Part shown: positions 1 to 64,000 of the stretch, one piece after another
How positions within the stretch are numbered: the first letter of the stretch is position 1
How the letters are laid out: the number at the start of each line of letters is the position of its first letter
IMG/VR virus record: IMGVR_UViG_3300036879_000022
Coordinates: 1-64,000 of that record
Length of the DNA: 64,000 bases
Strand: one strand, 5' to 3'
Source of the DNA: a virus
The notes under the pieces: generated by a model
The model's database searches: none
Told to the model about the DNA's origin: nothing
What the model saw: the letters and a program-made list of their open reading frames with translations, nothing else
Position numbers and translations under genes: made by a program

Positions 1-394
1 CTGTCACCTTGTATTTGTTACAAAGTATCGTCGAAAACTTCTCGACGATCCGGCAATCGATTGGCTTAAGGACCACTTCGGCAAGGTCTGCACTGCAATG
101 GATTGTGTGCTTATTGCCTGTGACGGTGAGAAGGATCACGTCCATTTGCTTATTGAGTACCCACCGAAGCACTCTGTTTCCGGCTTGGTTAACGCCCTCA
201 AGGGAACGTCCTCTCGACTGCTTAGACTTGAGCGTCGCGACATTGCAGCCCGATACTGGAAGGGCGTTCTTTGGTCGCCATCCTATTTTGCTGCCAGCGC
301 TGGCGGCGCTCCGCTTGAGAGGGTCAAGCGATACGTGGAAGCTCAACGGGTTTCCTCCCCGCCGTGAACGGCGGGGTTTCCACCCGAGGTCACG
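1..394. mobile_element. IS200/IS605-family element, partial (tnpA plus one end)
   Basis: tnpA ends inside the subterminal hairpin CCCCGCCGTGAACGGCGGGG (357-376). The boundary probably lies at ATGA 395-398 (TCAT on the minus strand). The rest of the element is left of the window. Confidence 0.85.
2..367 (+). CDS. tnpA: IS200/IS605 Y1 (HUH) transposase, 5'-truncated by window edge
   Basis: Frame open from base 2: HLVFVTKYRR...DHVHLL (HUH)...LKGTSSR...LWSPSYF...YVEAQ. Confidence 0.95.
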   Translation, partial: CHLVFVTKYRRKLLDDPAIDWLKDHFGKVCTAMDCVLIACDGEKDHVHLLIEYPPKHSVSGLVNALKGTSSRLLRLERRDIAARYWKGVLWSPSYFAASAGGAPLERVKRYVEAQRVSSPP

Positions 395-571
395 ATGATC
401 GCCCCGAACGCCAAACCGGAAACCGTGTTCTGGACCGTCACGACGATCGGCACCGTCGCGTTGCTCGCCGTATTCGTGCTCGCGCAGACTGCGCACCGCG
501 CTTTGAAACCGCTCCCGACGATCTCTCAGGGATTGTCGGGAGACATCCTGAAAGTGAAGCCGTCCCTATGA
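395..571 (+). CDS. small membrane protein (58 aa, not in ORF track)
   Basis: MIAPNAKPETVFWTVTTIGTVALLAVFVLAQ... has one hydrophobic segment. Its TGA overlaps the pilin ATG (ATGA). Confidence 0.55.
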   Translation: MIAPNAKPETVFWTVTTIGTVALLAVFVLAQTAHRALKPLPTISQGLSGDILKVKPSL

Positions 572-732
572 TCAAAGCCCTCCGCGCATTTCTCGCCGAC
601 AAGACCGCAGCCGCGGCCATCGAATACAGTCTCTTGGCGGCAGGCATTGGCCTTGTGATCTTGCCCATCATCAACACGCTGGGCGTGACGCTCGCGGGCG
701 TCTTCACGACACTCCAGACAGCCTTGCAATAG
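568..732 (+). CDS. flp: Flp/Fap type IVb pilin
   Basis: MIKALRAFLADKTAAAAIEYSLLAAGIGLVIL...LGVTLAGVF: short leader, xxAIEY Flp motif, hydrophobic helix, 54 aa. Confidence 0.9.
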   Translation: MIKALRAFLADKTAAAAIEYSLLAAGIGLVILPIINTLGVTLAGVFTTLQTALQ

Positions 733-815
733 GCCATGCCAGAGAGAATTCGAGGCCCACCACGTCCTGACCGTTTCTCAGGCGGTCCCCATCAACCCCA
801 ACCTAGTGAGCACAC

Positions 816-1073
816 ATGCAACAGAATAGATCAGAATTGATCGCCCGCGCTATCCTCGACAACGCCGTCTTGAAGGCCGCAGAGTTCGCGGGCGTCCGTC
901 ATCCGACCACTGCCCTCATCCGGGCTCAGCGACTACTGGCGACGCTCCGAATGGCACCGCATCTCATTGAGTGGCGTCTTAATCTCAGTGCGTCGGCGCC
1001 TTCCTACCCGAGCATGGTCCCGACCTACAACGGCGTAGAGCTGGAGATCGCAGAAAAGGTCTACGGCTCATGA
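816..1073 (+). CDS. hypothetical protein
   Basis: ORF coupled to the next gene by ATGA overlap. Confidence 0.6.
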   Translation: MQQNRSELIARAILDNAVLKAAEFAGVRHPTTALIRAQRLLATLRMAPHLIEWRLNLSASAPSYPSMVPTYNGVELEIAEKVYGS

Positions 1074-1279
1074 CCGGCGCATCTGCTAGCCATACTCCCG
1101 CTCGCGATCGGATCATATTCGACGTGGCCCTCACGGCACTTCATTTGAGCCGTGACATGCGCAACGGCGCCATGGTCCTGATTGCGAAAACCGTACTGGC
1201 CACGATACGCCGTGGCCATACTCCGCTGGAAAGCCACGTCCGCAGTCTGCACCGCTATACCCGGGAGAATTTTCGTTAA
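1070..1279 (+). CDS. hypothetical protein
   Basis: ATGA-coupled ORF; its stop coincides with the omegaRNA-like end. Confidence 0.55.
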   Translation: MTGASASHTPARDRIIFDVALTALHLSRDMRNGAMVLIAKTVLATIRRGHTPLESHVRSLHRYTRENFR

Positions 1280-1348
1280 CGTCTTCCCCGCCCTAAAGGG
1301 CGAGGATTTCCTCTGAAGGTGGACAACGTTCTGTCCCGAAAAGCAACT
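1256..1348 (-). ncRNA. orphan IS605 right-end / TnpB omegaRNA-like scaffold plus putative guide
   Basis: Minus strand: GGACAGAACGTTGTCC hairpin, then GAGGAAATCCTCGCCCTTTAGGGCGGGGAAGACGTTAA, typical of tnpB 3'/right-end sequence. No tnpB is adjacent. Confidence 0.65.
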
Positions 1349-1374
1349 GCTCTTCTTATACACTTCGGCCGACT

Positions 1375-1713
1375 TTACTCTAGGCCGAAGCGGAAACCTG
1401 ATAGCGACTTCTCGCCAAAGTGGCCTACTGGCCGGTGCAGCTTTGGCGCATTCTCAATAGCCGTATCGCACTGCGGCGTCAACAGTAAAGGTGGGGCATT
1501 CCTCCCCGACCTGAAGGTCAGGGTTTCCAGCCCCAAAATACCGATGACTGCCTCGCACTCTTCCTGATCAATCCTAAAGAGCGTCAGTTCGGCATCGGGC
1601 TGACGCCTGACATAGGTGGGGCGTCCGTCGATCCCGCGCATGGGCTCCATAAGGTCGTTGATCTCTATCCGCCACTGGATAAGATCGTCGGCGCCGCCGT
1701 TGAAGACGCTCAT
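1375..1713 (-). CDS. hypothetical protein
   Basis: Last gene of an overlapping minus-strand run. Confidence 0.6.
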   Translation of the reverse strand: MSVFNGGADDLIQWRIEINDLMEPMRGIDGRPTYVRRQPDAELTLFRIDQEECEAVIGILGLETLTFRSGRNAPPLLLTPQCDTAIENAPKLHRPVGHFGEKSLSGFRFGLE

Positions 1714-1910
1714 GGCCTGAGCTTCACCATGTTGAGGGCTGGACGCGGGCCGCGCTCGGCACCGCAGATGTGGAAGCCCGCCGGGACATATGGCTTCATC
1801 TGGGCCTCCATCTCACGCCACGCCACACCGCGCGGAAAATCGATCGGAACGTTGATCCATTCACCCTCGGCGTTCATGTCGTTGTCGGGGACAATCTTGA
1901 TCCGTGCCAT
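1710..1910 (-). CDS. hypothetical protein
   Basis: GGAG RBS; overlaps the next gene. Confidence 0.65.
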   Translation of the reverse strand: MARIKIVPDNDMNAEGEWINVPIDFPRGVAWREMEAQMKPYVPAGFHICGAERGPRPALNMVKLRP

Positions 1911-1913
1911 CTG

Positions 1914-2363
1914 CTACTCCATGTCCGCGTGTTTGAGAACCTTGATCATCTCGATCCAATCGTTGCCGTAGTGGGCGCCCGCGACGAAACCGAACCGGCT
2001 GAAGTAGTTCGGCTTCTGCGTTACGAGAGTGACAACGGAGCCGCCGAGCTTTGTGATCTCCGCGATGCGGTGCTCGGTCAGCTTCTCGCCGACGCCGGAG
2101 CCCTGACAGGGCTTGTCCACGGCCAGCCAGATCAGATCAAAGGCCCCGTTCATCCGCATGGACCGATGATACGCGGCGAAGCCGGCGACGCCCCGGGCTG
2201 TCTCTGTGATCTTCGCGACAAAGAACTTCGGTGCGTACTTTCCGCCCTTGAAGTATTCGTACATCTGCTCTAGCGCGCGATCGGCAGCGATCTCTCCCCA
2301 GTTGTCCCGTACAATCCAGAGACACGCGCTAACGTCGGGGCCTTCAAGACGACGGACGATCAT
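1914..2363 (-). CDS. GNAT family N-acetyltransferase
   Basis: LAVDKPCQGSGVG acetyl-CoA motif; YFSRFGF. Confidence 0.9.
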   Translation of the reverse strand: MIVRRLEGPDVSACLWIVRDNWGEIAADRALEQMYEYFKGGKYAPKFFVAKITETARGVAGFAAYHRSMRMNGAFDLIWLAVDKPCQGSGVGEKLTEHRIAEITKLGGSVVTLVTQKPNYFSRFGFVAGAHYGNDWIEMIKVLKHADME

Positions 2364-2369
2364 GGTGCC

Positions 2370-2834
2370 TCACTTATCGATGTGACGATACGGCTTGACC
2401 TCGGAGCGGGGCAGGGGGACCGGCAGCTCGCGTAACGCCCGATCGATGCGATCGGCCAGCTCCAGCACGCCAACCTTCGGAGCATAGATCACGTGATCCG
2501 CACTCTCGGTCATCATGAGGTTGACCTTGTCGGCGCCCTCGAACATTCGCATGTCTGTCCGGTAGACCACGATGAGCTTGTTCTTGAAGCCATAGCCCAG
2601 CTCCCAGCACGTGCCGCTGTCCGGGTCTGACCCATCGAGATTGGCAAGGACGCAATCCGCCCAGTCGATCCCAGCGACATCACTCTCGAAGATCAGATCA
2701 GGCCGGTCGGACCGCTGCTCATGTTCTTGTGGCAGGAAGATTTCGTGGCCACGCAAGCGGAGCTGCTCAGCGAGGTCCGTATTGAAGCTGCACTCCGCCG
2801 TCGAAAAGAGTGCACCGGCCATATAAATTTTCAA
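2370..2834 (-). CDS. nucleoside 2-deoxyribosyltransferase / nucleotide N-glycosidase family
   Basis: KIYMAGALFS...DVAGIDWAD...LDGSDPDSGTCWELGY. Confidence 0.9.
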   Translation of the reverse strand: MKIYMAGALFSTAECSFNTDLAEQLRLRGHEIFLPQEHEQRSDRPDLIFESDVAGIDWADCVLANLDGSDPDSGTCWELGYGFKNKLIVVYRTDMRMFEGADKVNLMMTESADHVIYAPKVGVLELADRIDRALRELPVPLPRSEVKPYRHIDK

Positions 2835-3718
2835 GATACAGTCCTCTGGTTGATAACGCGCTCAATCAGCGCAACAAGTAGCGGCTGGGTTGCCGTGATC
2901 GACGCCGATCCGTCCACATCTTCCTTTACGGTATACCCCAACTCATAAGCAAGCTCGATTAGGAGTGCGCCCTCCGCGTCATCGTCTGTCCGGAGGACCG
3001 TGAACACAAGCCTGTCGTCCCCTATCATCTGGGCTCTCCGAATGGGTGGCGCCGCACGATCTCCTTGACGCCGTCCGCGAATGTGTCGGCGGCTGTCTTC
3101 TGGAATGATGGCTTGAGCTTCTTGCGGATGATGCGGGCGAGCCGCTGAGCATCCGGGCTGAGCCCCATCGCGTCGAGATCGAGCCCGAGCACGGTCTCAA
3201 TGAGGACGGCCTCTTTGTCAGTCAGTTCGACGTTCATGCTCGCTCTTTCGGTATGCCCGCCCCCGCCGGCCAAGGTGCACTGTCGGCGGGGGCGTTGGGG
3301 TTCTATGACTTGGGAGCTACCTTCGCCCTCACCCCAGCATTCTTGAAATGGTTGACGTAGTAGAGAGCCCGGCTTCTACTACGCCCGATGTTCTGCGGCG
3401 TCCGGGAGGTCAGGGATGCGATGAGCCTTCGCCGAGAACTCCCGGCAGCATATCCGGCAGAACCATTCCGGGGCTTGTCGGCATTGGGCCTCCAGCGGGG
3501 ATGGCCAGCACGAGATGACCCATGATTTCATTCTCGCCTTCAGGGGCAGAGCGCCACGTCCACCCCGGCGTCCCGCCGAAGTGCGTTGCCTGCCAAAGCT
3601 TGCCATCGCTTGTCCGGGCCAAGATCAAAACTGCATCCATCGCTTTTCTCCGTGTGATAGAAGTTCGGGCCAGAGCTTTATTGCTCCGGCCCGTCTTCCT
3701 GTCAAGGTGTTTTTCGGT

Positions 3719-4846
3719 TCAAGCGACTTTCGGGGCCTTCGTTTCCCACGAGGCCCACGCCTGCGACCCCGGCTTGCGCCGCTCCGCGCCGTCGAGATAG
3801 ATCGGCCACTGAGCCGTGATCCCGTACTTCGGATGGATGAACGCGAGCGCCTGAGTGGGCCGCGTTGGGCCGGCGCGCAGCAACAGCCGCGCGTATTCGT
3901 TGTATCCGATCAGCGAACCATTGGCGAGCACGGGCACCGCATCTCCGCGAGGGATGTACGTGTGATAGTGGCCGATGATCAGCGTGTCGAAGTCGCGCCC
4001 GCACTGAGCTTCCGAGCGGCCGACCTTGATCGCACCACGCGCGATCGGACCGAGGGCACCGATGATGCCGTCGCCGCCCTTGACGCCGAGCGTATCACCG
4101 TGAGTGAGCATGAAGCGGTGACCGTAGACCGCGAAATGTGCATCGACTTCGTTCGGCACGTGGATGGTCACCCTCGGGTCCTTCGCGAACCACTGTTCAA
4201 GGTGCTGATAGATCACCCATTCCCAACTGTCGAACACGCGGTTCTTCGCGCGCGGCTTCAGCGTGGTGCGGCCGTGATTGCCCGGCACGCACGGAACGAA
4301 GACCTTGCCGAACTTGTCGGCGAGCATCGTGATAAAGCCGATGAGCATCTCTTCGACTTCGACCACGGCCAGCGTCACCGGGCCGTCATTGGTCTCGCGG
4401 AGGTCCTCGTGGATGCCGCCAGTGATCATGTCACCGCCGACACAGAAGACGACGCCCGGATAGCTCGGGTTCGTCATATGGTTGAAGCACAGATCGAGCA
4501 CCTTCGTTCCGAAAATCTTGACGCGCTCCTTGGAGATGCGTCGGTTGAAGGCGTTCATGCCGCCGACCTGATCCGGGTCAACCATCTCCCCGTGATGCCA
4601 GTCCGAGGCGACGATCAGCGGGACGCCGGTCGTCGAGTGCTTGACTTTGGTATCGACGAGCCACTTCGGCGGCTCGCGCGTGTAGGCTTCAAGGCCGAAG
4701 ATTTCTTGGCGGAGGCTTTCAGCCGTGTCGTTGCTCTGGGAACGACTGCGCAGCTCCTTGTTGAGGGCTTTGATCGTGGTCTCTTTGCCCCGGATGATGT
4801 CGTTGGCGTCGGCGAGACGCTCGGCGTCTGTTTTCTTTTCTGACAT
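3719..4846 (-). CDS. calcineurin-like metallophosphoesterase
   Basis: SDWH, GGDM, GNHG, THGD and GHYH motifs. Confidence 0.9.
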   Translation of the reverse strand: MSEKKTDAERLADANDIIRGKETTIKALNKELRSRSQSNDTAESLRQEIFGLEAYTREPPKWLVDTKVKHSTTGVPLIVASDWHHGEMVDPDQVGGMNAFNRRISKERVKIFGTKVLDLCFNHMTNPSYPGVVFCVGGDMITGGIHEDLRETNDGPVTLAVVEVEEMLIGFITMLADKFGKVFVPCVPGNHGRTTLKPRAKNRVFDSWEWVIYQHLEQWFAKDPRVTIHVPNEVDAHFAVYGHRFMLTHGDTLGVKGGDGIIGALGPIARGAIKVGRSEAQCGRDFDTLIIGHYHTYIPRGDAVPVLANGSLIGYNEYARLLLRAGPTRPTQALAFIHPKYGITAQWPIYLDGAERRKPGSQAWASWETKAPKVA

Positions 4847-5014
4847 GCTTTGTATTCCCTGTCTGTAGCCAAACCCTTTGGCGATGTTTGATAGGCTCGT
4901 TTTCTCTCAAGGTACTTCGGCGAATGTTGATAGCGGAGCGTGCACTGACGCCCTTTCGGGCTTCGCTTGTAGCGCCGCTGTTTGGCTCTGTATTTCTCCC
5001 GGTCTTGGGCCATG

Positions 5015-5671
5015 TTACGGGCGAGGGGGCAATTTGAATTGCTTGGACAGATAAAGAGCGAGGCCGGCGAGCTGCTCTGCCGACAGGTAGGTGTATTCAG
5101 GGAATTTGTGTTTGACCTTGCGGGCGATCGAACTGTAGCGGAGCCCTTTTCCGTTCTCGTCAACATTGAGAAGCAGCGCGCGGGCGTAGTCGCGGGCCAG
5201 AACTTTTGACGATCGGCGCCGGACCGGCATCTGCTTGTCCGAGCCGTTCATCGCGTAGGCGACCATCTGCAACGAGCGGAGCGATGTGCGGAAGGCTGGC
5301 CAATTGCGGGAGCCGTTCGGGAAGCCGTCGTGTAGCTTGTCCAAGATGGCTTTGTACGTGAGCCCAACCTTGCGACCATAGATGTCAACGTAGCTGACCT
5401 GCAAGAGCAAGTCCTCCGCCGCTTCCTTGATCGTCTTGTATGTCTTTTTGCCCAAGGGCGCTCTTTTCTTTTTGCGTTCGTGCGGCTGGTAGGTAGCTTT
5501 CATGCGGGCGCGATGGCATTCGACACAGTATCCAGACGAGGTATATCTTAAGGGCTTGTGTCCGTGGGAGCACGGTTGGGCCGAATGATATGTTTTCAGG
5601 CCAAGGGTCGCCGCTGCAATCCGGGTCGCCTCTTTAATCCGGGCCGTTTCGCTACGTTGTTTCATACTCAC
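5015..5671 (-). CDS. hypothetical protein with Cys/His Zn-binding module
   Basis: GLKTY...PCSHGH...RYTSSGYCVEC. Confidence 0.65.
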   Translation of the reverse strand: MSMKQRSETARIKEATRIAAATLGLKTYHSAQPCSHGHKPLRYTSSGYCVECHRARMKATYQPHERKKKRAPLGKKTYKTIKEAAEDLLLQVSYVDIYGRKVGLTYKAILDKLHDGFPNGSRNWPAFRTSLRSLQMVAYAMNGSDKQMPVRRRSSKVLARDYARALLLNVDENGKGLRYSSIARKVKHKFPEYTYLSAEQLAGLALYLSKQFKLPPRP

Positions 5672-5680
5672 AAGGGCACC

Positions 5681-6118
5681 TTACCAACCTTCACACGCTC
5701 TCAAGAGCACACAAGCCATATCTGACTTCGGGTCGATCACACTCATCGCTTCGAGGTCGGCCTCGGTCGCGATGACATCGTCGTAGCGGCTTCCGGGGAT
5801 CAGGTAGAGCTTCGCGCCATGCGCTTCGCCGACCTGTATCAGGACCCAGTGTATCCGGCTCCCCGCCGCCGTCCGGGCAGTGTGCCAAATCGATTGGCTC
5901 TCCTGCGTCTTCGACCGGATCACGGTGCCGGGTCGCTTCGGTCGAAGGTTTGACTTCAGTTCGATCCAGCACTGATCCCCGTTGATCACTCCCTCGACAT
6001 CGGGGTTGCCCATGCCGGCGTCGTTTTCGATGCGGCAGAAGTGCGTCGCATGTCCGCACTTCTTGAGGTTGGCGATCCCGGTCCGACATCGGGTCCAAAG
6101 AGATGTCTCTTTCGCCAT
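5681..6118 (-). CDS. PD-(D/E)XK nuclease, Holliday junction resolvase/VRR-NUC-like
   Basis: RIEN...GNPDVEG...WIELK. Confidence 0.8.
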   Translation of the reverse strand: MAKETSLWTRCRTGIANLKKCGHATHFCRIENDAGMGNPDVEGVINGDQCWIELKSNLRPKRPGTVIRSKTQESQSIWHTARTAAGSRIHWVLIQVGEAHGAKLYLIPGSRYDDVIATEADLEAMSVIDPKSDMACVLLRACEGW

Positions 6119-6822
6119 TAGAACGTCGGGTCCCGATCCGCCGAATAGTTGCCGCCCGCGCGTTTCCGGCGTGACGATCCGCCCATGTCGCGCTCTTCAG
6201 TCTTATCGCTGATCGGGGGGTTGTGCGGATCGATGATACGTGGGCCGCCGAACGTATCAGCCTCGCCACGGAATGGCGGTTGCTCCTTCAGGCGGGGGAC
6301 GCAACGGTCGGCGTCCACTAATTCAATGCTGCTCTTCGCGATGCAATCGACGAGGGGTAGCCCACTGCGCGCAGCCAGCTCTTCGAGTGTGGACTTCGGC
6401 GGCGCCTTGAAAGCTTCGAGCGGGGCTTGCTCGCCGTTCGGCCCGACAAGCGAGTTCGTCTCCGGGAACGCGCGCGGATCGATGACGCCCTCCGGTAGCG
6501 TCAGGCCAAACTTGCGTTCAAGCACTTCCTGACATAGAGCCCCGGCTCGCCAAAACAGTGCGACCGCTTCGAGTGCGTCGCCGTCCATGCCGTTGTAGTT
6601 GGCCAGATGACGCATGATGCAGTCCGTGTGATCCATGCTCTTCCCGCGTGCATGATGCAGCGGTTCGCCCGGGTTGTGCTTCTCGTTGCCCTTGTACGAA
6701 TGCTCGGCAAGCGCGGCGATGGCGTCGGGGAAGTAGGCCATGACGCCGGAGAACATCGGCACCTTCTTGCGGCCGGCGCTGTCGAAGCGGTCAAGATATC
6801 GTTTCTCTTCAGGCATGATCAA
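6118..6822 (-). CDS. dATP/dGTP diphosphohydrolase domain protein (DUF5664-like)
   Basis: RKKVPMFSG...YFPDAIAALAEHSYKGNEKHNPG...DCIMRHL. Confidence 0.75.
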   Translation of the reverse strand: MIMPEEKRYLDRFDSAGRKKVPMFSGVMAYFPDAIAALAEHSYKGNEKHNPGEPLHHARGKSMDHTDCIMRHLANYNGMDGDALEAVALFWRAGALCQEVLERKFGLTLPEGVIDPRAFPETNSLVGPNGEQAPLEAFKAPPKSTLEELAARSGLPLVDCIAKSSIELVDADRCVPRLKEQPPFRGEADTFGGPRIIDPHNPPISDKTEERDMGGSSRRKRAGGNYSADRDPTF

Positions 6823-6876
6823 TCCTCACATGAAAGTGCCCGCTAACACGGGCGATGTTAGTGGGCAGGATGAGGG

Positions 6877-7140
6877 TTAGGCTGAAGCGCCGCGCCGTGT
6901 GATGCTCGTCGAGCTGGCGAGCTTGCGGATGTCGTCGATCAGGCCATCCGCGAAACCGGCGATGAGCGAGGGGCCGGCGTTGGCGATCTCTTCGTGCTGT
7001 TCATTCGAGAGATCGGGCTGCTCGTGCATTTGTTCGATCTCTTCGAACGTCGAAATGATTTCCTTGATTGAAAGCCCGGCGCGGTATGCGGAAAGGCCCT
7101 GAGTGTAGCGAGCGGGGACAATGACGGGATGGCGCGACAT
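6877..7140 (-). CDS. hypothetical protein
   Basis: GGAG RBS and an upstream promoter-like TTGCAA-N17-TAGGCA. Confidence 0.65.
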   Translation of the reverse strand: MSRHPVIVPARYTQGLSAYRAGLSIKEIISTFEEIEQMHEQPDLSNEQHEEIANAGPSLIAGFADGLIDDIRKLASSTSITRRGASA

Positions 7141-7211
7141 GGACAGCTCCAGATATGGTTAATGCAGGACGATGCCTACACGAACTCTGGAGGGATTGCA
7201 AGGGGGTTGAC

Positions 7212-7248
7212 AAAGAAAAACGCCGCCCCTGCAAACTGGGGCGGCGCC
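7212..7248 (-). terminator. intrinsic terminator of the tRNA operon
   Basis: CGCCGCCCC-loop-GGGGCGGCG followed by TTTTTCTTT on the minus strand. Confidence 0.85.
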
Positions 7249-7373
7249 ATTCATGTTTCTTTCCGTCACGTGACCCGAGCTTACCGCTTGCCAGCGCCCG
7301 GCGGGGTGGAACCCATTAGCGAGTATAGATCACATCTCGCGATCGGTGTCAATGGGCTTCGTCAGAAGAAAGT

Positions 7374-7449
7374 TGGCTCAGGGAGTAGGGCTCGAACCTA
7401 CGACCTACGCTTTAACAGAGCGCCGCTCTACCATCTGAGCTATCCCCAA
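7374..7449 (-). tRNA. tRNA-Asn(GTT)
   Basis: Cloverleaf; anticodon loop CT-GTT-AA; encoded CCA. Confidence 0.9.
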
Positions 7450-7455
7450 AAACCA

Positions 7456-7530
7456 TGGTGCCCGTGGCTGGTATCGAACCAGCGACCTGACGGTTATCAA
7501 CCGCCCGCTCTACCACTGAGCTACACGGGG
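7456..7530 (-). tRNA. tRNA-Ile(GAT)
   Basis: Cloverleaf; loop TT-GAT-AA; CCA. Confidence 0.9.
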
Positions 7531-7568
7531 CATTCGCACTAGCAAGCGGTCGCGCGCTTGCACTAATT

Positions 7569-7645
7569 TGGTGGACCGGGTCGGCTTCGAACCGACGACC
7601 CCCTGCTTGCAAAACAGGCGCTCTCCCAACTGAGCTACGCGGCCC
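7569..7645 (-). tRNA. tRNA-Ala(TGC)
   Basis: Loop TT-TGC-AA; G3:U70; CCA; one bulged base in the acceptor stem. Confidence 0.9.
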
Positions 7646-7685
7646 GCTGTCCCGAATTTGTATACAAATTTGGGACAGAAACTTT

Positions 7686-7763
7686 TGGTGACGGACGCTT
7701 GGATTTGAACCAAGGACCCTCGGGTTATGAGCCCGACGCTCTACCGGGCTGAGCTACGCCGTC
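7686..7763 (-). tRNA. tRNA-Met(CAT)
   Basis: Loop CT-CAT-AA; GGG/CCC anticodon stem; CCA. Confidence 0.88.
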
Positions 7764-7764
7764 A

Positions 7765-7840
7765 TGGTGCGAAGAGATGGGGTTGAACCACCGACGCGCA
7801 CGCTTTCAACGTGCCGCTCTACCAACTGAGCTATCTTCGC
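7765..7840 (-). tRNA. tRNA-Phe(GAA)
   Basis: Loop TT-GAA-AG; CCA. Confidence 0.92.
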
Positions 7841-7855
7841 GAAATCTAAAAGCCG

Positions 7856-7933
7856 TGGTGCCGCTGGAATGGATTTGAACCTTCGACCTACCCCTTACGA
7901 AAGGATTGCTCTACCGGGCTGAGCTACAGCGAC
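7856..7933 (-). tRNA. tRNA-Thr(CGT)
   Basis: Loop TT-CGT-AA; CCA. Confidence 0.88.
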
Positions 7934-7934
7934 A

Positions 7935-8008
7935 TGGCACGGGCTCTAGGATTTGAACCTAGACTGACGGGTTCAGAGCCCGTTGGGCTACCGTTACACC
8001 AAACCCGC
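7935..8008 (-). tRNA. tRNA-Gln(CTG)
   Basis: Loop CT-CTG-AA; CCA. Confidence 0.9.
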
Positions 8009-8009
8009 A

Positions 8010-8083
8010 TGGCACAGGATCAAGGTTTCGAACCTTGGCCAGCGGTTTTGGAGACCGCCGTGCTACCGCTACACCAATCCTGT
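8010..8083 (-). tRNA. tRNA-Trp(CCA)
   Basis: Loop CT-CCA-AA; G73; CCA. Confidence 0.92.
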
Positions 8084-8141
8084 AAAGATCAGGACCAGCT
8101 TTGCGATTGCGCGGCGGCGATAATAGTCGATGTGGGATTAT

Positions 8142-8220
8142 TGGTCAGGGCGGCAGGATTTGAACCTGCGTTCTTCTGGGTCCGGGCCAGACGGGGACAG
8201 CCAAACTCCCCCACGCCCTG
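8142..8220 (-). tRNA. tRNA-Pro(CGG)
   Basis: C1-G72, A73; loop CC-CGG-AC (C33 is unusual); CCA. Confidence 0.8.
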
Positions 8221-8434
8221 TTTAGGGCTTGGGTTGGTCGGGCTGTTTGCGCTGCGGCTCATCATCGGAACATCCTCGGTCTTCGACGTTGTAGGCGTGC
8301 GTATGACGCCTCGTTCGTTTCCCAGTGCATCCCCGCGAAGCTACCCGACCGAAATCGGGGACCGCTCGAAAGCGGTGCTTCTACGGGGCGATGTAGACGG
8401 GCCACTGGGCTCTCGTCGCTAACTCAGGGTGCGG

Positions 8435-8463
8435 CTTATAGAGGAAGTCAAATGGCTTGTCAA
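8435..8463 (-). promoter_or_regulatory. sigma70-type promoter of the tRNA operon
   Basis: TTGACA-N17-TATAAG. Confidence 0.85.
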
Positions 8464-8657
8464 TCCCTAAATCGCCGCCCATGGATCAACTCGTGTATTC
8501 TGCATCTCATAGACCGCCTTGTTATAAGCGACAGCCGTCGCGCGCAGCGGATGATTGACGCATGCGGGGGAGCGCAGCCAGTTCACGAAAGCCTGAAACG
8601 TGTCGATCCGCATCGCGTGCGCCTCACGCAACGGGGCTTCGAGCCGGTCAATCTCTG

Positions 8658-10049
8658 TCAGTCCTTCCATGGGTCAAATTCTCCCTCGCCCGCCATCGCG
8701 ACGGCAAATGGTCGCAAAGTATGGAGCACCTTAACCGAACCCGCGTGGTGCGCCAGAACGTCCGGGAGCCTCCGGTATGCCATCGGGCTTTCGTCGAGAT
8801 CAGCGCCCACGAGCGTCACGCCACGGGCCTGAAGCCACTGATCCATCTGATCCTTGGTGAACGTGCGCTTGGCCTGCTTGCGGCCCATGACGCGGCCGGC
8901 GCCGTGCACGGTCGAATAGAGCGCGGCCTTGGCTTCGGGGCTATCGATGCCTTCGAGGATCACGGCGTCGTCGCCCATGGAGCCGCCGACGAAGCCCCTC
9001 TGGCCCGGGAACGCGGGCGTCGCGCCCTTGCGGACCACGAGCAGCTCGCGCTCGACGCCGTTGATGTTGTGCGTCTCTTTCCACGCGTAGTTGTGATGGT
9101 TGTGGATGCTCTCCGTGACGTTACCGCCGATGATCTGCCGGACGCGCTCGGTCACCCAGTTGCGGCCGGCGCAGGCGTACTCCCCGGCGAGCTTCATCGC
9201 TTCATAGTAGCGCGCACCGACCTCCGTGTTGAGGTTGACGACAGCGGGCGCAACGTTGATCCCATCGGTGCCGCCCGCGAGCTTGATATACTTGCTCGCC
9301 GACGTGTGGCCCAGACCACGCGAACCGAAGTGCACGCCGATCCAGACGTAGCCCTCTTCGTCGCGGAGGATGTCCACATAATGGTTGCCGGAGCCGACCG
9401 TGCCGAGCTGGGCTCGCGCCTTCTGGCGATAGTCTTCCATCTGGGCAGCGCGCCACACTTCATCCGCATCAAACAGCTCATGCTCGACACGCTCATCGTT
9501 CGAGCGCCCGACGCCAAATGAGATCGTCTTCTGCACGTCACGGATGATCGTCGGGATGTGCTCGGCGATGTCCGCGAACTTTGTGTCAAGCCGCACGGCC
9601 TTGTTGCCGCACCCGATGTCGAAGCCGACGCCGGAGATGGAGACGTGGCCCTTGTCGTATGCGATGACGCCGCCGACAGGCTGGGCGTAGCCGAGATGAC
9701 CGTCCGCACAGATCACGCCGGCCACGACGTTGCCGACCTTCATGCAGTTTTTCATCTGTTCGATCGTCTGATCGTCGTGCTCGCCGAAAATCGTCAGCGG
9801 CGCGTTCGCGTAGTCGGCCGTCTGGGCGGGCACCGACATTGCGGCGAGCTTGTCCGCGAGAACTTTCTGCTCGGCAGCAATCATTTCCTTGCGCGCGCCG
9901 TCACGGTACTCGGTCCATGCAGGGTGACCCCGGCCCATGGCCTGTTTCGTGGCGTCCCACTCTGCGCCATGTCGAGCGTCCGGGTTGAACCCGGCTTCGA
10001 GGCAGAGCTGGCGAGCGCGATGTTCATGCGGATCGGTACGTTGTGCCAA
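8658..10049 (-). CDS. rtcB: RtcB RNA ligase (3'-phosphate/5'-OH)
   Basis: DGHLGY-PVG, GFDIGCG, LGTVGSGNHY, HNHHN, RKGAT, GSMG, HGAGR, DESPMAYR. Confidence 0.97.
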   Translation of the reverse strand: MAQRTDPHEHRARQLCLEAGFNPDARHGAEWDATKQAMGRGHPAWTEYRDGARKEMIAAEQKVLADKLAAMSVPAQTADYANAPLTIFGEHDDQTIEQMKNCMKVGNVVAGVICADGHLGYAQPVGGVIAYDKGHVSISGVGFDIGCGNKAVRLDTKFADIAEHIPTIIRDVQKTISFGVGRSNDERVEHELFDADEVWRAAQMEDYRQKARAQLGTVGSGNHYVDILRDEEGYVWIGVHFGSRGLGHTSASKYIKLAGGTDGINVAPAVVNLNTEVGARYYEAMKLAGEYACAGRNWVTERVRQIIGGNVTESIHNHHNYAWKETHNINGVERELLVVRKGATPAFPGQRGFVGGSMGDDAVILEGIDSPEAKAALYSTVHGAGRVMGRKQAKRTFTKDQMDQWLQARGVTLVGADLDESPMAYRRLPDVLAHHAGSVKVLHTLRPFAVAMAGEGEFDPWKD

Positions 10050-10479
10050 AGTTCTCTCCTAGTAAGTAGTGAGCTACAAGCGCGGGATTGCGCATTGCGG
10101 TGTGATAAAATCCCCACTGCTGTTTTGAATAGGGCCGACCATCTAACGGAAAGCCGTTTGATATCGCAACCCTGAACAGCATAGAAGCCAAACTCTTCGC
10201 GCCTCCGCGCCCGACTTCCGCCCCCATAAGACCCAGAGCCCGGCCCGCGCAGTGCTGCCGATAATACAGACGATGATACACACGCAAGTCGGGCCGTTTT
10301 CGAGGACCACCCGGGCGCTTTCGTATGGCATCTCGCCTACGCTCGGCGGCCAGTCGCGCTGCCCTAACCTCAGAACGCTGGCGGTACGCCTTTTCGCGAG
10401 CTTGAACTGCTGGACGCTTCCGCGCGAGTTTCCATCGCGCCCGTTTCCTAGCAATGGCTTCGGGGCTTTTAGCTGGCAT
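10024..10479 (-). CDS. hypothetical basic protein
   Basis: Arg-rich ORF filling the gap between neighbours. Confidence 0.5.
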   Translation of the reverse strand: MPAKSPEAIARKRARWKLARKRPAVQAREKAYRQRSEVRAARLAAERRRDAIRKRPGGPRKRPDLRVYHRLYYRQHCAGRALGLMGAEVGRGGAKSLASMLFRVAISNGFPLDGRPYSKQQWGFYHTAMRNPALVAHYLLGENFGTTYRSA

Positions 10480-11059
10480 TCTCCCACACCTTCCGATCCG
10501 CCGTTGTTAAACTACCAAACCTGTCAGTAGGCCGGTAGCGTTTAGCCCCAATGAACTTTCTAAGGACTGCTGCTCTAGCTGGCCCCAGTTCCTCATGCGC
10601 GATGACCTGAGCAATCGTCATCGTGCTCAATGCTACCGCGAGGGTTGCTAAATAGTTCTCAAACGTCTTATTCGCCTGATCTTCTCTATCTTTCTTGGCC
10701 TGTGGCTTGGGTTCCGGTTTCATGGCCGGGGCAACAGGCCGTTCCGGCGGAACGCTCGCGCCCGTCACCGGATTGACGCCGGCCGCGCGAACATCGCCTT
10801 CGGCCTGATTGAGCGCGTTCGTGACGATGTAGCCCAAGAATTCGCTCTCGTACTGAGCGTAGAGCTTGGCCCCGATCATGATCTTGTCAACCCCGTACTG
10901 CACCAAATCCTCGTGGGGCATGCGCGGGTTGTCTCGCATGGCTTTAGCGAGCGCCTTGCGCAGTTCCTTCATCGGGATCGCGAAATCAGTGTATCCGTTA
11001 CGACGACGCATAACAAACCTCGTTGCGTGCTGGAGGGGAAGATCGGCGGAGGACAGCAC
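10469..11059 (-). CDS. hypothetical protein (start uncertain)
   Basis: Long ORF in operon orientation. Confidence 0.55.
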   Translation of the reverse strand: MLSSADLPLQHATRFVMRRRNGYTDFAIPMKELRKALAKAMRDNPRMPHEDLVQYGVDKIMIGAKLYAQYESEFLGYIVTNALNQAEGDVRAAGVNPVTGASVPPERPVAPAMKPEPKPQAKKDREDQANKTFENYLATLAVALSTMTIAQVIAHEELGPARAAVLRKFIGAKRYRPTDRFGSLTTADRKVWENAS

Positions 11060-11300
11060 ACCCTCCGCCGATCCCGCGCAGGGTCAGCTCCCGGGGGCGG
11101 AGAGCTGACCAAGTCCTTCACGTCGGGCGCGCTTCGCCGCCATGATCTTCTCGACTTCGGCAATGGACGCAAGGGCGCGCTCTCTAGCCGAGGCTTCGGC
11201 GACAGGCCCGCAGGGGCACGGAGACATTTTCCGCGCCCCAAACGTTTTCAGTTGCGGGGCCATGGCACGGCGAAAATTGAGAGGACGAAAATGAGCCATG

Positions 11301-11663
11301 TCAGTGGCTCCCCCACGTCTGGCCGCCGTCGTGCGAGTGCACGCCCTGCGCGAGAGCCTGCTTGTTGACCGTGCGGCCCGCCATGGCCTCGGCCTGCGCG
11401 AGCTTCGCCTTGGTCAGCGACGATCCGGAAACCATCAACCGACGATAGATGCATGCATCGGTCGCGCCGTCGCGAATGGTGTCGTCGAGACCGTCGAAGG
11501 CGACGGCGCCGGTCCGCTTGTCCACGATCGGCTTGACTTTGCCGGCCGCAATCAAGCTGTTCACGTCCGTCACGGTGCGCCGGATTTCTTCGGCGCGCTC
11601 GGAGATCGTCTGGCGACGTTTCAAATTCCTGTAGTTCTCTTTCAGTCTCGTGTCGCAGGGCAT
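11301..11663 (-). CDS. hypothetical protein of the AAA module
   Basis: Shares the 22-nt leader with the two upstream genes. Confidence 0.75.
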   Translation of the reverse strand: MPCDTRLKENYRNLKRRQTISERAEEIRRTVTDVNSLIAAGKVKPIVDKRTGAVAFDGLDDTIRDGATDACIYRRLMVSGSSLTKAKLAQAEAMAGRTVNKQALAQGVHSHDGGQTWGSH

Positions 11664-11737
11664 GTGCTGTTCCTATGTGCTGTAGGAGTTTGTAGCGGAG
11701 CCCGAGGCGACCCGTCAAGAGCCGCCTCGGATAATGG

Positions 11738-12556
11738 TTAAGCAAGCATGTCCTCCAAGTCGAGATCGATCGGCGCCGGGGCCGGGACCTCGCCCAGAAG
11801 TTCGGCGAGCGGCTCCAGATCGAGCACGCGGGCCGAGGTATCCACCGGGGCCTGCACTTCGGTCGCGCCGTCGAGATCAAGGAACGCGGTGCGGGACGAC
11901 GCCAGCGCGGCGAGGGTCGCTTCGTCGATCACGATCGCCGCCTGCTCGCCAGCCGTGACGGCCTTCGCGATCTTGCGGGCGACGGCGCGAGCCACTTCAA
12001 TGGCCCCTTCGAGGCTCTTCTGGCCGTCCGAGGACAGCATGGTGCCGAGCTTCTTGGCTTTGTTCGCGGCGGTGCGGACAGCGTCCACGTCGAGCGACTT
12101 GATGCCGGTCTCCATGGTCTCCAGCAAGCCGTTAAGCTCGTTCTTGATCGCGCGAACCGCCTGCACGTCATCGGCCGCAATGCGCCCGGTGATGACGAAG
12201 AAATCGATCTCGGTCAGCCGCGCCGTGAGGTTGAACTCCGTGCAGAGGTCCTGAGCAGTCTTGACGGCGGCCTCCAGATCGGCCTCGCGCGTATCCGGGC
12301 AGAGATAACCGAAGTCCGACTTCGCGCAGATACCCGTGATCAGGCTGCGCGCCTTCGAGCGAACCTTAGTGGCTTGCTCAAACTCGGCGGCATCAGCGAC
12401 GGACTTGTCCGTCTGCCACGAGCTGACGAGCACGCCGAACTCGTCAACGTGTTCGGCTTCGATCTCGGTCTTGTTGTACTCGACATTGTCGCCCGTGATC
12501 TTCGTGCTCAGGCCGACGAGCAATCCGGGGCGGAGGGTCTTTGAAGCGAGAGACAT
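11738..12556 (-). CDS. hypothetical alpha-helical protein of the AAA module (DUF3150-like)
   Basis: 272-aa helical ORF with the shared leader; family call is tentative. Confidence 0.7.
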   Translation of the reverse strand: MSLASKTLRPGLLVGLSTKITGDNVEYNKTEIEAEHVDEFGVLVSSWQTDKSVADAAEFEQATKVRSKARSLITGICAKSDFGYLCPDTREADLEAAVKTAQDLCTEFNLTARLTEIDFFVITGRIAADDVQAVRAIKNELNGLLETMETGIKSLDVDAVRTAANKAKKLGTMLSSDGQKSLEGAIEVARAVARKIAKAVTAGEQAAIVIDEATLAALASSRTAFLDLDGATEVQAPVDTSARVLDLEPLAELLGEVPAPAPIDLDLEDMLA

Positions 12557-12654
12557 TTGCTGTTCCTATGTGCTGTAGGGCCGGGCCATCCCGGCTGCAA
12601 ACTTTCTAATCCTGTCCCGGAGAAGACGCAAGAGCCTTCTCCGGGGATGGTTAA

Positions 12655-14301
12655 TCAGAGGTCAAGCTGGCGGCCACCCGTGACCACTTCCAGCTTCGTC
12701 GCGCTGGTAGCCGGCCGGGCGTTCGCCTGACCCCACTTGCGCAGCTCGGCGACCTTGTCGGCCTTGGTCTTGGCCAGCGGCACGACGCGATCGGCAGCGT
12801 TGAGCAAGTCCTTAGTGTTGATCTCGCGGACACCGTCCGCGAAACCGGCGTAGAGGGCGGTCGCTACCAGCTCGGCAACTTCCGAACCGGTGAAGTCCGC
12901 AGTGGCCTCGGCGACGGCGCCGAAGTCAATCTTGATCTTGTCGCGGCCGTTGGCCTTGAGCGCGGCCTTGAGCACGCCCTTGCGCTCGACCGTGTTCGGG
13001 AGGTCAACGAAGAACACTTCGTCGAAGCGGCCCTTGCGGAGCAGTTCCGGCGGCAGCGATGATACATCGTTCGCCGTCGCGATCACGAAAGCACCGGCCG
13101 GATGATCCTGCATCCATGACAGGATCGTGCCGAGCGCGTCAGCGGAGACACCGCCGTCCGCAGAGCCACCGTTCGTCGCGCCCTGCATTGCCTTCTCAAT
13201 TTCGTCGATCCACACGACACACCGGCCAATGGCTTCGATGACCTTGAGGGCCTTGCGGAGGTTGCCTTCGCTACCACCGACGAACTTGTCCTTGAGCGCC
13301 CCAAGGTCGAGCCTCAGAAGCGGGATGCCCCATGCCGTGGCAACCGCCTTGGCAGTGAGCGACTTACCGCAACCTGACATGCCAGTCAGCACAACACCCT
13401 TCGGCGCCGGCAGACCATATTCGCGAGCCGCCGGGCTGTACGCTTCCGTGCGGGCATTCAGCCACTCCTTGACGTTGTCGAGCCCGCCAACCGCGTCGAG
13501 CCCGCCCTTGATCGGGTCATGCCATTCAAGCACGCGCTCGCGGGCGATGACACGCTTCTTTTCGTTCGACACGAGCTGCGGGTCGATCGTGCGCGTCTGC
13601 ACAAGCGACTTGGCGAAGCACGAGGCAGCCTCGTCTGCCGTCAAGCCGACAGCGGCGTCGATCGCGGTCTCACGCGTCTCCGGCGTTGTCGCGAGTGAGC
13701 GGATCGGCTTGCCCTTAATGTCTTCGCCGGTTTCCTTGTCCTTTTCGAACTCAGGCAGCGAGTTGATCGCAGTGGTCAGCACCTTTTCGATTTCCGAGCG
13801 GTCCGGGAGCGGCCATTCGAGGACCGTTGCGTGGCCGGCGAGATCGGCCGGAATGTTGCCTTCCGTGGTCAGGATGATAATCGCCTGCGCCGCCTTGCGG
13901 TCAACGCCCGGGAGATGCTTGGCGAGATTGCGGAGCTGACGCATCGGGGTCGCACCCGGCTGGCCTTCAAGCCATTTCGGAAGGTCGCGCATGACCCAGA
14001 CCTGACGAACGCCCTTGGTGGCGCCCTGATCGGCAGCAGTGCGGATCGCGGTCAACGTATCGCCGCAGTCGTTACCGCCGACGCCCTTGACCGGGTCGCC
14101 GTTGATCATGGTGACACCCTGCTCTACGTCCCAAAACAGGGTCTTGTAGCCTGCGGCGGCAGCGGCTTCAACGAGGAAACCTTCGACGCGAGCTTCCTCG
14201 CGGGTGACAATCCAGAGCAGCGAGTTGCGGGCGCGCAAAAGCGAGGCAACGTCAGCAGCGGCAGTCTGGCCTTTCGAGATCGTGGTCTTGGTCGCGGTCA
14301 T
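12655..14301 (-). CDS. AAA+ ATPase (Ycf46-like)
   Basis: GMSGCGKS Walker A, WIDEIEK Walker B, ATAND...LPPELLRKGRFD SRH; degenerate N-terminal AAA domain. Confidence 0.93.
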   Translation of the reverse strand: MTATKTTISKGQTAAADVASLLRARNSLLWIVTREEARVEGFLVEAAAAAGYKTLFWDVEQGVTMINGDPVKGVGGNDCGDTLTAIRTAADQGATKGVRQVWVMRDLPKWLEGQPGATPMRQLRNLAKHLPGVDRKAAQAIIILTTEGNIPADLAGHATVLEWPLPDRSEIEKVLTTAINSLPEFEKDKETGEDIKGKPIRSLATTPETRETAIDAAVGLTADEAASCFAKSLVQTRTIDPQLVSNEKKRVIARERVLEWHDPIKGGLDAVGGLDNVKEWLNARTEAYSPAAREYGLPAPKGVVLTGMSGCGKSLTAKAVATAWGIPLLRLDLGALKDKFVGGSEGNLRKALKVIEAIGRCVVWIDEIEKAMQGATNGGSADGGVSADALGTILSWMQDHPAGAFVIATANDVSSLPPELLRKGRFDEVFFVDLPNTVERKGVLKAALKANGRDKIKIDFGAVAEATADFTGSEVAELVATALYAGFADGVREINTKDLLNAADRVVPLAKTKADKVAELRKWGQANARPATSATKLEVVTGGRQLDL

Positions 14302-14492
14302 TTGCTGTTCCTATGTGCTGGTAGGGCCGGGGTCGTTCCCCGATGACCAACACCTAGCGGCTCTCCCGGAGAAGATCAAGCACTCAATTTGATGATGGTA
14401 AATACCGCGTTAACCTTGCGACAAAAAGTCAGTTGCAAAGTGAGCAATTCGGATCGGGCGGACTGGAGGGTTCCCGCGACCGGCTGTCGCGG

Positions 14493-14666
14493 CTAGTCGT
14501 TCGGACAGGGTCGGCTCGTGATGTACGAACCATCGTGGTATGGCCCCAGAGCCTCCAGCCAGCCTCTCCCGTTGCAGTCCTTGCGCTGGGGGCGTCCACA
14601 CTCATGGCAGGTCGGACGGTCATCACGGGGCTGGATAATGGCGGACAGATCGGGTTTTTCGAGCAT
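14493..14666 (-). CDS. small Cys-rich protein (57 aa, not in ORF track)
   Basis: GGAG RBS; MLEKPDL...TCHECGR...DCNGRGW...RPCPND. Confidence 0.6.
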   Translation of the reverse strand: MLEKPDLSAIIQPRDDRPTCHECGRPQRKDCNGRGWLEALGPYHDGSYITSRPCPND

Positions 14667-15067
14667 CGGTTATACTCCGTTTGCAGGTTGCGTATAACGA
14701 ACAAATGGCCCGGCGCGCTGAGCGCAGCCGGGCCGCTTGCCTCTCGACGGCTCCTATATGGAGCCGCCGCGTCTTCAGTGCCCTTGAACGGTTCGAGACA
14801 TTTAGCCGAAGCGAGGCCCGCAGGACACCTTTCTGATAGCCGAGCGACGAACCCGACCGCAAACGCCCTCGCCGGGCTAGCTGTTGTTCCTTTCGCCCTG
14901 CGCGGACCATACCGCGTCAAGGGCTCGATAGAGGCGTGCCGTCGCGGTCTTGGTGCGGCGGTGCGCGAGCTGAGCCTGAGCTTCGAGAAGCTCGATGCGC
15001 GCCGTCTCCAAACGCTGAGGTAAGTCAATGAAGGGAGACGGCGGGAGAAGTGCGAAGGTCCCGTGCA

Positions 15068-15745
15068 TCACACGCGCTCGGTGGAGTGCGCTTCCATGTG
15101 AAGCTTGGCATGCCGAGCGCCGTAGAGCGCAGCTTCCGGCGACGCATAGCCGATCGGACCGTGGGGGTTGTGCACGGTGCGCCAGATCGTGCCGTTGTCG
15201 CTGACCTGACGGAACTCGCCGTAATAGGTCTTGTGACCGTCATAGGGCTTCGCCGGGATCGCGCGCAGGCCGTCGTACTCCTTGCCGATGAAGGTCAAGG
15301 CGCCAGCCGGCGTCGGACCACCGAGGAAGGCTTCCTTGGCCTGCCCGTAGCCGAGTTCGGGGCGGCCGTGAGCAGCCGCGTCGTCATTGAGCTTCTGCCA
15401 GAACTTCGGGAACGGCGGCTCCGCGTCGATCGCAGAGTGGATGCCTTCCATGCCCGAGTGACGCGGGGCCGGGCGGGGGTTGAGGACGCTTTCGAGGGCC
15501 GCGTCGATGAAGAGGTCGGCGAGAATGCCGGCGACGATGGCTTCGCCCTTGCTCGCGTTCTGTACGCGAGCGTGGGAGGAAGAACCATCCCAGCCGCGCT
15601 CCGCCTGCTCGCGCTTGTCGGCCATGTTGCTCTCGAAGGGGCGGTTCACGTCCGGGCTTTCCGTGTGCCGGCCGACGCCGAACATTTCGCTCGAACGATG
15701 ATGGGGGGTCTCGTTGGCTTCGATGATTTCAGAAATTCCACGCAT
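15068..15745 (-). CDS. hypothetical protein
   Basis: GGAG RBS; phage-like codon usage. Confidence 0.7.
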   Translation of the reverse strand: MRGISEIIEANETPHHRSSEMFGVGRHTESPDVNRPFESNMADKREQAERGWDGSSSHARVQNASKGEAIVAGILADLFIDAALESVLNPRPAPRHSGMEGIHSAIDAEPPFPKFWQKLNDDAAAHGRPELGYGQAKEAFLGGPTPAGALTFIGKEYDGLRAIPAKPYDGHKTYYGEFRQVSDNGTIWRTVHNPHGPIGYASPEAALYGARHAKLHMEAHSTERV

Positions 15746-15848
15746 GGGGGTCTCCGTTGTTGCGCGTTGTTGTCTGCGGTGTTCGCAATCGGAAGCTAGG
15801 CGCGATCCATAAACGGGTCAAGAGCGAAGTTGGTGGATGGTTAATGGA

Positions 15849-16094
15849 TCATATCTCGACGGTCTCGGTATCCCACGAGGAAGTTCGATAATCGTCGTTC
15901 TCCATGAGATCGGCAGTGCCGACCGCGACCGCTACCAAATTATCGTGCGACACATAGAGCGCGGCTCGGGCTGCACGAAGGACCAACGTCGTCGGCACAT
16001 TGTTTGCGTCAAGCATCTGAATGACCGGCCGCCATTCGCCAGCGTAGAACATCCGGTACTTCGTTTTCGGCGGGGGGTTGCGCCAATCACTCAT
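15849..16094 (-). CDS. hypothetical protein
   Basis: Overlap-coupled ORF. Confidence 0.6.
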   Translation of the reverse strand: MSDWRNPPPKTKYRMFYAGEWRPVIQMLDANNVPTTLVLRAARAALYVSHDNLVAVAVGTADLMENDDYRTSSWDTETVEI

Positions 16095-16348
16095 TTGAGC
16101 ACCGCCCGGCCGCCGACGTATTTGTAGTCGCTCTCCGGGCGGCCCGACTGTTTCGCCGCGCGGTCGATCGCGCGCCCGGCTGGCCCCATGGCTTCGCGCT
16201 CCTGTCCGGCCTTGGTCAGGCGCTCGCTGTTCTTGTAGACGTGGCCACGCTCCCGGAGGATGCGAAGTGCTTCCTCGCGCGCGTCCGGGTAGTTGGCAGT
16301 ACCGATCTGCCGTGTGAGCCGTGTGATCAGTGGAAGATATTTCGCCAT
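16091..16348 (-). CDS. hypothetical protein
   Basis: Overlap-coupled ORF. Confidence 0.65.
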   Translation of the reverse strand: MAKYLPLITRLTRQIGTANYPDAREEALRILRERGHVYKNSERLTKAGQEREAMGPAGRAIDRAAKQSGRPESDYKYVGGRAVLK

Positions 16349-16439
16349 GACCTACCTCAAATCGATCTCAAGCCATTCCCTGTACGGCGGAGCGCCCGCC
16401 ACACCGTCTGTTGCTTCGCCGCGCTCGCGGATGATGCAG

Positions 16440-17063
16440 TCACTCCGATCGTAGAAAGTCAGCAATGCTTCGCGCGGCTGAGCCGCTAATTTGATGAGCA
16501 TCTCGACTACCGTCGTTTGCAGGAGCCGCTGTTGCTCGACTGTAACGATGAGTTTCATGCTCGGTCGATACTCGTTGAGAATGCTTTGGAGCTGCCCGAC
16601 ACGCATCGGCGTATTCCTTCAGTTGGGTTTGCAGGCTGACGTTGATCTGGCCTGTCTTGATGAACTCGTCACAGAACTGGGCTCGGAGTTCCCGGATATG
16701 ATCCGGGGACGTATCTTCTGCGGCGTTCGGGGCTCGTTTACGCGTCTTGCGGTCACGTCGAGCGGCAGCGTTCCACGCCTCCCGCTCCCAAATAAACTTT
16801 CCGATCTCTACTCGCGTGATCTCGCCAAGCTGATAGTGCTTGGTCGTGACCATACGTTTGAGTTCGGCGACCCGAGCCTGTTTAGCTGCGTATCTCTTGT
16901 GACGTTGCATCGTCGCCTTTCGGCTCGGGTGCCGTGTCTGGACCGGAGTATTGACAGCGCGCTCAAAGCTCCAGCCGTTCAACAGCCGCATGTACGCGCA
17001 ACTGTAGCTGACGCCCGGGGCGAGTGGCGTACTCTTCGACAGTGCGGGAAACTTCCTAGACAT
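16440..17063 (-). CDS. hypothetical protein with homing-endonuclease-associated DNA-binding motif
   Basis: RLLNGWSFERAVNTPV motif. Confidence 0.5.
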   Translation of the reverse strand: MSRKFPALSKSTPLAPGVSYSCAYMRLLNGWSFERAVNTPVQTRHPSRKATMQRHKRYAAKQARVAELKRMVTTKHYQLGEITRVEIGKFIWEREAWNAAARRDRKTRKRAPNAAEDTSPDHIRELRAQFCDEFIKTGQINVSLQTQLKEYADACRAAPKHSQRVSTEHETHRYSRATAAPANDGSRDAHQISGSAARSIADFLRSE

Positions 17064-18600
17064 CGGTCCTCATCAACAAATCGCGCAACCCGCGCCCGGA
17101 AACAGTATCGGCTAGTGTGATCTTCCCGTCTACAATATCATAGTTGCGATCGTCAACGGTGCCCGGCGTCCGCATCCGCACGATGGATACAGAGTGGCCG
17201 GCGATGAGCGTTCCGCGCTCCTTGGCCTGTTCGTAGTGGATGGCGTTCGGCGTACTGGAGAAGAAGATAATAGCATCTGCCGCGCTAAAGTCTCGGCCCT
17301 CTCCGCCAGCCGCCGGCTGACCCACGAGGGGGTTATAGGCTGGGTCGTTCTGGAAAGCAAGACGGACACCCTCACGCTTGTCAGTCGGGATACCACCGTG
17401 AAATTCGAGGGGGTTGAACCCGGCCTTCTTGAGCTTGGCGACGACGCGTCGAATGTCTTCGCGGTACCGGCACCAAATAATGGACTTCCCGGGGAGGGTA
17501 CCATAGACCTCTTCAAGCAGGGCGGCGTAGATCGGCGCGTCCGGGTCGATCTCGATAATGGCGTCTTCATTTTTGATGTACCCATTCACGATTTGCTGGA
17601 GCTTCATCATCCGCGCGCCAGCGTCAACGGCCGTGATCTGTTCGCCGTTCTCAATCTCGACAAGATGGCGCGAGACCATCTCCAGATAGGCACGGCGCTG
17701 CTTATCGCTCATGACCACGATCCGCTCGGCCGAGATCAGCGCGGGCATGTCCCCGATGTCCTCGCGGAGCACGACCGAGGCGTAGTTCGCCATCATGTCC
17801 CGGAGTTCGTCAAGGTCCCTGTAGCCCGTGATCTTCTTGTATGCCCGGCGCTTGCGGTTGCCTCGCTTATCACTGTCTTCGATGACCGCGAACCGTTGCA
17901 CGAACTTCTCATAGCAGTCGCCCTGAAAGTCGGGACCGAGCGCGTCGTCGTCCATGATCTTCGCCATGGAGTACCAGCGCAGCGGCGAGTTCAAGATCGC
18001 GGTGCCGGTTTCGAGCGTGATGAATTTGGCGACCTTCCCGAGATTGCGCGCCAGCCGCGTCCGCTTTGCGCCGGCATGCCCAAAGTGATGAGCCTCGGAG
18101 ATCACGAGCATGAACCGACCGTGGCACGCCGTCTTGAACCGCTTCACCGCCGCGATCACGTCTCGGGTGGCTTCATCGTTGCTGCCGAAAGCCTCCATAT
18201 TGATGGCGAACCATCTGAGACCGCCGGTATGGGCGCAGAGCGTATTGAAGTCGGCGATCTTCCCCCAGTCAGCGCGCTTCGGCGCCTCCCACGCGAAAGC
18301 CAATGGCTGGCCGTTCTCGGGCCACGACCATTTCGGAATTTCGTTGACGCAATAGTTGATGTGGATGCCATTCGGCGCGAGCACGATGACGCCTTCGATG
18401 GCACCCTCGCCGAACTGATATTCAGCCTTGTCAATGACGGCCTTGGACTTGCCCGTGCGCATGGACCATAGCAGCGCGCGGCAACGGTCGTCCTTGTGCT
18501 CATCGAACTCCTTGGCTTGGTGCGCCCACGCCACGGTCGGTGCCGGCTCGGGCTCCGGGCCTAGAAGGTCGAACAGCTCATCTGCGGAAGGGATTGTCAC
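17056..18600 (-). CDS. SNF2-like SF2 helicase
   Basis: MRTGKS, SEAHH (motif II variant), TGTAI-NSP, MKLQQI, GGEGRDF, QAKERG. Confidence 0.9.
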   Translation of the reverse strand: MTIPSADELFDLLGPEPEPAPTVAWAHQAKEFDEHKDDRCRALLWSMRTGKSKAVIDKAEYQFGEGAIEGVIVLAPNGIHINYCVNEIPKWSWPENGQPLAFAWEAPKRADWGKIADFNTLCAHTGGLRWFAINMEAFGSNDEATRDVIAAVKRFKTACHGRFMLVISEAHHFGHAGAKRTRLARNLGKVAKFITLETGTAILNSPLRWYSMAKIMDDDALGPDFQGDCYEKFVQRFAVIEDSDKRGNRKRRAYKKITGYRDLDELRDMMANYASVVLREDIGDMPALISAERIVVMSDKQRRAYLEMVSRHLVEIENGEQITAVDAGARMMKLQQIVNGYIKNEDAIIEIDPDAPIYAALLEEVYGTLPGKSIIWCRYREDIRRVVAKLKKAGFNPLEFHGGIPTDKREGVRLAFQNDPAYNPLVGQPAAGGEGRDFSAADAIIFFSSTPNAIHYEQAKERGTLIAGHSVSIVRMRTPGTVDDRNYDIVDGKITLADTVSGRGLRDLLMRTDV

Positions 18601-19149
18601 GGTCAGCCTTCGCCGTTTTCGAACAGTCGGAGCAGAGATGATCGCCCCCGTTCATCCTCCATCCTTCGTCAGCGTGCAGCTCATGCCAACACGCGAGGAA
18701 GTTCTGCACGTCGGCTCCTTCGGCCTTCGAGAACTCGAACGTGTCGAAGCACGCATCGCACTGGAAAACCAACAGCCCTTTACTCGGTCTTTCGAAGCTC
18801 ATTTTCTTATTTCCCCGCTTTAATTCTGGCGCAGATGCGAAGTGCTGCGCATGCTGCCTCGACGATCTCGCCAGTTGCTAGTTGAATGCGCTTGCCATCG
18901 CGCACTTCGTATTTCGGCTTTTCGAGGATGCTCGCGTAAGGGAGCATCGTCTCTGGGGCCGGAAGCTCTTCTAGGAGGTCCACGCTCAGGCCTCTCGCTT
19001 GATCAGCGCCTCCGCCGGCTTCCACCGGCCCGGGTTCTTGTAGAGCACGAACCGGATCGGTCCAACCGAGAAGATGTCTTTCTTCTCACGTCGCCAAACG
19101 CCGAAGCGCCACGAGGACGGGAATATAACGATCCCGAAGGCGATGGTCT

Positions 19150-20052
19150 TCATGCTGCTCTCTCCATGATCTCGAAGTTGCCGTGAACCCACTTCCACTG
19201 GGGACGCGGGAAAGTGCCGCCGGTCGTATCGCGAACCACGATGCCTTCATCGTCGTGAAGACGAACCCGGCCGACATGACCTTTAACATCCACTTCGAGC
19301 ACGTCAAGCGATTTCCGAGTATCGCTGTTCGTTTGATGGAAGACATTCACCGGGAGGCCCCACGAATAGTTGATGTACTGATAGGAGCCATAGACCTCCT
19401 TCGAGTACGCCGCGTACATCATCAAGAATTGCTTCTCGGCGTCAGCCGGCGACCACGGCTCGATCTTGATGCCGATCAGCTCCAGATGGTGGCCCCAGTC
19501 GAGCCCGCTCCGCGACATCAGCGCGGCGCGTTCGTCCACGATGATCCGGCTGTCGAGTTCGTCTTGGATCGCGAGCATGGGCAAATCTTTCCATCCCATC
19601 CACTCGCGGATCACGTCGTTGATCGCGTGGTCCCAGACACGGTACTGCGGCATGTACTGCTTGACCGGACGCGGGATGTCCACGAGATAGGCTTCGGGAG
19701 CATCATGCATCAAAATTTGAAGGCAGTCGAGCGCCGAGCCGCCGTGGTTCGCCAGCCACGCCGCCAGCAAACAACAGTGCTGGGCCACGCTGTAGAAGAA
19801 CTGCACGTGGCCGGAGTAGCGGCACTGGTTGGCTAGGGCATGTGCGATGTCGATCACCGACAGCGCATCCATCGTCGGCTGGAGCGGCCAGAACGCGCGC
19901 CCAGTGTAGGTCTCGATAAATGTCGCGGCCCGATAGGCCGTGTCGGTCTTCAGGATCGCCGCGTCATCTGCCTGTGTGATGTGGCGCGGATCGAAATTCT
20001 TGTATGACACGTCCACGGGGGACATGCCTTCGCCGATCGCTTTGGGGGACAT
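19150..20052 (-). CDS. HD-domain phosphohydrolase (5'-deoxynucleotidase YfbR-like)
   Basis: DIAHALANQCRYSGH...YSVAQH...LMHDAPEAY..DIPRPVK. Confidence 0.9.
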   Translation of the reverse strand: MSPKAIGEGMSPVDVSYKNFDPRHITQADDAAILKTDTAYRAATFIETYTGRAFWPLQPTMDALSVIDIAHALANQCRYSGHVQFFYSVAQHCCLLAAWLANHGGSALDCLQILMHDAPEAYLVDIPRPVKQYMPQYRVWDHAINDVIREWMGWKDLPMLAIQDELDSRIIVDERAALMSRSGLDWGHHLELIGIKIEPWSPADAEKQFLMMYAAYSKEVYGSYQYINYSWGLPVNVFHQTNSDTRKSLDVLEVDVKGHVGRVRLHDDEGIVVRDTTGGTFPRPQWKWVHGNFEIMERAA

Positions 20053-20061
20053 GGGTATCTC

Positions 20062-20307
20062 CTATAGTCCTTCGAGTTTGTCGTATGCCCTCATGATGCG
20101 CTGCGCGAGATCGTAGGCCCCTCCGCTGTCCGTCGTGAAGCTGCTCAGGACACCGTCTTCGTTGTGGAATTGCAGACGGAATGCGTTGTCGTCAATGTTG
20201 GTTTCGATGGTATACTCGGTCGCCTCGCTGTCTTCGAGCAGCTCCATCATCAACTCTTCGGTCAGTTCGATTTCGGGTTCGTTGTCTTCGATCAGTTCCG
20301 CAACCAT
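20062..20307 (-). CDS. small acidic protein
   Basis: Glu/Asp-rich 81-aa ORF following the polymerase. Confidence 0.7.
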   Translation of the reverse strand: MVAELIEDNEPEIELTEELMMELLEDSEATEYTIETNIDDNAFRLQFHNEDGVLSSFTTDSGGAYDLAQRIMRAYDKLEGL

Positions 20308-20316
20308 AGCATCCCC

Positions 20317-22902
20317 CTACTTCCTTAAACGTGGTCCGACCCAGCCCTCCGCCGTGATTGGCATGCCCGGCGCCCAGATCGGTACGATAGACATGATTGC
20401 CTCAAATTCCTGCACATTACAAGTGTCAATTACTGCCTCCGCGATGACCTCGTCATGGATCGACAAAAGCAAGTCAAACTCGGGCATTTCGTCGATCCGG
20501 AGCATCGCTTCCGCGAGCAGATCACGCGACGATGCCTGATCATAATTCTCGACAAGCGAACCGCCGTGCGTTCCGCATCGCTTCCACTGTTTAGTGTAGG
20601 TATCACGCCCCATGAATGACAGATGCGGCGAGACGAAGCTCTCCGGCGGATCGGGGAGTAGCTTCTTGTGCTGCTTCTCCGCGAGCTTCTCCGCGTGCCA
20701 GCGCACTTGATGCTGCGGCACTTTCTTCTTGGCGGGGAAGTTGATCGCGCAGGGGCGTCCGCGCTCATTGAGCGCAGCGAAGCGATACGTGACGCGCTGG
20801 CGAACTTGCGGATAGAGATAGGCGAGCAGTCGGCCGCTGGGCAGCCTGCAATGCAGGAAGTTGCCATCGTCGGACATGAAGTAGCTGACAGCTCCGATGC
20901 CTGTGATTGGGTCGCCGCCGCAGAAGTGCTCGCCGCCTTCAACCACCGCTGCGATAGCCGCCCTCTCGCTGTCGCGCCAGAGCATCGGGACTTCGGGGTA
21001 TTTGTCTTTGCGATAGACCTTGACGACCATCTGACAGAACTCGTCTTCAAGCCAAATGCCTTCGTCGGCCCAGACCGTCGCTTGGAACTTCTCCCATCCC
21101 ATCGCGTAGCCGAGGCCGAGCACCGCCTTCTTACCGAGGTTGCGCTCAGTCTTGTCGGCCTTCGTGATCAGGCGCTTGTAGATGCCGCTCGCCATGTCGC
21201 AGTAAATATCTTTGCCCGGCGTGAACATCGCGAGCATGTCAGCGCAGCCCGAGAGCCACGCGAGCTTGCGCGCCTCGATCGCATTGAAGTCGGCCGCGTA
21301 CAGCTCTTTGCCCGGGGATGCGATCAGCGCGCCACGGCAGGCCTTGGCGAGCATCACCATCGGCTCGCCCCACATCATCGTGATCAGGTCGTGATCGAGA
21401 TGCATGATATCGTTCCATGCATCGCCCATCTCGTCGAACCCGTCAGATGTCAGCTTCTTGTATCCGCCGCCGTAGCCGCGAACGAAGTTGTGCGGCTGCA
21501 CACCTTTGCCGGACCATCGGCCCGTGCGGTCAGCTCCGTTGTAGAGCATGATGTCGTGCAGGCGATCGTCGGGGCAGACGCTCTGGAGCATGCGCTTGTA
21601 TTTGGCGACCGATGAGCGGTTGACCTCCATGCAGATGCGGAGCGCCCGTTCGACGTACTCGCCCTCCGGACCGAACGCATCCCACTTCTCTCGACTGGGC
21701 TCCAGAGCAGCCTCGCGTGCCTCGTCGCCGGCTTTCGTCGGGACGCCGTCGAGCGCGAAGCTGAGCGTGTCGGCCTTGGTATCCTTCAGTGGCTCGCCGC
21801 CCAGCTCAGTTAGCTTGTCATTCGCCCAGCGCAGGAGCGCGGTGCGTTGCGAGCCCTTGAGCACGCGGTTGCCCGTCAGGGCGGCCAGCTCGCCATTGAG
21901 CCTCTTGGCCTCTTCGGCGGCATAGTCAAACGCGGTTTGCGCGGCCGGGATATCGAGCGCGACGCCCCGCAGGTTCATGCGGAAGTCCATGAGCCAATAC
22001 TCACGCTCACGATCGGTCATCTCGGGGCAGAACTCCGAGAGACCGCGCTCGGCGCGCACGTCGCCTTTGCAGTATTCCCAGTTGCGGCGATGCTCAATTT
22101 CTTCTTCGCAGAACCGGATTTCATTCGGGTTGATCGGGGCGGGCGCGCGGAGTTCGTTGTCCGGCGGCTCCACGTCGGTATAGACCCACTCTTCTCGCCT
22201 GACCTGACGGAGATAGCCCTTCTTGACCAACCGATCATTGAGGGAGTTACGCGCGCTCGCCCACGGCTCTTTCGTTGCCGGGTAGAACGGGACGAGGTCT
22301 TCGAGAATGTCGCGAGCCTCTACATTGGTCAGAACTTTGTCAGGCTCCCAGTTCGCGAGCACTTCCCGTTCGAAGGCGCCCTTCAGGGTCTCGCCCTCGG
22401 CCTTCTTGCGTCGTCGAGCCATTGGCTTCGATAGCTTGTTGATGAGCCGCTTGCCGTCCGCCACCTTGTGATAGGGGAGACCGAGCGCGGTGATTGCGTC
22501 CTCCAGCCCCCGGGGCAAGGATAGGCACGACGCTTTCGCTGCCGAGCAGAACATCTGTTCGAGCTGGAGCTTGACATCAAACATGGGAAACTCGCGCGTG
22601 AGCGCTTCATTCCAGATGTTGAACTCGAAGCCGGCGTTGTGCGCTTCGACCGGCTCGCCGTCGCGGATGCGCTCGATTAGTTCATCGGGGCGAGGGTCCG
22701 CCTCGCACCACGTGGTATTGGTGACCGGGTCATAGTGGCCCCGGTGCCAGAGATGCACAGGACCATCGATCGGCTCTTCTGGGAATTGCCAGCACAGGCA
22801 CAAGGCTTGCGTGCTCGTGTCGAGCGCGTAGCGCCGCTGACCCCACTTTAGGAGGTCGGCGACGCTTCGCGTTTCGAAGTCGATCGTGATCGGCCTGATC
22901 AT
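20317..22902 (-). CDS. DNA polymerase, family A (phage)
   Basis: IDFET exonuclease, HNAGFE, TGRWSG, ADFNAIEAR (motif A), RNLGKKAVLGLGY (motif B), IHDE (motif C). Confidence 0.97.
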   Translation of the reverse strand: MIRPITIDFETRSVADLLKWGQRRYALDTSTQALCLCWQFPEEPIDGPVHLWHRGHYDPVTNTTWCEADPRPDELIERIRDGEPVEAHNAGFEFNIWNEALTREFPMFDVKLQLEQMFCSAAKASCLSLPRGLEDAITALGLPYHKVADGKRLINKLSKPMARRRKKAEGETLKGAFEREVLANWEPDKVLTNVEARDILEDLVPFYPATKEPWASARNSLNDRLVKKGYLRQVRREEWVYTDVEPPDNELRAPAPINPNEIRFCEEEIEHRRNWEYCKGDVRAERGLSEFCPEMTDREREYWLMDFRMNLRGVALDIPAAQTAFDYAAEEAKRLNGELAALTGNRVLKGSQRTALLRWANDKLTELGGEPLKDTKADTLSFALDGVPTKAGDEAREAALEPSREKWDAFGPEGEYVERALRICMEVNRSSVAKYKRMLQSVCPDDRLHDIMLYNGADRTGRWSGKGVQPHNFVRGYGGGYKKLTSDGFDEMGDAWNDIMHLDHDLITMMWGEPMVMLAKACRGALIASPGKELYAADFNAIEARKLAWLSGCADMLAMFTPGKDIYCDMASGIYKRLITKADKTERNLGKKAVLGLGYAMGWEKFQATVWADEGIWLEDEFCQMVVKVYRKDKYPEVPMLWRDSERAAIAAVVEGGEHFCGGDPITGIGAVSYFMSDDGNFLHCRLPSGRLLAYLYPQVRQRVTYRFAALNERGRPCAINFPAKKKVPQHQVRWHAEKLAEKQHKKLLPDPPESFVSPHLSFMGRDTYTKQWKRCGTHGGSLVENYDQASSRDLLAEAMLRIDEMPEFDLLLSIHDEVIAEAVIDTCNVQEFEAIMSIVPIWAPGMPITAEGWVGPRLRK

Positions 22903-23183
22903 GCGAGATTGGATGCTTCCGCGACGGTGCGCGTGAGCGTCGTCTCCAGATCGCCAGCACGGCTATGCCGCTGAGACTGGACAACACGAAGAGAGGGCTG
23001 GAGAAATTCTCTGAGACAGCCCTTCAATACCTCCCGTGCGTCGAGCACGTTCTGATAATTGGCTTGTCGCTGAGCCATGAACCTCGGCTCGGGGGAGGCT
23101 GAGATCACGGATGCGAGTACGAGGGCCTCGATCGCTTCCGTGACGAGTTCAATCTTGGTTTCGGTGACAGGATTTGAGGACAT
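22899..23183 (-). CDS. hypothetical protein
   Basis: ATGA overlap with the polymerase start. Confidence 0.65.
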   Translation of the reverse strand: MSSNPVTETKIELVTEAIEALVLASVISASPEPRFMAQRQANYQNVLDAREVLKGCLREFLQPSLRVVQSQRHSRAGDLETTLTRTVAEASNLA

Positions 23184-23414
23184 GATGCGCTTTCCAAATT
23201 GACGATGCAGACTTTAGAGACCTTGGCCGCGCCGTTGTCAAATGGTTGGGGCGCGACACCGTTTTGCGATATCGCGCCCCGGAAGGTGCAGAGGTCGGAC
23301 GCACTAATCCCGGCGTTCATTAGAGTGCTGGGTGCACCTAAAGCGGGGGCGGTGTCATCGGGCTCAAGAATGGCCTCCTGAAAGCACCGCCCCCTAACAA
23401 CCGCGCGTGGCCAG

Positions 23415-24053
23415 TTACGCGGTCGGATCGTCGTCGCCGACGCCGCCGAAGTCGTCGTCGTCATCGGACGTGAAGCCCTCGGCCGGATCATCGCCGAAGT
23501 CATCCTCGGCCGACGTGAAGCCTTCGAAGCTATCGTCATCGCCGAGCTTCTGGATGTTGCCCAGACCGATGGCCAGACCCTTGCCAATCTTGTCGAAGGC
23601 GTAGGGGTTGACCGAGGCGCGAGCCCAGCAGCCGGCGTAGAACTCTTCCGCGTTCTCGGATGTGATCGGGTTGCCCTTCACGTCGAGAATTTGGGGGCGC
23701 CGCTTCGAGTTGGCCATGGAGAAGAACACCATGTCCGGATCGCCGTAGCCCTGATAGGTCTTCTCGTCCCCCTTGTGGAACGGGATTTTGAAGGAGCGAT
23801 CCTCCTTCATCTTCTTGATGTCCTTCTTGAAGAACTCCTGACAGACCTCGCCGAGCTTGGCGCGGATGGCCTGCCACTTCAGCTTGTCAGCCTCGGTGAA
23901 CTCCTTGGGATAGAACAGACCCACGAGCGAATAGCGGAGCGTGCCGTCATTGTAGCTCGACTTCTCGAAGACTTGGGGAAACGAGACCCGGAATTTCGGG
24001 GTCAGTAGGCGGGAGCCCTTTTTGCCGGGCGCAGCGGTAGCGTTGGATGCCAT
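23415..24053 (-). CDS. single-stranded DNA-binding protein (DUF2815)
   Basis: RVSFPQVFE...FYAGCWARASVNPYAF...GLGNIQKLGD; acidic tail; AAGGA RBS before ATG 24053. Confidence 0.9.
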   Translation of the reverse strand: MASNATAAPGKKGSRLLTPKFRVSFPQVFEKSSYNDGTLRYSLVGLFYPKEFTEADKLKWQAIRAKLGEVCQEFFKKDIKKMKEDRSFKIPFHKGDEKTYQGYGDPDMVFFSMANSKRRPQILDVKGNPITSENAEEFYAGCWARASVNPYAFDKIGKGLAIGLGNIQKLGDDDSFEGFTSAEDDFGDDPAEGFTSDDDDDFGGVGDDDPTA

Positions 24054-24196
24054 GTCTTTGTCCTTTCGATTTGATGTGATGTGATAATTGGACTTGGCAG
24101 TTGCGGGGTTTAACGATTTGGTAACCATGTGTCAAGAGATAAAATGATGCCATCCAAAGAAAACGGTGGCCCCCAACATAGCACCCGGGGATAACG

Positions 24197-24225
24197 CAAA
24201 AAGATGCCCGGCAGAGCCGGGCGTC
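24197..24225 (-). terminator. intrinsic terminator
   Basis: GCCCGGC-TCT-GCCGGGC followed by ATCTTTTT on the minus strand. Confidence 0.7.
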
Positions 24226-24243
24226 TATGACGGGTCGGGGAAT

Positions 24244-25209
24244 TTAAGCAGTCAAGGTCGGGGCCGGTAGGATCGGTTTTACAGCCTTGGGGAAGAACCG
24301 CTTGCCCTCAACAGTGATGACGCCCTTATACTGGGCTACCGAGACCCCGGTCACAAGAGCGTTCCAGACCTTGACGCCGATTGCAAGACGGTCAATCGCC
24401 GAAATCTTCTTAGTCTTGTTCTTGCCGTTGGCCTCCGTCAGGCGCTCGCGGTAGAAAAGCACCGGATCACCCTTTTTGAGCCCAGCCCCCGTAGCCATCT
24501 GATCCGCCCAGACATCCGCCCAAGCCTTGTTGAGCTTGGCAAAGACATAGTAGAGCCCCGCCGCCTGTGACGGGGCCAAGTGCGAGATGGATTGCGACTT
24601 CACGACGGCAGCGATGAGGTTCGCCGGGTCCGCATCGTAAGCAGCCCTAACTACTTCGTTGTCCGCCGTGTAGCTCATCACCGACCACTGATTTTCAATG
24701 ATGGTCGAGTTGCGGATCGCGCCAAAGACCAACGCGGCTGCGCGAGCCGGAGAGAGCCCTTCGATTTCGCAACCTTCGATCCCGACGATGTCGTTGCCGC
24801 GCCGAGTACGACCGCGACCCATAGTTGAGAAGGTCTCCCGATCAATGCCGTAGATAACGAAAGACATGAAAGGTGTTCCAGTTTCAACACTGGCGATACA
24901 GCGGTGCTGCCCGTCTAAAGTTTCGCCCTCGTCACTGATGATGATCGGCTCTCCGTTGACGCGCCACTTGTTCTCTGTAAGCTGGCGGCTGTAGTCGCGA
25001 ACAGCACTCTTGTTGACGGGCCGGTTCTTAGTCATATGGTCGAGCAAGTCCTGTGCGCGCTCCGGTGAGATCAGTTCTACCCGCGCCAGATATGACTGTC
25101 GCCCGGTATGGACATGGCCCGTTGCGATGAGGGTATTGAGGCGATCAGATTTAGCTAACATAGCATTGTTCCTCGTGTTTGATGGTTGGTATGGATTGGA
25201 CTTGTTCAC
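24244..25209 (-). CDS. ParB/Srx-like N-terminal domain protein (DGQHR)
   Basis: ISPERAQDLL...NRP...NGEPII...LDGQHR; lower GC than flanks. Confidence 0.75.
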   Translation of the reverse strand: MNKSNPYQPSNTRNNAMLAKSDRLNTLIATGHVHTGRQSYLARVELISPERAQDLLDHMTKNRPVNKSAVRDYSRQLTENKWRVNGEPIIISDEGETLDGQHRCIASVETGTPFMSFVIYGIDRETFSTMGRGRTRRGNDIVGIEGCEIEGLSPARAAALVFGAIRNSTIIENQWSVMSYTADNEVVRAAYDADPANLIAAVVKSQSISHLAPSQAAGLYYVFAKLNKAWADVWADQMATGAGLKKGDPVLFYRERLTEANGKNKTKKISAIDRLAIGVKVWNALVTGVSVAQYKGVITVEGKRFFPKAVKPILPAPTLTA

Positions 25210-25326
25210 ATGCCGTCGTCTGTATCAACGACCACGCGGATGCGAAAGTCAAGAGGCATTTGCCACATCTTAACGAGCACCCTCGAAATCCTCTTAATAT
25301 CCGGTTAAGACGAAAGAACAGCGATT

Positions 25327-25452
25327 TCAGATTTTCAGGGCCGTCAGAGCTTTAGGCGTTTTCCCGAGTTTCGTGACGTGAGTGCGCCACGTCCACTCGC
25401 CAGTCAGCGGGTCGTAGCGCAGGATCGATTTCAGATACGCTTGGGAGATCAT
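25327..25452 (-). pseudogene. truncated HNH homing endonuclease N-terminus
   Basis: MISQAYLKSILRYDPLTGEWTW followed by an early stop. Confidence 0.6.
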
Positions 25453-26069
25453 GGGATGAAGTAGTGCCAGCCAAAGAAGACGATAGACCCCAACATAGCA
25501 CCCGGGATGATATCGACGCAATAATGCTGCTTGGTCTTGAGCGCGGACGTTGCGATGAGCAGCGGGAAGAGCGCGCAGACGTAGCCGGCGACCGGCCAGT
25601 TGGCGCCGATGGTCAGATCAACCATCATGGCGACGCTGACGTGCATGCTCGGCAGGCTGTTGCGGAGCTTGTCATAGCTCCAGACCATGTCGAGCATCCG
25701 CATTGACTTCGGATGCTCCACACGGGCATCGGAGACATGGAAGGCCGTGCGCCAGTGCCCGGGGATAGCGACCGGCCACGTGACGAACATGAAGACCTGT
25801 ATGGCCAGCAACGTCAGGAAGCATCCCACGGTGTAGGCATAGGCCTGCCACGTCGGCACGCTGAGCGCGGCAAGCAGGATCATCGGATAGTAGAGCCCGG
25901 AATAAATCCAGACCCATCGCGGATCGAAGTTGATCCGCTGATCCCAGCCGGTCTCGAAGTAACGTGCGTCGAAGAACGTCTGGCGCTGCGCCCAGAAATA
26001 GAATTGGTACCCGCCGACGATCAAGACGACCGTGATGAAGAGTTCAAGAATTCGGTCGAATAGTTCCAT
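25449..26069 (-). CDS. PAP2-superfamily membrane phosphatase/phosphotransferase
   Basis: Multiple TM segments; NSLPSMHV and TKQHYCVD motifs. Confidence 0.85.
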   Translation of the reverse strand: MELFDRILELFITVVLIVGGYQFYFWAQRQTFFDARYFETGWDQRINFDPRWVWIYSGLYYPMILLAALSVPTWQAYAYTVGCFLTLLAIQVFMFVTWPVAIPGHWRTAFHVSDARVEHPKSMRMLDMVWSYDKLRNSLPSMHVSVAMMVDLTIGANWPVAGYVCALFPLLIATSALKTKQHYCVDIIPGAMLGSIVFFGWHYFIP

Positions 26070-26226
26070 CGTCAAGCTCCCCTTTGGCAACGGCTTCCGC
26101 GCGCAGCCTCGCATGTATGATACCGACATTCGGGCCGGTTGGGTTTTTGATCCACTCTGCCGCCGCCTCGGTCATAAGCCGCATCTCGACCCGGCGGCGC
26201 TCGCATCCTACGCACCGCTCCACGGC

Positions 26227-26859
26227 TCAGCCTCCTTGAGGGTGCCGAATGAGACAATAGACGGTGCCGACCTCGCCGCCGTGGACGGTCATGAAAACCC
26301 ATGACACGTCAGTCGGATTGTCGAGATCGTCGTCGAGCTTGTTGACGAGTTCTGGCGGAACCGGGACTTCCGTTCCATTCGGGATGGCTTGTCGTGTCGT
26401 GCCGTCCGGATACGCCTTCGCGGAGCCGTCGCCGATCTTCGCGGTCCATGTCCCGTCCGCATTACGCCAATAGTCTTCGACCGGATAGGCATCGCCCTTG
26501 CCACAACACGAGCCGGGCATGTTCGGGCGCTGAAGGCGCTCAAACCATTTCGTTGTCGCGCTGTTCGGGTTGAAGCCGTGATCCATTGCTGGAGCCGAGT
26601 GCGGCCAGAGAACCCAGAGCGCGAGGGCGAGGAAGCAAGCCCAGCCCACGAGCGAGCGCGCAGTGTTCGCGGTCGGGCTCGACGGTGCTGGCCCGTCATA
26701 GGTCTCGATCAGGCGCGCATACGGATGACCGCGATCACGTCCGTCCGGGCATCCCGGATACTCGCACGTGAAAAAGCGGTTCTTGTCGCCGTTGCAGATC
26801 GGGCAGCGATACTCCTTGCGGGGCTCCGGATACGCCGGGCCGTGTTCATCCGTGCCCAT
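26227..26859 (-). CDS. hypothetical membrane-anchored/exported Cys-containing protein
   Basis: Internal hydrophobic segment, then a WF..L..P...SCCGKGD domain. Confidence 0.65.
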   Translation of the reverse strand: MGTDEHGPAYPEPRKEYRCPICNGDKNRFFTCEYPGCPDGRDRGHPYARLIETYDGPAPSSPTANTARSLVGWACFLALALWVLWPHSAPAMDHGFNPNSATTKWFERLQRPNMPGSCCGKGDAYPVEDYWRNADGTWTAKIGDGSAKAYPDGTTRQAIPNGTEVPVPPELVNKLDDDLDNPTDVSWVFMTVHGGEVGTVYCLIRHPQGG

Positions 26860-27244
26860 GGGCGTCCTCGTTGATTGTGATCGGCGCCTTCTCGACGCCG
26901 CTCAGCGGCGGATTGTCCTTGAGCGAGAGCGGATCAAGGCCGCGCGCAAGACACTCTTCAACGCTGAGCCCGTCAAGCTCATGCGGGACCGGCTTGACGA
27001 CGTAGGCGCGCATCGCCGGCTGATTGGCGGTGCAGAGACCGATCTCGACAACGCCGCCCTCGTTGAGCATCTTGAGTTCGTGCTTGGTCGGCTTCCATGT
27101 GCTGATCAGCTCGACAACGTTGGCCTCGCCGAATGTTTCCGCGCGGACCTGTAGGTCACCGCACTCCCCGTCCATGGTTTTCGCATCCCAGTTCTCGGGC
27201 TTCGCGAATAGATGCGTGGCTCCACGCGTGACTGTCGGCTTCAT
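26846..27244 (-). CDS. hypothetical protein
   Basis: PENWD...CGDL...STWKPT..EL..LN.GG conserved-looking phage protein. Confidence 0.7.
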   Translation of the reverse strand: MKPTVTRGATHLFAKPENWDAKTMDGECGDLQVRAETFGEANVVELISTWKPTKHELKMLNEGGVVEIGLCTANQPAMRAYVVKPVPHELDGLSVEECLARGLDPLSLKDNPPLSGVEKAPITINEDAHGHG

Positions 27245-27536
27245 TTGGGGCTCCTATGACTTTTCTTCGGCCGCTTGTCATACTCGACGGCCTTCAGTGC
27301 CTCGCCAACGAGATACCAAACATGGTGCTCATCGCTGGGGACTTGACTGACTTTTCCTTGCCGGTTTACGATGCGCTTGTCAAGGTCTTCTTTCTTCCGG
27401 CCGCGCAACGTTTTGACATCGTAGTTGTGAAGTCCGGCGGGCTCGCTCCCGTCATCGATATTGCTGATATGCATCCGAGCAAGCTCTTTGCTCCGGCTGG
27501 AATGGATCGCGCTGTCAAGGTAGACCGTCACGATGA

Positions 27537-27827
27537 TCATCGCAGAACTCCCGCCGAGCTGTTGATGTATTGACACGGGCTGAGCCCGCTCGGTGACCGC
27601 TCGTACTTGAAGCGCGGCACTCCGTTCGCGACCTCCTGTACGAACCGAATGAGGCGCTGAGTGTAGATCGGCGCGAGCTGCGCATTTCCCCACGTGTAGT
27701 CCGTATAGACGACTACGGCGTGGCCTTCATCGTCTCGGGCCATGCCGATGATCGTGTAGAGGCCGCTCTTATAGTGCCTCCACGCCTCGCCAGTCGCGGG
27801 CATCCGGAAGTCCTGTTGCACGGTCAA
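27537..27827 (-). CDS. DUF1653-like protein
   Basis: WRHYKSGLYTIIGMA...VVVY. Confidence 0.75.
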   Translation of the reverse strand: MTVQQDFRMPATGEAWRHYKSGLYTIIGMARDDEGHAVVVYTDYTWGNAQLAPIYTQRLIRFVQEVANGVPRFKYERSPSGLSPCQYINSSAGVLR

Positions 27828-29134
27828 AAGTCATCTCCATCGTCATCGTCATCGGCGAACTCGTTGACTGCATCGTCGAGCACGCTTGTCGCCTCGCGCG
27901 GGTCGTAGCCGGGCGCGATCGTCAATTTCCCGTTCGGCATGAAGGCCAGCTCGCCAATGGCTTTCTTGACCCGCTTACGCTGATCCTTGCCGACGCCGAG
28001 CTTCTCCAACTGCGCGGGCGTCTTGAGTTTGGGCTCAACATAGAGGTCTTCGACCGCGAGCCCGATGTAGTCGATATCCGGGCCAAGCTCTTCAGCCGAC
28101 GCGGTCAGGCGCCGTTTCGTTTCCTCGGGATCGATCAGACGCCGCTTCGACTTCCCACGTACAAGCTTCCAGTCGCCCACGGCGTTGCCATTCTCAAGCT
28201 CACGCTGGATATCGCCCTTGATGTTGTTGCACCATGCTTCGATCACCGGAAGCCATTCGGCCTTGTGTGCCAGCTCCTTGGTGCTTGTCGGCAACGGCAG
28301 TTGAGCCGGCGGCTCGTCTTCCGTGAAGTCGGCCTGCGCCTCTTCAAGCAACATGCTGTCGAACTCGGTACAGCGGCGCTTGGCCGGGCACCATAGGCAC
28401 CAATCGCCTGCACGCAGCGGCGCATTCGGCGCGTCCGTCGCGTCGGCCGCTTCCTTCATCCTGATCTCGTAGAGCTTCAGCTCATCGATCGAATAGCTCT
28501 CGGATCGGATGGTCCCTTCCTTGTGCGGGGCATGCGGTTGGGAGATCGTGACCGTGACGCCTTCGCAGTCGGGATGCTCATGCGCGGCAAGAACCGCGTA
28601 CTGCTTGAGCTGATCGTTATCCTTCGCCTCGACGATGATGTAGCCGTTCTTGTGATCGACGATGTCGAGCCATCCGTAGGGCTCGGCAACGCGAACGTCG
28701 ATCGACCCGCCGAAGCGATGGTCTAGCCACGAGCCGTCGAGATAGACCTCGGAGTAGACCTCCGGCGCGAAGCGGGCCGCCTTGATGCGGCCAACCTCGT
28801 CAATGGTTTGCTGCACGCCTTCGACCATCTTCTCATCGGCGACGAACATGAACCATCCCGGGCGCGCGTGCTCGGGATCGAGCGCAGGCTTGCCCGGGGG
28901 ATAATACTCGGTCTCTTCGTCACCGTCCGCCTTCACGAGGAAGGTTGAGCCTGCGTACTCGCTGGCGTCTTCGGCTCCGGCGATGATCATGATCTCGACG
29001 AGCTTGTGCGCGGCCGTGCCGAGCATCGCGGCTTGGCCTGTCGTTGAGCTTTCGTCGCCGATTAGGGCGATCGAGCCCGGACAGTTCATCCATCGGTGCG
29101 ACGCGGAGGGGGATAGCTTTGCGTGGCCGGCCAT
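27824..29134 (-). CDS. PD-(D/E)XK (Cas4-like) nuclease, DUF2800 family
   Basis: HAKLSPSASHRWMNCPGS, GTAAH, GGSID, DHKNG, QLKQYA, GDWCLWCPAK; GAAGGA RBS before ATG 29134. Confidence 0.9.
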   Translation of the reverse strand: MAGHAKLSPSASHRWMNCPGSIALIGDESSTTGQAAMLGTAAHKLVEIMIIAGAEDASEYAGSTFLVKADGDEETEYYPPGKPALDPEHARPGWFMFVADEKMVEGVQQTIDEVGRIKAARFAPEVYSEVYLDGSWLDHRFGGSIDVRVAEPYGWLDIVDHKNGYIIVEAKDNDQLKQYAVLAAHEHPDCEGVTVTISQPHAPHKEGTIRSESYSIDELKLYEIRMKEAADATDAPNAPLRAGDWCLWCPAKRRCTEFDSMLLEEAQADFTEDEPPAQLPLPTSTKELAHKAEWLPVIEAWCNNIKGDIQRELENGNAVGDWKLVRGKSKRRLIDPEETKRRLTASAEELGPDIDYIGLAVEDLYVEPKLKTPAQLEKLGVGKDQRKRVKKAIGELAFMPNGKLTIAPGYDPREATSVLDDAVNEFADDDDDGDDF

Positions 29135-29154
29135 TTCGTTTCCTTCTAAAAAGT

Positions 29155-29312
29155 TGGCGCGCTGGGGAGGACCGGACCCTCCATCCATACTCTACGTTTC
29201 GATTTCGTCTCGGCGTCCCGGCCACTTCCGTCAGGTCTCGCCTGATGGCGTTGTGTGGCGACGACTACTGACTACCTCGTAAAGTCGCTCTGTCTGTTTG
29301 AGCTACCAGCGC
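29155..29312 (-). ncRNA. tRNA-like RNA with ~80-nt insertion in place of the anticodon loop
   Basis: GCGCTGG/CCAGCGC acceptor + G-CCA; GCTC/GAGC D stem; ACTTTACG/CGTAGAGT stem; GGAGG/CCTCC T stem. Confidence 0.7.
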
Positions 29313-29322
29313 AAATTTGGTT

Positions 29323-29397
29323 TGGAGGATCAGGCGGGTGCTTCCCCCACTCATACGAGTTTTGCAGACCCGCGCGTTCGTGTTTCGCCACCGACCC
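29323..29397 (-). tRNA. non-canonical tRNA-Cys(GCA)
   Basis: GGGTCGG/CTGATCC acceptor, U73, CCA; loop CT-GCA-AA; deviant D and T loops. Confidence 0.7.
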
Positions 29398-29400
29398 TAA

Positions 29401-29760
29401 TCAGGCAACCGTATAGGGGAACGTGATCGGCTTGCGGCCGACGCGAACGTCCCACGCCATCATGTCGTCCTTGAAGACGCAACAGTAGCGCTTGTTGACC
29501 TTGATCTGATCGTCCTCGACGCCCTCGGGATGCTCCCACTCGTCATCCTCGCCAGTCAGTGGCGTAAGCGGCATGCCACGGGCGAGCGTCTCGAAGACCG
29601 CGAGCGTCTGCTCGGCGCCTCCGCCGGAGTGACCATAGGCCGTGAAGACCTCCATCAACGACGTGACTTGCACGGCGACATCGCCGTTGTATTCGGCGTC
29701 CGCGTCGAAGAGGCCGGCGGCGCGGAGTTCGCGCTTGGCGTGTTGGCTGAGCCTACTCAT
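29401..29760 (-). CDS. hypothetical protein
   Basis: GHSGGGA...PLTPLTGEDDEW...NKR conserved-looking phage protein. Confidence 0.7.
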   Translation of the reverse strand: MSRLSQHAKRELRAAGLFDADAEYNGDVAVQVTSLMEVFTAYGHSGGGAEQTLAVFETLARGMPLTPLTGEDDEWEHPEGVEDDQIKVNKRYCCVFKDDMMAWDVRVGRKPITFPYTVA

Positions 29761-30636
29761 TTTCGAAACCTCTTGATGATACGACCCTTGAGGATACAAC
29801 TGCGCAGCCGGGTCGCGACATGGCTACCGTCTTCGTCTTCCTTGTCTTCGTAGTCGCGCGCGATGTGCGCGACCGTCGTGATCGTCTTCGGCGTGACCTC
29901 GACAACGAAACCGACAGTCTCGCAAATCGAAGGCGTCAGCGCCCCGACAATCTTCTCCTTGATGTCGAGCCATCCTTTACCGTCGTATGTGCAGTGGTCT
30001 TCCCACAACACGTAGACGAGATCGCCGACCTTCGGATCGAATTTAATCATCAACCTTGGCCCCGTAAACGATGTCCACGCCCCGCTCGTTGCCTTCGACG
30101 CCGACCTTCACATTCATGTACTGACCAACCTTCGGCGCAGCGACCCCCAAGCGAATGGTTTCGGAGCCGTCATCCGAGGTCACGACAGCTTCCGCGACGG
30201 CGCCCGCCGTCGAGACGTTGAATAGCACGACGCTCCAGCCGGGGGCAGGCGTGATCCTGACGTGGTCTTTGCTGATATGACGGACGGTTGCGGGGGCGGC
30301 AGTGAGGGTCATGACTGATCCATCGGCACGGGGAGAGGGTTCTGAGCTGCGATCTGGGCCATGCGCGCTTCGTGCTGCGCCAGCTTGATCTTCTCCTTGA
30401 GCCGGGCCTGCTTGCCCAGCATGTCCTTGATCGCCGGAGGATAGCTCTCGAAGCTGGCGTCGCCGATATGCGTCGAGACAGCACGCCACCCGTAAGTTCG
30501 GTCGGGCTTGCGGTCCAACTGTTCGACATGGAAAATGAGGTTGAGGTCGTTCACGACGATGCGAAGTGCTCGGGTGGGGACTGCAACGGCGAGGACACGC
30601 CAGCCCTCGGGGCAAGCGTTGATGATCTTTCCTGCT

Positions 30637-31056
30637 TCAACTGCATCCATTGTGTTTGGCCCAGCGCGCGATATGGTGTTGGATAGGTATACCGCGTTTG
30701 ATGTCGTAGTCAATCCATCCGCAAAGGCGCATACGCACGCCCTTCATGATGTTCTTCGTTACGGGGAGGCCCTCATTGCGGAAGCAATGAAGCGCGAAAC
30801 GCTCTGCCTCAAACTCTTCGCGATGTTTCGGAAGCTTGAGCTTGAAGTGGTCCTGCTTGACGTGTCCGACTTCGTGAAGGTAGAGAAATAGGCTGTCGTC
30901 GTCCTTGAGCGTAGGAACGGAAAGGGTGCGTTTGTTGCTATCGGCCTCTGCGCTTTCCCAAGTCCATCGGTGCTGGCTCTGTCGAACGCGCCAGCCTCGC
31001 GGCCTGTGCCGCTTGACGATCTCATTGATCCTCTCCTGCGACAGCTTGCGGCTCAT
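30637..31056 (-). CDS. HExxH zinc metallopeptidase-like protein (ImmA/IrrE-like)
   Basis: YLHEVGH...EEFEAERFA. Confidence 0.7.
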   Translation of the reverse strand: MSRKLSQERINEIVKRHRPRGWRVRQSQHRWTWESAEADSNKRTLSVPTLKDDDSLFLYLHEVGHVKQDHFKLKLPKHREEFEAERFALHCFRNEGLPVTKNIMKGVRMRLCGWIDYDIKRGIPIQHHIARWAKHNGCS

Positions 31057-31360
31057 CGGGTGGCTCCCATCGGACGACGACAACGCCGGAGGTTCCAAAC
31101 CTCGGGTCGCGTGACTTGTGCACGGTGACCGTCACGCCTGCATCCATCAATGGCGCCAACTCCGCCGCAAGACCGCGCGGAAGGTGCCCGAGTTTTTGAT
31201 TGAAGATGTGGAGCGAGATAGCGTTGGGATCGTACTTGTTCGTGGGCTCCCGTTCAACTCGCAATTGCTGGCCGGGCCACAATCTCGGGATATGGTTTCC
31301 TGCTCCCGGATAGAAGCTGGAACCCATTATGGACGCTTGTCTTTCTTGGAGGGCCATCAA
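31022..31360 (-). CDS. HIRAN domain protein
   Basis: LRVEREPTNKYDPNAI...KLGHLPR. Confidence 0.85.
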   Translation of the reverse strand: MMALQERQASIMGSSFYPGAGNHIPRLWPGQQLRVEREPTNKYDPNAISLHIFNQKLGHLPRGLAAELAPLMDAGVTVTVHKSRDPRFGTSGVVVVRWEPPDEPQAVAGEDQ

Positions 31361-31950
31361 AAATACCTCCGGATAGAGTTGGAGACGGCGGCGGAGACTT
31401 CCTCGGCGGTCGCCGGGCGCGGCATGGCGTCAACCCAGTGAGTTCCCCACGGCCAGAAGACGCGGGCGTGCTCAGTGTCGCCGGTCCGCTGATTGAGCGT
31501 GACGGAGCCATCCACGAACTTCGTCTCGTGGATTTCGTCGGCGCGCTGTCCGTAGACATCGCCGGGCTCGTACAGCTCTTCGTAGCGCGGCTCCAGCACG
31601 CAAGCACCATATGCAGACTTCTCCAGCCCGCCGCCCTCGCCGGTCTTGATCGTTGTGAATGCGTGCGTCGGCTCGAACGATGAGCCCGCGTGCCGCGTCA
31701 TGTTGTATCGCTGATTGGCGAACTCGCCCGCGACGATGACCGACGTGAAGTCCCACGGATGATCATGGATGGTCGAAACATTGGGGACCGTGAAGTGATG
31801 GTCCCAGAGGTTGAGCCGATACATCTTGGGCGCGTTAGGCGGCCCGAAGTAGGTTCGCAGAAAACCAAAGCCTTGCACGGTCCAAGACCGGCGATCGTCC
31901 TGCATGATCGTAGCGACAAGCGGCTTGAGAAAAGTCAGATCGTTTTTCAT
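31357..31950 (-). CDS. cupin-fold protein
   Basis: IHDHPWDFTSVIVAG...IHE. Confidence 0.7.
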   Translation of the reverse strand: MKNDLTFLKPLVATIMQDDRRSWTVQGFGFLRTYFGPPNAPKMYRLNLWDHHFTVPNVSTIHDHPWDFTSVIVAGEFANQRYNMTRHAGSSFEPTHAFTTIKTGEGGGLEKSAYGACVLEPRYEELYEPGDVYGQRADEIHETKFVDGSVTLNQRTGDTEHARVFWPWGTHWVDAMPRPATAEEVSAAVSNSIRRYF

Positions 31951-32012
31951 GATCGGTCTCGAAGAAAGTCGGGCGGCGCACCATTGCGCCGCCCGGGACT
32001 TGGGTGCGCGGC

Positions 32013-32549
<537 letters not shown>

Positions 32550-33658
32550 GGGGGACAACTCCGGGTTGGATGGTCTCATTGAGACTAGATCGTTAACGAT
32601 GATGGCTCATATCCCGAAAGCCGGGAGCCGTCAAGCGGGGTCAATGATTTATTTTCAATGTTCTCCGGTAGAAGTTAAATCGAACAACAGCCGGACGGCG
32701 CGGTTCAACATTCGCGTCTCGCGGTGAACCTTTGCGCGATAGCGTTCTTCCGTGAAGTGTTTTTGTTCGGGATGCGCCTTGATGTAGGCGCGCTGACGGC
32801 GCGCAGTGCGGACAGCACTACACTTCGGAGAGCATGTCTTGGAGTTTCTGCGAGGCGCGAATGGCGCCTCGCAGATGATGCACGACCTCACGCCGGGATG
32901 CCCCACGTGGTCGTCGTCTCCAGCGGGACGGGCAACTGCACGTCCTTGAGACCCTCGACGTAGGCGAGGCCCTTCTCGGTCGCGCGATACGCCCAGCCCG
33001 GATGCGCGTTGCGCTGGGCATGCGTCGGCCGCTCGATCATCTCGTCAGCAAGCAACTGCTTGACGAACTTCGTGTAGGCCGGCGATGTGCGCTGAGCCTC
33101 GGGAGCGAACGGCGAGATGGTCGTCGCGAAGTGCAGCATCATCGCGATCTTCATCGGGGGCGTGCGGTAGCGTTTCGGGGGCGGGTCGAACGGGAGCAAC
33201 ATCCGCGCCAGTTCGGCCATCGTGTATGTTTCAGACATGGGAGTTCTCGTTGGTTGGGGTTGACGCGCGGACCATCGGCCTGTGACCGTTCCGGCGTAAT
33301 TGATCCGCCAGTCCGTGAGGACAGCGGTCGCCTCTGCTTGTCGGAGAGCGGCCGTCCGGCGCACGTCAAGAGCCCGCTTGATTTCGACCGGCTTTCCGGA
33401 GTAGCTTTTCCAGCATGCGGGATCGATTTCGTAGGCGATGGCTTTGACGTGCGGCGGGTATGGCATGGGTTCTCCGTTATTCCATTCTTGTTCATCTGTC
33501 AAGTCGGGATTACAGCGTCATGTCGAGACCTCCTGAGCGTCTATGCGCTAGATGCAGCGTACACGAACTCGGAACGCTGTCAACATCGTGGGGCTGGACA
33601 TAGTTAACAAAAGGGTGTAGACGAGCCGACTGTCCCCGATCCGCGTGAGAACTTTCAC

Positions 33659-36013
33659 ATGATTTTTGATAGCTTGGCGCTCGCGCTCGCATACCTTGAT
33701 CGGCATATGTATTCGCGATATCTTTTCCCGATCGCCGCAGGCAAAAAGTTTCCGCCGTGCCTCAAAGACAATCTCGACGGCAACTGTTCGAACGACCCAA
33801 AGCAGATCATCGCGTGGGCCAAGCAGTTTCCCGGCTGCAACTGGGGCGTAGCGCACCGCAAGTCACGCTTGATGGTCGTGGACGTTGACACCAACAAAGC
33901 CAAGGGTAAGGTCGGCGACGAAACATTCGCCTATCTCGACATGCTGTACGGCTGGCCCGAAACCGAGCGCACGGGGACGCCGTCCGGCGGCTGGCATTTG
34001 ATCTACGAGGGCTGGGACGACGCAAACCATCCTGCGCACATCTTCGCGCTCGGCGAGAACGGCATCGGCAAAGATATTGATAGCCCGAACTACTCGCTGA
34101 TCCCCGGGTGCCGCTTTGCTGACGGCACGAGCTACACCACGAATGACGCCGACGCCGTCGCGTGCCCGGAATGGATTTACGACACCATCAAAAGCTCCAA
34201 GACCAAGTCGCGTATCACCGACGCGGGCGAGGTCGTTGTCGAGCTTGATCAGCAAGCGAACATCGATATCGCAATCGACTTTTTGCAGGATGATGCAGTC
34301 CCGGCCATCGAAGGGTCGGGCGGCGACTTCAATACCCTGAAGACCGCGATGTACCTCAAGGACCTCGGCATCTCGCCGACGCTGTCCGTCGATCTCTTGA
34401 ACGAATACTACAATCCCCGCTGCGTGCCGCCGTGGGATCGCGATGATCTGGAGCGCAAGGTTGAGAACGCCTTCGCCTACTCCAGCCTCTCGAAGGCCGG
34501 CGGCAAAACCGCCGAGGCCGACTTCGCCGATGACGCGCCCGAGCCAATCACGCGGAAGGGCACCTACAATATCGAGACCAAGCAATACGAGTTCAAGCCC
34601 AGTGCCGATCCGGACACCGCCAAAGAGAACCGGGAAGCCGCGCGAAAGGGGGTCGCTGCTCTTACGCCAGAGCAACGAGAGCGATTTCTGAAGATGACCG
34701 AACTCATCAATGAGTGGGTATGGGTCGGTGGCCTCAAGCGGTTCATTGAAAAGGTAGACACCCGGCGTCTCTGGGACAAGGAAGCCTTCAACAGCCAGTA
34801 CAACAACATTCTCGGCGAGAAGGCCACCAAAAATATCTCCGACGTTCTGCTCCGCAAAAAGAAAGGCACGATCGCCCGCTTCAAAGAGATCGCGTACAAG
34901 CCCGGGCTAGGGCAGAGGATCAGCGGCGAGGTCTTCAACGTCTATCTGCCCTCGGACGTGCTCCCGGTGGAGGGCGATGTCTCGTGGTGGGATGATCATC
35001 TCGAATACCTCTTCCCGATTGAAGAGGATCGCGTGATGGTCCTCAATTGGATGGCTTGGCTACTCCAGAACATGGCGACCAAGCCAAAGCACGCGTTGCT
35101 GATCCAAGGCGATGATCAGGGTACGGGCAAGAGTTTTCTTGTCGAGATGCTCGGCCGTATCCTCGGCCAGCGCAACGTCTCGAACATCAATCAGACCGAT
35201 TTGCACGGCGACTTCAATGGATGGGCTCAGCACTCGAAGCTGCTCGTCATCGAAGAGCTGCGCGCGATCGATAAGACCGAGGTCGCCAACAAGCTGCATC
35301 CGTTGATCACGCAAGACATGATCAGCGTCAACGAAAAGAACCTGCCCCGGCGCGATGTTGAAAACTGTTTCGGTATCTTCGCGATGTCAAACCATGAGGC
35401 AGCCCTCAATCTCGACGACAAGGACCGGCGCTATCTCGTCATCAACACGAAGGCGACACCGCGTTACGGGAAGGGCTCGCCGGCCTCGGTCGCATACTAT
35501 ACCGACCTCTACGTCACGAAGCTCAATGACCCGGCGGCCGTCGCGGCCGTCGCATTCAAGCTCCAGAACTGGGACTACGGCGAGTACAGCGGCGCGGCAG
35601 CCGCGCCCGCTACGTCGGCCAAGACTTCGATGATCACGGCCGGTCAGAGCGATCTCGAACATTGGATGGATGAGAACCGCGACAAATTCCCGTTGAATGG
35701 TCGGGTCGTCGCGGTCAGCGATATCATCTTGGTCTTGCCAAAACGTCTGGAGGGCCGAAGCCCGCGCCTGCATGCGTCCATCAAGGGCATCTTGATGCGG
35801 AGGTTCGGCGCCGAAGAGGTCGGACAGGCCACGCTCTCCGATGGCGAGCGTCCGCGTCTGTACGCGATCAACGGCAAAGCAGGTATCCTGAAGAACCTCT
35901 CGCCCAAGGCAATCGGCACGATCTACGAGACCGACAGGGCGAAGGCGGGCAAGGGCCAGCCTCTCGACGATGACGCGACCGAAGAGTTCGGCGAACCCAA
36001 CAATATAGCTTGA
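33659..36013 (+). CDS. primase-polymerase (Prim-Pol) fused to SF3-type helicase (DUF5906-like)
   Basis: NWGV..LMVVDVD, TPSGGWHLIY; GDDQGTGKS Walker A, IEE, NEKN, RRYLV. Confidence 0.93.
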   Translation: MIFDSLALALAYLDRHMYSRYLFPIAAGKKFPPCLKDNLDGNCSNDPKQIIAWAKQFPGCNWGVAHRKSRLMVVDVDTNKAKGKVGDETFAYLDMLYGWPETERTGTPSGGWHLIYEGWDDANHPAHIFALGENGIGKDIDSPNYSLIPGCRFADGTSYTTNDADAVACPEWIYDTIKSSKTKSRITDAGEVVVELDQQANIDIAIDFLQDDAVPAIEGSGGDFNTLKTAMYLKDLGISPTLSVDLLNEYYNPRCVPPWDRDDLERKVENAFAYSSLSKAGGKTAEADFADDAPEPITRKGTYNIETKQYEFKPSADPDTAKENREAARKGVAALTPEQRERFLKMTELINEWVWVGGLKRFIEKVDTRRLWDKEAFNSQYNNILGEKATKNISDVLLRKKKGTIARFKEIAYKPGLGQRISGEVFNVYLPSDVLPVEGDVSWWDDHLEYLFPIEEDRVMVLNWMAWLLQNMATKPKHALLIQGDDQGTGKSFLVEMLGRILGQRNVSNINQTDLHGDFNGWAQHSKLLVIEELRAIDKTEVANKLHPLITQDMISVNEKNLPRRDVENCFGIFAMSNHEAALNLDDKDRRYLVINTKATPRYGKGSPASVAYYTDLYVTKLNDPAAVAAVAFKLQNWDYGEYSGAAAAPATSAKTSMITAGQSDLEHWMDENRDKFPLNGRVVAVSDIILVLPKRLEGRSPRLHASIKGILMRRFGAEEVGQATLSDGERPRLYAINGKAGILKNLSPKAIGTIYETDRAKAGKGQPLDDDATEEFGEPNNIA

Positions 36014-36038
36014 AACAGGTAGCTGCCTATGGTAGACG
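36010..36038 (+). promoter_or_regulatory. promoter positioned to initiate at tRNA-Gly position 1
   Basis: TTGAAA-N17-TAGACG. The same -10 hexamer occurs upstream of the primase and of 51179. Confidence 0.6.
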
Positions 36039-36733
36039 AAGTTCGCGACTGTAGCTCAATGTTAGAGCACCCCGGGTCCACTGGGGAAGATGGCGGTGCA
36101 ATTCCGACCCGGTCGCTCCATATCAAACAAATCCCCGTTGCCCAAGCCCGTGCGTTCATCAAGATGTGGCACAGTCGTTTGCCCAATTGCGATGGGCCTT
36201 TCAAGATCGCGTTTGGGGCGTTCGATCAGGGCGGCTACCTCATGGCGGCTGCACTCTGGCATAACTGCTCAGCGCGAAACCTCCCGCAAGACTGGACTGA
36301 GTTGCGGCGCATGGCTGTCGCCAGCATGTACGCGCCACCGAATACGGCGTCCATCATGATCGGCCAAATGGTCAGATGGTTCAAGAGAGAAGGCAAAGCG
36401 ACAACGCTCGTCTCTTATCAGGACCTCGGTGAAGGCGCCCCTAACTCAGTAGGGTTCGTCAAGCATACCGGCACGATCTACAAAGCAACTAATTGGACCC
36501 CGGTAGCGATCAGCCGTCCGCGTCTTCGAACCCGCACAGTAGCGGATCAAGATTGGGTCAAGAATGGTCGGAAGGTGTACCGCCGTAATGACAAAAACCT
36601 CACGCCGGAGGGGACGACCGACGCTATCGCATCCGCGAAAGTCCGTTGGCAGTACAGCTTGCGAGGCGAGAAGTTCACTGCCCTGACCCCGGAGCAGATC
36701 GAGGCCGCCCGAAGGATGAAGCCGACCAAATAG
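36029..36733 (+). CDS. Mom-like adenine modification enzyme (GNAT fold)
   Basis: ARAFIKMWHSRLP, ELRRMAV, PNTAS, LVSYQD, HTGTIYKATNW motifs of the Mu Mom family; start codon uncertain. Confidence 0.8.
   Translation: MVDEVRDCSSMLEHPGSTGEDGGAIPTRSLHIKQIPVAQARAFIKMWHSRLPNCDGPFKIAFGAFDQGGYLMAAALWHNCSARNLPQDWTELRRMAVASMYAPPNTASIMIGQMVRWFKREGKATTLVSYQDLGEGAPNSVGFVKHTGTIYKATNWTPVAISRPRLRTRTVADQDWVKNGRKVYRRNDKNLTPEGTTDAIASAKVRWQYSLRGEKFTALTPEQIEAARRMKPTK
36045..36120 (+). tRNA. non-canonical tRNA-Gly(TCC) embedded in the mom-like ORF
   Basis: 76 nt; GCGACTG/CGGTCGC acceptor, U73, CCA; GCTC/GAGC D stem; CCCCG/TGGGG anticodon stem with TCC; T loop TGCAATT. Confidence 0.85.
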
Positions 36734-36741
36734 TTAACATC

Positions 36742-36797
36742 CCGCCGGCGAAAAAGTCGCTCGCCGGCGAAAATAACGCTTGACGCTCGCCGGCGAA
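36742..36797. repeat. three (T)CGCCGGCGA(A) palindromes over a promoter
   Basis: Copies at ~36742, 36761 and 36787 flanking TTGACG (36780). Confidence 0.8.
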
Positions 36798-36871
36798 CGC
36801 GTGTATGGGTATTCTCATGAGGCAACCCCACGCCTACGTGGGACCCTCTCAAAAAGAGAAAGTCCCTCAAG

Positions 36872-37870
36872 ATGACAGTACGTGTTGTTCAGGCCAAGTG
36901 GTCTAAGAAACAGATGCTCGCCCTCCCGGAGTGGGAAGGTCAGCGCGATACCGACAAGCGGGTTGCGAAGTACCTCGCGCGCAAGGATTTTGATGCGACG
37001 AACGCAACCATCAAGACTGGATGGGCGACCGTGGTCGTAGGCGGCGAAGAGAGCCGGATTAACGGCAACACTCGCGCGCACGTCATGAACCATATGCCTC
37101 TCGACGAAGCCGAGATGACGGTACGGCGCAAGGACTTCGCCAAGCACTTCCCCGAAGAAGTGCTCGGCGACAAGTACATTTGCTCAACGAAGGAGGAAGC
37201 TCAGGAAATGTATAACAGCATTGACAACACTTCTTCGAGCAAGGGCGCAGCGGACAAGCTGACTTCTGCATTCAAGGCTTGCGGAGTTGGCGTGCGGTCG
37301 AAGATGTACAGGTCAGGGCGCGGTACGTCCGGTCTTGCTCTCGCATGGCGGGCGTTACTCGGTCAGGCTTCCAATTCCGCCTGTTGGCGGACCGAGACCA
37401 TGGTCACTGAGTTCATTCATGAGCTTCGGCTTTTGGATAAGCTCATGTCCGACAATAACGTTCCGGCCAATAGCCGGGTCGTATCCTATCCCGGCTTTCA
37501 GATGGCCGTGCTGCTCACGCTCTACCGCGCTCGTTTAACCCCGCACAAGCGGGGCGATGGCGAGAGCGTTGATGAGGTCTACAAGTTCTGGGACACCGTC
37601 ATCAAGTACGAAGGGGAGATTATCGTCGCCGGGAGCGATCTCGTGTCGAAGTCCCCCGTGATCAAGATGTGGACGATGGTCAACGACGATGTTCTTGCTG
37701 CGTCCGACGACAAGACACAGTCGCGGGAGACGTGGTATGAGGTCGGAGCCAAGGCGCTCAGCCTCTTCTTGCGCCGCCGTGAGGCGTCAGTTGACAGGCC
37801 GTCCCATAAGAAGGTGGTTATCGAAACCTTCTTCCCCTGTCTCGTGGAAGCTCAGGCCGAAGCGGCCTGA
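36872..37870 (+). CDS. hypothetical protein, possible ParB/Srx-like N-terminal domain
   Basis: QRDT...RINGNTRAH resembles the ParB-type DGxxR box. Confidence 0.6.
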   Translation: MTVRVVQAKWSKKQMLALPEWEGQRDTDKRVAKYLARKDFDATNATIKTGWATVVVGGEESRINGNTRAHVMNHMPLDEAEMTVRRKDFAKHFPEEVLGDKYICSTKEEAQEMYNSIDNTSSSKGAADKLTSAFKACGVGVRSKMYRSGRGTSGLALAWRALLGQASNSACWRTETMVTEFIHELRLLDKLMSDNNVPANSRVVSYPGFQMAVLLTLYRARLTPHKRGDGESVDEVYKFWDTVIKYEGEIIVAGSDLVSKSPVIKMWTMVNDDVLAASDDKTQSRETWYEVGAKALSLFLRRREASVDRPSHKKVVIETFFPCLVEAQAEAA

Positions 37871-37993
37871 TACCTACTCCTACTCGGAGCCGGTCGCGAA
37901 TGACCGAGTGGCTAAACAGCGCGCCGGGGTCTCCGCCTCGGCGCGCATCTTATTGTGCTTGACACCTTCCGTTCCCGTGCGTAGGCTTCTCAC

Positions 37994-38190
37994 GTGCAGT
38001 GGCCGGAAGACGTAACCCCCGAAGTGTTCTAGACGCGGACAGGGGAACAGCCGGCGCCCCGCTAATCCCGAGGGCAAGACGTGTGACGAGAGACGCGGCG
38101 ACCCGGTTGCTGATCAGATCGGACCTCTACGCACTCAATCACATTCATCGGGGGACGAACCAACGTTGCGGCCTCGCGAACCGCCTGCAC
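37994..38190 (+). ncRNA. candidate ~200-nt structured ncRNA
   Basis: Own promoter TTGACA-N17-TAGGCT (37959-37987); GTGCAG/CTGCAC and CCCCCGA/TCGGGGG long-range pairings; no credible ORF. Confidence 0.55.
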
Positions 38191-38236
38191 ATTTCTCCCT
38201 CTTGACACGCCTCACACATCGGTCTAGTCTTCGGGT

Positions 38237-38630
38237 GCGATCGATACAACGGACGAGGCTTTGGCCCTCACGTACCAAGGTGCGCAAAGAGGGATGGGTA
38301 GCGAGCGGTTGACCAATCGAGCGTGATGGTTCTGAATGTTGAGACGGACTGCGGTCAGACCCGGGGGCAGTACCCGGCGCCTCCACCACGAGCAGCGCGA
38401 TGAGGCATGGATGCCTTGCACTAAATGTGCGTACACCCCTCGGGGAACACGCGCTGCTTCTGATGGGGGCGACACAGGATCGATGGACGCTCGGAAAGTC
38501 TCGAAAGTGAACTCGGCGTGATCTGCCGCGATCGGATCAAACACCTAAATGACAACGACAACTTTGTCATGGATCAGCGCCTCGCGGCGTAACGTTCCGG
38601 GGTTGGTCGCCTAGCAACAGAAAGACCCCA
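38237..38630 (+). ncRNA. ssrA: two-piece (circularly permuted) tmRNA
   Basis: Promoter TTGACA-N17-TAGTCT. Acceptor piece ends ...CGCCTCCACCA at 38388. Coding piece starts GGGGGCG at 38465 (G3:U). Tag frame 38551-38592 reads DNDNFVMDQRLAA*. Confidence 0.93.
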
Positions 38631-38631
38631 G

Positions 38632-38662
38632 ACGCCCTAGCCGCAAGGCTGGGGCGTTTTGC
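38632..38662 (+). terminator. tmRNA terminator
   Basis: ACGCCCTAGCC-GCAA-GGCTGGGGCGT-TTT. Confidence 0.85.
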
Positions 38663-38707
38663 TTTATAGTGGGTTCATTCAAGCAGCCGTGGCCCGGTAT
38701 CAACCCA

Positions 38708-39196
38708 TTAAAAGGGGATGTCTTCTGGGGGCGGCGTCTTGGACCGCGCTGGGCGGACCGGAGAACGCGCTGTACGCCTATTCTGGGAGGGGGTCGCCCA
38801 TTCGAGGTTGTCCCGCCGGCAATTCAGGCTGTCGCCGTCGCCGTGGTCGCCCATGACGTGCTTTCCGCAGGGTGGGAGCTTCATTGAGCGGACCAAGATT
38901 TCCTTGTGGAGATAGAGCTTGATCCGGCGCGGACCGGCATGGGTCGAGCGCGTCGCATACGCTTTGCGTTTGTGCCGGTCCCACGTGATCTGCCACTTCC
39001 ACTGAAGCGCCCACGCATAGTCCTCGAATGAGACCGTGGCGTAAATGCCTGCCTCAACGTCGAGCCAAATGCGGTGTTCAATAGTAGTAGTGCGGAGGGA
39101 GGCATCCGACGCTGATGAAGCCGGGTCGGCCACTGGCTTCGATCCATCGCCATGCAATGGCGAGGCCACAACGATCGGCCGGGACTGTTCGCTCAT
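38708..39196 (-). CDS. HNH homing endonuclease
   Basis: YLHKEIL...DHGDGDSLNCRRDNLEWATPSQN. Confidence 0.85.
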   Translation of the reverse strand: MSEQSRPIVVASPLHGDGSKPVADPASSASDASLRTTTIEHRIWLDVEAGIYATVSFEDYAWALQWKWQITWDRHKRKAYATRSTHAGPRRIKLYLHKEILVRSMKLPPCGKHVMGDHGDGDSLNCRRDNLEWATPSQNRRTARSPVRPARSKTPPPEDIPF

Positions 39197-41125
39197 AGCA
39201 AGGGGCTTCCCAGTCGGCGTGGTAGGTGAAGACATAGGCGTGCATGTCACGCAACGCGGAAGAGGATGATATTGTCGGGGAGTTCTTCTCCCGGGTCGGG
39301 GTCACCGTCATCGAAGCCCTCTATCAACAGAACCATGCAAGCCAAAGTCTTGACCGCGAACGTGTCGCCGCCGATCGCGCGACGCTCCAGCTCATTGACG
39401 TGAGCAACGATGTCTTGGCGGGTGCTCATTCCAGCGACTTGAGCCATTCTCTGGCCTCTTCGAGACTGATCTCGGTATGGCCGCGACTGGCGAGGAACCG
39501 ACGCTGACGAGGCGTGGCCTCCATGTCAATATAGCGCAGCTTCTCGGGATCGTATCCGCGCAGGATTTCCACATCCTCGTCGCGCTCGACGATCATGAGT
39601 GTGCGCCGCGCGGCCGTGCTGGGATAGTCGAGATCAGTGATCGCGCGAGCGTAGCGGGCGCCTCGGCCGAGGCAGACGATGCGCTTGAGGTCACTCATTG
39701 CCGTTCTCCCTCCACGCCTTGACCTCGACCTCGGTCATCGGCCGCAGGTTTGTGAACGGGCTATCCTCGGTCAACTCCATCTTCGTGAGGATCGCCGCAT
39801 CCTTCAGGTTGCCGAAGTTGGCGAGGTCCTTCTCCGCGACGACGGCCGACCACCCGCTGGACATCTCGCCCTCATCGCACGTGATCATGCGCTGGAGCGT
39901 GACGATGAAAAACTGTTCGGTATCAGGCATAGGCTTCTTTCTCCGTTTGGTCGGCTTGCAGCTCGCGCACTGGACCTTGCACGTCGGGCCGTTGAACTCT
40001 TCGCTCTCGCACATGAAGTTAGCGGGCATGGCGCGCAACCCTCACGCTGATCCGGCGCCCGTGCTCCTTGCGGCTGCGGGCCGGCGGCATCTTCGCCAGA
40101 TGACGAAGAGCCCTACGCTGTTTCTTGTTGAGCCTGATCATTTGATCCGATGAACCTCGTAGTCGGCTTCGCGGAGATAGATGCGATAGACGTTGACGCC
40201 GTAGTTGATGCAGTTGTGGAATTGCTGCTCGCTCGTCATCATCGGCTCGCGGCGCATGTAGCCTTCGACCATCTTCTCGCCCCCGATCTGGGCAGGGAAC
40301 GCAAGCTCGACCATGTCACTCTTGAACAGTTGATGACCGTCGATCGGGAGCTGTTCGCTCGCCATGAGCAGATAGGCGCGTTCGGCGTTGCTCACTTGAC
40401 CACCCTCAAATCGGGAAACTTTATCTTGCGTCGGCAGTCCGGGCACGTTGTCCGGACATCGAAATGCGTGGTCTTGATCGGCTCGTCATAGTAGCCGCGC
40501 GACGTGTCGGTGTCGCTCAGCCGAATGCCGCACCGCGTATAGACAGAGCCGTGCTCCAGCAATGCCAACCGATGAACGTCACATCGTGCCATAGATGATC
40601 TTCCGGGGCGTTGCCTTGGCCGCTACGGACGCCGCCTGTCGTGCGGTCACCACGAGGGAGACACCGGTGCGCTCGGCCAGCGCACGCGCCAGAAGAGCCC
40701 GGGGAGTGGCTTTCCGACCGCTCGGGCCAGACCCGGAAGTCTTGCTGTTGCCGCCGCGCTTCTGCCAGACGAACCGGCGATGTTTCGTCATGCCATCACG
40801 CATCGGCTCCAGCCACGCCCCCTGACCGGCTACCTTCGGGCTGACACAAACTCCTGCACGTCCACGCATCACGATTTTCCTTTTGCTTTGAGCTTCGCCT
40901 TATAGCTCCGATCGAACAGCCGCGCAAGGTCTTGTTGAAGAGCATGCGTGTTCGCGTTGAACGTCGCCAGCCGGCAGTTATAGTCCCGGGTATAGATGCC
41001 GACCTTGCCATCTTCTCCCGTGCGAATTTCGTAGTTGGCCCAGCCGAATTTCTTGGGATACCCCATAGCATGTCCCTCATGAGAACGGAGCCGGTCGCCC
41101 GGCTCCGCTACGCTAGAAGTTGATC

Positions 41126-41632
41126 TCAGTGATCGGCGGTGCCGACGATGAGCGGCTGGATGCGGAGCCGGATCGGCTGATCGCTGTAGAGGTACGATCC
41201 CTGACCCCACTGACGATAGACGCCGTCCGTGTTCCAGTAGTAGATGTATTCGCCCGACGAGCCCCACGTTCCTTCGTCGGAGGCTGCGGCCCGGGCGATG
41301 GTGTTCGTGCCACCGCCGCCCCAGCCTGACGAGGCGCGATCGGGCGGCGTAAGGCGCTTGCCGCCGCTCGTCACCTTACCCTTGACGCCTTCGTACAGGA
41401 TCGGCTGGCCTGCCTGATTGAGCAGAACGATGAAGCCGAGCTTGCCCGGGTCCGCCGTCAACTGGAGGCGATGCTTGATATTGTCGATCTCGGCATTGTC
41501 CTCGAAGTTGATTGACTTGGCGGCCTCGGCCGCCTTGTTAGTCTGGACCTGCTTGTTGGTCGGCGGGTCCACATCGCAGCCGGCGAGCATCACGCACGCG
41601 AGGGCCGCAAAGATAGCAGAGATAGTCTTCAC
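41126..41632 (-). CDS. putative lipoprotein
   Basis: Signal peptide with LAGC lipobox. Confidence 0.75.
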   Translation of the reverse strand: MKTISAIFAALACVMLAGCDVDPPTNKQVQTNKAAEAAKSINFEDNAEIDNIKHRLQLTADPGKLGFIVLLNQAGQPILYEGVKGKVTSGGKRLTPPDRASSGWGGGGTNTIARAAASDEGTWGSSGEYIYYWNTDGVYRQWGQGSYLYSDQPIRLRIQPLIVGTADH

Positions 41633-42060
41633 TCACATTCTCCTGAGTTGAGCTGATCGGGGAGGTCGTGCGACCGGAAGATGCCCCGGTTCATCTTCTC
41701 GGAATTGGCATTGTACCGACGCGAGAGATCGCGGCAGGACTGCTGAATGGCCGCCATATCGATGCGGAGCCTGCTCTTCTCCTGAGCATCGGTCTCGGCG
41801 CCGAGCAAGCCCTTGAACTGCTTGACCTGAGCGACGCGCGCCAGATAGTTGCCGTTCGCGTCATGGAACCATTCGTAATTCGTGATGACGTTGTCGGCGT
41901 CGAGCGTCTTGTTGACGATGCGCCCGGGCTGCAAGATCAGACTGCCGATGCCGAGCGCGGAGCCCAGCACGAACAGCCCGATGATGGTTGCGAAAAAGAT
42001 TTTGGGGAGCGACCAATAGAAGTTGCCCTCCGCCTCGTGAACGTCTCTCCGATAGCTCAT
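41629..42060 (-). CDS. membrane-anchored protein paired with the lipoprotein
   Basis: N-terminal TM; ITNYEWF...YNANS. Confidence 0.7.
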   Translation of the reverse strand: MSYRRDVHEAEGNFYWSLPKIFFATIIGLFVLGSALGIGSLILQPGRIVNKTLDADNVITNYEWFHDANGNYLARVAQVKQFKGLLGAETDAQEKSRLRIDMAAIQQSCRDLSRRYNANSEKMNRGIFRSHDLPDQLNSGECE

Positions 42061-43154
42061 CGCTTTCCTCCGATTAGTAATGGACCACGGCTTGCCTCAT
42101 ACGCGATGATCAGCCGTTCGACAATAGCCTGTAACGAGTACGCCTCAAATTCCGAGGACGGGGTTAATTCGCCCATCGCCTCCCGCATCTGGCGCCAGAC
42201 ATGGCTTCCCTCGTGGACAAGATAGCCCACGACCTTCCGCTTGGACTTGACGTGCTCCCCGACACAGACGAGCGTTGTGGACACGCCCTCACGATCTATG
42301 AAATGGATACTGCACGCGTCGTGATCCGGATAGGCCCGGTCAAGATGATATCGCTTGTCGGCCTCTCCCCACGCTCGCGCGCTGGGACAGAACGCGAAGT
42401 GATACGGAAGCCAATCGTCGCTGCACCAAACTAATTTGTGCTTGATCACATCAAGTCCTCAAACTCATCCACCGGCTGAAGCTCATTGAACCGCTTGCGC
42501 TGATCTTCGATCTCGCTGGGGTACACTGGCGCGTTGATGCACCAAAGAAGAAACGCTTGCTCGGTGCCGACCTCAGACGACGCCGGCACCAATGCCTTAA
42601 CGAGCCCAGCGCATCGCTCGCGCTCTTCCTCGATATAGTGCTGGATCGTGTGCTCGTAGACATAGCTCATTTGCGTTTGGCCCGACGTTTATTCTCGGCG
42701 TCAAATGCGGCGTCGCACGCTTCTTTGCCTTGCTCCTTGACGAACCGAGTGAGCGCGAGCCGCGATGTGATGCGCTCCAACTGATCACGCGAGCCGACGC
42801 CGTCCACGAGTTTGTTGAACTTGCGGGCTTCCGCCGTGGTCAGCTTCTTGGGCGGCAGGAGGCTGTCGGCGCCGAGCTTCTTGACCTGAGCCTTGATGTT
42901 GAAGCGTGGGATCATTTGCCCCTCAAGATCAGATAGCACGCGGCCGTGATGAGCAACAGCCGCCATTCTCCGGTGGCTACCGCGCCGACGCAGGACACGA
43001 CGAACGCGATGATAGCGAGTGAGCCGATGAGCATCATGTCAGAAGCACCTTTCGCTTTGCGTGACCGCGCACCAAACGTGCGCACTCCAGAACGGATTGA
43101 TGGCCGTCGCTATAGCGAGTGCTGCGATGGCTGTCAACATGCCCAGTGCAAACC

Positions 43155-43880
43155 TCATAAAGCCCAGTGTCCCCAGACCTTATGGGCCTGCACGATGCAA
43201 TCGTAGACTGGGTCGTGTGGAACACCGTCGATCTTCATAGAGGGCGGGATGATCCGCGTCGGCGGCGTCTCACGGCAAAATGACCGCATGTCGCGCGGTG
43301 CCTGATAGTGCCAAAGCTCGGGCTCATCCCGGTCGTTCGACTGGCCATAGGCGCCCATCTGCATGTTGAGGCCGACAAGATTAGACAAATCGAACTGTGT
43401 GCCATTGGCCCAGACGCGTGATGCGTTCCGACAGAAGTCCCGAACATCCTTGAGCGTGCCGGCCATTGAGCGCCGCTCGCCCACGTATTCTGCCCAGTGC
43501 GCCCGCGCTTCCTTCGACTGCGCCATCCACCACTTCTGAGTGCTGGCACTGACTTCGCGTCCGAGGATGAGCTGTTGCTCGATACTGGGGATGATCAGCT
43601 TGCGCTTACCGATGCGCAGACCCTCGATCGGCTCCGGCGTGAACTCGATCAGGCCGATCGACAGGATCAGCGCGTTGTTCGGGTGCAGCGACATGGTTTC
43701 GATATCGATCATCACGTGATCAAACAGCTCTTCCGTCAGGCCGCGATCAAATGCCTCGCGCTGCTCGGGCGTAGCGTCGCGGATATACGCACACGATCCC
43801 GGGTCATTCTCCGCGCACTTGATCAGTGTAACGCCGACCGTGTCATCATCGATCACCGCGTCGTATTGGGTCGTCACCAT
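43155..43880 (-). CDS. DEDD 3'-5' exonuclease (Rv2179c/Exo VIII-like)
   Basis: HVMIDIET, VWANGTQFD, HDPVYD. Confidence 0.88.
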   Translation of the reverse strand: MVTTQYDAVIDDDTVGVTLIKCAENDPGSCAYIRDATPEQREAFDRGLTEELFDHVMIDIETMSLHPNNALILSIGLIEFTPEPIEGLRIGKRKLIIPSIEQQLILGREVSASTQKWWMAQSKEARAHWAEYVGERRSMAGTLKDVRDFCRNASRVWANGTQFDLSNLVGLNMQMGAYGQSNDRDEPELWHYQAPRDMRSFCRETPPTRIIPPSMKIDGVPHDPVYDCIVQAHKVWGHWAL

Positions 43881-45611
43881 GACACACGCTCCAGAGTTGT
43901 AAGTTGGAAGGGATATTCGTTTGGCTTCATGTTGAGGTCGAACCAAATGCACCGGGCAAACTCGCCCTCGATTTTCTTGACGACCATCTCTTGGTTGCAG
44001 CCGGACAGACGCACGACCGAGCCGTCGCGAACTTCATGAGATCGGGCCACGTAAGCCCCCCTATGGGTCCGGTCAGAAGGGAATGTCATCGCCATTATCC
44101 ACATATCCCGAGGCTTTGCGAGCCTCGGCTGCTTGATGGTTCTCAGCACGGCGCCGGGCGATTGCCATACTGTGCGGGAAGCCGAGCATTTCTTTGTCGG
44201 CCCCGACGTACTGGATCGTATACCCCTTGAGCGCGGCACTGACAAGCCATTTTCTCATGCGCTCTTTGTCGAGCATCTCGACGCCGACGCGGTCCTTCTT
44301 GGCCCAGTCGAAGTGCAGGGGACAGGCGAGGTTCTTCGGCGGCCGGATATCATGATTGATCGCGAACCGGAAAGGCCTCTCAGTCAGCTCCAGACACTTC
44401 GCCGCGAGCAGTTCGGCGACGCGCCGATCGCTATAGGCCGGCGTGATCGCGAGGACTTGCTGATTGATCGACAGCTTGCTCGGCCCGTGCTCGCCCATTT
44501 TAGGTGATGCCCTTCTCGCACGCCTGCCACGACGCGCAGTCCGCTGGCTCAATGCAACGAGAACACGGGACCCACGCGTCCGGCTCCAGCCCGTGCGCAG
44601 CGCGGATCGCGTCGAGCCTCTCGGCTTCGTTCGTTGGGGCCGCGTGGACCCTGATCTGTTCGTTCGGATCGCGCTTCAATTCGCGCGGATCATATCCCTT
44701 GCGGATGCAATTGGCGACGACGCGGAACGCCTTGGCGACCTCTTCGAGTAAATGGGCGTTGTACTCCCACTTGGGCGCGACATGCGTGGTCTTCTTGAAC
44801 GGGGGCCAGATCGCCCGGGCAGTGAACGTGCCCTCCTTGCGAACACGATCGGCACTGACGATGCTGATATCCGCGCGCATTTCGCAGAGCAGCGCGCAAC
44901 GTTCGGTCTCGTCGGCGCGATGCGCCCGCTCCATGGCATAGAGTTCGTCCTCGGATAAGTCGGCCATCACCGCGCCCTCGCTTCATCCAATTCACGGTCC
45001 AATTCACGGTCTCGCTCACGCGCCGCTCGCCGAAACGTGTCAGCGCGCTTTTGCAGGTCCAAGGCCCGGACATGATGTCCATCGCAGAGTTCGATCCCGG
45101 CCCGGCGCATCGCTTCGTCGGCGCCCGCGTCCAAAAGCTCGGGCGAAAACTGCTTGCTGATCGGGTCACTCATCTTCGTTGCACTTTCCGTCTTTTCGCA
45201 GGCACGAACCGGTTGGCAGGAAATAGAAATCGTTGCCCAGTCGCACGTGACAGTCGCACGGCTCCAGTGGGATTGTATCCATCCCCGAACGCTGCACCGT
45301 ATCGGGCAGATGGATGATCGTTCCGTCCTGAGTGCGAAACTCACGCATTCCCTAATCCTCTGATTTGCAAGCTGCACAACGAAGATCGGATGACCCGCGC
45401 GCTACGATCGCCTCGAACCGCTGGAGCCAATCGCCCATGAAGTTTTGGTGCTGTCGAAACGCCCCTTCGATATTGTCCGCTGCGCGCAGCATCAGATCGG
45501 CCGAACCGCTGACGGTATCGCCTGCGCGCAGCATCAGATCAGCCGCGCTGGATATCGTGCGGCCGGCGCGGAGAACATCCTCGGCGCCCATCAATGTAAC
45601 GTATTCGCCCA

Positions 45612-45989
45612 TCATGCACCCCCAAGGTATGAAACAAGCCGGCACTCATAGTGCTCCGGCTTGCTGGCGCGTGTCAAGCAGCTATCCCAAACTTTTCCGT
45701 CGCGCCAGACGACCCAATGCCAGTCGTAGCCGCCCTCGCACTCAGGAGGGATCACCTTGACGATCGCGCGCTCGGGTGGAATGTCGTGCCAGCTCTTGAC
45801 GCGGATCAGCTTTGGCTTCGTGATGTCGATCGCGGTTGCAACCTGTTTTGTCCGGGTGTTGAACCTGAGCCTGTTGTAGTGCGCGTTGCCCCATATGCGA
45901 TGAGCGGCAGCTCTCCACGAGATGTCGAGCAGATTGGCCACGGCGCAGACGCCGCAGTCATGGAGCTTGGTGTTCTTGATCATCCTCAT
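45612..45989 (-). CDS. papain-like (C39-type) cysteine peptidase domain
   Basis: DCGVCAVA...WHWVVW..VWD. Confidence 0.65.
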   Translation of the reverse strand: MRMIKNTKLHDCGVCAVANLLDISWRAAAHRIWGNAHYNRLRFNTRTKQVATAIDITKPKLIRVKSWHDIPPERAIVKVIPPECEGGYDWHWVVWRDGKVWDSCLTRASKPEHYECRLVSYLGGA

Positions 45990-47163
45990 GGGATATAGGC
46001 CTTCGCTACCCATGCGACGATCAGCAACACGAAAATCCCGCCGAAGATATATCCAAGGTAGTCCGGCTTCTCGACGCGCGGCTCCCAGCCCTCGCCCGTG
46101 GTCCCGCACATCTCTTCGGCCTCCCGGACAGTCCGGGCCTGTTGCGCATACCAGCCGTCAACGACATCGAACTTGCGGTATAGAACATTGGTGCACGTGT
46201 TGCCGTCGTCGCCTCCACGAGAAAACCATTTGCACTCGCGGCAGGGCTTCAATGTGTTGGTGTAGTCAGTCATTCGCAGCTTCATGGCATCCATCCCATC
46301 ATGGTGTTGACCGCGCGCACAAACTCAGACCACTGATCCTGAGTGAGAAACTCGGTCGCGTCCTGATCCGATCCGAGGACGCTCAGCGCAATCTCGCCCA
46401 CGTTGTTCGGCGTAGCCACAACGCACCGACGCTGATCGCAGCCCTCATCGTTCTCGTCATCAGGGTCGGTGAAGACTACAGCTTCGGTCATGACGTATGC
46501 TCCGTCCACCACTTGGCGAGCAGTCGGGCTTGCGCGCCGGTGCACATGACTTCATCGCAGCACGCACCCGTGCCGAACGTGCAACCAATCTGCTCGGCAT
46601 AGCGATGCATCTCGTCGAACAGCTTAGCCTTAGCCTCCCGCCACTGTTGCTGGCGCAGCGCCTCCATATCAACGCGCATCGCCGGCCGACGAAAGTTTGG
46701 GTCAAACTTACGCATCTGCATGCCCCGGGCCGATGTATCGGATCGTGGTGCCATCAGGCAGAATGATGGGCGGCGGTGGATCGGTCGCAGCCAGCGCGGC
46801 GAGAGCCTTGATGTACGGCTCAGCACGCGTATGATATTCGTTTCGGAGCCTGTCAAGCTCCCGATACAGAAACTCACGCTGGCGCTCTTTATAGAAGCTC
46901 ATCGGAAAAATCCATGCACCCAATCGAGGTAGTAGGGATAGCCGAGCATAATCCACGGCAGCACCAAGAACGTCACGACGAAACCGCCGATCACCGCCAG
47001 CATCGCTTGCAGATAGCTCATCGGAAAGCCCTCTCCAGCTTCTCTAGCCGGTCCATGAGACCGACTGTTCCCTGTTTCATCACGTACACTGCCGCGCTGT
47101 CCACGACGATCCAAGCCGCCATGATCGCGACGACCATCAGCAAGGACGCTAACAAGCTGCGTT

Positions 47164-47394
47164 TCATATTGCGGCTCCCAGCTCTCGAAGTGTGCGCTTC
47201 GCCAGCGCCATCACGTTGCGTTCTGCCCGATGATCGCTCGGGGTATTGCCGATCACGATGAAGCGAGACTTCTCCCGAAATACGAAGTACACTTTCGGGT
47301 GCCGTCCACCGTGAACGACGTTGATTTGAGCGCCGACGCTTTCGGCTAGGTCGGCTAGGTATTGTTCGATCTCACGCGTCTTGCTGCTTGCCAT
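47164..47394 (-). CDS. HicA-like dsRBD-fold protein
   Basis: GGRHPKV...IGNTPSDHRAERN. Confidence 0.65.
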   Translation of the reverse strand: MASSKTREIEQYLADLAESVGAQINVVHGGRHPKVYFVFREKSRFIVIGNTPSDHRAERNVMALAKRTLRELGAAI

Positions 47395-47547
47395 GTTGGC
47401 CTCCTGTCCCAGTGGCTTCGCATGCCGCCGGGGCAGTGTCTATCTAAAACCCTCGGGATGGTTAACCCTTCGGGTGATCGGCATGCCGTATTGATTGAGC
47501 CACGCTTCTTTGGTGCCATTCGTCGGATTGATATAATAGCCCATGGT

Positions 47548-47973
47548 TCACTCCGTTGTCAGATAGGCCTCGACGGCCTCAAGAAGCTTCCTGTCTTTGT
47601 CCGGTTGCTCGCGCCCGACCGAATAGGCCAGCAACTCTTCGATCTGCTTCGCGAGCGAGGGCACGTCATCACGCTCTTCGAGAAGCCGGGTCACGTCTTT
47701 GACAAGGCCCTTCATCGTGGTCGGCTCGCACGTTGCGATGTGGCGCATGTCATTGCGGCCACTCATGCCGGCGTTGATCCCATAGACCGTGTGATCCTTT
47801 TCGTTCCACGGCTGCTTGCACACATCGAAGTCGGCGCCGCCCTTCTTATTCTTGCCGGGCGAGATGACGTGGCCATGGCTCATATACCACGGGCCGGGCG
47901 AGGTCGCCTCGGTGTTGGCCGCGATCGTCGCGATGACGCGCTTGATCCGGTTGATGGCACTTGTCTCAATCAT
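47548..47973 (-). CDS. Ead/Ea22-like protein
   Basis: ATSPGPW...DMRHIATCEP. Confidence 0.65.
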   Translation of the reverse strand: MIETSAINRIKRVIATIAANTEATSPGPWYMSHGHVISPGKNKKGGADFDVCKQPWNEKDHTVYGINAGMSGRNDMRHIATCEPTTMKGLVKDVTRLLEERDDVPSLAKQIEELLAYSVGREQPDKDRKLLEAVEAYLTTE

Positions 47974-48129
47974 TGTTTTGGTCCTCATCAATGAACACGG
48001 GCACGATCTGCCCTGTCCACGGGTTGCGTCTCGGGTCAAGAGGCCTCTCTTGGCTCCGGTCTTGTGTTGTTGGCCGAAGAGCCACGTCTCCCCTGACTTT
48101 CCAGTCCGGCCGATCTTTAGATTTTGGTT

Positions 48130-48954
48130 TCATTTGCGTCGCTTCTTGCTGCGCTGTTCCCAGTCCCGCTTCTTGGGACCGCGACCGTAGACCGCGTCCT
48201 CGGTTGTCTTTACCGTGAGGTCTCGAAGCGTGTCAAGCTCCATATGGCCGAGTGCACGCTGCTCCATCTGCGAATAGTCGAAACGGTTAAGAACGTCAGA
48301 CCTCATTTTGTAGTCCACCCAATGCGGATCGCCGTTCTTGTCGATCATCATTGCGTCGTGGCCAGCGCGCACGCGCTCGCGCTCGGCCGCCGTGAGCGGA
48401 TACATGGGATCACCGCCCATGACCACGAGCACTTCGGCTTTCGAAACCATCGCAGCATAGGCACGCAATTGCTCTGTGCTTTTCGCCATCGCCGCCGTGT
48501 GCTCGGCAACGCTGTTATACATGCCGATGTGCGTGTCACCCACGATCAGCGTGTGCTTCGTCGGATCGCGGCCTGTCGCTGAATAGGGTTCGTCCATCGC
48601 GTTCGTCTGTGCTCCCGGGTGCGGGTTGATGCGCTCGCGCCAGTTCGTTGCGAAGCTGTCGTCCCGATAGAAGCGAGCGAGCCAATACCGATCGTAGAAG
48701 CCGGAGCCCGGGTTGTTCTCGGTCAGGATTTTCTCTGGGGTAAGTGGTGACAGGCGCAGCGTCAGCGCATTGAGCGCCGCATTGGTCAGCGGCTCATTGC
48801 CATTTTCCTTGATCGCCTCTTCGATCTGTTGATGGACCCACGTGCCAAAGTCCGCAGGGTTGGACATCTGATGGGTCGATCGGCTCTCGAAGTCGAGCGT
48901 GACCATCTTTTTGCGTTCGTTGTTCTTCGCAGCTCTGCGTCGTTTGTTGCTCAT
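48130..48954 (-). CDS. hypothetical protein
   Basis: 274-aa ORF in operon orientation. Confidence 0.7.
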   Translation of the reverse strand: MSNKRRRAAKNNERKKMVTLDFESRSTHQMSNPADFGTWVHQQIEEAIKENGNEPLTNAALNALTLRLSPLTPEKILTENNPGSGFYDRYWLARFYRDDSFATNWRERINPHPGAQTNAMDEPYSATGRDPTKHTLIVGDTHIGMYNSVAEHTAAMAKSTEQLRAYAAMVSKAEVLVVMGGDPMYPLTAAERERVRAGHDAMMIDKNGDPHWVDYKMRSDVLNRFDYSQMEQRALGHMELDTLRDLTVKTTEDAVYGRGPKKRDWEQRSKKRRK

Positions 48955-48990
48955 CTGATATCCACGAGACCACTCTCGCGCTCCTTCATC

Positions 48991-49659
48991 TTAGTCATCG
49001 AAGTCAATCCCTGCGAAGCGAGCCGCGTCACCGACAGGCTTTGGTGTCGGAGGCTCTATAGGTTTTGCTGTTGGGAGGGTCCAACTCGGGTAACGGTCAA
49101 CATCGAGCACCCTCCACGACGTGTCACTGAAGCGCGTGATCTCGGCCCGCACGCGGCGTGTCTGATCACACAGATAGACGCGTTGGTCGTTCGGATTGGC
49201 TTCCACGGACCAACGAGGGGGCATGACCTCGAAGATCATTCCAACGAGAGGCTGCTCGGTGATATACAGCGGACCGGTGGGGCCGCCGGTCGAGCCGGGG
49301 CTGTCGAGAGAGGCGTTGGCGACGCGGGCTGCATTTTGGGCCTTCCGGTGTTCGCGCTCGCACGTCGTGCACAGTTCGCCCTCATTGACCGGGTGACCGT
49401 TGCTGCAAAAGAGTGGCTGATTGACGCGGATCATGAACTGATTGGCGCTGCTGCTGCTGCCCCGGGCGTTCTGCATGAGCCGCGCCAGCTCGGCGACGGC
49501 GATGGCTTCCTCTTTTGTCACGTAGAGGACGGCGACCGATCGCAAGTTGGGCTCGCCGCTCAGTGGCGTCTTGGTCTCGTGAGTTTCGATCCTGCTCGTC
49601 TTCGGCGTTGCCACTTTATCATCCCATCCAGCCGCTCGGGCCATCGCATCGCTCAGCAT
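48991..49659 (-). CDS. hypothetical protein
   Basis: 222-aa ORF with a CxxH/CxxC motif. Confidence 0.65.
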   Translation of the reverse strand: MLSDAMARAAGWDDKVATPKTSRIETHETKTPLSGEPNLRSVAVLYVTKEEAIAVAELARLMQNARGSSSSANQFMIRVNQPLFCSNGHPVNEGELCTTCEREHRKAQNAARVANASLDSPGSTGGPTGPLYITEQPLVGMIFEVMPPRWSVEANPNDQRVYLCDQTRRVRAEITRFSDTSWRVLDVDRYPSWTLPTAKPIEPPTPKPVGDAARFAGIDFDD

Positions 49660-49694
49660 ATGTTTTCATCAATTGCACGCTCGCGAAGCCATTG

Positions 49695-50108
49695 TCAAGA
49701 GATGCGCGACCACGTGATGACGCCCTCGAAGTTGCCGAGCTGGGCGCGCTCGGCCTCGGTCAGCTCCAGCCGATCCATGATGGCATAGGGCGTCTCAGGG
49801 GCGTCCGTGGCAGCTCTCAGGTTGGCCGCAGTCGCAAGGTGGCCGGCAGCTTTTGTGGCTCTTTCGGTCTCGTACCCGGGCCGCCCGCGCCGGAGCAGAC
49901 TGAGCACGTATTTCTCATTCTTGGTTGCCAGCTCTTCCACGGTAAGAGCCCGACGCGTCGGTGGCCCGGCGTCAACAACGGCTCGCTCTGCACGGGACAA
50001 GTACATTCGGTTGACCCGGCTAGGTCGGCCATTGAAAGGCTTGGTCATGCCCTGAGCGGCGGCAATCTCGGCATACGAGCGGATGAGCGGTCGGCGAACT
50101 TGGGGCAC
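49695..50108 (-). CDS. hypothetical protein
   Basis: First gene of the leftward transcription unit. Confidence 0.6.
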   Translation of the reverse strand: MPQVRRPLIRSYAEIAAAQGMTKPFNGRPSRVNRMYLSRAERAVVDAGPPTRRALTVEELATKNEKYVLSLLRRGRPGYETERATKAAGHLATAANLRAATDAPETPYAIMDRLELTEAERAQLGNFEGVITWSRIS

Positions 50109-50289
50109 TTTTCCATCCTTTTTGAGGGGTCATTTTCGCGGTGTTTGATGTGCGTTATCACAAGGCTCGGGCCGATGTCAAGTTGGGCGCTCTGGGACGG
50201 CTCGCCGGGGGATTGTTCAATGGTTTCAACGTTTGTCGCTGGGCGGCTACTCAGTGACGCACACTCAGAACTCAGTGGCCGCTGAAAGG

Positions 50290-51140
50290 TTTTCCATTTG
50301 TCAAATCAACAACTTGTCTTGTATTAACTCATCCACTCATTAGGTCTCATAAACTCCAGCTATAGAAGTCCATGTATCAGCCCCTCGGAAGAGCCCTATA
50401 TATGCTGTATGTGGAAAGGCTGGTAAGGGAAATCATAACAGCACAGTAAGAGAGTGTCCGGTAAGTGCTTGATCAGTCAAGGCCTTTAGCGATGCTCAAA
50501 TCGCGACCCAACCCTCAGGGGCCTATGGCTGCGCTGCCATACTGACCATGTCAAGCACTAGTTTAGATTAACTGCCTCAATGGGCGCGTTAACCTTACCA
50601 GTTAACCTTAACTACGCGCATGCGTGGTTAACCTTAATTGTGCGCCATAATGGCACACCTTATCGCTTATTAACGTTAATAATCAACCACTTAACCCCTG
50701 TATAGGGCACCCTTAACCCTACTAATTAAGGTTAACCCTCCCCTACGCGCGAGCACACAGGGTCAGGGGGGCTGTCAACCACACTATACTACCTATTGGT
50801 ATTAACCTTAACTATTCAGGTTAACCGCAGCCTGCCTTGTAGGGTGCAGCCTATAGGCTATGTGGTATTAACCTTAACTATTAAGGTTAACGATCCCCTA
50901 CGCGCGCGCGCAGCCACATGCGATGCATTAACCTTAATAGTACACCATATCATGCAGTACAACCTGTGATCGCGTTGACCTACCAAGGTTGGTGTGGTAC
51001 CCTGCGCGCCGGGGAACTACGGGGTAGGCCCCAAATTTCGACGGATCGGCAGGATGCCTATGCCCCCTTGTGCATTCACACTTCCCCGATTTTGAGATTA
51101 AACCCGCCAGAAAAATAAAAATATCCCGGAGAAAAATTTA
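50290..51140. other. AT-rich non-coding strand-switch region with repeated palindromes (candidate origin and/or genome terminus)
   Basis: No credible ORF; TTAACCTTAA-N3-TTAAGGTTAA copies at 50713, 50802 and 50868. Confidence 0.6.
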
Positions 51141-51178
51141 GGGTTGACACAATTCCGGTTTTCTACTAGACGACAAGC

Positions 51179-51781
51179 ATGGCACTCACGTTCAAAAATG
51201 ATCCGGCTCGCACCGCCGCTCTCGCGGACAACCTGACCACGTATGTCGGGCGCCCGTGTCTCCGTTGCGAAACCGTCGAACGATATACTTCGTCCGGGGC
51301 GTGCATCACATGCACAAAAGCCCGATCGACCCAACGTGGTGGCTCCGCACTGACGCGCTACAGGCCGAGCGAAGACAGCGCACGCGGTGCCGCGCTCGCG
51401 GCTGAAGAGAAGACATACATCGGGCCGCCGTGTCGAACGTGCACAAGCACCGAACGATACACGTCGTCAGGCGGATGTGTCCACTGCACGAAGGCCGCTG
51501 TCACTCAGCGCGGCGACGGCAGGCCCCGGCGAAAGTACGAGCACCACGAGAAGCACGGGCTCAGCGTTCCGCTGCAACCGGAAGACAGCAAGTGCGAATG
51601 CTGCGGCAAACCCGCGAAGCTCGTCATCGATCACGACCATAAGCTCGAAATTCTCGGCTTCCCGGGCAGCGAAACTTTCCGAGGATGGATTTGTTACGCT
51701 TGCAATGCAGGCATTGGTCGGCTAGGGGATGACATCGCGGGAGTGCAGCGCGCTCTCGACTACCTACGGAGACCACGATGA
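51179..51781 (+). CDS. endonuclease VII-like (recombination/homing) nuclease with two N-terminal Zn modules
   Basis: CECC...LVIDHDH...RGWICYACNAGIG. TTGACA-N17-TAGACG lies 6 nt before the ATG, so the mRNA is likely leaderless. Confidence 0.88.
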   Translation: MALTFKNDPARTAALADNLTTYVGRPCLRCETVERYTSSGACITCTKARSTQRGGSALTRYRPSEDSARGAALAAEEKTYIGPPCRTCTSTERYTSSGGCVHCTKAAVTQRGDGRPRRKYEHHEKHGLSVPLQPEDSKCECCGKPAKLVIDHDHKLEILGFPGSETFRGWICYACNAGIGRLGDDIAGVQRALDYLRRPR

Positions 51782-54426
51782 CCGTTGCATGCGACGACCG
51801 CTATCACACCGAACTCAATTTCCAGCGCGAGGTTTTCGCGAGCCGCGTCCGCGCGAGCCTCGCTCGCGAGACGCATGTCATCGTCGGCGATCACACACCC
51901 GAGGTTCGCGACGAAGGGCTCTGGCCTGACGACGGTCTCGGCAACATGCGGCTCAGCGGCTCCGGCGCCCAAGTGCGCGCGATGAACCGTTATCGTGGAC
52001 AGGCGTTCAAGGATGGCCCGCGATGAGACCCGGTGACGAAGTCGAATGCATCAAGGACATGAGCCGCATCTGGCATCTGCGCAACGAACGGTTCTGGCAT
52101 TGCGCGACCCCCGTCGTCGGCCGGCGCTACATCGTGCGCAACGTCTGTCCTGTGTCCCGGGACGTGCCGCGCATCCTTCTTGCGGGGCTCGTGAACCCGG
52201 TCGTGAAGTTCTACGCGCACGCATCCGGCGAGGCGTCGTTTCCGATGAAGCACTTTCACAAGATCACGACGACGACCGTCGAGACATGGCTTGAGAAGCC
52301 AACCGACGCGGACAGCGAGCAGTGGGATAATCGACGGGAGGGTCAACGCGTGAGCACAGTTTCGAAGTTCATGAGCATCGGCGACGACGACGATCAGTAC
52401 GCGATGGTTGGCTACACCGGTTTTCACAAACCGATGGCGCCCATCGCAGCGGTCTCCGATGATTTCTTTTTGTGGCTCAAGAGCCACGCGCAGCCGAGCG
52501 CGTGCGAGTGGATGATCCCCGGAGCAAACCATGAGTAAACTCGAACGCGTCCTCATCTGGACATTCATCATCACGGGCATGGGCTGCAACGTCGTGCTCT
52601 ACTACGCGATCTTCAAGATCGCAACCGGATGCACGTCATGATGCGCAAAACCATTTTCACTCTCAACGATCTCCGCGCCGCGTTCGACGGGACGTACCCG
52701 ACGAAGCTGTCGGAAGAGCTGTACGATCGCGCCAAGGCCGAAGGCTACGAGATGGCTGGCTACGTGAGAGGCTGGCAGCGAACCAACTACTTCTCCGGCG
52801 GCTGCGCGTCGCACGCGCCGGATCGCAGCAACCGCTATGTCGTGCCCGCCTCCGCAAGTCATGGACCACGCTAATGGCGGCGCTCTCCCTCACCCAGCGA
52901 TACGCGCTCGAAGCGATGTACTGTTCGAACGGGATCGGATATGACGGGCAGCGGGATCGCACCATGATTGCTCTGCAACAGCGCGGGCTCGCTCGATTTC
53001 AGCGGCGTCACAAATACGGACGCGACTGTTGGCACCTGACCGAGGCTGGCACCGCCGAAGCCGCGAAGCGCGCAGCCCAACGGGCGCGACGCTTCACTAG
53101 AAGTGGATCACCCGGAGCAGATGATGTCCCATCGTGAAAAATCCCTGACGCCGTGGATCACCAACGAGACGCACGGCGATTTGCCGCCGGCACATTTCGA
53201 CGGCACGCGCTGGAGCGACGACGATCCGAAGACCGACCGCGAGAAGCACGAATTCTGTCGGCGGCGGACCGGCGTCTGCGCGACGTTCCTCTCGCCCTCG
53301 CTCTATGCGAAGGCCGAAAGCCTCGGATACGATATGCGCAATTTCGTAATCAACAAGTCAATCCCGGTCGTACTCAGCCCCGGCGAAATCTCGCTCGACA
53401 ATGGCAAGACGTGGGAAATCTCGAAGCTCGCGCCGTCGCACGCGGTGCGCTGGGATGATTGCCGACCGGCCCCCAAGCTGTACCCGCATGGCAAGGTTGG
53501 CCGCAAGCATATCAGCGAGAAAACGTGCGGCGACAAAGATGTCGTCTGCATGCCCGGGCTCGACGGCAAGTGCGTGGCGTGCTCCGATGACGATTGACGC
53601 TTACCACTACGAACAAACGGAGCGCTGGATCAGAGCGATGGCCCAGCGTATCGAGAACTGCCCGCATACCGAGATGTATAGCCTCCGGCCGAAGTCGCTG
53701 CGAATGAGCTGCAAGGATTGCTTTTTCACTCGCGCCATGACGGCCGAGGAAATCGAGAGGACAAAATGAAAACTTCCGAGGTAGCGCAGACCATCACGAA
53801 CCCTCTGCTCAACCTGCGGAGCAGCGCGATCGTCGAGCACGAGCAGACGATGGTCGGCACCGAGACGATCCACCTGACAACACGCGAGCCGTTCACCGAG
53901 GGCGGCCAGATCGACACGTTCAAGATCACCGTCACGAGGCAGCGATGACCGGTAAGTCGAAGTATGACTAGCTTCATGGAGCCATCGGACATCAAGCCCG
54001 GCGATCAGGTCGTTTCTCGCGTCCTAGTCGCGGGCCGAGCCCATACACCAACGATGGACGTTGTCAGTGTCACGGCAGGCTTCGCCACGTGCAGATGGAT
54101 TGGCGTCGATCCGAGCCGCCTCTCTAAGGATGGCAAGGAAATAATTCTTCAGAGATACCCTGTCCCAAGGTTCAACATTTTCCACACGTCCGATTTGGTC
54201 GTCGTGGCTCGACAAGAAGGATTGAGATCGTGAGCGTCATTGACAAACAAATGCTGCGAGAGCTGGAGCGGCGCCTCGCCGAACACGAAGCGGTCATCAA
54301 AGAGCTGTTCAACGTTTTCTCCGCCTATGGAGAGGGCGCGACGGTAGAGCATCGATACCTCGAAGGCACGGACATAACTCCGGATGCGCCGACGATCGCT
54401 GCTATCATTCGAAAAGGACCAAAATC

Positions 54427-54867
54427 ATGACCACCAAACCCCCGGGCGGCAGGCCCGTCAACGATAACCGCCAGATCGCGCTCCAGTACGGTCTCAAGAC
54501 CTACGACGGCAGCCCGCACTCGAAGTGCGGCACCACGGAACGCTACGTCAGCGGCGGCGGATGTGTGCATTGTGCGCGCGTCACCGCGACCGAGCAGCGT
54601 GACGCCCTGAAGTTCTTGAAGCAGCATGCGATCGACGAAGCGATTGCAGCGAAGCAAGCGGCGGACGGCGTTGATCCGGCGAGCATTAACGATGATTTTG
54701 GGATCATCTCGACGCCGTTCGGGACGCAAGGCGAGACCTTCGCGGAAGAGCCTGTTAACGATGACGCCGACAACCCCGACGATCCGCTTGACAGTGCCGA
54801 CGAAGATGGCTTAGAGATCGATGACGCTGAAGCCCGGAGACTGGCGGCGATCGAAGACCTTATGTGA
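54427..54867 (+). CDS. hypothetical protein with Zn module and acidic tail
   Basis: GLKTYDG.PH.KCGTTERYVSGGGCVHC. Confidence 0.7.
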   Translation: MTTKPPGGRPVNDNRQIALQYGLKTYDGSPHSKCGTTERYVSGGGCVHCARVTATEQRDALKFLKQHAIDEAIAAKQAADGVDPASINDDFGIISTPFGTQGETFAEEPVNDDADNPDDPLDSADEDGLEIDDAEARRLAAIEDLM

Positions 54868-56618
54868 GAGCAATATGCCCCCCGAAAGCAGCACCAACTT
54901 CTATGGCCATCTTCTCGCGGACCCCGCGCGCAATCGCGATCTGATCGACTGCTACCTCAGCGGCCAGATTTCGGAGCGCCAGTGGATGAAACACCTTGAC
55001 GCGGAGCCCGGCCTGCTTGACGCATGGGTGGATCGCAAGTATGTGGGTGGACCCCGGCTGACCGTGGAGCACGCCAAGCGCACGATCAGCAAGCACCCCG
55101 CGCTCGCCGTGCCCTACGGCCGAGGCCTTCAGGAGAACACCATTCAGCTCGACGAGATCGCCGTGGCCCAGCGCAAACTTTCACCGCGCCTCCCCACGAT
55201 CGCGGAGGCCACCGAGCGCCGCACCGCGCTGCGCGAGACGATCATCGCGCGCACGCTGCTCGGGCTCACGGTCGGCGGCTTGATCTATTCCGTCTGGGAC
55301 CGCTCCGGCTTTGGCCTCGCCGGGGCCAGCTTCGTCGGCTTCGTCATCACGTGCTTCGTCGCTGGCAACCGCCGGCATGGGCGCAGCGGCGGCGGAGGGT
55401 TTCCCGGATGAGTGCGGTCATGGGAAGTGGTCCCCGAAACAAGGAAGAGACGCTCAACGAACTCAACGAGCGTCATCGGCGTCGTGTGCAGCTCATGCGG
55501 ATGCAGGGCGACATCGATCGGCAGGAGAGACGCGTGCACATCATGTGGGCCGTCGCTGCTGTCCTCGGCGCCATCGCTCTCCTGCTGTTGGCCGTGTCGT
55601 GAGTGTCCCGCCGGAAGAGAAGTTCGAGATGACGCCGGATGAAAGGTTTGAGCTTGCCAAGCAGCTTCGGATTGCCACGCGCAACCGGCGGGTCAGCAAA
55701 GCGTTGCTGAAGCGCGCCGAACAGCGGCAGCTCAACTCCATCGGGTTTGGCGCGGTCGGAAGCGTGATCTTGATTGGCCTGTTAATGTGGGGAATGTTCT
55801 ATGTCGCATTGGCGAGATAAAACGCGCGCACGGCGAAGGCTGGAGATCGTCCGGGTCGTCGTGTTCTTCGGCGTCTCCGTGATCGTTATTGCCTTGATCA
55901 CGTTCGGGGCACTGCGATGAAACCGGACTGCGATATCTGCCAAGGCACTGGCCATGTCCGCCTGATCCGGCACCGCGACAGCGGAGAAAGTTCGCGACGT
56001 TCGCGAGAGCCGCGAGAGCGCCCGGGATCGGTTTTCCGGTCTCGAACTGTTTCAGGATGATGGAGAGATGTCATGAGCCCGGCTACCGAAAATGTTTGCA
56101 CGCTCGCTGTCACGGGCGCAACGATCGCTCTTGCACTTTGGTTCGGAGCTGGCGGCTGGAGCTTCGTTGCGCTGATCTTCCTCGGGAACTTGAACAAGCG
56201 AACGCACAGATGAGCCCGCCTCCGGATGGAAAACATGCCGCGCTTCAGGAGCAGCTCCGTCGTCTCGCGTCGCAGACACTCGATGTGCTCGTGCCGTCCG
56301 ACGATTTGATTATGCTGCTCGATTACATCCGTGAGCTTGAAGAGGCCGACTACCATTCGTGGGAAGCCCATATGGGAGAAGATTTGTGACGCACGACATT
56401 ATCGCGACGCGCATCATCGCCGCGCTCCACGCTGCGGAGGTTGATCTTGTCGGCTCGACCGTGCAGACGTTCAACGGCGAGGCTGGCACCTGCAAAGGCG
56501 TCCGGCTTGACGATCACCACGGACTGTGCTTTACAATCGATGATCCGCGCACGTCGCTCGATATGTACGTGCGCGACATGCGCCGCTGGTACCCCGTTTC
56601 AACAATTAGGATGAAGTC

Positions 56619-57125
56619 ATGAGTGAAGCGACTATCGTCATCCGTTTCATCGCCGAGAAGGGCTTCGTGCCGTGGGCCATCCGCGTGCAAGCGGGCGTCA
56701 CGATGCCCATCACCCCGAACCATGTCGAGAGCGTTTCCCCGGATGGTCAGTGGTATTATGGCGAGCACATCTCAGGCGGCTTGCGCAAGCGCCCCAAGGG
56801 GTATGACAGCGCGACGTTGCTGCGCGAGTTCTTCGTCACGATCCCCTGCACTCAGGCGCAGGCCGATGCCTACTATGGCTATCTCGAAGGCAAGGTCAAC
56901 AATGAGCCGTATGACTGGCGGTCGATCGTCAGCTTCGTCATCCCGTCGTGGAATTTGCACAAAGTCGGCGAGCTGATCTGCTCGGCGATCACGGGCGCGG
57001 CCTTGCGCAAGAGCGAAGTTTTCCCGTGGCCACTGGCTGTCCCTTTCCATCATCTGTCGCCGCGTGATATCCTGCTCTTGCTGAGCGCAGTCGTGAAGGT
57101 CGATCATCCGGAGATGCCACTGTGA
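56619..57125 (+). CDS. permuted NlpC/P60 (YiiX/YebB-like) protein
   Basis: NHVE...PYDW...LICS: His before Cys. Confidence 0.7.
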   Translation: MSEATIVIRFIAEKGFVPWAIRVQAGVTMPITPNHVESVSPDGQWYYGEHISGGLRKRPKGYDSATLLREFFVTIPCTQAQADAYYGYLEGKVNNEPYDWRSIVSFVIPSWNLHKVGELICSAITGAALRKSEVFPWPLAVPFHHLSPRDILLLLSAVVKVDHPEMPL

Positions 57126-59066
57126 CCTCACTCCGCATCATCGTCTGTCTGCTTGTCGGTCTCAGCTTTCTGGCGGGGAATATCGTCGGGTATAAGAGCG
57201 GCTGGGGTGATGGCGCCGGCTCCGCCCTCAACGACGTTGCTAAGGTCAAGGAAGAACACGACCGCATCATGCACAAGCTCGGCCTGTGCAAGTGGGCGCA
57301 AATCTGGGCCGAGGATACCCGGTGCAAGGCGGAGCGGCCATGATCACGATCGAGAAACCTGACCCTCACTGCATCGGATGGGTACGAGCAAGCGCCGCAC
57401 TCTACGGCATGTCGCGTGATCACGATCTTGATGAGCCCGTTCTGTTGAGCGAGCCAGTCTTCTGTCGCGTGAGGCTCGGCGAGATGTCGGTCATCGCCGA
57501 TCGCGAGATTGTATTGAAGGCGTGGTGCGCAGGGCACCATGTTGCGCTTCGCTTCACATTCAAGGACGGGAGCTTCTACGAGGTCGAAAGCGGCGAAATT
57601 TCCAGCATCCTCAACGGCCAGACAGCAACAGTGGACGTGACCCGTCCCACATTACGGGGCGCCCGGGGCATGTCATGAAGGTTCATCCGAACAACGATCC
57701 GATGCTTGACCGTTGCGAGGCCGCGTACCGCGCGGAGTACGAGCGATGGTGCGTGCGCCGTGTGCGCGCCGACGACAGCCACAACTTCCATCTTGTCCGC
57801 AACGCGAGCCCAAACCGCGACCTCATCACCGATCAACAAGAGATCGTCAAGCTGGCCAAGCACGAGGCCGAGAGCTACAGCGACGCGGAGAGTTGGCTCA
57901 ACACCTATCGCGGACGCGCTGCGATGCGCGCCGCACTGGAGACGCTGAAATGATCATCTGCAAGCTTCCGCCCAAGCAGGGTATCCGGTTCGCGTGGATG
58001 CCCGTGTGGACCGAGGATGGCAAGGTATGGCTTGAATGGGTCCACTTCCGCTACAACGATGTCGGGCTCGAAGGTAGCTACACCTATCGCCGCTGGGTCC
58101 CAACGAAGGAATACGACGCGGGCAAGCGTGCGTGGGGCTCGACGTGTCCGAGCGTGACCGGCCGCGACGGAGCCGACTATGAGTGACGTGCTCGCACTCG
58201 CGGCCCGCGCCGCCGGCATGCTGGAGAATACCAGCGACAGCCTCGAAGACCTCGCCGAGCGCGACGCGCGGACTGCCGAGGTAGTTGACGACGCCGAGTT
58301 TTTGAAGTATCTCGACAGCATGGTCTTCTGTTGTGTCTCGTGCAATTGGTGGCATCGCCAGCGCGAGAACGCGACGCCGGACGGCGCCGAGTGGGAATGT
58401 CAGGAGTGTCACGATGAGCGATAGCGCATATGAAGCGGAGGCCGCGCGCACGCACGCGGCCATGCTCAAGGCCCGTGATCCCGTGCCCAAGTCGTACCCG
58501 GCGCGCGACAAGGCATTCAGGGAATGGGCGGACAGTGCGATCAGCGCTGCGAACCCGCCGGAGCGTGCGTTCGCCAAGGCTATATTCGTCGCCGGCTGGG
58601 ACGCGCGCAAGCGTGCCCAGTACAGCGGCGACGCCAGTTAACCATTCGACCAACGAGGGCTAGACCATGTTCTTCGATCATGCTATCGGGTGGCTCGTGA
58701 TTGGCACGTGCGCGCTGATCCTGATCAGCGTTATCGTTTCCGGCGCACGAGGGAAGTTCAAGTTATGACCGAGACCCAAGCGCGAACGTGGACCGTCTGC
58801 GCGCTGCCGTTTCTGATCCTCGCTGCGCGGAGTTTCGTGTTGTGGATTTGAACGACGCCATCCATACGGCGGAGTGCGGCGGCTTCATCCGCAACGATGA
58901 TACCATGCGTCCCGGTTGGTCAATCCGCTGGGACGCCAAGGACAAGCTGCTCTACTTCTTCGACCCGCAAGGCGAGCGCAAGCACCGGGTTCAATTCAGC
59001 GACACGCACCGCATGTCGTTTCAATGGCGCACCACGATCGACGGCAACTAGGAAAGGAAATCGACA

Positions 59067-60038
59067 GTGACCCCCTTCGGTATTTTTGGAGTGGCAGTTC
59101 TTGCGGTCCTCGTGATCGTGATCCTCGCGCTCACATTCTCGCCGCGACGCAAGCGTCGTCCCGGCGACGGCGAGATGGTCGATCTCTGGGACGGTTCGCA
59201 CTTAGACCGCTCTGGCCTTCCACGTCCCGGCTTCAACGCCAAGGGCGAGTATATTCCATTCCCGCCGCCCGCGTACTCCCCCGTCGCGCTCGACAAGATG
59301 CGCGATCGTTTCCGGGACGGCGGCCTCGCGCATTCAATCCCGCGTGCGGAGCCCCCGGCCGCTGCAAATGCCTATCACACGGCGAAGGGTCCGGTGCCGC
59401 CGAGCTTCGGCAAGCGCAAGCCCTCGATCTTCCTGACCCCGCGCCAGTTGGAGCGGGTCAACATTCAGCGCAAGCTTCAGGGGCGCCAGCCGCTCAACCG
59501 GCGGGGCTTCACCAACGCGGTCGCCCATGCGTGGGACCAACATGAGAGCACTCATCCCACGCGCCAGAGCCAGCCGGTCAATACCGGAGATTGGTTGACG
59601 TACCTCATCCTGTACGAATGCCTGTTCGATGACCACTCGACGGGCCGGACCTACGTCGATACCGGCCTGACGATCACCCCCGAGGCCCCCTACAACGGGC
59701 ACGGGGGCGAGTTCGCCGGGGCGGGCGCATCCGGTGACTGGGCGAGCCCGACCGCATCCACGGCTGCGGCTGCGGCGGCTATCGCGGCTGACGGGGGCGC
59801 GCCGTTCCCCGCCCCGCAATACACCGATGACAATGCGCCTGAGCGCGCCGTCGAGCCGGCCATCACCGGGAACGGCTACCACTTCACCGACCCGGCGCCG
59901 TCAACTCCGAGCTATACACCGGACCCCGCGCCGTCAACTCCGAGCTATACGCCGGACCCGTCGCCCAGCTACTCGCCGGACCCGAGCCCGAGCTTCGACA
60001 GCGGCAGCTCGTCTTCGGGCGGCGGCGACGGCTCATGA
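59067..60038 (+). CDS. membrane-anchored protein with Pro/Ser repeat tail
   Basis: N-terminal TM; GGEFAGAGASGDW; (PAPSTPSYTPD)x2, PSPSY. Confidence 0.75.
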   Translation: MTPFGIFGVAVLAVLVIVILALTFSPRRKRRPGDGEMVDLWDGSHLDRSGLPRPGFNAKGEYIPFPPPAYSPVALDKMRDRFRDGGLAHSIPRAEPPAAANAYHTAKGPVPPSFGKRKPSIFLTPRQLERVNIQRKLQGRQPLNRRGFTNAVAHAWDQHESTHPTRQSQPVNTGDWLTYLILYECLFDDHSTGRTYVDTGLTITPEAPYNGHGGEFAGAGASGDWASPTASTAAAAAAIAADGGAPFPAPQYTDDNAPERAVEPAITGNGYHFTDPAPSTPSYTPDPAPSTPSYTPDPSPSYSPDPSPSFDSGSSSSGGGDGS

Positions 60039-63000
60039 GATGCCTCGACGCGAGCGATCGTGAAAAACTGCTTGACCTCATCGTGGAGGCCAAGTTAGTA
60101 GAGATCACCTACGCTCGCGTCGAAGACGGCTCGATCTATTGCACCATTCAACGAAGGAAGAACCCCCATGGCGACCTCAGCCGAACAACTGATCCTGCGC
60201 GGATTGAACCTCGTGATCCGGGCGAGCTTTTCACCGAATGATCCCGCTGGGCAGGCGAAGCACTTCGCCGCGCTGACGCAGGACATCGGACCGTGGTTCA
60301 AGGACTACGCCGAAGAGATTGCGAAGCCCGCAGTCGATTGGAGTGTTGATTTCCAGGAGGCGACCGAAGACGGCGACCTGCAACAGTGAACCCCTACAGG
60401 GTCACATGGGCGATCGAGCACACGCCTGACGGCTCCTATGTCGTCGAGCGCGAGACCGATCGCCCCGTGACCGTCTACGGCCCAATGCCCGCTGCTCTCG
60501 TGACCGCGTTCATTCGCGATCGGGAAGCAGTGATCCGAGAAGTTTTTCAGGCGCATCTTAACAGGAGTTTCCTTCATGGCCAAAACCCGCCGCAAGAAGA
60601 TTAACAAGTCCCCCAGCCGTCCGTATCGCAACGCCAAGGCGTTCATCGCCGACAGGGGCGACATGATCACCACGGCCGGCGTGCGCGGACGCACCAAGGT
60701 CGTGCGCGTGCGCGACGAAAACGACAAGCGCGTCACGTCGGTTCGGTCCGTCATGGTCGTGCCGCAAGTCGCGGCGAAGACCGGGAGAGCCCGCGACGCC
60801 GAGGGAGCCCCGACCAACAAGCCCCGGGGCATCTTCGTGGGGCGCTGGTACACTGGCATCGCGCGCAGCAAGGTCTACCCGACGCACGGCGCGAAGCGCG
60901 GCGGCGTGGCACCCAAGCCCGCCGGGCTCATGGCGCGGGCTGCCAAGGCGGTCAAGCGCGTGGTCGTCCGGGACGGAGCCAAGTGATGCAGACGGCTATC
61001 GAAACCGAGTACCAGCGCCAGCGCATCATTGGCGTCGCTGACGCGATCCGTGGGCTACAGGCGTGTGGCGACGAGCGCCGCGCAATCCAGTTGCTCATTC
61101 TGAGATTTCCCGAGGCCGCGCGGTACGTGCCGATTGGCAGCCGCATCGGCGAGCCGAGGCTGACGCCGCGAGCCGCGATCTCATATCGCGAGGGCACGGT
61201 CCACTACTGGCGCCCCGGCAATGATGGATACGCGGACAGCACATGGTTGGTACCGCAATGAATAGCGTTGACGCGAAGGGCAAGCCCCTCAAGATCGGCG
61301 ACGAAGTCTATTGCTTCATCAAGGGCCATGGCAGCGAAGGGTGTTTTGGTTTCATCATCGGCGTGATGAGCTACGCGACAGATGCGGATGACGAGGTTGT
61401 CTGCATCGCATCGGAGCAATACTCCGGCATGCCAGTGAACACCGCGCATCTCCAGCGCACGGGCGAGCACCGTCCGGACGTGGCGCGAGCGCGGCGCGAG
61501 CAGTATCTCATGCAAATCCCCGGCGCATTTAAGCCGGAATAGAACGTGGCGAAATTATGAAAAACGACCCCGCGAGTAGATCAGTGACGGAGCGCGAAGT
61601 CCTTATCCGAGTGACCGCCAGTTTGGCCGCTGCGATCTCGATACTGGAGCGCATACCGGGCGCACCGAAGGCCGTTGCATCGGACAAGATGTTCAAGCAG
61701 ATGATCGTGGACTATACGCGCTCGCTCAATGCAGCGCGGTCGCTGCTACGCGGAGCGGACTGATCTAATCCGACCCATGCGAGCCCGAGCTGTTGCTCAG
61801 CGGTGCGCTTGCGGACGTTCTCGAACGCCGCCCGCTGGAGCCTTGCAAGCTCCAGCGTGATCTCTTCGTGGATGTCAAACATCGGACTAGGCTTTCCGGT
61901 AAGAGTTGATGAGGCCGCCGACCGACGCCGCGTAGTACGCGACGTAGTCGCCCTCCGGCTGTTTCTCCGTGGCGGCGCAGAGCCGGTCGAATTTCCGGTT
62001 GGCCTCGTGCCGCGTGCAGTAGACGCTTTCGGTCGAATGCGCGAAGTGATTGCACACGACGAAGGTGAACATTTCATTTTCCATTTTGCTTCTCCAGTGC
62101 TCTCACGATGGTCATGATCTCGACGGCGCGGCCCTGACAGTTGCCCAGCGTGCGCCGCCATTCGATGCCGAAGTGGTGCGTCAGGTATTTGTGCGCGTCG
62201 TGATCATAGACGCTGATGCCGAAGCCCGCGTCCGTGCTCTTGACGATGTCGAACTTGATGTTGCCGTGCTTGGCATGGTATTCGTACATCGGACGGCCCG
62301 AGTTATCCTCGCCGTCGTTCTCGCGCGTCCATTCCAGCCCGGCGACAACCTCCCATGCTTTCTTCGGCTTGCGCCGACAGAGAGCGGGGAAATTGTGTCT
62401 ATGCACGGCCTCGGCAGACATGCTGCGAAACCGTTTGCCACATCGGCATGACAAGTCCATAGCTCAACCCTCCAGTGACGCTTTGCAGGCGGCCAGCGAG
62501 ACGAATACTTCGCCGCCGAGCTTGTCGCCCTTGGGGTAGTAGCACCACCCGCCGGTCACAAGGTGGGGGACGCGGGCGCCCGTTAAATGCCTGATAGTGC
62601 CGACGCGACGGCCGGCGATGAAGACCTTGACTTCGGTGTAGGTCTCATAAGTGATCGTGCTCATGGTGTGCTCCGTTAGAAGTTTGCGCTGTCGTCGAAC
62701 GAGAATGTCCGAACGTCCTGTGTTTCGTCACCATCCGCGAAGATGACAACGTCGCCTTCCGCCACTTCGTCAACCGCACGGCGGTCCCAGAAGCGATGGA
62801 TAAAATCGGGTCGGCCCCATGTCTTGATCGCGTTCCAGTAGCGATCGTCCTTGAAGCCGACGAAGTGAAACGCACCGCGCTCTTCGTAGGGCGTGCCGCG
62901 CGTGACCTTCTGCCAAGCAGCGCGCGTCACGTAGAGCCCGCCATCGGCCCGGCGCTCGACGACGCCGCTGTCGATCAGGGATTGATGCGGGTCTTCCCCG

Positions 63001-63076
63001 GGACCGTGCATAGCTCAGCTCCAGAGTTTGAGGCGGCGCCTGCGATAGCGGGCAACAGAGTTCGCTAGAGAAACTG

Positions 63077-63178
63077 TGGAGAGGTCGGAGGGTATCGAAC
63101 CCTCTACGCCTGCGGGGCGTGTCCGATGTAGGCCTTGCATCCGCTTCCCGCGTTCCGGGGATGGGGCCGTCGATCTCT
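63077..63178 (-). ncRNA. tRNA-like RNA lacking a canonical anticodon arm
   Basis: GAGATCG/CGACCTC acceptor + T-CCA; perfect T arm GAGGG-TTCGATA-CCCTC; upstream TTGCAC-N16-TATGTT. Confidence 0.65.
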
Positions 63179-63729
63179 TGTGTCCCCAACATACACGCTG
63201 CCCCCGGCCGTGCAAGGCAAACCGATGCTTATGGTTTACGAACCGTGAAGACCCTTGCAGAATAGGCGTTAGCGAAGCGTTAACCACGGCGAGCGGTTTG
63301 ACTTGCGAGCCGCGATGGCATGCGCTACATCGGTGGGTATAAGAGATGGAGCAAAGCAAGTGACCTACGAAGTGAGCATCAAGACCCAATACGCGCAGGC
63401 CGATAGCGTCTTTATCGAAGCGGCTACCGCGAAAGACGCGATATCGAAAGCCCGCCGGACCGCTCGTCTTGAAGGCTGGTTCTGTCTCCGCAATGACGGG
63501 CGTGTTACCTACACAGTGGTTAAGTGATGCATTTACGCACCGTCAACAACGTGTTCTCCGCCTCGAAGCTCCCGATCGAGCTTGTCAAGGGCAAGGACTA
63601 TCTGTACCTCATCTTCGATGACGGCACGCGCTACGACACGCTGTCCATCATGGTGCCGAGGCTCAACGATCTCACGCTCGCGCAGTGGGTCGAAGAGGGA
63701 AAACAATTCGCCGCGAAAATGGAAAGCAA

Positions 63730-63987
63730 ATGAGCAAGCGCAAAACGATCCAGATCGCCGACCTCAAGGCGAAGGCCAACAAGGTCTTCCGCGAAAGCGA
63801 AGATGATTATGCGGACGGTCGCCGGCACATCCAGAACTTCGTCGAGAACGTCTTGATGGAGGCCGATCAGTACAAGGGCTTCGGCTACCTGAGCAAGGAC
63901 AAGGTCGCCCCGGGCAAGACGTTCGGGATCGAGTTCGTCGGCAATGAGCCTAAGTTTCATGACCATACCCGGATCGAGTTCTTTTAA
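63730..63987 (+). CDS. hypothetical protein
   Basis: ATGA-coupled to the upstream 63524-63733 ORF. Confidence 0.65.
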   Translation: MSKRKTIQIADLKAKANKVFRESEDDYADGRRHIQNFVENVLMEADQYKGFGYLSKDKVAPGKTFGIEFVGNEPKFHDHTRIEFF

Positions 63988-64000
63988 CCACGATCAACGG

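Follow-up and report, generated by a model that had tools for sequence, protein, structure and literature searches.

Positions 1276-1543 of the window, the 64,000-nt stretch of viral DNA analysed here, are very probably occupied on the minus strand by a non-autonomous, protein-less derivative of the IS605 type, a gene-less, PATE/MITE-like mini-element of 268 bp composed of a left end (LE), an unrelated interior of ~147 nt and a right end (RE). It belongs to a kind of element that has already been described; it is mobile and multi-copy and is not a domesticated regulator. A first-pass annotation of the same DNA had recognised an IS605 right end on the minus strand ending at 1276, which is borne out by the homology of the RE, the exact divergence of its flanks and the match of a covariance model. 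The same annotation had taken this end for an orphan omegaRNA cassette with no left end next to it, whereas the RE is part of a complete LE+RE element, whose LE lies on the same strand and abuts a TCAT motif.

Architecture of the mini-element

Only the termini match the parent insertion sequence (IS), a 1,577-bp element carrying tnpA and tnpB, and they do so colinearly: 1276-1339/1346 corresponds to IS nt 1-64/71 and 1494-1547 to IS nt 1527-1577. LE and RE, both with subterminal hairpins, are homologous to those of the autonomous IS and are arranged on the same strand in LE-to-RE order, the LE being located 150 nt upstream of the RE. The RE (1276-1346, minus strand), which represents the retained 3' module of the parent omegaRNA, is 83-89% identical over 64-71 nt to the RE of the complete tnpA/tnpB element present in six related viral contigs, and the stretch 1276-1339 is 86-89% identical to the REs of the full-length copies L082-L087 and L093. 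It terminates in ...GACGTTAA at 1276, and the flanks of every copy diverge exactly at 1275/1276. A covariance model (R1), built from 41 REs of distant relatives, matches 1276-1398 on the minus strand (22.3 bits, E=0.0015), and its final position falls on 1276; posterior probability is low in the upstream portion of this alignment.

The LE (1494-1543, minus strand) is about 75-85% identical to the LE of the full IS over the last ~50 nt. Its hairpin (1504-1523) contains two compensatory stem changes and is matched by the R1 model at 1503-1528 (16.3 bits). The spacer between TCAT and hairpin is 20 nt long, against 18 nt in the parent, and these two extra nucleotides might impair cleavage by TnpA. 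The TCAT target motif, or TAM (1544-1547, minus strand), stands 5' of the LE, and identity to L121, a phage contig without the interruption, stops exactly there. That TCAT is the target, as had been suggested, is confirmed by all seven distinct LE junctions, which it flanks, and by the three empty alleles (L121, P0005 and contigs of runs X1, X2, X3 and X9), each of which has a single TCAT. Insertion takes place 3' of this motif with no target duplication and the empty site is seamless; the RE flanks of five distinct copies part ways at 1275/1276, and the LE flanks of the seven junctions after TCAT.

The interior (1347-1493) gave no similarity match at E<=1 against 125 fetched loci and the rest of the record. 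Its reading frame shows no similarity to TnpA or to any fetched locus; a decayed 3' end of tnpA was considered and rejected, BLASTP of the 82-aa frame against TnpA having returned no alignment at E<=100. A frame ending in ...GFRFGLE, which resembles the ...RFAGLEFE of homologues, had suggested that the whole LE-RE stretch could be the degenerate native tail of an interrupted phage gene. This reading was dropped: nowhere does the 84-kb record contain the 126-nt native tail of L121, which aligns locally with 1200-1543 at a score of 28, against 25.6 +/- 4.2 in shuffles.

The parent family and its transposition genes

The parent IS, as found in L082-L087, is composed of RE, tnpB (358 aa), a divergent tnpA (138 aa) and LE, an arrangement of the two genes that resembles IS605 of Helicobacter pylori. 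Its TnpB matches the profiles PF07282 (1.1e-23) and PF01385 (1.7e-15), keeps the Asp of RuvC-I and RuvC-III and displays the Gly-type rearrangement of RuvC-II; the clade is probably active, as its authors argue from conservation and structure predictions. The mini-element shares with this family the TCAT target and the TTAA terminus of the RE 10 nt after a hairpin, and differs from it in having neither tnpA nor tnpB, in the LE spacer longer by 2 nt and in compensatory substitutions in the RE hairpin H3 and the LE stem. Because of these substitutions the parent of the mini-element is a sister lineage and not the copy at the contig start.

That copy, a full-length sister IS, is cut by the contig start. 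What is present of it are tnpA, encoding a Y1 transposase (2-367, plus strand; PF01797, E=5.8e-37; 95-97% identical to the TnpA of L082-L087), and the LE with its TCAT (352-398, minus strand; TCAT at 395-398), whose last IS base is 394 and whose copies diverge after ATGA. An IS-free allele joins at 395 in runs X1, X2 and X3. A cognate Y1 TnpA for the mini-element is encoded on the same contig, at the distance of 0.9 kb already reported; if the contig is mis-joined, however, tnpA and mini-element co-occur in the same samples and not in the same genome. The earlier observation that no tnpB adjoins the RE holds for the entire record of 84,382 bp, where a PF07282 search gave no match. By analogy with L082, whose tnpB begins 36 nt upstream of tnpA on the opposite strand, the cognate tnpB is expected immediately outside the contig, past its start. 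Truncated IS copies also occur in relatives, L110-L113 consisting of the LE and half of tnpA.

Copies and empty sites in peat and permafrost populations

Populations were examined in public peat and permafrost runs, depths being taken from X1, X2 and X3 and the native allele also from X9. An exact unitig covering 1304-1547 has a depth of 142.7, 38.4 and 55.9x in X1, X2 and X3, where the phage flanks have 34.7, 12.5 and 19.6x, corresponding to 4.1, 3.1 and 2.9 times the flank depth, respectively. Among the flanks listed, 4, 2 and 2 others are joined at 1276 in the same three runs, and at 1547 there are 2 in X1, 1 in X3 and none listed in X2. L121 is 99.8% identical to the window over 3,170 nt (4713 to 1544) and then continues into the native tail, i.e. 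the uninterrupted phage gene; this native allele at 1544 is also present in X2, X3 and X9. At the other border, contigs of X1 and X2 and the protein P0005 join 1275 directly to ATGAAC..., the empty allele. The protein P0006 runs from the interior of the element through the LE into the gene that follows this empty site, and thus shows a simple insertion at 1275. One phage TCAT site is occupied by the mini-element and, in other cases, by the full-length IS. A second copy of the interior was found neither in IMG/VR (two exact patterns) nor in five related viral records, where the mini-element matched only the REs of their full IS copies; that the element is multi-copy follows from the contig depths and loose ends in four runs, one of them possibly the source sample, and from P0006. 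The mini-element has both ends intact, exists in several copies and is present in some alleles and absent from others; it is therefore mobile.

The same data bear on another reading, in which deletions would have left two unrelated scars, a lone RE at 1276-1346 and a lone LE at 1494-1543, both immobile and functionless. IS homology in fact extends over no more than 64-71 nt in the RE and ~50 nt in the LE, the LE is ~15% diverged and has the 2-nt spacer change, and the truncated copies L110-L113 show that such remnants exist in relatives. However, a single exact unitig spans interior and LE, with 3-4 times the depth of the flanks in three runs, P0006 joins the same interior and LE to another flank, the empty alleles fit both borders to the base and the hairpins have been maintained through compensatory changes. 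We consider inert debris improbable; the simple IS scar that the annotation had kept as a fallback came nearer than its domesticated guide, yet does not describe an element that is intact, multi-copy and polymorphic.

The flanks of the assembled copy belong to two different sites, so a single insertion does not account for the element as it stands here: two copies recombined, or assembly wrongly joined the contig across the repeat. The contig may contain such a false join, and a 268-bp repeat may be all that connects the phage with the initial ~1.5 kb of the 'viral' contig, where a Flp pilin gene (PF04964, E=1.5e-10) lies 0.5 kb from the RE. If the contig is chimeric, the partner of flank 1275 would be ...ATGAACCGG, that of flank 1548 the native tail of L121, and the first ~1.5 kb would not be phage. 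The loose-end consensus before 1276 agrees with the native phage tail at 14/30 positions in X1, 15/30 in X3 and 6/30 in X2, counted by eye among the loose ends listed, which is a weak hint of a junction between RE and native tail. A composite transposon, made of the mini-element, the 877-bp Flp segment and the full IS, was rejected as the main form on the basis of mismatched depths and of the IS-free allele that three runs contain at 395; at 1-424, contigs joined to the IS have no more than roughly one third of the Flp segment's depth (12.8 vs 44.7, 5.8 vs 17.6, 2.3-3.4 vs 16.4). As for other neighbours, a search for the GNAT gene in viral contigs gave one irrelevant locus and ORF 1070-1276 had no match there.

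The right end as a remnant of an omegaRNA

The RE stretch is equivalent to the final ~16 codons of tnpB and a further 17 nt. It is composed of hairpin H3 (1321-1336), a 3-bp stem (1310-1319), the terminal hairpin H4 (1285-1306) and a 10-nt tail ending in TTAA; the scaffold terminates at the RE boundary and the guide comes directly after. The loop of H3 (1327-1330) is predicted from the sequence to pair with the tail (1278-1281) as a pseudoknot. In an alignment of seven sequences 98.7% of 154 cells are paired, 7 of the 22 pairs are changed on both sides and none of 500 shuffles is as good. The helix between H3 loop and tail is paired in all seven, and two of its four pairs are changed on both sides, both in a single sequence, L092. 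In the copy carried by the mini-element, H3 itself has two compensatory pairs.

What survives of the omegaRNA is only ~62-71 nt, that is two hairpins and the putative pseudoknot. The scaffold is incomplete: homology ends 64-71 nt from the end of the RE, two unrelated hairpins replace the upstream stems, and the long-range stem predicted for the parent upstream of H3 (columns 28-101 of alignment A4) is missing. Two Rfam families, HgcC (RF00062; 23.5 bits, gathering score 50) and sot0042 (RF02656; 19.5 bits, gathering score 88), weakly match each of the three hairpin copies on the minus strand, over the full length or at the 3' end, but far below their gathering scores. The sot RNAs overlap the 3' ends of IS1341-type tnpB.

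A promoter had been claimed upstream of the RE. The hexamers CTAGAG (1383 to 1378) and TATAAG (1360 to 1355) are present with their 17-nt spacer (1355-1383, minus strand), in and just after an interior hairpin, H1 (1363-1390), but their likeness to a promoter is weak: CTAGAG agrees with TTGACA at one of six positions, TATAAG is without the final T, and a sigma-70 promoter scan of 1-4000 did not call the site. The single RNA run among those listed, X20, is marine and contained 0.05 of the sampled words.

The 20 nt that follow the RE (1275 to 1256, minus strand), where all RE copies diverge, are present as described by the annotation and run antisense to the 3' end of ORF 1070-1279. Since the RE carries the 3' part of the parent omegaRNA, these nucleotides are a guide only in the sense in which any IS605 flank is one. 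Their sole match is the vacant site of the mini-element itself (X1, X2, P0005), where they are joined to ATGA, i.e. TCAT on the minus strand, so that the TAM abuts; this is the ordinary homing arrangement of TnpB. Elsewhere the guide matched nothing: neither the 84-kb record, searched with up to 5 mismatches, nor 843 kb of fetched loci, with up to 4, nor IMG/VR, with an exact 18-mer, gave another site.

It is on these grounds that the proposal of a domesticated second guide near a pilin is to be judged, which would act in trans from its own promoter, with a TnpB- or TldR-like partner, on a target in the host or a competitor, for instance a pilin or flp promoter. Four observations agree with it: the 3' module is retained with its predicted pseudoknot intact, TATAAG lies upstream, the Flp pilin gene is 0.5 kb away, and TldR sets a precedent. 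TldR beside prophage fliC (10.1101/2023.11.30.569447, PMC13418256) is reported to be similar in that a phage-borne guide RNA of the TnpB type lies close to a gene for a surface filament; there, however, the protein is fixed and nuclease-dead, and the guide next to it is directed at a promoter elsewhere in the host, whereas the mini-element is mobile, has no adjacent protein and carries a guide that matches only its own empty site. In fact, no immobile nuclease-dead TnpB homologue is found beside the guide (PF07282, whole record), nor is there a guide match with a TAM at a distant promoter (record, fetched loci and IMG/VR). Moreover the guide is identical to the sequence flanking a polymorphic insertion, a mobile multi-copy element has a different 'guide' in each copy, the scan left the promoter uncalled, and the cognate TnpB lies inside a mobile IS of a clade argued to be probably active. 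A domesticated guide is most improbable.

Discussion

For the mobile mini-element we propose that it would be excised and inserted as single-stranded DNA by Y1 TnpA that full-length sister elements, such as the one at the start of this contig, would provide in trans. If its RNA were made and loaded on a sister TnpB, the vacated site, TCAT plus flank, would be cut, favouring re-copying of the element, which would be an ordinary homing role for RNA-directed cutting.

We lean slightly towards the view that, in this same element, the omegaRNA remnant is dead weight, kept solely because its hairpin and tail are required in cis by TnpA, and not loaded by TnpB as the upstream scaffold is gone. The parent's long-range stem upstream of H3 is absent, posterior probability is low in the upstream part of the R1 alignment, and the omegaRNA of ISDra2 is reported to need a scaffold of 116 nt with four stems and a pseudoknot (PMC10097598). 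On the other hand H3, which has no known role for TnpA, has been preserved through two compensatory pairs, and its loop is still predicted to pair with the tail. The compensatory changes in H3 may date from an autonomous ancestor.

It is rather unlikely, but conceivable, that the ~62-nt module (H3, short stem, H4 and tail), preceded by two hairpins of the element itself, serves the 358-aa TnpB with Gly-type RuvC-II as a functional omegaRNA of minimal size, each PATE copy being a guide-only homing unit that borrows its nuclease. ISDra2 offers a comparison: its scaffold is reported (PMC10097598) likewise to overlap the 3' end of tnpB and to end at the RE, and to form a pseudoknot with the last bases before the guide, as is predicted here. 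In ISDra2, however, nt -103 to -105 of the 116-nt scaffold are the partner of the tail, whereas the partner predicted here, with covariation from one sequence only, lies at about -52 to -55, in the loop of the penultimate hairpin.

The name PATE originates from haloarchaea. The closest known systems are the PATE-like minimal IS200/IS605 elements of Geobacillus stearothermophilus (Meers et al., 10.1101/2023.03.14.532601), which are reported to 'often encode omegaRNAs' acted on in trans by TnpB. They are likewise gene-less, with LE and RE like those of autonomous relatives, TnpA (and TnpB if used) acting in trans, an omegaRNA in the RE and the flank as guide. The mini-element differs from the elements so described in retaining only the last 62-71 nt of the scaffold, in having an interior unrelated to the parent, and in its setting, a phage-like contig from a metagenome, with peat and permafrost samples containing both occupied and empty alleles.

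The class is therefore ordinary, gene-less IS200/IS605 mini-elements with an omegaRNA end being already in print. The locus is a clean natural case, in which occupied and empty alleles, exact to the base, co-exist in several environmental samples, so that excision or homing could be followed in situ. The very short omegaRNA module could delimit the minimal scaffold of a TnpB with rearranged RuvC-II, and, if the module does work as a guide-only homing unit, the polymorphic insertions in peat and permafrost phage populations would be an RNA-guided drive caught in the act.

Hairpin copies and the parent IS605-type element

The window covers the first 64 kb of a linear IMG/VR virus contig, 84,382 bp in length. 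This record starts within tnpA, a Y1 transposase gene on the plus strand, whose remaining part spans 2-367 (PF01797, E=5.8e-37). A single hairpin motif occurs in three copies in the whole record, all within the first 1.6 kb and all best read on the minus strand: copy A at about 352-394, copy B, the flagged feature, at 1276-1346, which is a right end (RE), and copy C at 1494-1543, which is a left end (LE). Copy C is about 85% like copy A and terminates, as copy A does, in ...CGATGA; two of its stem pairs are altered on both sides, and one more pairs on the minus strand only, as a G-T wobble. In Rfam, the minus strand of copies A, B and C matches HgcC below threshold (26.7, 23.5 and 18.1 bits, respectively, against a gathering score of 50), and copy B gives a weak match to the 3' end of sot0042. 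Beyond the window, the record ends (about 82,000-84,382) in long collagen-like GGC/GCN triplet-repeat runs in which near-identical blocks recur; they probably belong to a tail-fibre gene and are a likely cause of the contig break.

Distant relatives of TnpA number 248 in bacterial genomes (best identity 67%), from which 80 loci were retained; those that were examined contain an IS605-type unit. A tnpB of 399-414 aa lies upstream of tnpA on the opposite strand in all nine extracted loci, the LE adjoins the 3' end of tnpA, and the RE closes with a conserved hairpin followed by ...GATGTCAA, beyond which copies diverge. A covariance model built from 41 of 42 distinct REs has three matches in the window, namely the three hairpin copies: copy B is matched over the full length of the model (1276-1398, minus strand, 22.3 bits, E=0.0015), with the final model position falling at 1276, and copies A and C are matched in the hairpin part only.

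Close relatives of TnpA (95-97% identical) were found at 6 of 38 IMG/VR loci, and a complete element of 1,577 bp is present in contigs L082-L087. Its RE begins TTAACGTC on the plus strand and is followed by a tnpB of 358 aa (PF07282, 1.1e-23; PF01385, 1.7e-15) whose stop codon is separated from the RE terminus by 17 nt, by a tnpA of 138 aa in divergent orientation, and by an LE that ends ...CACGATGA. Over its tnpA and LE half, this parent IS is 89-93% identical to window 1-398, and over its RE it is 86-89% identical to window 1276-1339; the flanks of every copy part exactly at 398/399 and 1275/1276. L110-L113, from IMG/VR contigs that also carry full copies, are truncated: the LE is joined to the 3' half of tnpA alone (residues 62-121), and no RE lies close by; the first five bases of their flank after TCAT are those of the copy A flank in the window.

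A gene-less element bounded by copies B and C

The first-pass annotation had described copy B as an orphan right end finishing GACGTTAA at 1276, with neither an LE nor a tnpB next to it. The position is correct to the base, as the flanks of all copies diverge there, and the whole 84,382-bp record indeed contains no tnpB; the orphan state does not hold, as a matching LE, copy C, lies on the same strand. Aligned to the full IS, window 1276-1547 shows colinear homology that is confined to both termini: window 1276-1339 (to 1346 against L082) corresponds to IS nt 1-64 (or 71), and window 1494-1547 to IS nt 1527-1577. The interior, of about 147 nt, matches neither the IS nor the remainder of the record nor any of 125 fetched loci, and its open frame has no likeness to TnpA. 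Because only the termini match the IS, colinearly, and the interior is unrelated, the LE of copy C and the RE of copy B are the two ends of a minus-strand element (1276-1543) that is 268 bp long and has no genes.

Insertion sites, empty alleles and copy number

The LE border lies in a minus-strand phage gene that starts at 1713 and holds a TCAT target at 1544-1547. The metagenome contig L121 follows the window from 4713 down to 1544 with 99.8% identity over 3,170 nt, ending directly after TCAT, beyond which it encodes the last 30 residues, a conserved stretch, of an 87-aa protein; in the window the interrupted gene (1375-1713, minus strand) reads into the LE, giving a 112-aa chimeric ORF. The 30 residues lost to the insertion are identical at 25 positions between two homologues (P0002 and P0003) of this 87-88-aa phage protein, which has no assigned family. 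At the RE border, P0005, a frameshifted homologue of the ORF at 1070-1279, reads across ...GEFS|MNRT..., and therefore 1275 was joined straight to ATGAAC. In either state this ORF terminates after ...ENFR: with the element present, the RE terminus provides the stop (CGT TAA), and in the element-free allele (X1/X2 and P0005) the TCAT target does so (CGA TGA). The gene MNRTLDLL... after the 1275 site keeps its ATG, and its GGGAGA ribosome-binding stretch is displaced by 268 nt when the element is present.

Logan contigs of four public sequencing runs, X1 from permafrost and X2, X3 and X9 from peat, were placed on window 1-2400; X1 may be the source sample of this DNA. Every branch point in these contigs coincides with an element border. 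An empty allele after 1275 is found in X1 and X2, the native phage allele before 1544 in X2, X3 and X9, and an IS-free allele before 395 in X1, X2 and X3. Alternative flanks occur before 1276 (four in X1, two each in X2 and X3) and after 1547 (two in X1, one in X3). The exact unitig 1304-1547 has depths of 142.7, 38.4 and 55.9 in X1, X2 and X3, the phage flank 34.7, 12.5 and 19.6, and the flank on the side of the Flp pilin gene 38.6, 16.6 and 15.3. At window 845, C is replaced by T in the one covering contig of each of these three runs.

TCAT is found at all seven distinct LE junctions and only once in each of the three empty alleles, and is therefore the target motif, used without duplication, as expected from the fixed target motif and lack of target duplication described for the IS200/IS605 family (Meers et al., 10.1101/2023.03.14.532601). 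A homologous protein of 73 aa, P0001, 100% identical over its first 57 residues, runs from TCAT at 1544-1547 into an LE of the full-length IS type; the full IS and the mini-element have therefore struck one and the same phage site in separate events.

As assembled, the copy has the phage gene (site 2) at its LE and the Flp-side locus (site 1) at its RE, and an empty allele is found for both sites. P0006 (102 aa, two contigs) passes from the element interior through the LE into MNRTLDLLSY..., the gene after the empty site at 1275, and its sequence reads as the LE junction of a simple mini-element insertion at that site. Since the two flanks belong to different sites, each with an empty allele, and given this simple insertion, the contig is either mis-joined across the 268-bp repeat or a true recombinant of two copies. 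X9, in which the phage is present with the native allele only and the Flp segment has depth 0, fits both explanations. A composite transposon is rejected as the main form on the contig depths.

The first 1.5 kb or so of the contig (1-1547) carries tnpA, the Flp pilin gene (568-732) and three ORFs, one of 58 aa and the others at 816-1073 and 1070-1279; it is connected to the phage body (1548 onwards) solely via the repeat. Because of this join, the empty allele on each side and the zero depth in X9, the pilin, which had been called a phage pilin, may not be phage-encoded. In contigs of X1 (depth 15.6) and X2 (5.4), window 517 is joined to 760, possibly with other letters intervening, so that 242 nt including the entire pilin gene are omitted.

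The retained RNA module, the putative guide and the nuclease

Homology to the parent ends 64-71 nt from the RE terminus, and the retained RNA piece consists of hairpin H3, a 3-bp stem, the terminal hairpin H4 and a 10-nt tail; the ISDra2 omegaRNA, by comparison, is reported to require a 116-nt scaffold (PMC10097598). Scored on seven sequences (copy B and six IS copies), this structure is paired in 98.7% of 154 cells, with 7 of 22 pairs altered on both sides; none of 500 shuffled controls is as good, and slid controls pair at 43-51%. A putative pseudoknot joins the H3 loop to the tail (the four bases from -6 to -3); its helix is paired in all seven sequences, and both of its double changes come from L092. 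Copy B carries two compensatory pairs in H3, which may date from the autonomous ancestor. The long-range stem predicted upstream of H3 in the parent is missing, and two unrelated hairpins stand in its place; the 145-nt mini-element RNA has a predicted fold of -54.7 kcal/mol (z=-3.6). Upstream, the CTAGAG and TATAAG hexamers proposed as the cassette's own promoter are present, and their likeness to a promoter is not borne out: CTAGAG agrees with the -35 consensus at one of six positions, TATAAG lacks the final T of the -10 consensus, and a promoter scan made no call at this site.

The 20 nt beyond 1276, read earlier as a possible domesticated guide, are the insertion flank. A second match was found neither in the window (up to three mismatches), the whole record (up to five) or 126 loci totalling 843 kb (up to four), nor, as an exact 18-mer, in IMG/VR. 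The sole known target is the element's vacant site, where TCAT lies directly 5' of the flank, the same layout as in canonical homing by TnpB and omegaRNA, in which the target motif immediately precedes the guide match at the vacant site (Meers et al., 10.1101/2023.03.14.532601).

There is no sign of a TldR-like dead protein in the TnpB family. Close-family TnpBs (350-358 aa; at 2838-3914 on the minus strand in L082) retain the RuvC-I Asp and the RuvC-III HDRD motif, and carry a conserved E-x-(D/N)-E motif just ahead of the zinc finger. Gly replaces the canonical RuvC-II Glu in all seven (L082, L083, L085, L089, L091, L092 and L093), followed by Asn in six and Asp in one. On these residues the family fits the Gly-type rearranged clade, argued from conservation and AlphaFold models to be probably active (Altae-Tran et al., PMC10691335).

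Window 1276-1543 is thus very probably a PATE/MITE-like derivative of an IS605-type element, whose RE retains the omegaRNA tail, and as such it belongs to an already known kind of element.

Follow-up and report, generated by a model that had tools for sequence, protein, structure and literature searches.

The locus and its setting

The element studied here was a tRNA-shaped gene of a peat-soil phage. It was located in the window, by which the whole analysed stretch of 64,000 nucleotides is meant, within a 266-nt non-coding spacer between a Tad3-family gene and a DUF2800 gene (Table 1). The same spacer housed a deviant tRNA-Cys(GCA)-like gene. In the available text of PMC13728456, Tad3 is described as an anti-Thoeris family. 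The DUF2800 gene opened the replication module; its Pfam match began at residue 4, and its start at 29134 was consistent with the relatives. The CCA end of the element lay 20 nt upstream of this ATG, as the preliminary description had noted, and a Shine-Dalgarno-like AGAAGGAAA of the DUF2800 gene followed 12 nt beyond the element. No promoter-like or terminator-like site was found in the spacer, and the overlapping open reading frames (28983-29282 and 29044-29271 on the plus strand, 28920-29225 on the minus strand) matched no Pfam family at E<=0.1.

The phage encoded RtcB at 8658-10049, adjoining nine canonical tRNAs, and the other tRNA or tRNA-like genes in the window, 11 in total, likewise encoded CCA. 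Three tRNA-like genes, namely the element, the Cys-like gene and a Gly-like gene, had deviant elbows and were placed among the early genes. The Cys-like gene was called by neither default ARAGORN nor Rfam. It was kept in four related loci (L001, L006, L056 and L150) with compensatory stem changes, and its stems covaried between the window and L001. The Mom family, whose gene the Gly-like gene overlapped, is reported in the available text of PMC13219725 to use charged Gly-tRNA. Judged by the covariation of the one and the Mom overlap of the other, both deviant genes look functional.

The phage occurred in peat and permafrost assemblies, and 17 DNA runs contained half or more of the sampled words of a 1.5-kb stretch of the locus. 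Metatranscriptome contigs from three runs that contained parts of this stretch were placed at 29354-29809 and 30047-30100, outside 29155-29312, and such contigs are blind to small structured RNAs. A partial DNA variant (X17) showed zero differences inside the element.

Table 1. Coordinates of the element, its parts, neighbouring genes and the genes compared with it
Feature	Position	Strand	Details
tRNA-shaped gene (element)	29155..29312	-	158 nt; index 1 = 29312, index 158 = 29155
Acceptor stem GCGCTGG/CCAGCGC	29312-29306 / 29165-29159	-	7/7 Watson-Crick; pair probability 0.97-1.0
TA (U8 A9)	29305-29304	-	
D arm GCTC / AAACAGACA / GAGC	29303-29287	-	4 bp, probability 0.99-1.0; 9-nt loop
G26	29286	-	
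Helix A ACTTTACG/CGTAGAGT	29285-29278 / 29196-29189	-	anticodon-stem position; RNA 5' strand ACUUUACG
Hairpin B GACU-UUACGAGGU-AGUC (alternative)	29270..29286	-	index 27-43; 4-bp stem, 9-nt loop
81-nt insert	29277-29197	-	three-helix domain carried on helix A
Insert, single strands		-	5' part 13 nt, AGGUAGUCAGUAG; 3' part 8 nt, AAUCGAAA
Insert, helices		-	P2 UCGUC/GACGA; P3 GCCAC/GUGGC; P4 UCAGG-CGAGA-CCUGA; P5 CGG-GACG-CCG
7-nt tandem repeat GUAGUCA GUAGUCG	29262..29275	-	index 38-51
Variable loop ATGGAT	29188-29183	-	
T arm GGAGG-GTCCGGT-CCTCC	29182-29166	-	5/5 Watson-Crick, 7-nt loop; abuts acceptor 3' strand
Discriminator G73	29158	-	
Encoded CCA	29157-29155	-	
tRNA-Cys(GCA)-like gene, deviant	29323..29397	-	10 nt upstream of element
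Upstream gene, Tad3-family protein (Thoeris inhibitor family)	29401..29799	-	PF25185, E 2.6e-23
Downstream gene, DUF2800 / PD-(D/E)XK nuclease	27824..29134	-	PF10926, E 7.7e-50, and PF12705
Gly(UCC)-like gene, deviant	36045-36120		overlaps Mom-family gene
alpha-type tmRNA of the phage	38268-38632		
Arg(ACG) genes compared	L260:2079, L261:3257, L271:8451		

Anatomy and predicted fold

Every sequence element listed in the preliminary description was present on the minus strand where it had been placed. All 24 base pairs of the tRNA shell were intact, and the core nucleotides U8, A9, A14, A21, G26, A44, G46 and U48 were retained. The canonical T-loop consensus is TTCRA, and the elbow is made of G18 G19 together with T54 Psi55 C56 R57 A58. 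In the T loop GUCCGGU of the element, U55 and C56 were retained and G54, C57 and G58 deviated, whereas the D loop had a single G where G18 G19 were expected and ended in ACA. Both loops had been called non-canonical, which was right, though U55, C56 and one D-loop G remain.

The structured insert of about 80 nt that had been described in place of the anticodon loop was confirmed as an 81-nt domain of three helices on an 8-bp helix. This helix A consisted of seven Watson-Crick pairs and one U.G pair at a probability of 0.50-0.55, and it included the ACG of a UUACGAG motif (29276-29282). Its first 5 bp coincided exactly with the register of the 27-31/39-43 stem. The minimum free energy fold of the whole RNA (-57.3 kcal/mol) recovered the complete cloverleaf, including both nested stems named earlier, GCCAC/GTGGC and TCAGG/CCTGA, and the insert folded alone (-23.9 kcal/mol) gave the same helices. 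The probabilities of the insert helices were moderate (0.4-0.67), and the folding z-score of the whole RNA, -1.67, was weak when taken alone.

A competing structure, hairpin B, was also considered. When it was forced, the fold reached -56.7 kcal/mol, which was 0.6 kcal/mol above the optimum, and its ensemble probability was about 0.085. Hairpin B exposed UUACGAG, and the reference tRNA-Arg(ACG) loops were CUACGAA and UUACGGA. The ACG of the element lay 2 nt nearer to the D stem than in a canonical tRNA and was paired in the best fold. The best fold contained no 5-bp anticodon stem with a 7-nt U33 loop, and its helix ran for 8 bp into the 81-nt insert.

The tandem repeat near the start of the insert had a third, diverged copy, GUAGAGU, at 29189-29195, and a 16-mer spanning it was unique within the window. 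This pattern suggests that replication slippage took place during the origin of the element. Antisense targets of the 13-nt single strand were sought in the window and none were found. Two further resemblances were judged to be due to chance: the insert was 73% complementary over 22 nt to the beginning of the Cys-like gene, and a direct repeat of 17 nt was shared with the HRWMNCPG codons of DUF2800.

Detection, ancestry and occurrence

The search with ARAGORN and Rfam that had been advised for the element did not call it at default thresholds. ARAGORN was silent both in its default mode and with introns enabled; at an 80% threshold it called exactly the bounds of the element and modelled a 63-nt intron. 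No match of the element to Rfam RF00005 was obtained even at E<=10, and no Rfam family was matched by the insert at E<=10.

The shape of the element was compared with chance by means of a descriptor of 7 bp, 2 nt, a 4-bp D stem with a 7-11 nt loop, and a 5-7-5 T arm abutting the acceptor, with N-CCA and a total length of 96-260 nt required. The descriptor was composed after the element had been seen and used textbook tRNA geometry alone. The element was its only long CCA-ending match within the window. In 617 dinucleotide shuffles of the window, 27 matches were recorded, among which one had even 5 bp in the anticodon-stem register; with a 5-bp helix in that position demanded, the count was thus 1/617. 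When CCA was not required, shell-like matches occurred about four times per window. The descriptor gave no match in 545 kb of related loci and one homologous pair of CCA-ending matches in 465 kb of whole relatives, and across roughly 1 Mb of DNA from related phages no match had the anticodon-position helix. The homologous pair (G003:361-546 and G004:55657-55842, 186 nt with CCA) lay inside long open reading frames, had a z-score of -0.32, no cloverleaf and no helix, and was rejected as chance.

The available text of PMC9976931 gives the bacterial Arg identity elements as A20, C35, U/G36 and A/G73. The element had an A20-type D loop and G73, and ACG was present but 2 nt out of register. A D loop ending in ACA was seen in 5 of 11 reference tRNA-Arg and in none of 157 other reference tRNAs. 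Over 20 isotypes, the mean core similarity was highest for Arg (7.5), with Val close (6.8). The closest real tRNA found was an Arg(UCU) at L271:7603-7679, in a search that took the 5' end of the element itself as its seed; this tRNA shared with the element the acceptor 5' strand, the D stem, the GACU after the D stem and G73. The shell was therefore probably derived from tRNA-Arg, an assignment that is statistical and comes partly from this self-seeded search. No other tRNA-Arg was found in the phage.

Other candidate sources were discarded. Among the phage's own tRNAs, tRNA-Thr(CGU) had the best similarity score to the shell (22 against <=13), which was driven by a shifted CGCUG/CAGCG acceptor core. 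A search with the T arm and the acceptor 3' strand returned four loci and no tRNA. The loci L254 and L256 shared a long hairpin, and their scores (E 0.004 and 0.03) with R1, a covariance model built from the single sequence of the element, were produced by the search pattern itself. A match of 15 bits in L270 lay inside an apparent ParB-like coding frame, according to our own reading of the translation.

Homologues in related phages, whose pairings the preliminary description had wished to compare, were not found. When the element was compared by blastn with 50,697 phage records, only 24-27-nt matches (E 0.6-7) were returned; blastn of a 1.3-kb region returned nothing at 1e-5, and exact or wildcard patterns of the element had no match in IMG/VR. 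The element was absent from five whole relatives by blastn and R1, the latter of which may miss distant homologues. R1 gave one fragment (E=9.3) over 80 of 114 DUF2800-anchored metagenome loci and one match, L165 (E=0.86), over 80 of 206 Tad3-anchored viral loci; the L165 match was a terminator-like hairpin behind an open reading frame and was set aside. A scan of genome contigs yielded only four distant Lachnospiraceae prophage loci, which were uninformative for the element. Because no homologue was found, a covariation test was impossible.

The corresponding spacers of relatives held different contents. Those of L001, L006 and L056 had the Cys-like gene only, that of L073 (94% DUF2800 identity) had a different cloverleaf-like four-way junction, and that of the L002 group had a hairpin. 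The spacer between the Tad3-family gene and DUF2800 is a cargo site, at which small structured cargo varies by relative, and the element is probably a lineage-specific addition to this variable spacer.

Interpretation and comparison with known systems

As the best explanation, held with a confidence just short of even, it was tentatively proposed that the element is a real tRNA-descended gene, most likely of tRNA-Arg, that is now a non-decoding look-alike acting as a mimic or scaffold RNA. In favour of a real gene are a geometry well in excess of chance, the complete shell with its encoded CCA, and the placement in a non-coding spacer 10 nt behind a second tRNA-like gene. The features retained, namely the acceptor stem stacked on the T stem, the D stem, the core nucleotides and the G73-CCA end, are those read by tRNA-processing enzymes. 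The element is unlikely to decode, because it stayed below the Rfam and default ARAGORN thresholds and lacked a 5-bp stem bearing a 7-nt loop with U33. The conserved tRNA loops had diverged and every stem pair had been kept, which would point to selection on shape rather than to neutral decay. The preliminary description had offered three readings, of which the scaffold displaying an RNA domain would fit the anatomy best through its arms, core nucleotides and helix-closed insert, and the protein-spliced intron found no support. The third reading, a decoy for anticodon nucleases, would be possible only in the hairpin B fold, whereas the best fold offered no anticodon loop to cut.

The element would be transcribed together with the Tad3-family and Cys-like genes, since no promoter-like site was found between them. 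RNase P would cut at G1 (29312) and 3' trimming would halt at the encoded CCA (29155), a processing that may also release the DUF2800 mRNA. The anticodon loop would have been replaced by, or buried under, helix A with its 81-nt domain, and the tRNA frame might stabilise the RNA by analogy with engineered tRNA scaffolds. In trans, the mature RNA could then serve as a mimic or display frame and occupy a host factor that binds tRNA. Host proteins handling tRNA-Arg or tRNA 3' ends would be the candidate targets, such as a defence nuclease, a tRNA-modifying or a tRNA-charging enzyme, because the variable spacer adjoined an anti-defence gene and the element carried Arg-type features (A20-type D loop, G73 and UUACGAG). 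Against this explanation stand the competing fold 0.6 kcal/mol away and the only moderately probable insert helices. An elbow preserved only in part could impair the action of RNase P and other enzymes that read it, and no search returned a homologue that would speak for conservation over time. Moreover, the tandem repeat and the shifted ACG resemble scars of slippage and deletion and fit decay equally well.

Such decay is the rival that survives best, although it was considered rather unlikely. Slippage would have duplicated a segment of a former phage tRNA-Arg gene, which would also have suffered a small deletion and gained about 80 nt by insertion; wrecked in this way, the gene would now be functionless, and its stems would be intact only because the damage is recent. 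It would account for an orphan absent from the five whole relatives and from 160 syntenic loci (80 + 80, searched with R1), for the tandem repeat with its third diverged copy and the ACG displaced by 2 nt towards the D stem, and for non-canonical D and T loops in a gene below the default threshold of every tRNA detector. However, all 24 pairs of the shell were intact, as were the core tertiary nucleotides and CCA, when at least four normally invariant loop positions had changed, and neutral decay should break stems at a similar rate as loops, which disfavours this reading. An 8-bp helix exactly in the anticodon-stem register would also be improbable by chance, and the other two elbow-deviant tRNA-like genes of the phage look functional.

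A more specific form of activity, regarded as distinctly unlikely, would be an RNA-only counter-defence, in which a tRNA-Arg chassis with an 81-nt aptamer-like domain neutralises a host factor of tRNA-Arg or of tRNA 3' ends. An example of its target would be a tRNA-cutting or tRNA-modifying defence effector, and the chassis would be matured by host tRNA enzymes. If this were true, phages would build natural tRNA-scaffold RNAs.

It was judged very unlikely that the element is only a cis-acting signal, that is, an RNase P and 3'-trimming site separating the early Tad3 message from the replication message, with a released RNA that has no role. The element would also set the 5' end of the DUF2800 mRNA. 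RNase P substrates need only the acceptor/T-arm half and RCCA for processing, and the elbow and anticodon region would thus be free to vary. The position of the element close before the DUF2800 start and its Shine-Dalgarno-like sequence, the lack of promoter-like or terminator-like sites in the spacer, and the other structured elements in the same spacer of relatives agree with such a role. However, the Cys-like gene 10 nt upstream would already provide such a site, relatives of the L001 type have the Cys-like gene alone and those of the L002 type a plain hairpin, and an 81-nt structured insert with a preserved D arm and core exceeds the needs of a cleavage signal.

More doubtful still is a chargeable tRNA-Arg(ACG) in which hairpin B forms the anticodon arm and the 87 nt that follow form a giant variable arm. 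Charging by ArgRS would proceed via A20, C35, G36 and G73. The Arg-type D loop and G73, the nearness of UUACGAG to the reference Arg(ACG) loops, the small energetic cost of the fold and the absence of any other tRNA-Arg from the phage all favour it. Hairpin B, however, paired over only 4 bp, closed a 9-nt loop and left no residue 26 between the D stem and the arm, in addition to its low ensemble probability, and chance alone would be expected to yield a 4-bp hairpin of this kind but not helix A. Furthermore, 22 nt would be left dangling before the T arm, including 8 nt complementary to the anticodon region, and the elbow is deviant.

The intron-bearing tRNA proposed earlier, from which an endonuclease would remove the insert and whose halves the phage RtcB would join into a tRNA of normal size, was found barely plausible. 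The phage does encode RtcB, the insert occupies the anticodon region, which is the home of known tRNA introns, and the relaxed ARAGORN call included an intron. That call, however, was a contrived Ser(CGA) with a mismatched stem. The fold had a 6x2 internal loop, 2 bp, a 1-nt bulge and a 3x3 loop, and no 3-4-3 bulge-helix-bulge motif. The tRNA-intron endonuclease PF01974 was absent from the 84-kb record, which is about 80% complete, and at position 33 the splice junctions examined by eye had A or C instead of U. The usual context of RtcB near tRNA arrays is the repair of nuclease-cut tRNAs, which explains its presence here. Group I introns are usually 200 nt or more, with a catalytic core P3-P8 and a G-binding site; the insert of 81 nt had rightly been called too short for one, and no group I or small-ribozyme match was obtained with Rfam at E<=10 over 29050-29450.

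Finally, a chance resemblance, in which a GC-rich intergenic stretch happens to fold like a cloverleaf, is hardly credible: the weak z-score and the shell-like matches that lack CCA speak for it, and the shuffles, the related phage DNA, the Arg-specific D-loop ending with canonical core nucleotides, and the tandem placement with another tRNA-like gene speak against it.

If the RNA is made and stable, the mimic or scaffold reading would add another case of phages reshaping tRNA genes for non-decoding jobs. The same phage would illustrate this on a small scale, with nine ordinary tRNAs by RtcB and three elbow-deviant tRNA-like genes. A tRNA-Arg-derived mimic beside an anti-defence gene would also offer a handle on host factors that recognise tRNA-Arg, possibly defence effectors. 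If the element is instead a recent wreck, it documents the gain and loss of small RNA genes in the variable spacer that separates an anti-defence gene from the replication module.

The element was further compared with several known RNAs. Like RF00005 members, it had a 7-bp acceptor, a discriminator, CCA and a 5-bp T stem with a 7-nt loop; the anticodon arm, the elbow nucleotides and the gathering threshold set it apart. It shared with canonical tRNA-Arg a D loop ending in (G)GACA with A at position 20, G73 and a UUACGAG motif that resembles the Arg(ACG) loops. The canonical molecule is 74-77 nt long in contrast to 158 nt, and the element had no 5-bp/7-nt anticodon arm, had lost G18 or G19 and carried the T loop GUCCGGU. 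tmRNA resembles the element in that a large internal RNA is framed by an acceptor stem, a T arm and CCA, and in its non-canonical D region. However, tmRNA has G3.U70, a tag reading frame with a stop and pseudoknots, whereas the element has G3-C70 and is only 158 nt long; its frame from GCC at index 54 had no stop before the 3' end, and neither Rfam nor ARAGORN -m called a tmRNA there.

The Cys-like and Gly-like genes of the phage resembled the element in their encoded CCA, intact stems, missing D-loop GG and missing T-loop TTC. All three lay apart from the main tRNA array and had early, anti-defence and DNA-modification genes around them. The two genes differed from the element in their normal 7-nt anticodon loop and normal length, and the Gly-like gene has an evident client in the Mom-family enzyme.

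According to the available text of PMC4201824, the non-coding Y RNAs of the YrlA type, known from bacteria and phages, combine a tRNA-like module of acceptor-like stem, D arm and T arm with a long helix at the place of the anticodon arm; some of them are cut by RNase P and receive CCA, and linkage of their genes to RtcB loci is frequent. The termini of a YrlA RNA lie in the long stem that binds Ro60, and a loop closes its acceptor, whereas in the element the ends lie in the acceptor and the long arm is closed. YrlA genes, as described in that text, lie within 4 kb of a Ro60 gene, on its strand, and have near-canonical D and T loops, neither of which applies to the element; Ro60 (TROVE, PF05731) had no match in the record, in which the controls responded. 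The YrlA 5' motif GNCGAAN0-1G given there was not present in the element, where GACGAA occurred at index 104-109, was followed by AU and was not near the 5' end.

In the searched literature outside subscription journals, no title or abstract opening described a phage tRNA whose anticodon loop had given way to a structured domain. The architecture is that of engineered tRNA scaffolds, which keep the acceptor, T and D arms and carry a helix-closed insert instead of the anticodon stem-loop, as the element does. The available text of Ponchon and Dardel (PMC3753655) reports that E. coli processes such RNAs, with a hairpin-closed insert, and that they are stable there, the frame being meant for recognition by processing enzymes and for protection of the passenger. 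As presented in that text, the engineered scaffold is a laboratory design on a canonical tRNA with an intact elbow, whereas the element occurs naturally and its D and T loops deviate; provided that its RNA is produced and stable, it would be the natural equivalent of the laboratory trick.

Architecture and fold of the element

The preliminary description presented the element as a tRNA-like shell with a structured insert, and every detail of it matched the sequence and the minimum-free-energy (MFE) structure; its 20-nt gap to the DUF2800 start was also confirmed. The whole outline was recovered by ViennaRNA at -57.3 kcal/mol, with the insert folded as a three-way junction between a 13-nt and an 8-nt single strand. 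Judged against the textbook tRNA core, U8, A9, A14, A21, G26, A44, G46 and U48 were all kept, as were the pairs U12-A23 and C13-G22.

Parts of the element and coordinates of the features discussed
Feature	Position (strand)	Description
Element	29312..29155 (-)	158 nt, complete tRNA outline; index 1 = 29312
Acceptor stem		7 bp, GCGCUGG/CCAGCGC
U8 A9		between acceptor and D stem
D arm		4-bp stem GCUC/GAGC, 9-nt loop AAACAGACA
Spacer		single G between D stem and 8-bp helix
8-bp helix		ACUUUACG/CGUAGAGU, one U.G; pairs 1-5 exactly in anticodon-stem register
Insert		81 nt, between the two strands of the 8-bp helix
Insert P2		UCGUC/GACGA
Insert P3		GCCAC/GUGGC, continuous with P4
Insert P4		UCAGG-CGAGA-CCUGA
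Insert P5		CGG-GACG-CCG
Variable loop		6 nt, AUGGAU
T arm		5-bp stem GGAGG/CCUCC, 7-nt loop GUCCGGU; abuts acceptor 3' strand
Element 3' end		G73 and encoded CCA
DUF2800 start	29134	ATG
Cys(GCA)-like gene	29323-29397 (-)	canonical CUGCAAA loop, U73, CCA; deviant D loop AACACGAA and T loop GGAAGCA
Gly(UCC)-like gene	36045-36120 (+)	inside ORF 36029-36733; overlaps 5' end of Mom-family ORF (PF25680, E 5.6e-11)
RtcB gene	8658-10049 (-)	PF01139, E 1.5e-67; directly upstream of canonical tRNA array
RtcB and nine-tRNA array	7374-10049 (-)	Pro, Trp, Gln, Thr, Met, Ala, Ile, Phe, Asn
Small early gene	27537-27827 (-)	DUF1653, E 9.9e-08
Small early gene	31022-31360 (-)	HIRAN domain, E 2.3e-14
tmRNA gene	38268-38632 (+)	alpha-proteobacterial type, permuted (two-piece); RF01849 120.7 bits, RF04321 110.7 bits
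Spacer of relative L073	L073:1066-1189 (+)	124 nt, between Tad3 and DUF2800 genes
Hairpin, viral contig	L254:382-512 (-)	GGGGCGC..GGGGAGGGUUCAUCCCUCCCC..GCGCCCC, then GGGUUAA(C)ACCCC
Hairpin, viral contig	L256:3171-3260 (+)	same hairpin
tRNA match, relative G005	G005:C1:97690-97761	29.1 bits with Rfam tRNA model

The folding z-score of the element was -1.67 and unimpressive by itself; therefore, a descriptor of canonical tRNA geometry was built. It comprised 7 bp, 2 nt and a 4-bp D stem with a 7-11-nt loop on the 5' side, and a 5-7-5 T arm immediately before the acceptor 3' strand and N-CCA on the 3' side, at a total length of 96-260 nt; it was post hoc, the element being already known, but contained nothing specific to it. 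The element was the sole match in the window, and 617 dinucleotide shuffles of the window gave 27 matches. Requiring in addition five base pairs in the anticodon-stem register left one match in the same 617 shuffles. No matches were found over 545 kb of related loci, and 465 kb from five whole relatives and the remainder of the phage yielded one homologous pair of CCA-ending matches; this pair was rejected, as it lay inside an ORF, had no anticodon-position helix and did not fold as a cloverleaf. The spacer that holds the element is non-coding and 266 nt long, a further tRNA-like gene lies 10 nt upstream of the element, and the ORFs overlapping the element gave no Pfam family. We regard the element as a real feature and give hardly any credence to a chance resemblance.

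The 8-bp helix was weighed against a local hairpin, GACU-UUACGAGGU-AGUC. Forcing this hairpin gave -56.7 vs -57.3 kcal/mol, a penalty of only 0.6 kcal/mol, and its ensemble probability was 0.085 vs about 0.55 for the helix. The hairpin had four pairs and a 9-nt loop, with no residue separating the D stem from the arm, and left 22 nt unpaired ahead of the T arm, among them the 8 nt complementary to the hairpin region. A 4-bp hairpin of such kind can be expected by chance, unlike eight base pairs in exact tRNA register; even 5 bp in that register accompanied just 1 of the 27 shell matches in shuffles. Hence, the 8-bp-helix fold was kept as the probable primary structure, with the local hairpin as a live alternative.

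The element belongs to no Rfam family. Both searches suggested in the preliminary description came back empty: ARAGORN made no call, by default or with introns allowed, and Rfam gave no family at gathering thresholds and nothing meaningful at E<=10 (29050-29450). The Rfam tRNA model run over the 84-kb record found the nine array tRNAs and the Gly-like gene (27.3 bits, below the 29-bit threshold), and did not find the element. At an 80% threshold ARAGORN called exactly 29155-29312 as 'Ser(CGA)', a contrived model in which one stem is mismatched and the intron spans 63 nt.

Genomic setting and the variable spacer

The IMG/VR virus record that contains the window is 84,382 bp long, and the phage was found in metagenomes from peat and permafrost; 17 DNA runs contained half or more of the words sampled from a 1.5-kb stretch, and 6 of these runs may represent the source sample. 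A Tad3-family gene (PF25185, E 2.6e-23) lay upstream of the element; Tad3 is described as a protein that inhibits ThsB, the Thoeris sensor (PMC13728456). Downstream was a replication module of a DUF2800/PD-(D/E)XK nuclease, an Enc34-type single-strand-binding protein, a family A polymerase and a primase. Within the spacer, nothing resembling a promoter or a terminator was found. The ORFs nearby (26.2-33.5 kb) were mostly without a Pfam family. The tRNA arrays of three relatives (G003, G004 and G005) were largely similar in order to that of the window, in which Phe and Met were placed elsewhere; the G005 array had an extra tRNA-Ser. The tmRNA gene was unreported by ARAGORN, and its type hints at an alphaproteobacterial host.

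Two further deviant tRNA-like genes were present. The Cys-like gene was missed by default ARAGORN and by Rfam. Against its copies in loci L001, L006, L056 and L150 it showed four double compensatory changes (pairs 2-71, 4-69, 27-43 and 51-63) and several G.U to G-C changes; the L001 copy ended in CTA instead of CCA, and a variant from DNA run X17 carried U73>C and one acceptor G.U>G-C change. The Gly-like gene was called by ARAGORN. Mom was described in a 2026 report as using charged tRNA-Gly for DNA hypermodification (PMC13219725). The match in G005, a complete 127-kb relative, had no ARAGORN call and may be another deviant tRNA-like gene outside the main array.

Neither blastn nor exact and wildcard IMG/VR patterns retrieved homologues of the element beyond chance matches. 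A single-sequence covariance model likewise gave nothing beyond chance in five whole relatives, in 80 of 114 DUF2800-anchored metagenome loci and in 80 of 206 Tad3-anchored viral loci. In L001, L006 and L056 (77-78% DUF2800 identity) the Cys-like gene was kept and followed at once by the DUF2800 ribosome-binding site. The closest relative, L073 (94% identity over the first 207 DUF2800 residues), carried an unrelated spacer (MFE -46.2 kcal/mol, z -1.69) that folded into a small GC hairpin and a 75-nt cloverleaf-like four-way junction with a 6-bp closing stem; a 5-bp/7-nt T-arm-like hairpin, CCCGG-UGGAAAU-CCGGG, abutted this stem, and there was no CCA. The spacer was a plain hairpin in the L002 group and of other sequence in L003 and L004. 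As no relative searched carried the element and the spacer contents differed, the spacer is taken to be a site of variable cargo to which the element was added in this lineage. The conserved long hairpin common to L254 and L256, two unrelated GC-rich viral contigs, surfaced only through containing the element's T-stem and acceptor letters.

Ancestry and rival explanations

A pattern combining the acceptor 5' strand with the D stem of the element matched 23 viral loci, and 10 matches coincided with ARAGORN tRNAs of several isotypes (three Val, two Arg(UCU), one each of Lys, Ile, Met and Ala, and one unassigned); therefore, this half alone names no isotype. Further, 168 ARAGORN-called tRNAs from 13 sources were used as a reference. 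Three observations on this set pointed to arginine. Arg scored best in mean similarity across D arm, variable loop and T arm (7.5, against 6.8 for Val). D loops with the ending ACA were present in 5 of 11 tRNA-Arg vs 0 of 157 others, the element's loop ending in GACA and that of Arg in GGACA. This ending puts A at position 20, which in bacteria is the main determinant of arginine identity (PMC9976931, Table 1). The Arg(UCU) of locus L271 had GACU after the D stem and G73 in common with the element. UUACGAG (index 31-37) resembled the reference Arg(ACG) loops CUACGAA and UUACGGA, 2 nt closer to the D stem than a proper anticodon loop. It was followed by the 7-nt tandem repeat GUAGUCA GUAGUCG, with a third diverged copy, GUAGAGU, within the 3' strand of the 8-bp helix. 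We propose that the element descended from a tRNA-Arg, probably ACG, via slippage, small deletion and insertion, the support being statistical and in part drawn from a search for which the element served as seed.

The element might be a recently wrecked tRNA-Arg gene, which we consider possible, if doubtful. At least four loop positions that are invariant in working tRNAs had changed, yet all 24 base pairs of the shell were intact, as were the core nucleotides and CCA; this argues for selection on shape and against a wreck. A cis-acting site that serves only to process the DUF2800 message is unlikely. A tRNA-Arg that can be charged and carries a giant extra arm is quite improbable. Judged against PMC9976931 (Table 1 and text), the primary fold appears to offer no route to charging: Ala requires G3.U70, Ser a large variable region, Leu A73 and His G-1/C73, C2-G71 in tRNA-Leu is a negative element against SerRS, and the remaining G73 systems read the anticodon. 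An ordinary decoder was rejected, as there was no 5-bp/7-nt anticodon arm and the elbow was deviant.

An intron is very improbable. The suggestion of a protein-spliced intron with halves joined by the phage RtcB was not supported, since the element had no bulge-helix-bulge motif, the phage record, about 80% complete, no PF01974 endonuclease, and no junction tried by eye gave U33 after splicing. The phage RtcB is sufficiently explained by tRNA repair. The insert had been judged too short for a group I intron; its length and the lack of an Rfam match agreed, and this identity was rejected. So was tmRNA, given G3-C70, no tag frame and the phage's own alpha-type tmRNA.

Proposed role and comparison with known systems

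The shape and the CCA are taken as established, and so are the placement in tandem after a tRNA-like gene that covaries, the variable-cargo site beside an anti-defence gene and the Arg-type features. The element was tentatively interpreted, at close to even chance, as a real, functional, non-decoding tRNA-derived RNA. It would be co-transcribed with the upstream genes, cleaved by RNase P at G1 and trimmed at the 3' end down to the encoded CCA, and the RNA would accumulate, stable and shielded by its tRNA frame. Most likely, it would act as a non-decoding mimic or display frame on a host factor binding tRNA-Arg or tRNA 3' ends; a specifically anti-defence role is unlikely.

Among titles and abstract beginnings, mostly from open-access journals, no phage tRNA gene with a structured domain replacing the anticodon loop was found. 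The element is structurally striking and suggestively placed, and is an orphan known from sequence alone. By class it belongs among tRNA-derived, tRNA-like non-coding RNAs. A YrlA-type Y RNA was rejected, with no TROVE gene, no 5' GNCGAAN0-1G motif and a reversed topology (PMC4201824); in topology the element is the mirror image of YrlA, and it is not a member. Engineered tRNA-scaffold RNAs, in which a helix-closed insert replaces the anticodon stem-loop, accumulate stably (PMC3753655), and the element's architecture would work alike, though it is not a member of that group.

What the first reader, a model, noticed from the sequence alone, without database searches (positions are those of the whole stretch)
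36010..36733. Mom-like DNA-modifying enzyme carrying its own non-ribosomal tRNA-Gly inside its 5' end
Seen: 36045-36120 folds into a 76-nt cloverleaf with encoded CCA and is read in frame as RDCSSMLEHPGSTGEDGGAIPTRSLH of the mom-like ORF. It keeps the bacterial GlyRS identity set: G1-C72, C2-G71, G3-C70, U73 and anticodon UCC. It has lost translation features: D loop AAUGUUA lacks G18G19, T loop UGCAAUU replaces UUC, there is a bulged A in the T stem where EF-Tu binds, and G33 replaces U33. A TTGAAA-N17-TAGACG promoter would start transcription almost exactly at G1. Established: staphylococcal non-proteinogenic tRNA-Gly used by Fem transferases show the same loss of D-loop GG and a GUGC T loop. 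Mu Mom makes N6-carbamoylmethyl-adenine, a glycine-like adduct. I recall recent work reporting Gly-tRNA as the Mom donor; this should be verified. Inference: this is a two-part anti-restriction module in which the phage supplies a dedicated EF-Tu-evading glycyl carrier for its DNA modifier. Because the RNA overlaps the ORF, maturing the CCA end would cut the mRNA, possibly acting as a switch. No ATG follows the CCA before the conserved N-terminus, so translation must run through the tRNA (ATG 36029 or the D-loop ATG 36059).
Basis: partly seen in the sequence, partly recalled or inferred. Interest (0 to 1): 0.95.

Follow-up and report, generated by a model that had tools for sequence, protein, structure and literature searches.

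The report
Glycine tRNA nested in Mom gene
The first codons of this peat phage's Mom-type DNA-disguising gene also spell a conserved but deformed glycine tRNA, most likely the enzyme's own glycine carrier and not a tRNA for making protein; nobody has tested this at the bench.

Summary
Confirmed. 36045-36120 (+) is a 76-nt cloverleaf that ARAGORN calls tRNA-Gly(UCC). It lies in frame inside ORF 36029-36733, a Pfam Mom (PF25680) protein whose Mom domain starts right after the CCA.

It is not chance. A covariance model built from relatives finds the same RNA at the 5' end of 54 of 79 related Mom genes, with 16 of 21 base pairs showing compensatory changes.

A DNA pattern for the odd T arm alone (an extra A in the stem) retrieved 80 viral loci, and 74 carry a Mom gene: 33 with the RNA 5' of it, 39 with it 3', 2 on the opposite strand. 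The same pattern without the extra A gave 1 of 80.

The family keeps the glycine-charging marks (G1-C72, C2-G71, U73, C35, C36, mostly CCA). It loses decoding parts: 6- or 8-nt anticodon loops, some members without a D arm, and UGC T loops.

Mu Mom is published to take glycine from Gly-tRNAGly. The best reading (0.7) is therefore a private, non-translational glycyl carrier.

Charging, EF-Tu evasion and excision are untested. The proposed promoter is not supported.

A mom-embedded tRNA-Gly-like locus was noted in Dehalococcoides islands in 2011, without a function. This scan has found the Mom-tRNA pairing before on other DNA.

The parts
36045..36120 (+). 76-nt tRNA-Gly-like RNA gene (UCC at 36077-36079, extra T-stem A at 36107, U73 at 36117, encoded CCA at 36118-36120)
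   Evidence: ARAGORN. Family covariance model R1, 77.1 bits. Cloverleaf minimum-energy fold. Covariation on relatives.
36029..36733 (+). Mom-family (PF25680) ORF of 234 aa, stop codon included. Codons 6-31 are spelled by the tRNA-like RNA.
   Evidence: ORF list. Pfam Mom E 5.6e-11. PHROG 1384. Family profile against PDB 8bv8 Mu Mom, E 7.8e-4.
36029..36031 (+). Candidate start codon ATG, 16 nt before G1 of the RNA. Only a weak AGG lies 9 nt upstream.
   Evidence: In relatives, an in-frame ATG lies 3-18 nt before G1 in 42 of 47 loci. A core Shine-Dalgarno 4-mer lies before that start in 18 of 46 unique loci, against 24 of 230 control windows. The window itself has none.
36059..36061 (+). Alternative in-frame start codon ATG inside the D loop. 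The public gene call of 224 aa starts here.
   Evidence: P0001, 224 aa, 100% identical. The same D-loop ATG is the only in-frame start in L059, L099, L105 and L121.
36116..36526 (+). Stretch matched by the Pfam Mom model (residues 30-166). It begins inside the last bases of the RNA.
33659..36013 (+). Upstream neighbour, a PrimPol + DUF5906 primase/helicase gene that ends 15 nt before ATG 36029. No terminator-like site was called in 35700-37000, so co-transcription is likely.

Best explanation
36045-36120 is a gene for a specialised RNA derived from tRNA-Gly that serves the Mom-family enzyme encoded around it.

Proposed mechanism:
1. The region is transcribed with the mom-like ORF.
2. Transcripts that fold are cut out by the host's tRNA-processing enzymes, RNase P at G1 and 3' trimming to CCA.
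3. Host GlyRS glycylates the RNA through the retained identity set.
4. The extra T-stem nucleotide and the broken elbow and anticodon loop keep it away from EF-Tu and the ribosome.
5. The Mom-like GNAT uses it as glycyl donor to modify adenine in phage DNA, giving protection from restriction.

Transcripts that are translated instead give the enzyme. Translation starts at ATG 36029 (or at the D-loop ATG 36059) and reads through the tRNA sequence.

Shown here: the RNA structure and its covariation; the specific linkage to Mom genes; retention of the charging marks together with loss of decoding features; the conserved reading frame.

Established elsewhere: Mu Mom uses Gly-tRNAGly.

Inferred: excision, charging, EF-Tu evasion and use by this enzyme.
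For: (1) Structure under selection. 16 of 21 pairs carry compensatory changes and 0 of 500 shuffles reach the covariation score. The closest relative with DNA in hand, L373 (61% protein identity), keeps the same GGUCCAC loop, UGC T loop and GG-less D loop, and has a compensatory A4-U69 to G4-C69 change.

(2) Linkage. 54 of 79 viral loci chosen only by Mom protein similarity carry the RNA at 61-96 bits, always on the Mom strand at its 5' end. So do 17 of 37 genome-contig loci.

(3) The reverse test. A DNA pattern for the bulged T arm alone gave 80 loci. 74 hold a Mom core: 33 with the RNA 5', 39 with it 3', 2 on the opposite strand. Of the 6 misses, 4 have the RNA near a contig end and 1 is not a tRNA. 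10 of 10 sampled proteins are Pfam Mom at 100-181 bits. The same pattern without the extra A gave 1 of 80 (Fisher p 7e-37).

(4) Arrangements that only a trans-acting RNA explains. The RNA lies 3' of mom, 0.4-0.7 kb away, on the opposite strand, or 1.9 kb upstream (L076). The cultured Psychrobacter phage vB_PmaS_Y8A has two tandem unannotated copies right after its Mom CDS.

(5) Charging marks kept. Among 107 unique RNAs, 103 start with GCG, 103 have U73 and 81 have an encoded CCA. The NCC anticodon core is visible in nearly all rows. These match the bacterial glycine identity set of U73, G1-C72, C2-G71, C35 and C36 (review PMC9976931, passages).

(6) Decoding parts lost. ARAGORN reports a two-base anticodon in 14 of its 21 Mom-adjacent calls. 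At least six unique members have no D arm, and one has a 3-nt loop without CC. All 12 unique UGC-T-loop members lack GG in the D loop.

(7) The extra T-stem nucleotide is present in 55 of 55 protein-seeded rows and absent from the ordinary tRNAs in the same alignment. It sits between pairs 51-63 and 50-64. These belong to the three T-stem pairs said to set EF-Tu affinity (PMC7826273, passages).

(8) Enzyme. The residues that align with Mu Mom H58, R111, S124, D149 and Y159 are window H48, R94, S108, D132 and Y151 (my mapping of the alignment onto the numbering). They are invariant or nearly so in the family.
Against: - There are no expression, processing or charging data. No RNA run was listed for this phage.
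- The Rfam tRNA score is below the gathering threshold.
- G33, the missing G18G19 and the extra T-stem nucleotide could also weaken RNase P or GlyRS recognition.
- The RNA is dispensable. 25 of 79 close loci lack it at the gene, including the window's nearest IMG/VR relatives L010-L012. Only 3 of 43 mostly distant metagenome loci have it. Three cultured phages with Mom-like genes have none. Mu Mom works with all three host isoacceptors.
- The chemistry of this subfamily is unknown. It is far from Mu Mom (22 bits by profile), and Mu R151 has no clear counterpart.
- Four unique members have A73, and one lacks C35/C36.
- Cutting the RNA out destroys the mRNA, which is a real cost.
Confidence: 0.7

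Rival explanations
1. Cis-acting tRNA mimic. The cloverleaf is never charged. It acts within the mom mRNA as an operator bound by the Mom-like protein or GlyRS for autoregulation, or as an RNase P target that limits expression of a toxic enzyme.
For: In the window's class the RNA is inside the ORF, 3-18 nt after the start codon. A folded acceptor stem would therefore block initiation (inference). Mu mom is known to be under tight translational control by Com (abstract of PMC6483171, seen in the listing). Mom is thought to read the acceptor end of tRNAGly (discussion of PMC13219725), so a mimic could bind it.
Against: 39 of 80 pattern-derived loci have the RNA after the mom gene. Others have it 0.4-0.7 kb away or on the opposite strand, or 1.9 kb away (L076). 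Phage Y8A has two tandem copies after the stop codon. An internal mimic has no need for U73 plus an encoded CCA (81 of 107) or for C35 and C36. L101 has the RNA upstream and then its own Shine-Dalgarno site and ATG.
Confidence: 0.12
2. An ordinary phage tRNA-Gly used in translation, either as a codon supplement or as a replacement for host tRNA hit by defence nucleases, that merely sits beside mom.
For: ARAGORN calls it tRNA-Gly(tcc). The phage carries nine other tRNAs, none of them Gly. Some family members have a canonical 7-nt UUUCCGA loop, for example L044.
Against: Mom is present in 74 of 80 loci with the bulged T arm, against 1 of 80 without the bulge. The family has non-canonical anticodon loops, members without a D arm, and an extra T-stem nucleotite in all members. 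The window RNA has G33 and no G18G19. It lies 28 kb from the phage's tRNA cluster.
Confidence: 0.04
3. The overlap is a gene-calling artefact. The RNA is a separate upstream gene, and the Mom-like protein starts after the CCA at a non-canonical codon (such as ATC 36122) or at ATG 36164. The tRNA sequence is then never translated. This rivals only the 'translated through' part of the reading.
For: The frame that starts at tRNA position 3 is open in 27 of 37 unique 3'-class RNAs, where no N-terminus needs it, so openness is partly intrinsic. 20 of 47 relatives have a TTG, GTG or ATG within 12 nt after the RNA (my count). The window has no core Shine-Dalgarno 4-mer before ATG 36029. Close relatives L010-L012 start with M right at the domain.
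Against: The Mom frame equals the same tRNA frame in 47 of 47 loci scored, and in the 8 others by the printed translations. It also does so in 27 of 28 adjacent pattern-derived loci. Spacers of 46, 52, 61 and 64 nt differ by multiples of three. That frame is open in 61 of 62 unique 5'-class RNAs against 27 of 37 in the 3' class (p 1.8e-4). 42 of 47 loci have an in-frame ATG 3-18 nt before G1, with a roughly fourfold Shine-Dalgarno enrichment. 27 of 47 have no canonical start soon after the RNA. Starting at 36164 would remove the residues matched to Pfam positions 2-17.
Confidence: 0.15

Closest known systems
Bacteriophage Mu Mom with host Gly-tRNAGly (Silva et al., Nat Commun 2026, PMC13219725; PDB 8bv8)
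   Same: Same Pfam family. Residues aligned to Mu H58, R111, S124, D149 and Y159 are conserved. The published co-substrate is Gly-tRNAGly, which explains why a tRNA-Gly-like gene travels with the enzyme.
   Different: Mu encodes no tRNA and uses all three host isoacceptors. In the parts I read (outline, sections 13 and 14, term searches) the paper does not mention phage-encoded tRNA; 'encoded tRNA' gave 0 hits. The window protein is distant (22 bits by profile only) and its product is unknown.
Non-proteogenic tRNAGly isoacceptors NP1-NP3 of Staphylococcus aureus and S. epidermidis, donors for FmhB/Fem transferases (Rietmeyer et al., NAR 2021, PMC7826273)
   Same: Both are a dedicated glycine tRNA for an aminoacyl-tRNA-dependent transferase outside translation. 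Both have TGC or TGT instead of TTC in the T loop. Poor EF-Tu use is tied to the T stem (passages).
   Different: The staphylococcal tRNAs weaken EF-Tu binding with A-U pairs at 49-65, 50-64 and 51-63. Here the pairs are G-C, with an extra nucleotide in the 3' strand. The paper calls that lineage staphylococcus-only. These are chromosomal genes that serve cell-wall synthesis, not phage genes that serve DNA modification, and they do not overlap an ORF.
76-bp tRNA-Gly-like 'pseudo-tRNA' embedded in the first 150 bp of the mom homologue of Dehalococcoides ssrA genomic islands (McMurdie et al., BMC Genomics 2011, PMC3146451)
   Same: Same anatomy: a complete tRNA-Gly-like cloverleaf with apparent anticodon DCC inside the 5' end of a Mom homologue, conserved in 16 islands and in a deep-sea fosmid (passages).
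   Different: It was reported as an annotation curiosity and primer site, and no function was proposed. Mom's dependence on tRNA was unknown then. It lies in integrative islands of a bacterium, not in a phage. I could not fetch those sequences, so membership in the RNA family modelled here is untested. The supplement figure with the structure was not seen.

Membership tests
Mom family (Pfam PF25680) | Match to the family model above the curated cut-off | tested here: met
   42.9 bits against a cut-off of 27.1, E 5.6e-11, residues 30-166. PHROG 1384 'Mom-like DNA modification protein', E 8.5e-17.
Mom family (Pfam PF25680) | Residues needed for Mu Mom activity (H58, R111, S124, D149, Y159; R151) | tested here: met
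   The profile-to-8bv8 alignment, with paper number = chain number + 9 (checked on H58/Y59, W48, D149, R151, Y159 and the S124A position), gives window H48, R94, S108, D132 and Y151. All are invariant or nearly invariant. R151 falls beside a gap and is inconclusive.
Mom family (Pfam PF25680) | HTH-like insertion (Mu residues about 175-209) needed for activity | not tested
   The alignment to 8bv8 ends at chain residue 155.
Mom family (Pfam PF25680) | Transfers glycine from Gly-tRNAGly to N6 of adenine in dsDNA | not testable with these tools
   Needs biochemistry.
tRNA (Rfam RF00005) | Score at or above the gathering threshold | tested here: not met
   27.3 bits against 29.
tRNA (Rfam RF00005) | Four-arm cloverleaf supported by covariation | tested here: met
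Translation-competent elongator tRNA | U33, G18G19, T-loop U54-U55-C56, uninterrupted 5-bp T stem, 7-nt anticodon loop across the family | tested here: not met
   The window has G33, D loop AAUGUUA, T loop UGCAAUU and an extra A at 36107. The family has two-base 'anticodons' in 14 of 21 ARAGORN calls and members without a D arm.
Bacterial tRNAGly (GlyRS substrate) | U73, G1-C72, C2-G71, C35, C36 (review PMC9976931) | tested here: met
   All are present in the window RNA. 103 of 107 unique family members start with GCG and 103 of 107 have U73. Actual charging is not testable here.
Staphylococcal non-proteogenic tRNAGly lineage | A49-U65, U50-A64, A51-U63 T stem; a lineage restricted to staphylococci | tested here: not met
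   The window T stem is GGCGG/CCG-A-CC. It works like this lineage but is not a member.
Mom-embedded tRNA-Gly-like locus of Dehalococcoides ssrA islands | 76-bp tRNA-Gly-like cloverleaf within the first 150 bp of a mom homologue | tested here: met
   36045-36120 lies at ORF bases 17-92. The description is from the paper. Sequence kinship with the Dehalococcoides copies was not tested because those sequences could not be fetched.

The most novel reading that the evidence does not exclude
One transcript has two mutually exclusive products. The start codon sits 3-18 nt before G1, so a ribosome must hold the acceptor stem open in order to initiate. A transcript that is translated makes enzyme. A transcript that folds first is cut by RNase P, which severs the start codon from the ORF and yields the enzyme's co-substrate carrier. 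The overlap would then be a built-in device that sets the ratio (or the timing) of a potentially toxic DNA modifier to its private glycyl donor. The roughly 25 residues spelled by the tRNA would be a tolerated or co-opted N-terminal tail. This would be a protein-coding gene and a functional tRNA-class gene sharing the same bases on the same strand, conserved across a large phage family.
Probability: 0.3. Interest if true: 0.9.

Novelty: new variant of a known kind. Interest (0 to 1): 0.8.

Why it matters
Mom's co-substrate was identified only recently. The published view is that the phage scavenges host Gly-tRNAGly.

If many phages carry a private glycine carrier that is invisible to the ribosome, then:
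- DNA hypermodification is insulated from translation.
- tRNA-like genes that annotation pipelines miss or call pseudo-tRNAs gain a function.
- The extra T-stem nucleotide becomes a natural, testable device for excluding EF-Tu.
- A 15-year-old oddity, the Dehalococcoides mom 'pseudo-tRNA', gets an explanation.

The in-frame overlap of a tRNA-class gene with the ORF it serves is a rare case of same-strand dual coding. It may act as a switch between enzyme and co-substrate.

The cultured Psychrobacter phage vB_PmaS_Y8A and cultured Dehalococcoides strains make all of this testable.

Tried and rejected
Led nowhere or gave nothing:
- blastn of the 3-kb region against phage records found no match.
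- tblastn of the window protein against phage records found only 7 distant records.
- blastn of a typical family RNA against phage records found only a partial tRNA-Ala match.
- Single-sequence phmmer against the PDB did not find Mom. The family profile did.
- RNA evidence: no RNA holder was listed for the window stretch. I therefore did not lay reads.
- The three cultured phages nearest to the window protein (Corynebacterium Stickynote, Bacillus SplendidRed, Staphylococcus PMBT8) have no family RNA within 1.5 kb of their Mom-like genes. Aeromonas PX29 has none. Methylophilales phage Melnitz has only a 29.8-bit hit about 1 kb upstream, in the range of ordinary tRNAs.
- I tried to reach Dehalococcoides genomes through the Chloroflexi MAG behind L344. 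That gave only the MAG itself, with six hits at 42-58 bits that I did not sort, and I stopped there.

Corrected along the way:
- My first Mom profile included the N-terminal residues spelled by the tRNA, so its iterated result could have matched the translated RNA itself. I discarded it and rebuilt the profile from the core columns only. The count was the same, 74 of 80.
- The control T-arm pattern picks up mostly T-arm fragments and few whole tRNAs: ARAGORN called 15 of 80. It therefore controls for T-arm-like DNA in viral contigs, not for whole tRNA-Gly genes.
- The one control locus with Mom (L232) is itself a Mom-adjacent tRNA-Gly-like RNA, with the extra nucleotide shifted.

Considered and rejected:
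- Phage attachment-site remnant. Rejected because the RNA is a full cloverleaf with covariation in all four stems and is always tied to mom.
It was not called and is at odds with the conserved upstream ATG.

Not seen: the supplements of Silva et al. 2026, which include the homologue network, and of McMurdie et al. 2011, which include the structure figure. Either may bear on prior mention of such tRNAs.

Claims that the functional link is not in print rest on searches of the held library, and on term searches within PMC13219725 and PMC7824862.

Full report
**The observation**

Window 36045-36120 (+) reads as a 76-nt cloverleaf.
- The acceptor stem has 7 pairs, beginning G1-C72, C2-G71, G3-C70.
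- The D stem is GCUC/GAGC, with loop AAUGUUA.
- The anticodon stem is CCCCG/UGGGG, with loop GGUCCAC.
- The T stem is GGCGG/CCG-A-CC, with loop UGCAAUU.
- U73 and an encoded CCA follow.

ARAGORN calls it tRNA-Gly(tcc). The Rfam tRNA model gives 27.3 bits, just under its threshold of 29. The minimum-energy fold is exactly this cloverleaf, bulged A included.

The RNA lies in frame inside ORF 36029-36733. This ORF is a Pfam Mom protein: 42.9 bits against a cut-off of 27.1, with the match running from residue 30, the codon before the one that holds C75-A76. PHROGs agrees. The public gene call for this protein (224 aa) starts at the D-loop ATG 36059.

The record is an IMG/VR virus of 84,382 bases, about 80% complete. 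It is seen in peat and permafrost metagenomes. The upstream gene is a PrimPol/DUF5906 primase-helicase.

**The literature claim**

Silva et al. (Nat Commun 2026, PMC13219725; earlier bioRxiv 10.1101/2023.03.24.534169, seen in listing only) show that Mu Mom transfers glycine from Gly-tRNAGly to N6 of adenine in dsDNA, followed by an on-base rearrangement. All three E. coli isoacceptors work. Mischarged tRNAAla does not (abstract, passages, sections 13 and 14).

A profile of the window's family hits the Mu Mom structure 8bv8 (E 7.8e-4). The chain numbering is offset by 9 from the paper's numbering. I checked this on H58/Y59, W48, D149, R151, Y159 and the S124A position. With that offset, Mu H58, R111, S124, D149 and Y159 align with window H48, R94, S108, D132 and Y151. 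All five are invariant or nearly invariant in the family. R151 is unclear.

**A family, not a one-off**

In the alignment of protein homologues, many called ORFs carry an N-terminal '...GGS(I/N)PT..L(H/Q)' extension. This is a translated T arm and acceptor end.

I fetched 79 viral loci by Mom similarity. ARAGORN called an odd tRNA at the 5' end of the Mom match in 21 of them: 14 with a two-base 'anticodon', 5 as Gly(tcc), 1 as Gly(acc) and 1 as Trp(cca).

On 18 distinct sequences the cloverleaf is 92.6% paired, 16 of 21 pairs change on both sides, 0 of 500 shuffles reach the paired percentage or the covariation score, and slid registers pair at only 38-47%.

A covariance model built from these sequences (R1) finds the RNA in 54 of the 79 loci, and in the window, at 61-96 bits. 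It is always on the Mom strand at the gene's 5' end. The ordinary tRNAs matched in these loci and in the window score 16-44 bits. The model also finds the RNA in 17 of 37 Mom loci from genome assemblies, all of them MAGs, and in 3 of 43 mostly distant, short metagenome loci.

The closest relative with DNA in hand is L373 (61% protein identity). It keeps the window's peculiar GGUCCAC loop, UGC T loop and GG-less D loop, and shows a compensatory 4-69 change. These features are therefore maintained and are not decay.

**The reverse test**

All 55 protein-seeded rows have an extra nucleotide in the 3' strand of the T stem. It is A in 53 rows and G in 2. The ordinary tRNAs in the same alignment lack it.

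A Mom profile built without the residues spelled by the tRNA, iterated once, hits 74 of the 80.
- In 33 loci the RNA lies 5' of mom. About 27 of these abut the domain within 4-33 nt, and 6 lie 0.1-0.7 kb away.
- In 39 loci it lies 3' of mom.
- In 2 loci it is on the opposite strand.
- Of the 6 misses, 4 have the RNA within 350 nt of a contig end and 1 is not a tRNA.

Ten of ten sampled proteins are Pfam Mom at 100-181 bits. The same pattern without the extra A gave 1 of 80 (p 7e-37). That one locus is itself a Mom-adjacent tRNA-Gly-like RNA. The control set is mostly T-arm fragments, not whole tRNAs.

In the 3' class the mom stop codon lies 10-22 nt before the RNA, inside it, or beyond it, in which case the ORF reads through the RNA.

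On a FastTree of 135 Mom cores, 5' against 3' placement needs only 2 changes. Presence against absence of the RNA needs 9. The window's nearest IMG/VR relatives, L010-L012, lack it. The tree has few columns and many unresolved forks.

**A cultured example**

Psychrobacter phage vB_PmaS_Y8A (OQ059336.1) has a Mom CDS followed by a 165-nt unannotated gap. The gap holds two tandem family RNAs of 68 and 69 nt. Each has a GCG...CGC-U-CCA acceptor, a bulged T arm with a UGC loop and a long anticodon arm that keeps UCC. Neither has a D arm.

**What is kept and what is lost**

Among 107 unique family RNAs, 103 begin with GCG, 103 have U73 (4 have A73), 81 have an encoded CCA and 105 have A as the extra T-stem nucleotide. 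Most of these were selected by that last feature.

The anticodon core is NCC, with N34 as U, A or C. One lineage (L137/L142) has a 3-nt loop without CC.

The kept positions are the bacterial glycine identity set: U73, G1-C72, C2-G71, C35 and C36. According to the same review, U73 also shields Gly-tRNAGly from D-aminoacyl-tRNA deacylase (PMC9976931, passages).

The lost features are those of decoding.
- Most members have a 6-nt loop, or an 8-nt loop if the closing U-A pair is opened.
- The window has G33.
- At least six unique members have no D arm.
- 12 unique members have a UGC T loop, and all 12 lack GG in the D loop.

Staphylococcal non-proteogenic tRNAGly likewise carry TGC or TGT in the T loop. 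EF-Tu affinity is set by the first three T-stem pairs (PMC7826273, passages). The extra nucleotide here sits among those pairs. EF-Tu exclusion is my inference and is not a result.

**Is the RNA translated through?**

- In all 47 loci that my script scored, the Mom domain is in the frame whose codons start at tRNA positions 3, 6, 9 and so on. The 8 loci where my motif expression failed show Mom in that same frame in the printed translations.
- The distance from the CCA end to the conserved HSRLP motif is 46, 52, 61 or 64 nt. All four differ by multiples of three.
- 42 of 47 loci have an in-frame ATG 3-18 nt before G1, or 44 if GTG is counted. 27 of 47 have no ATG, GTG or TTG within 12 nt after the RNA (my counts).
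- In the pattern-derived set, 27 of 28 adjacent loci share the frame. The exception, L101, has its own GAGGA-ATG after the RNA.
- In L059, L099, L105 and L121 the only in-frame start is the D-loop ATG. In L105 and L121 it is preceded by GGAG or GGAGG inside the acceptor strand.
- That frame is open in 61 of 62 unique 5'-class RNAs, against 27 of 37 in the 3' class (p 1.8e-4, not corrected for kinship).
- A core Shine-Dalgarno 4-mer precedes the upstream start in 18 of 46 unique loci, against 24 of 230 control windows. The window itself has none.

In the window, the next in-frame start after the CCA is ATG 36164. Starting there would delete the residues matched to Pfam positions 2-17. I conclude that the ORF most likely starts before or within the RNA. 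I hold a 0.15 rival that it starts after it.

**Mechanism and rivals**

The best reading (0.7) is a private, non-translational glycyl carrier for the Mom-like enzyme. It would be cut out of the mom transcript and charged by host GlyRS.

The main rival (0.12) is a cis-acting mimic. It is hard to square with copies that lie 3' of mom, apart from it, on the opposite strand or in tandem, and with the retained U73-CCA and C35-C36.

An ordinary translational tRNA (0.04) fails on anatomy and on the 74-of-80 linkage.

The RNA is clearly an accessory. Many Mom genes, Mu's among them, do without it.

The boldest reading that is not excluded (0.3) is that translation and tRNA excision are mutually exclusive fates of one transcript, and that this sets the ratio of enzyme to carrier.

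**Novelty**

The anatomy was noted once before. McMurdie et al. 2011 (PMC3146451) described a 76-bp tRNA-Gly-like 'pseudo-tRNA' within the first 150 bp of the mom homologue of Dehalococcoides ssrA islands and of a deep-sea fosmid, with no function proposed (passages). The lead to that paper came from earlier notes of this scan.

I found no paper that links such RNAs to Mom's dependence on tRNA (searches; term searches; supplements closed).

This scan has noted Mom-tRNA-Gly pairings before on other DNA: 110 notes in at least 81 genomes, several of them on in-frame nesting.

I class it as a new variant of a known kind. The known kinds are dedicated non-proteogenic tRNAGly and tRNA-dependent Mom. 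Interest is 0.8.

**Limits**

There are no RNA data. The hosts are unknown. The counts are not corrected for relatedness.

Noticed in passing
window 7374-8220 (-): Cluster of nine ordinary tRNA genes (Asn, Ile, Ala, Met, Phe, Thr, Gln, Trp, Pro), none of them Gly, 28 kb from the Mom-linked RNA.
   Followed up: no
L361:2638-2705 and 2710-2778 (Psychrobacter phage vB_PmaS_Y8A, OQ059336.1, about 7786-7926 of the record): Two tandem, unannotated tRNA-Gly-like RNAs without a D arm, in the gap between the Mom CDS and the small terminase gene of a cultured phage.
   Followed up: partly
L097, L104, L107, L114, L120, L124, L125, L128, L131, L133, L139, L146, L150, L153-L155, L159, L164: In 18 of the 39 loci with the RNA 3' of mom, the mom ORF has no stop before the RNA and reads through it, ending shortly after it. 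The RNA can therefore be nested in the 3' end of the gene as well.
   Followed up: partly
L137:2333-2403, L142:4479-4549: A 71-nt family member whose anticodon arm ends in a 3-nt loop without CC. If it is charged, its GlyRS cannot be reading C35 and C36.
   Followed up: no
L064, L075, L078, L082, L086-L088, L136: Family members with discriminator A73 instead of U73: 4 unique sequences, with the rows visible. Possibly adaptation to a different host GlyRS or deacylase.
   Followed up: no
L076:2-76: A family RNA (40.3 bits, bulged T arm, UCC) lies 1.9 kb upstream of the Mom match instead of at the gene.
   Followed up: no
L208-L287 (control loci): The canonical T-arm pattern in viral contigs mostly hits isolated T-arm or 3'-end tRNA fragments, not whole tRNAs. 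ARAGORN called 15 of 80. These may be attachment-site remnants.
   Followed up: no
window 29155-29397: Earlier notes of this scan describe two more elbow-less tRNA-like genes here, a Cys(GCA) and an insert-bearing one. ARAGORN did not call either. I did not examine them.
   Followed up: no
window 36872-37870 (+): The ORF just downstream of mom (332 aa) has no Pfam match and only a PHROG of unknown function (phrog_2615, E 4.8e-8). Mom genes elsewhere sit beside ParB-like genes: phage Y8A and the Dehalococcoides islands.
   Followed up: partly
G001 (Chloroflexi MAG behind L344): Six R1 hits at 42-58 bits on six contigs of one 6.1-Mb MAG. I did not sort them into Mom-linked RNAs and ordinary tRNA-Gly genes.
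   Followed up: no
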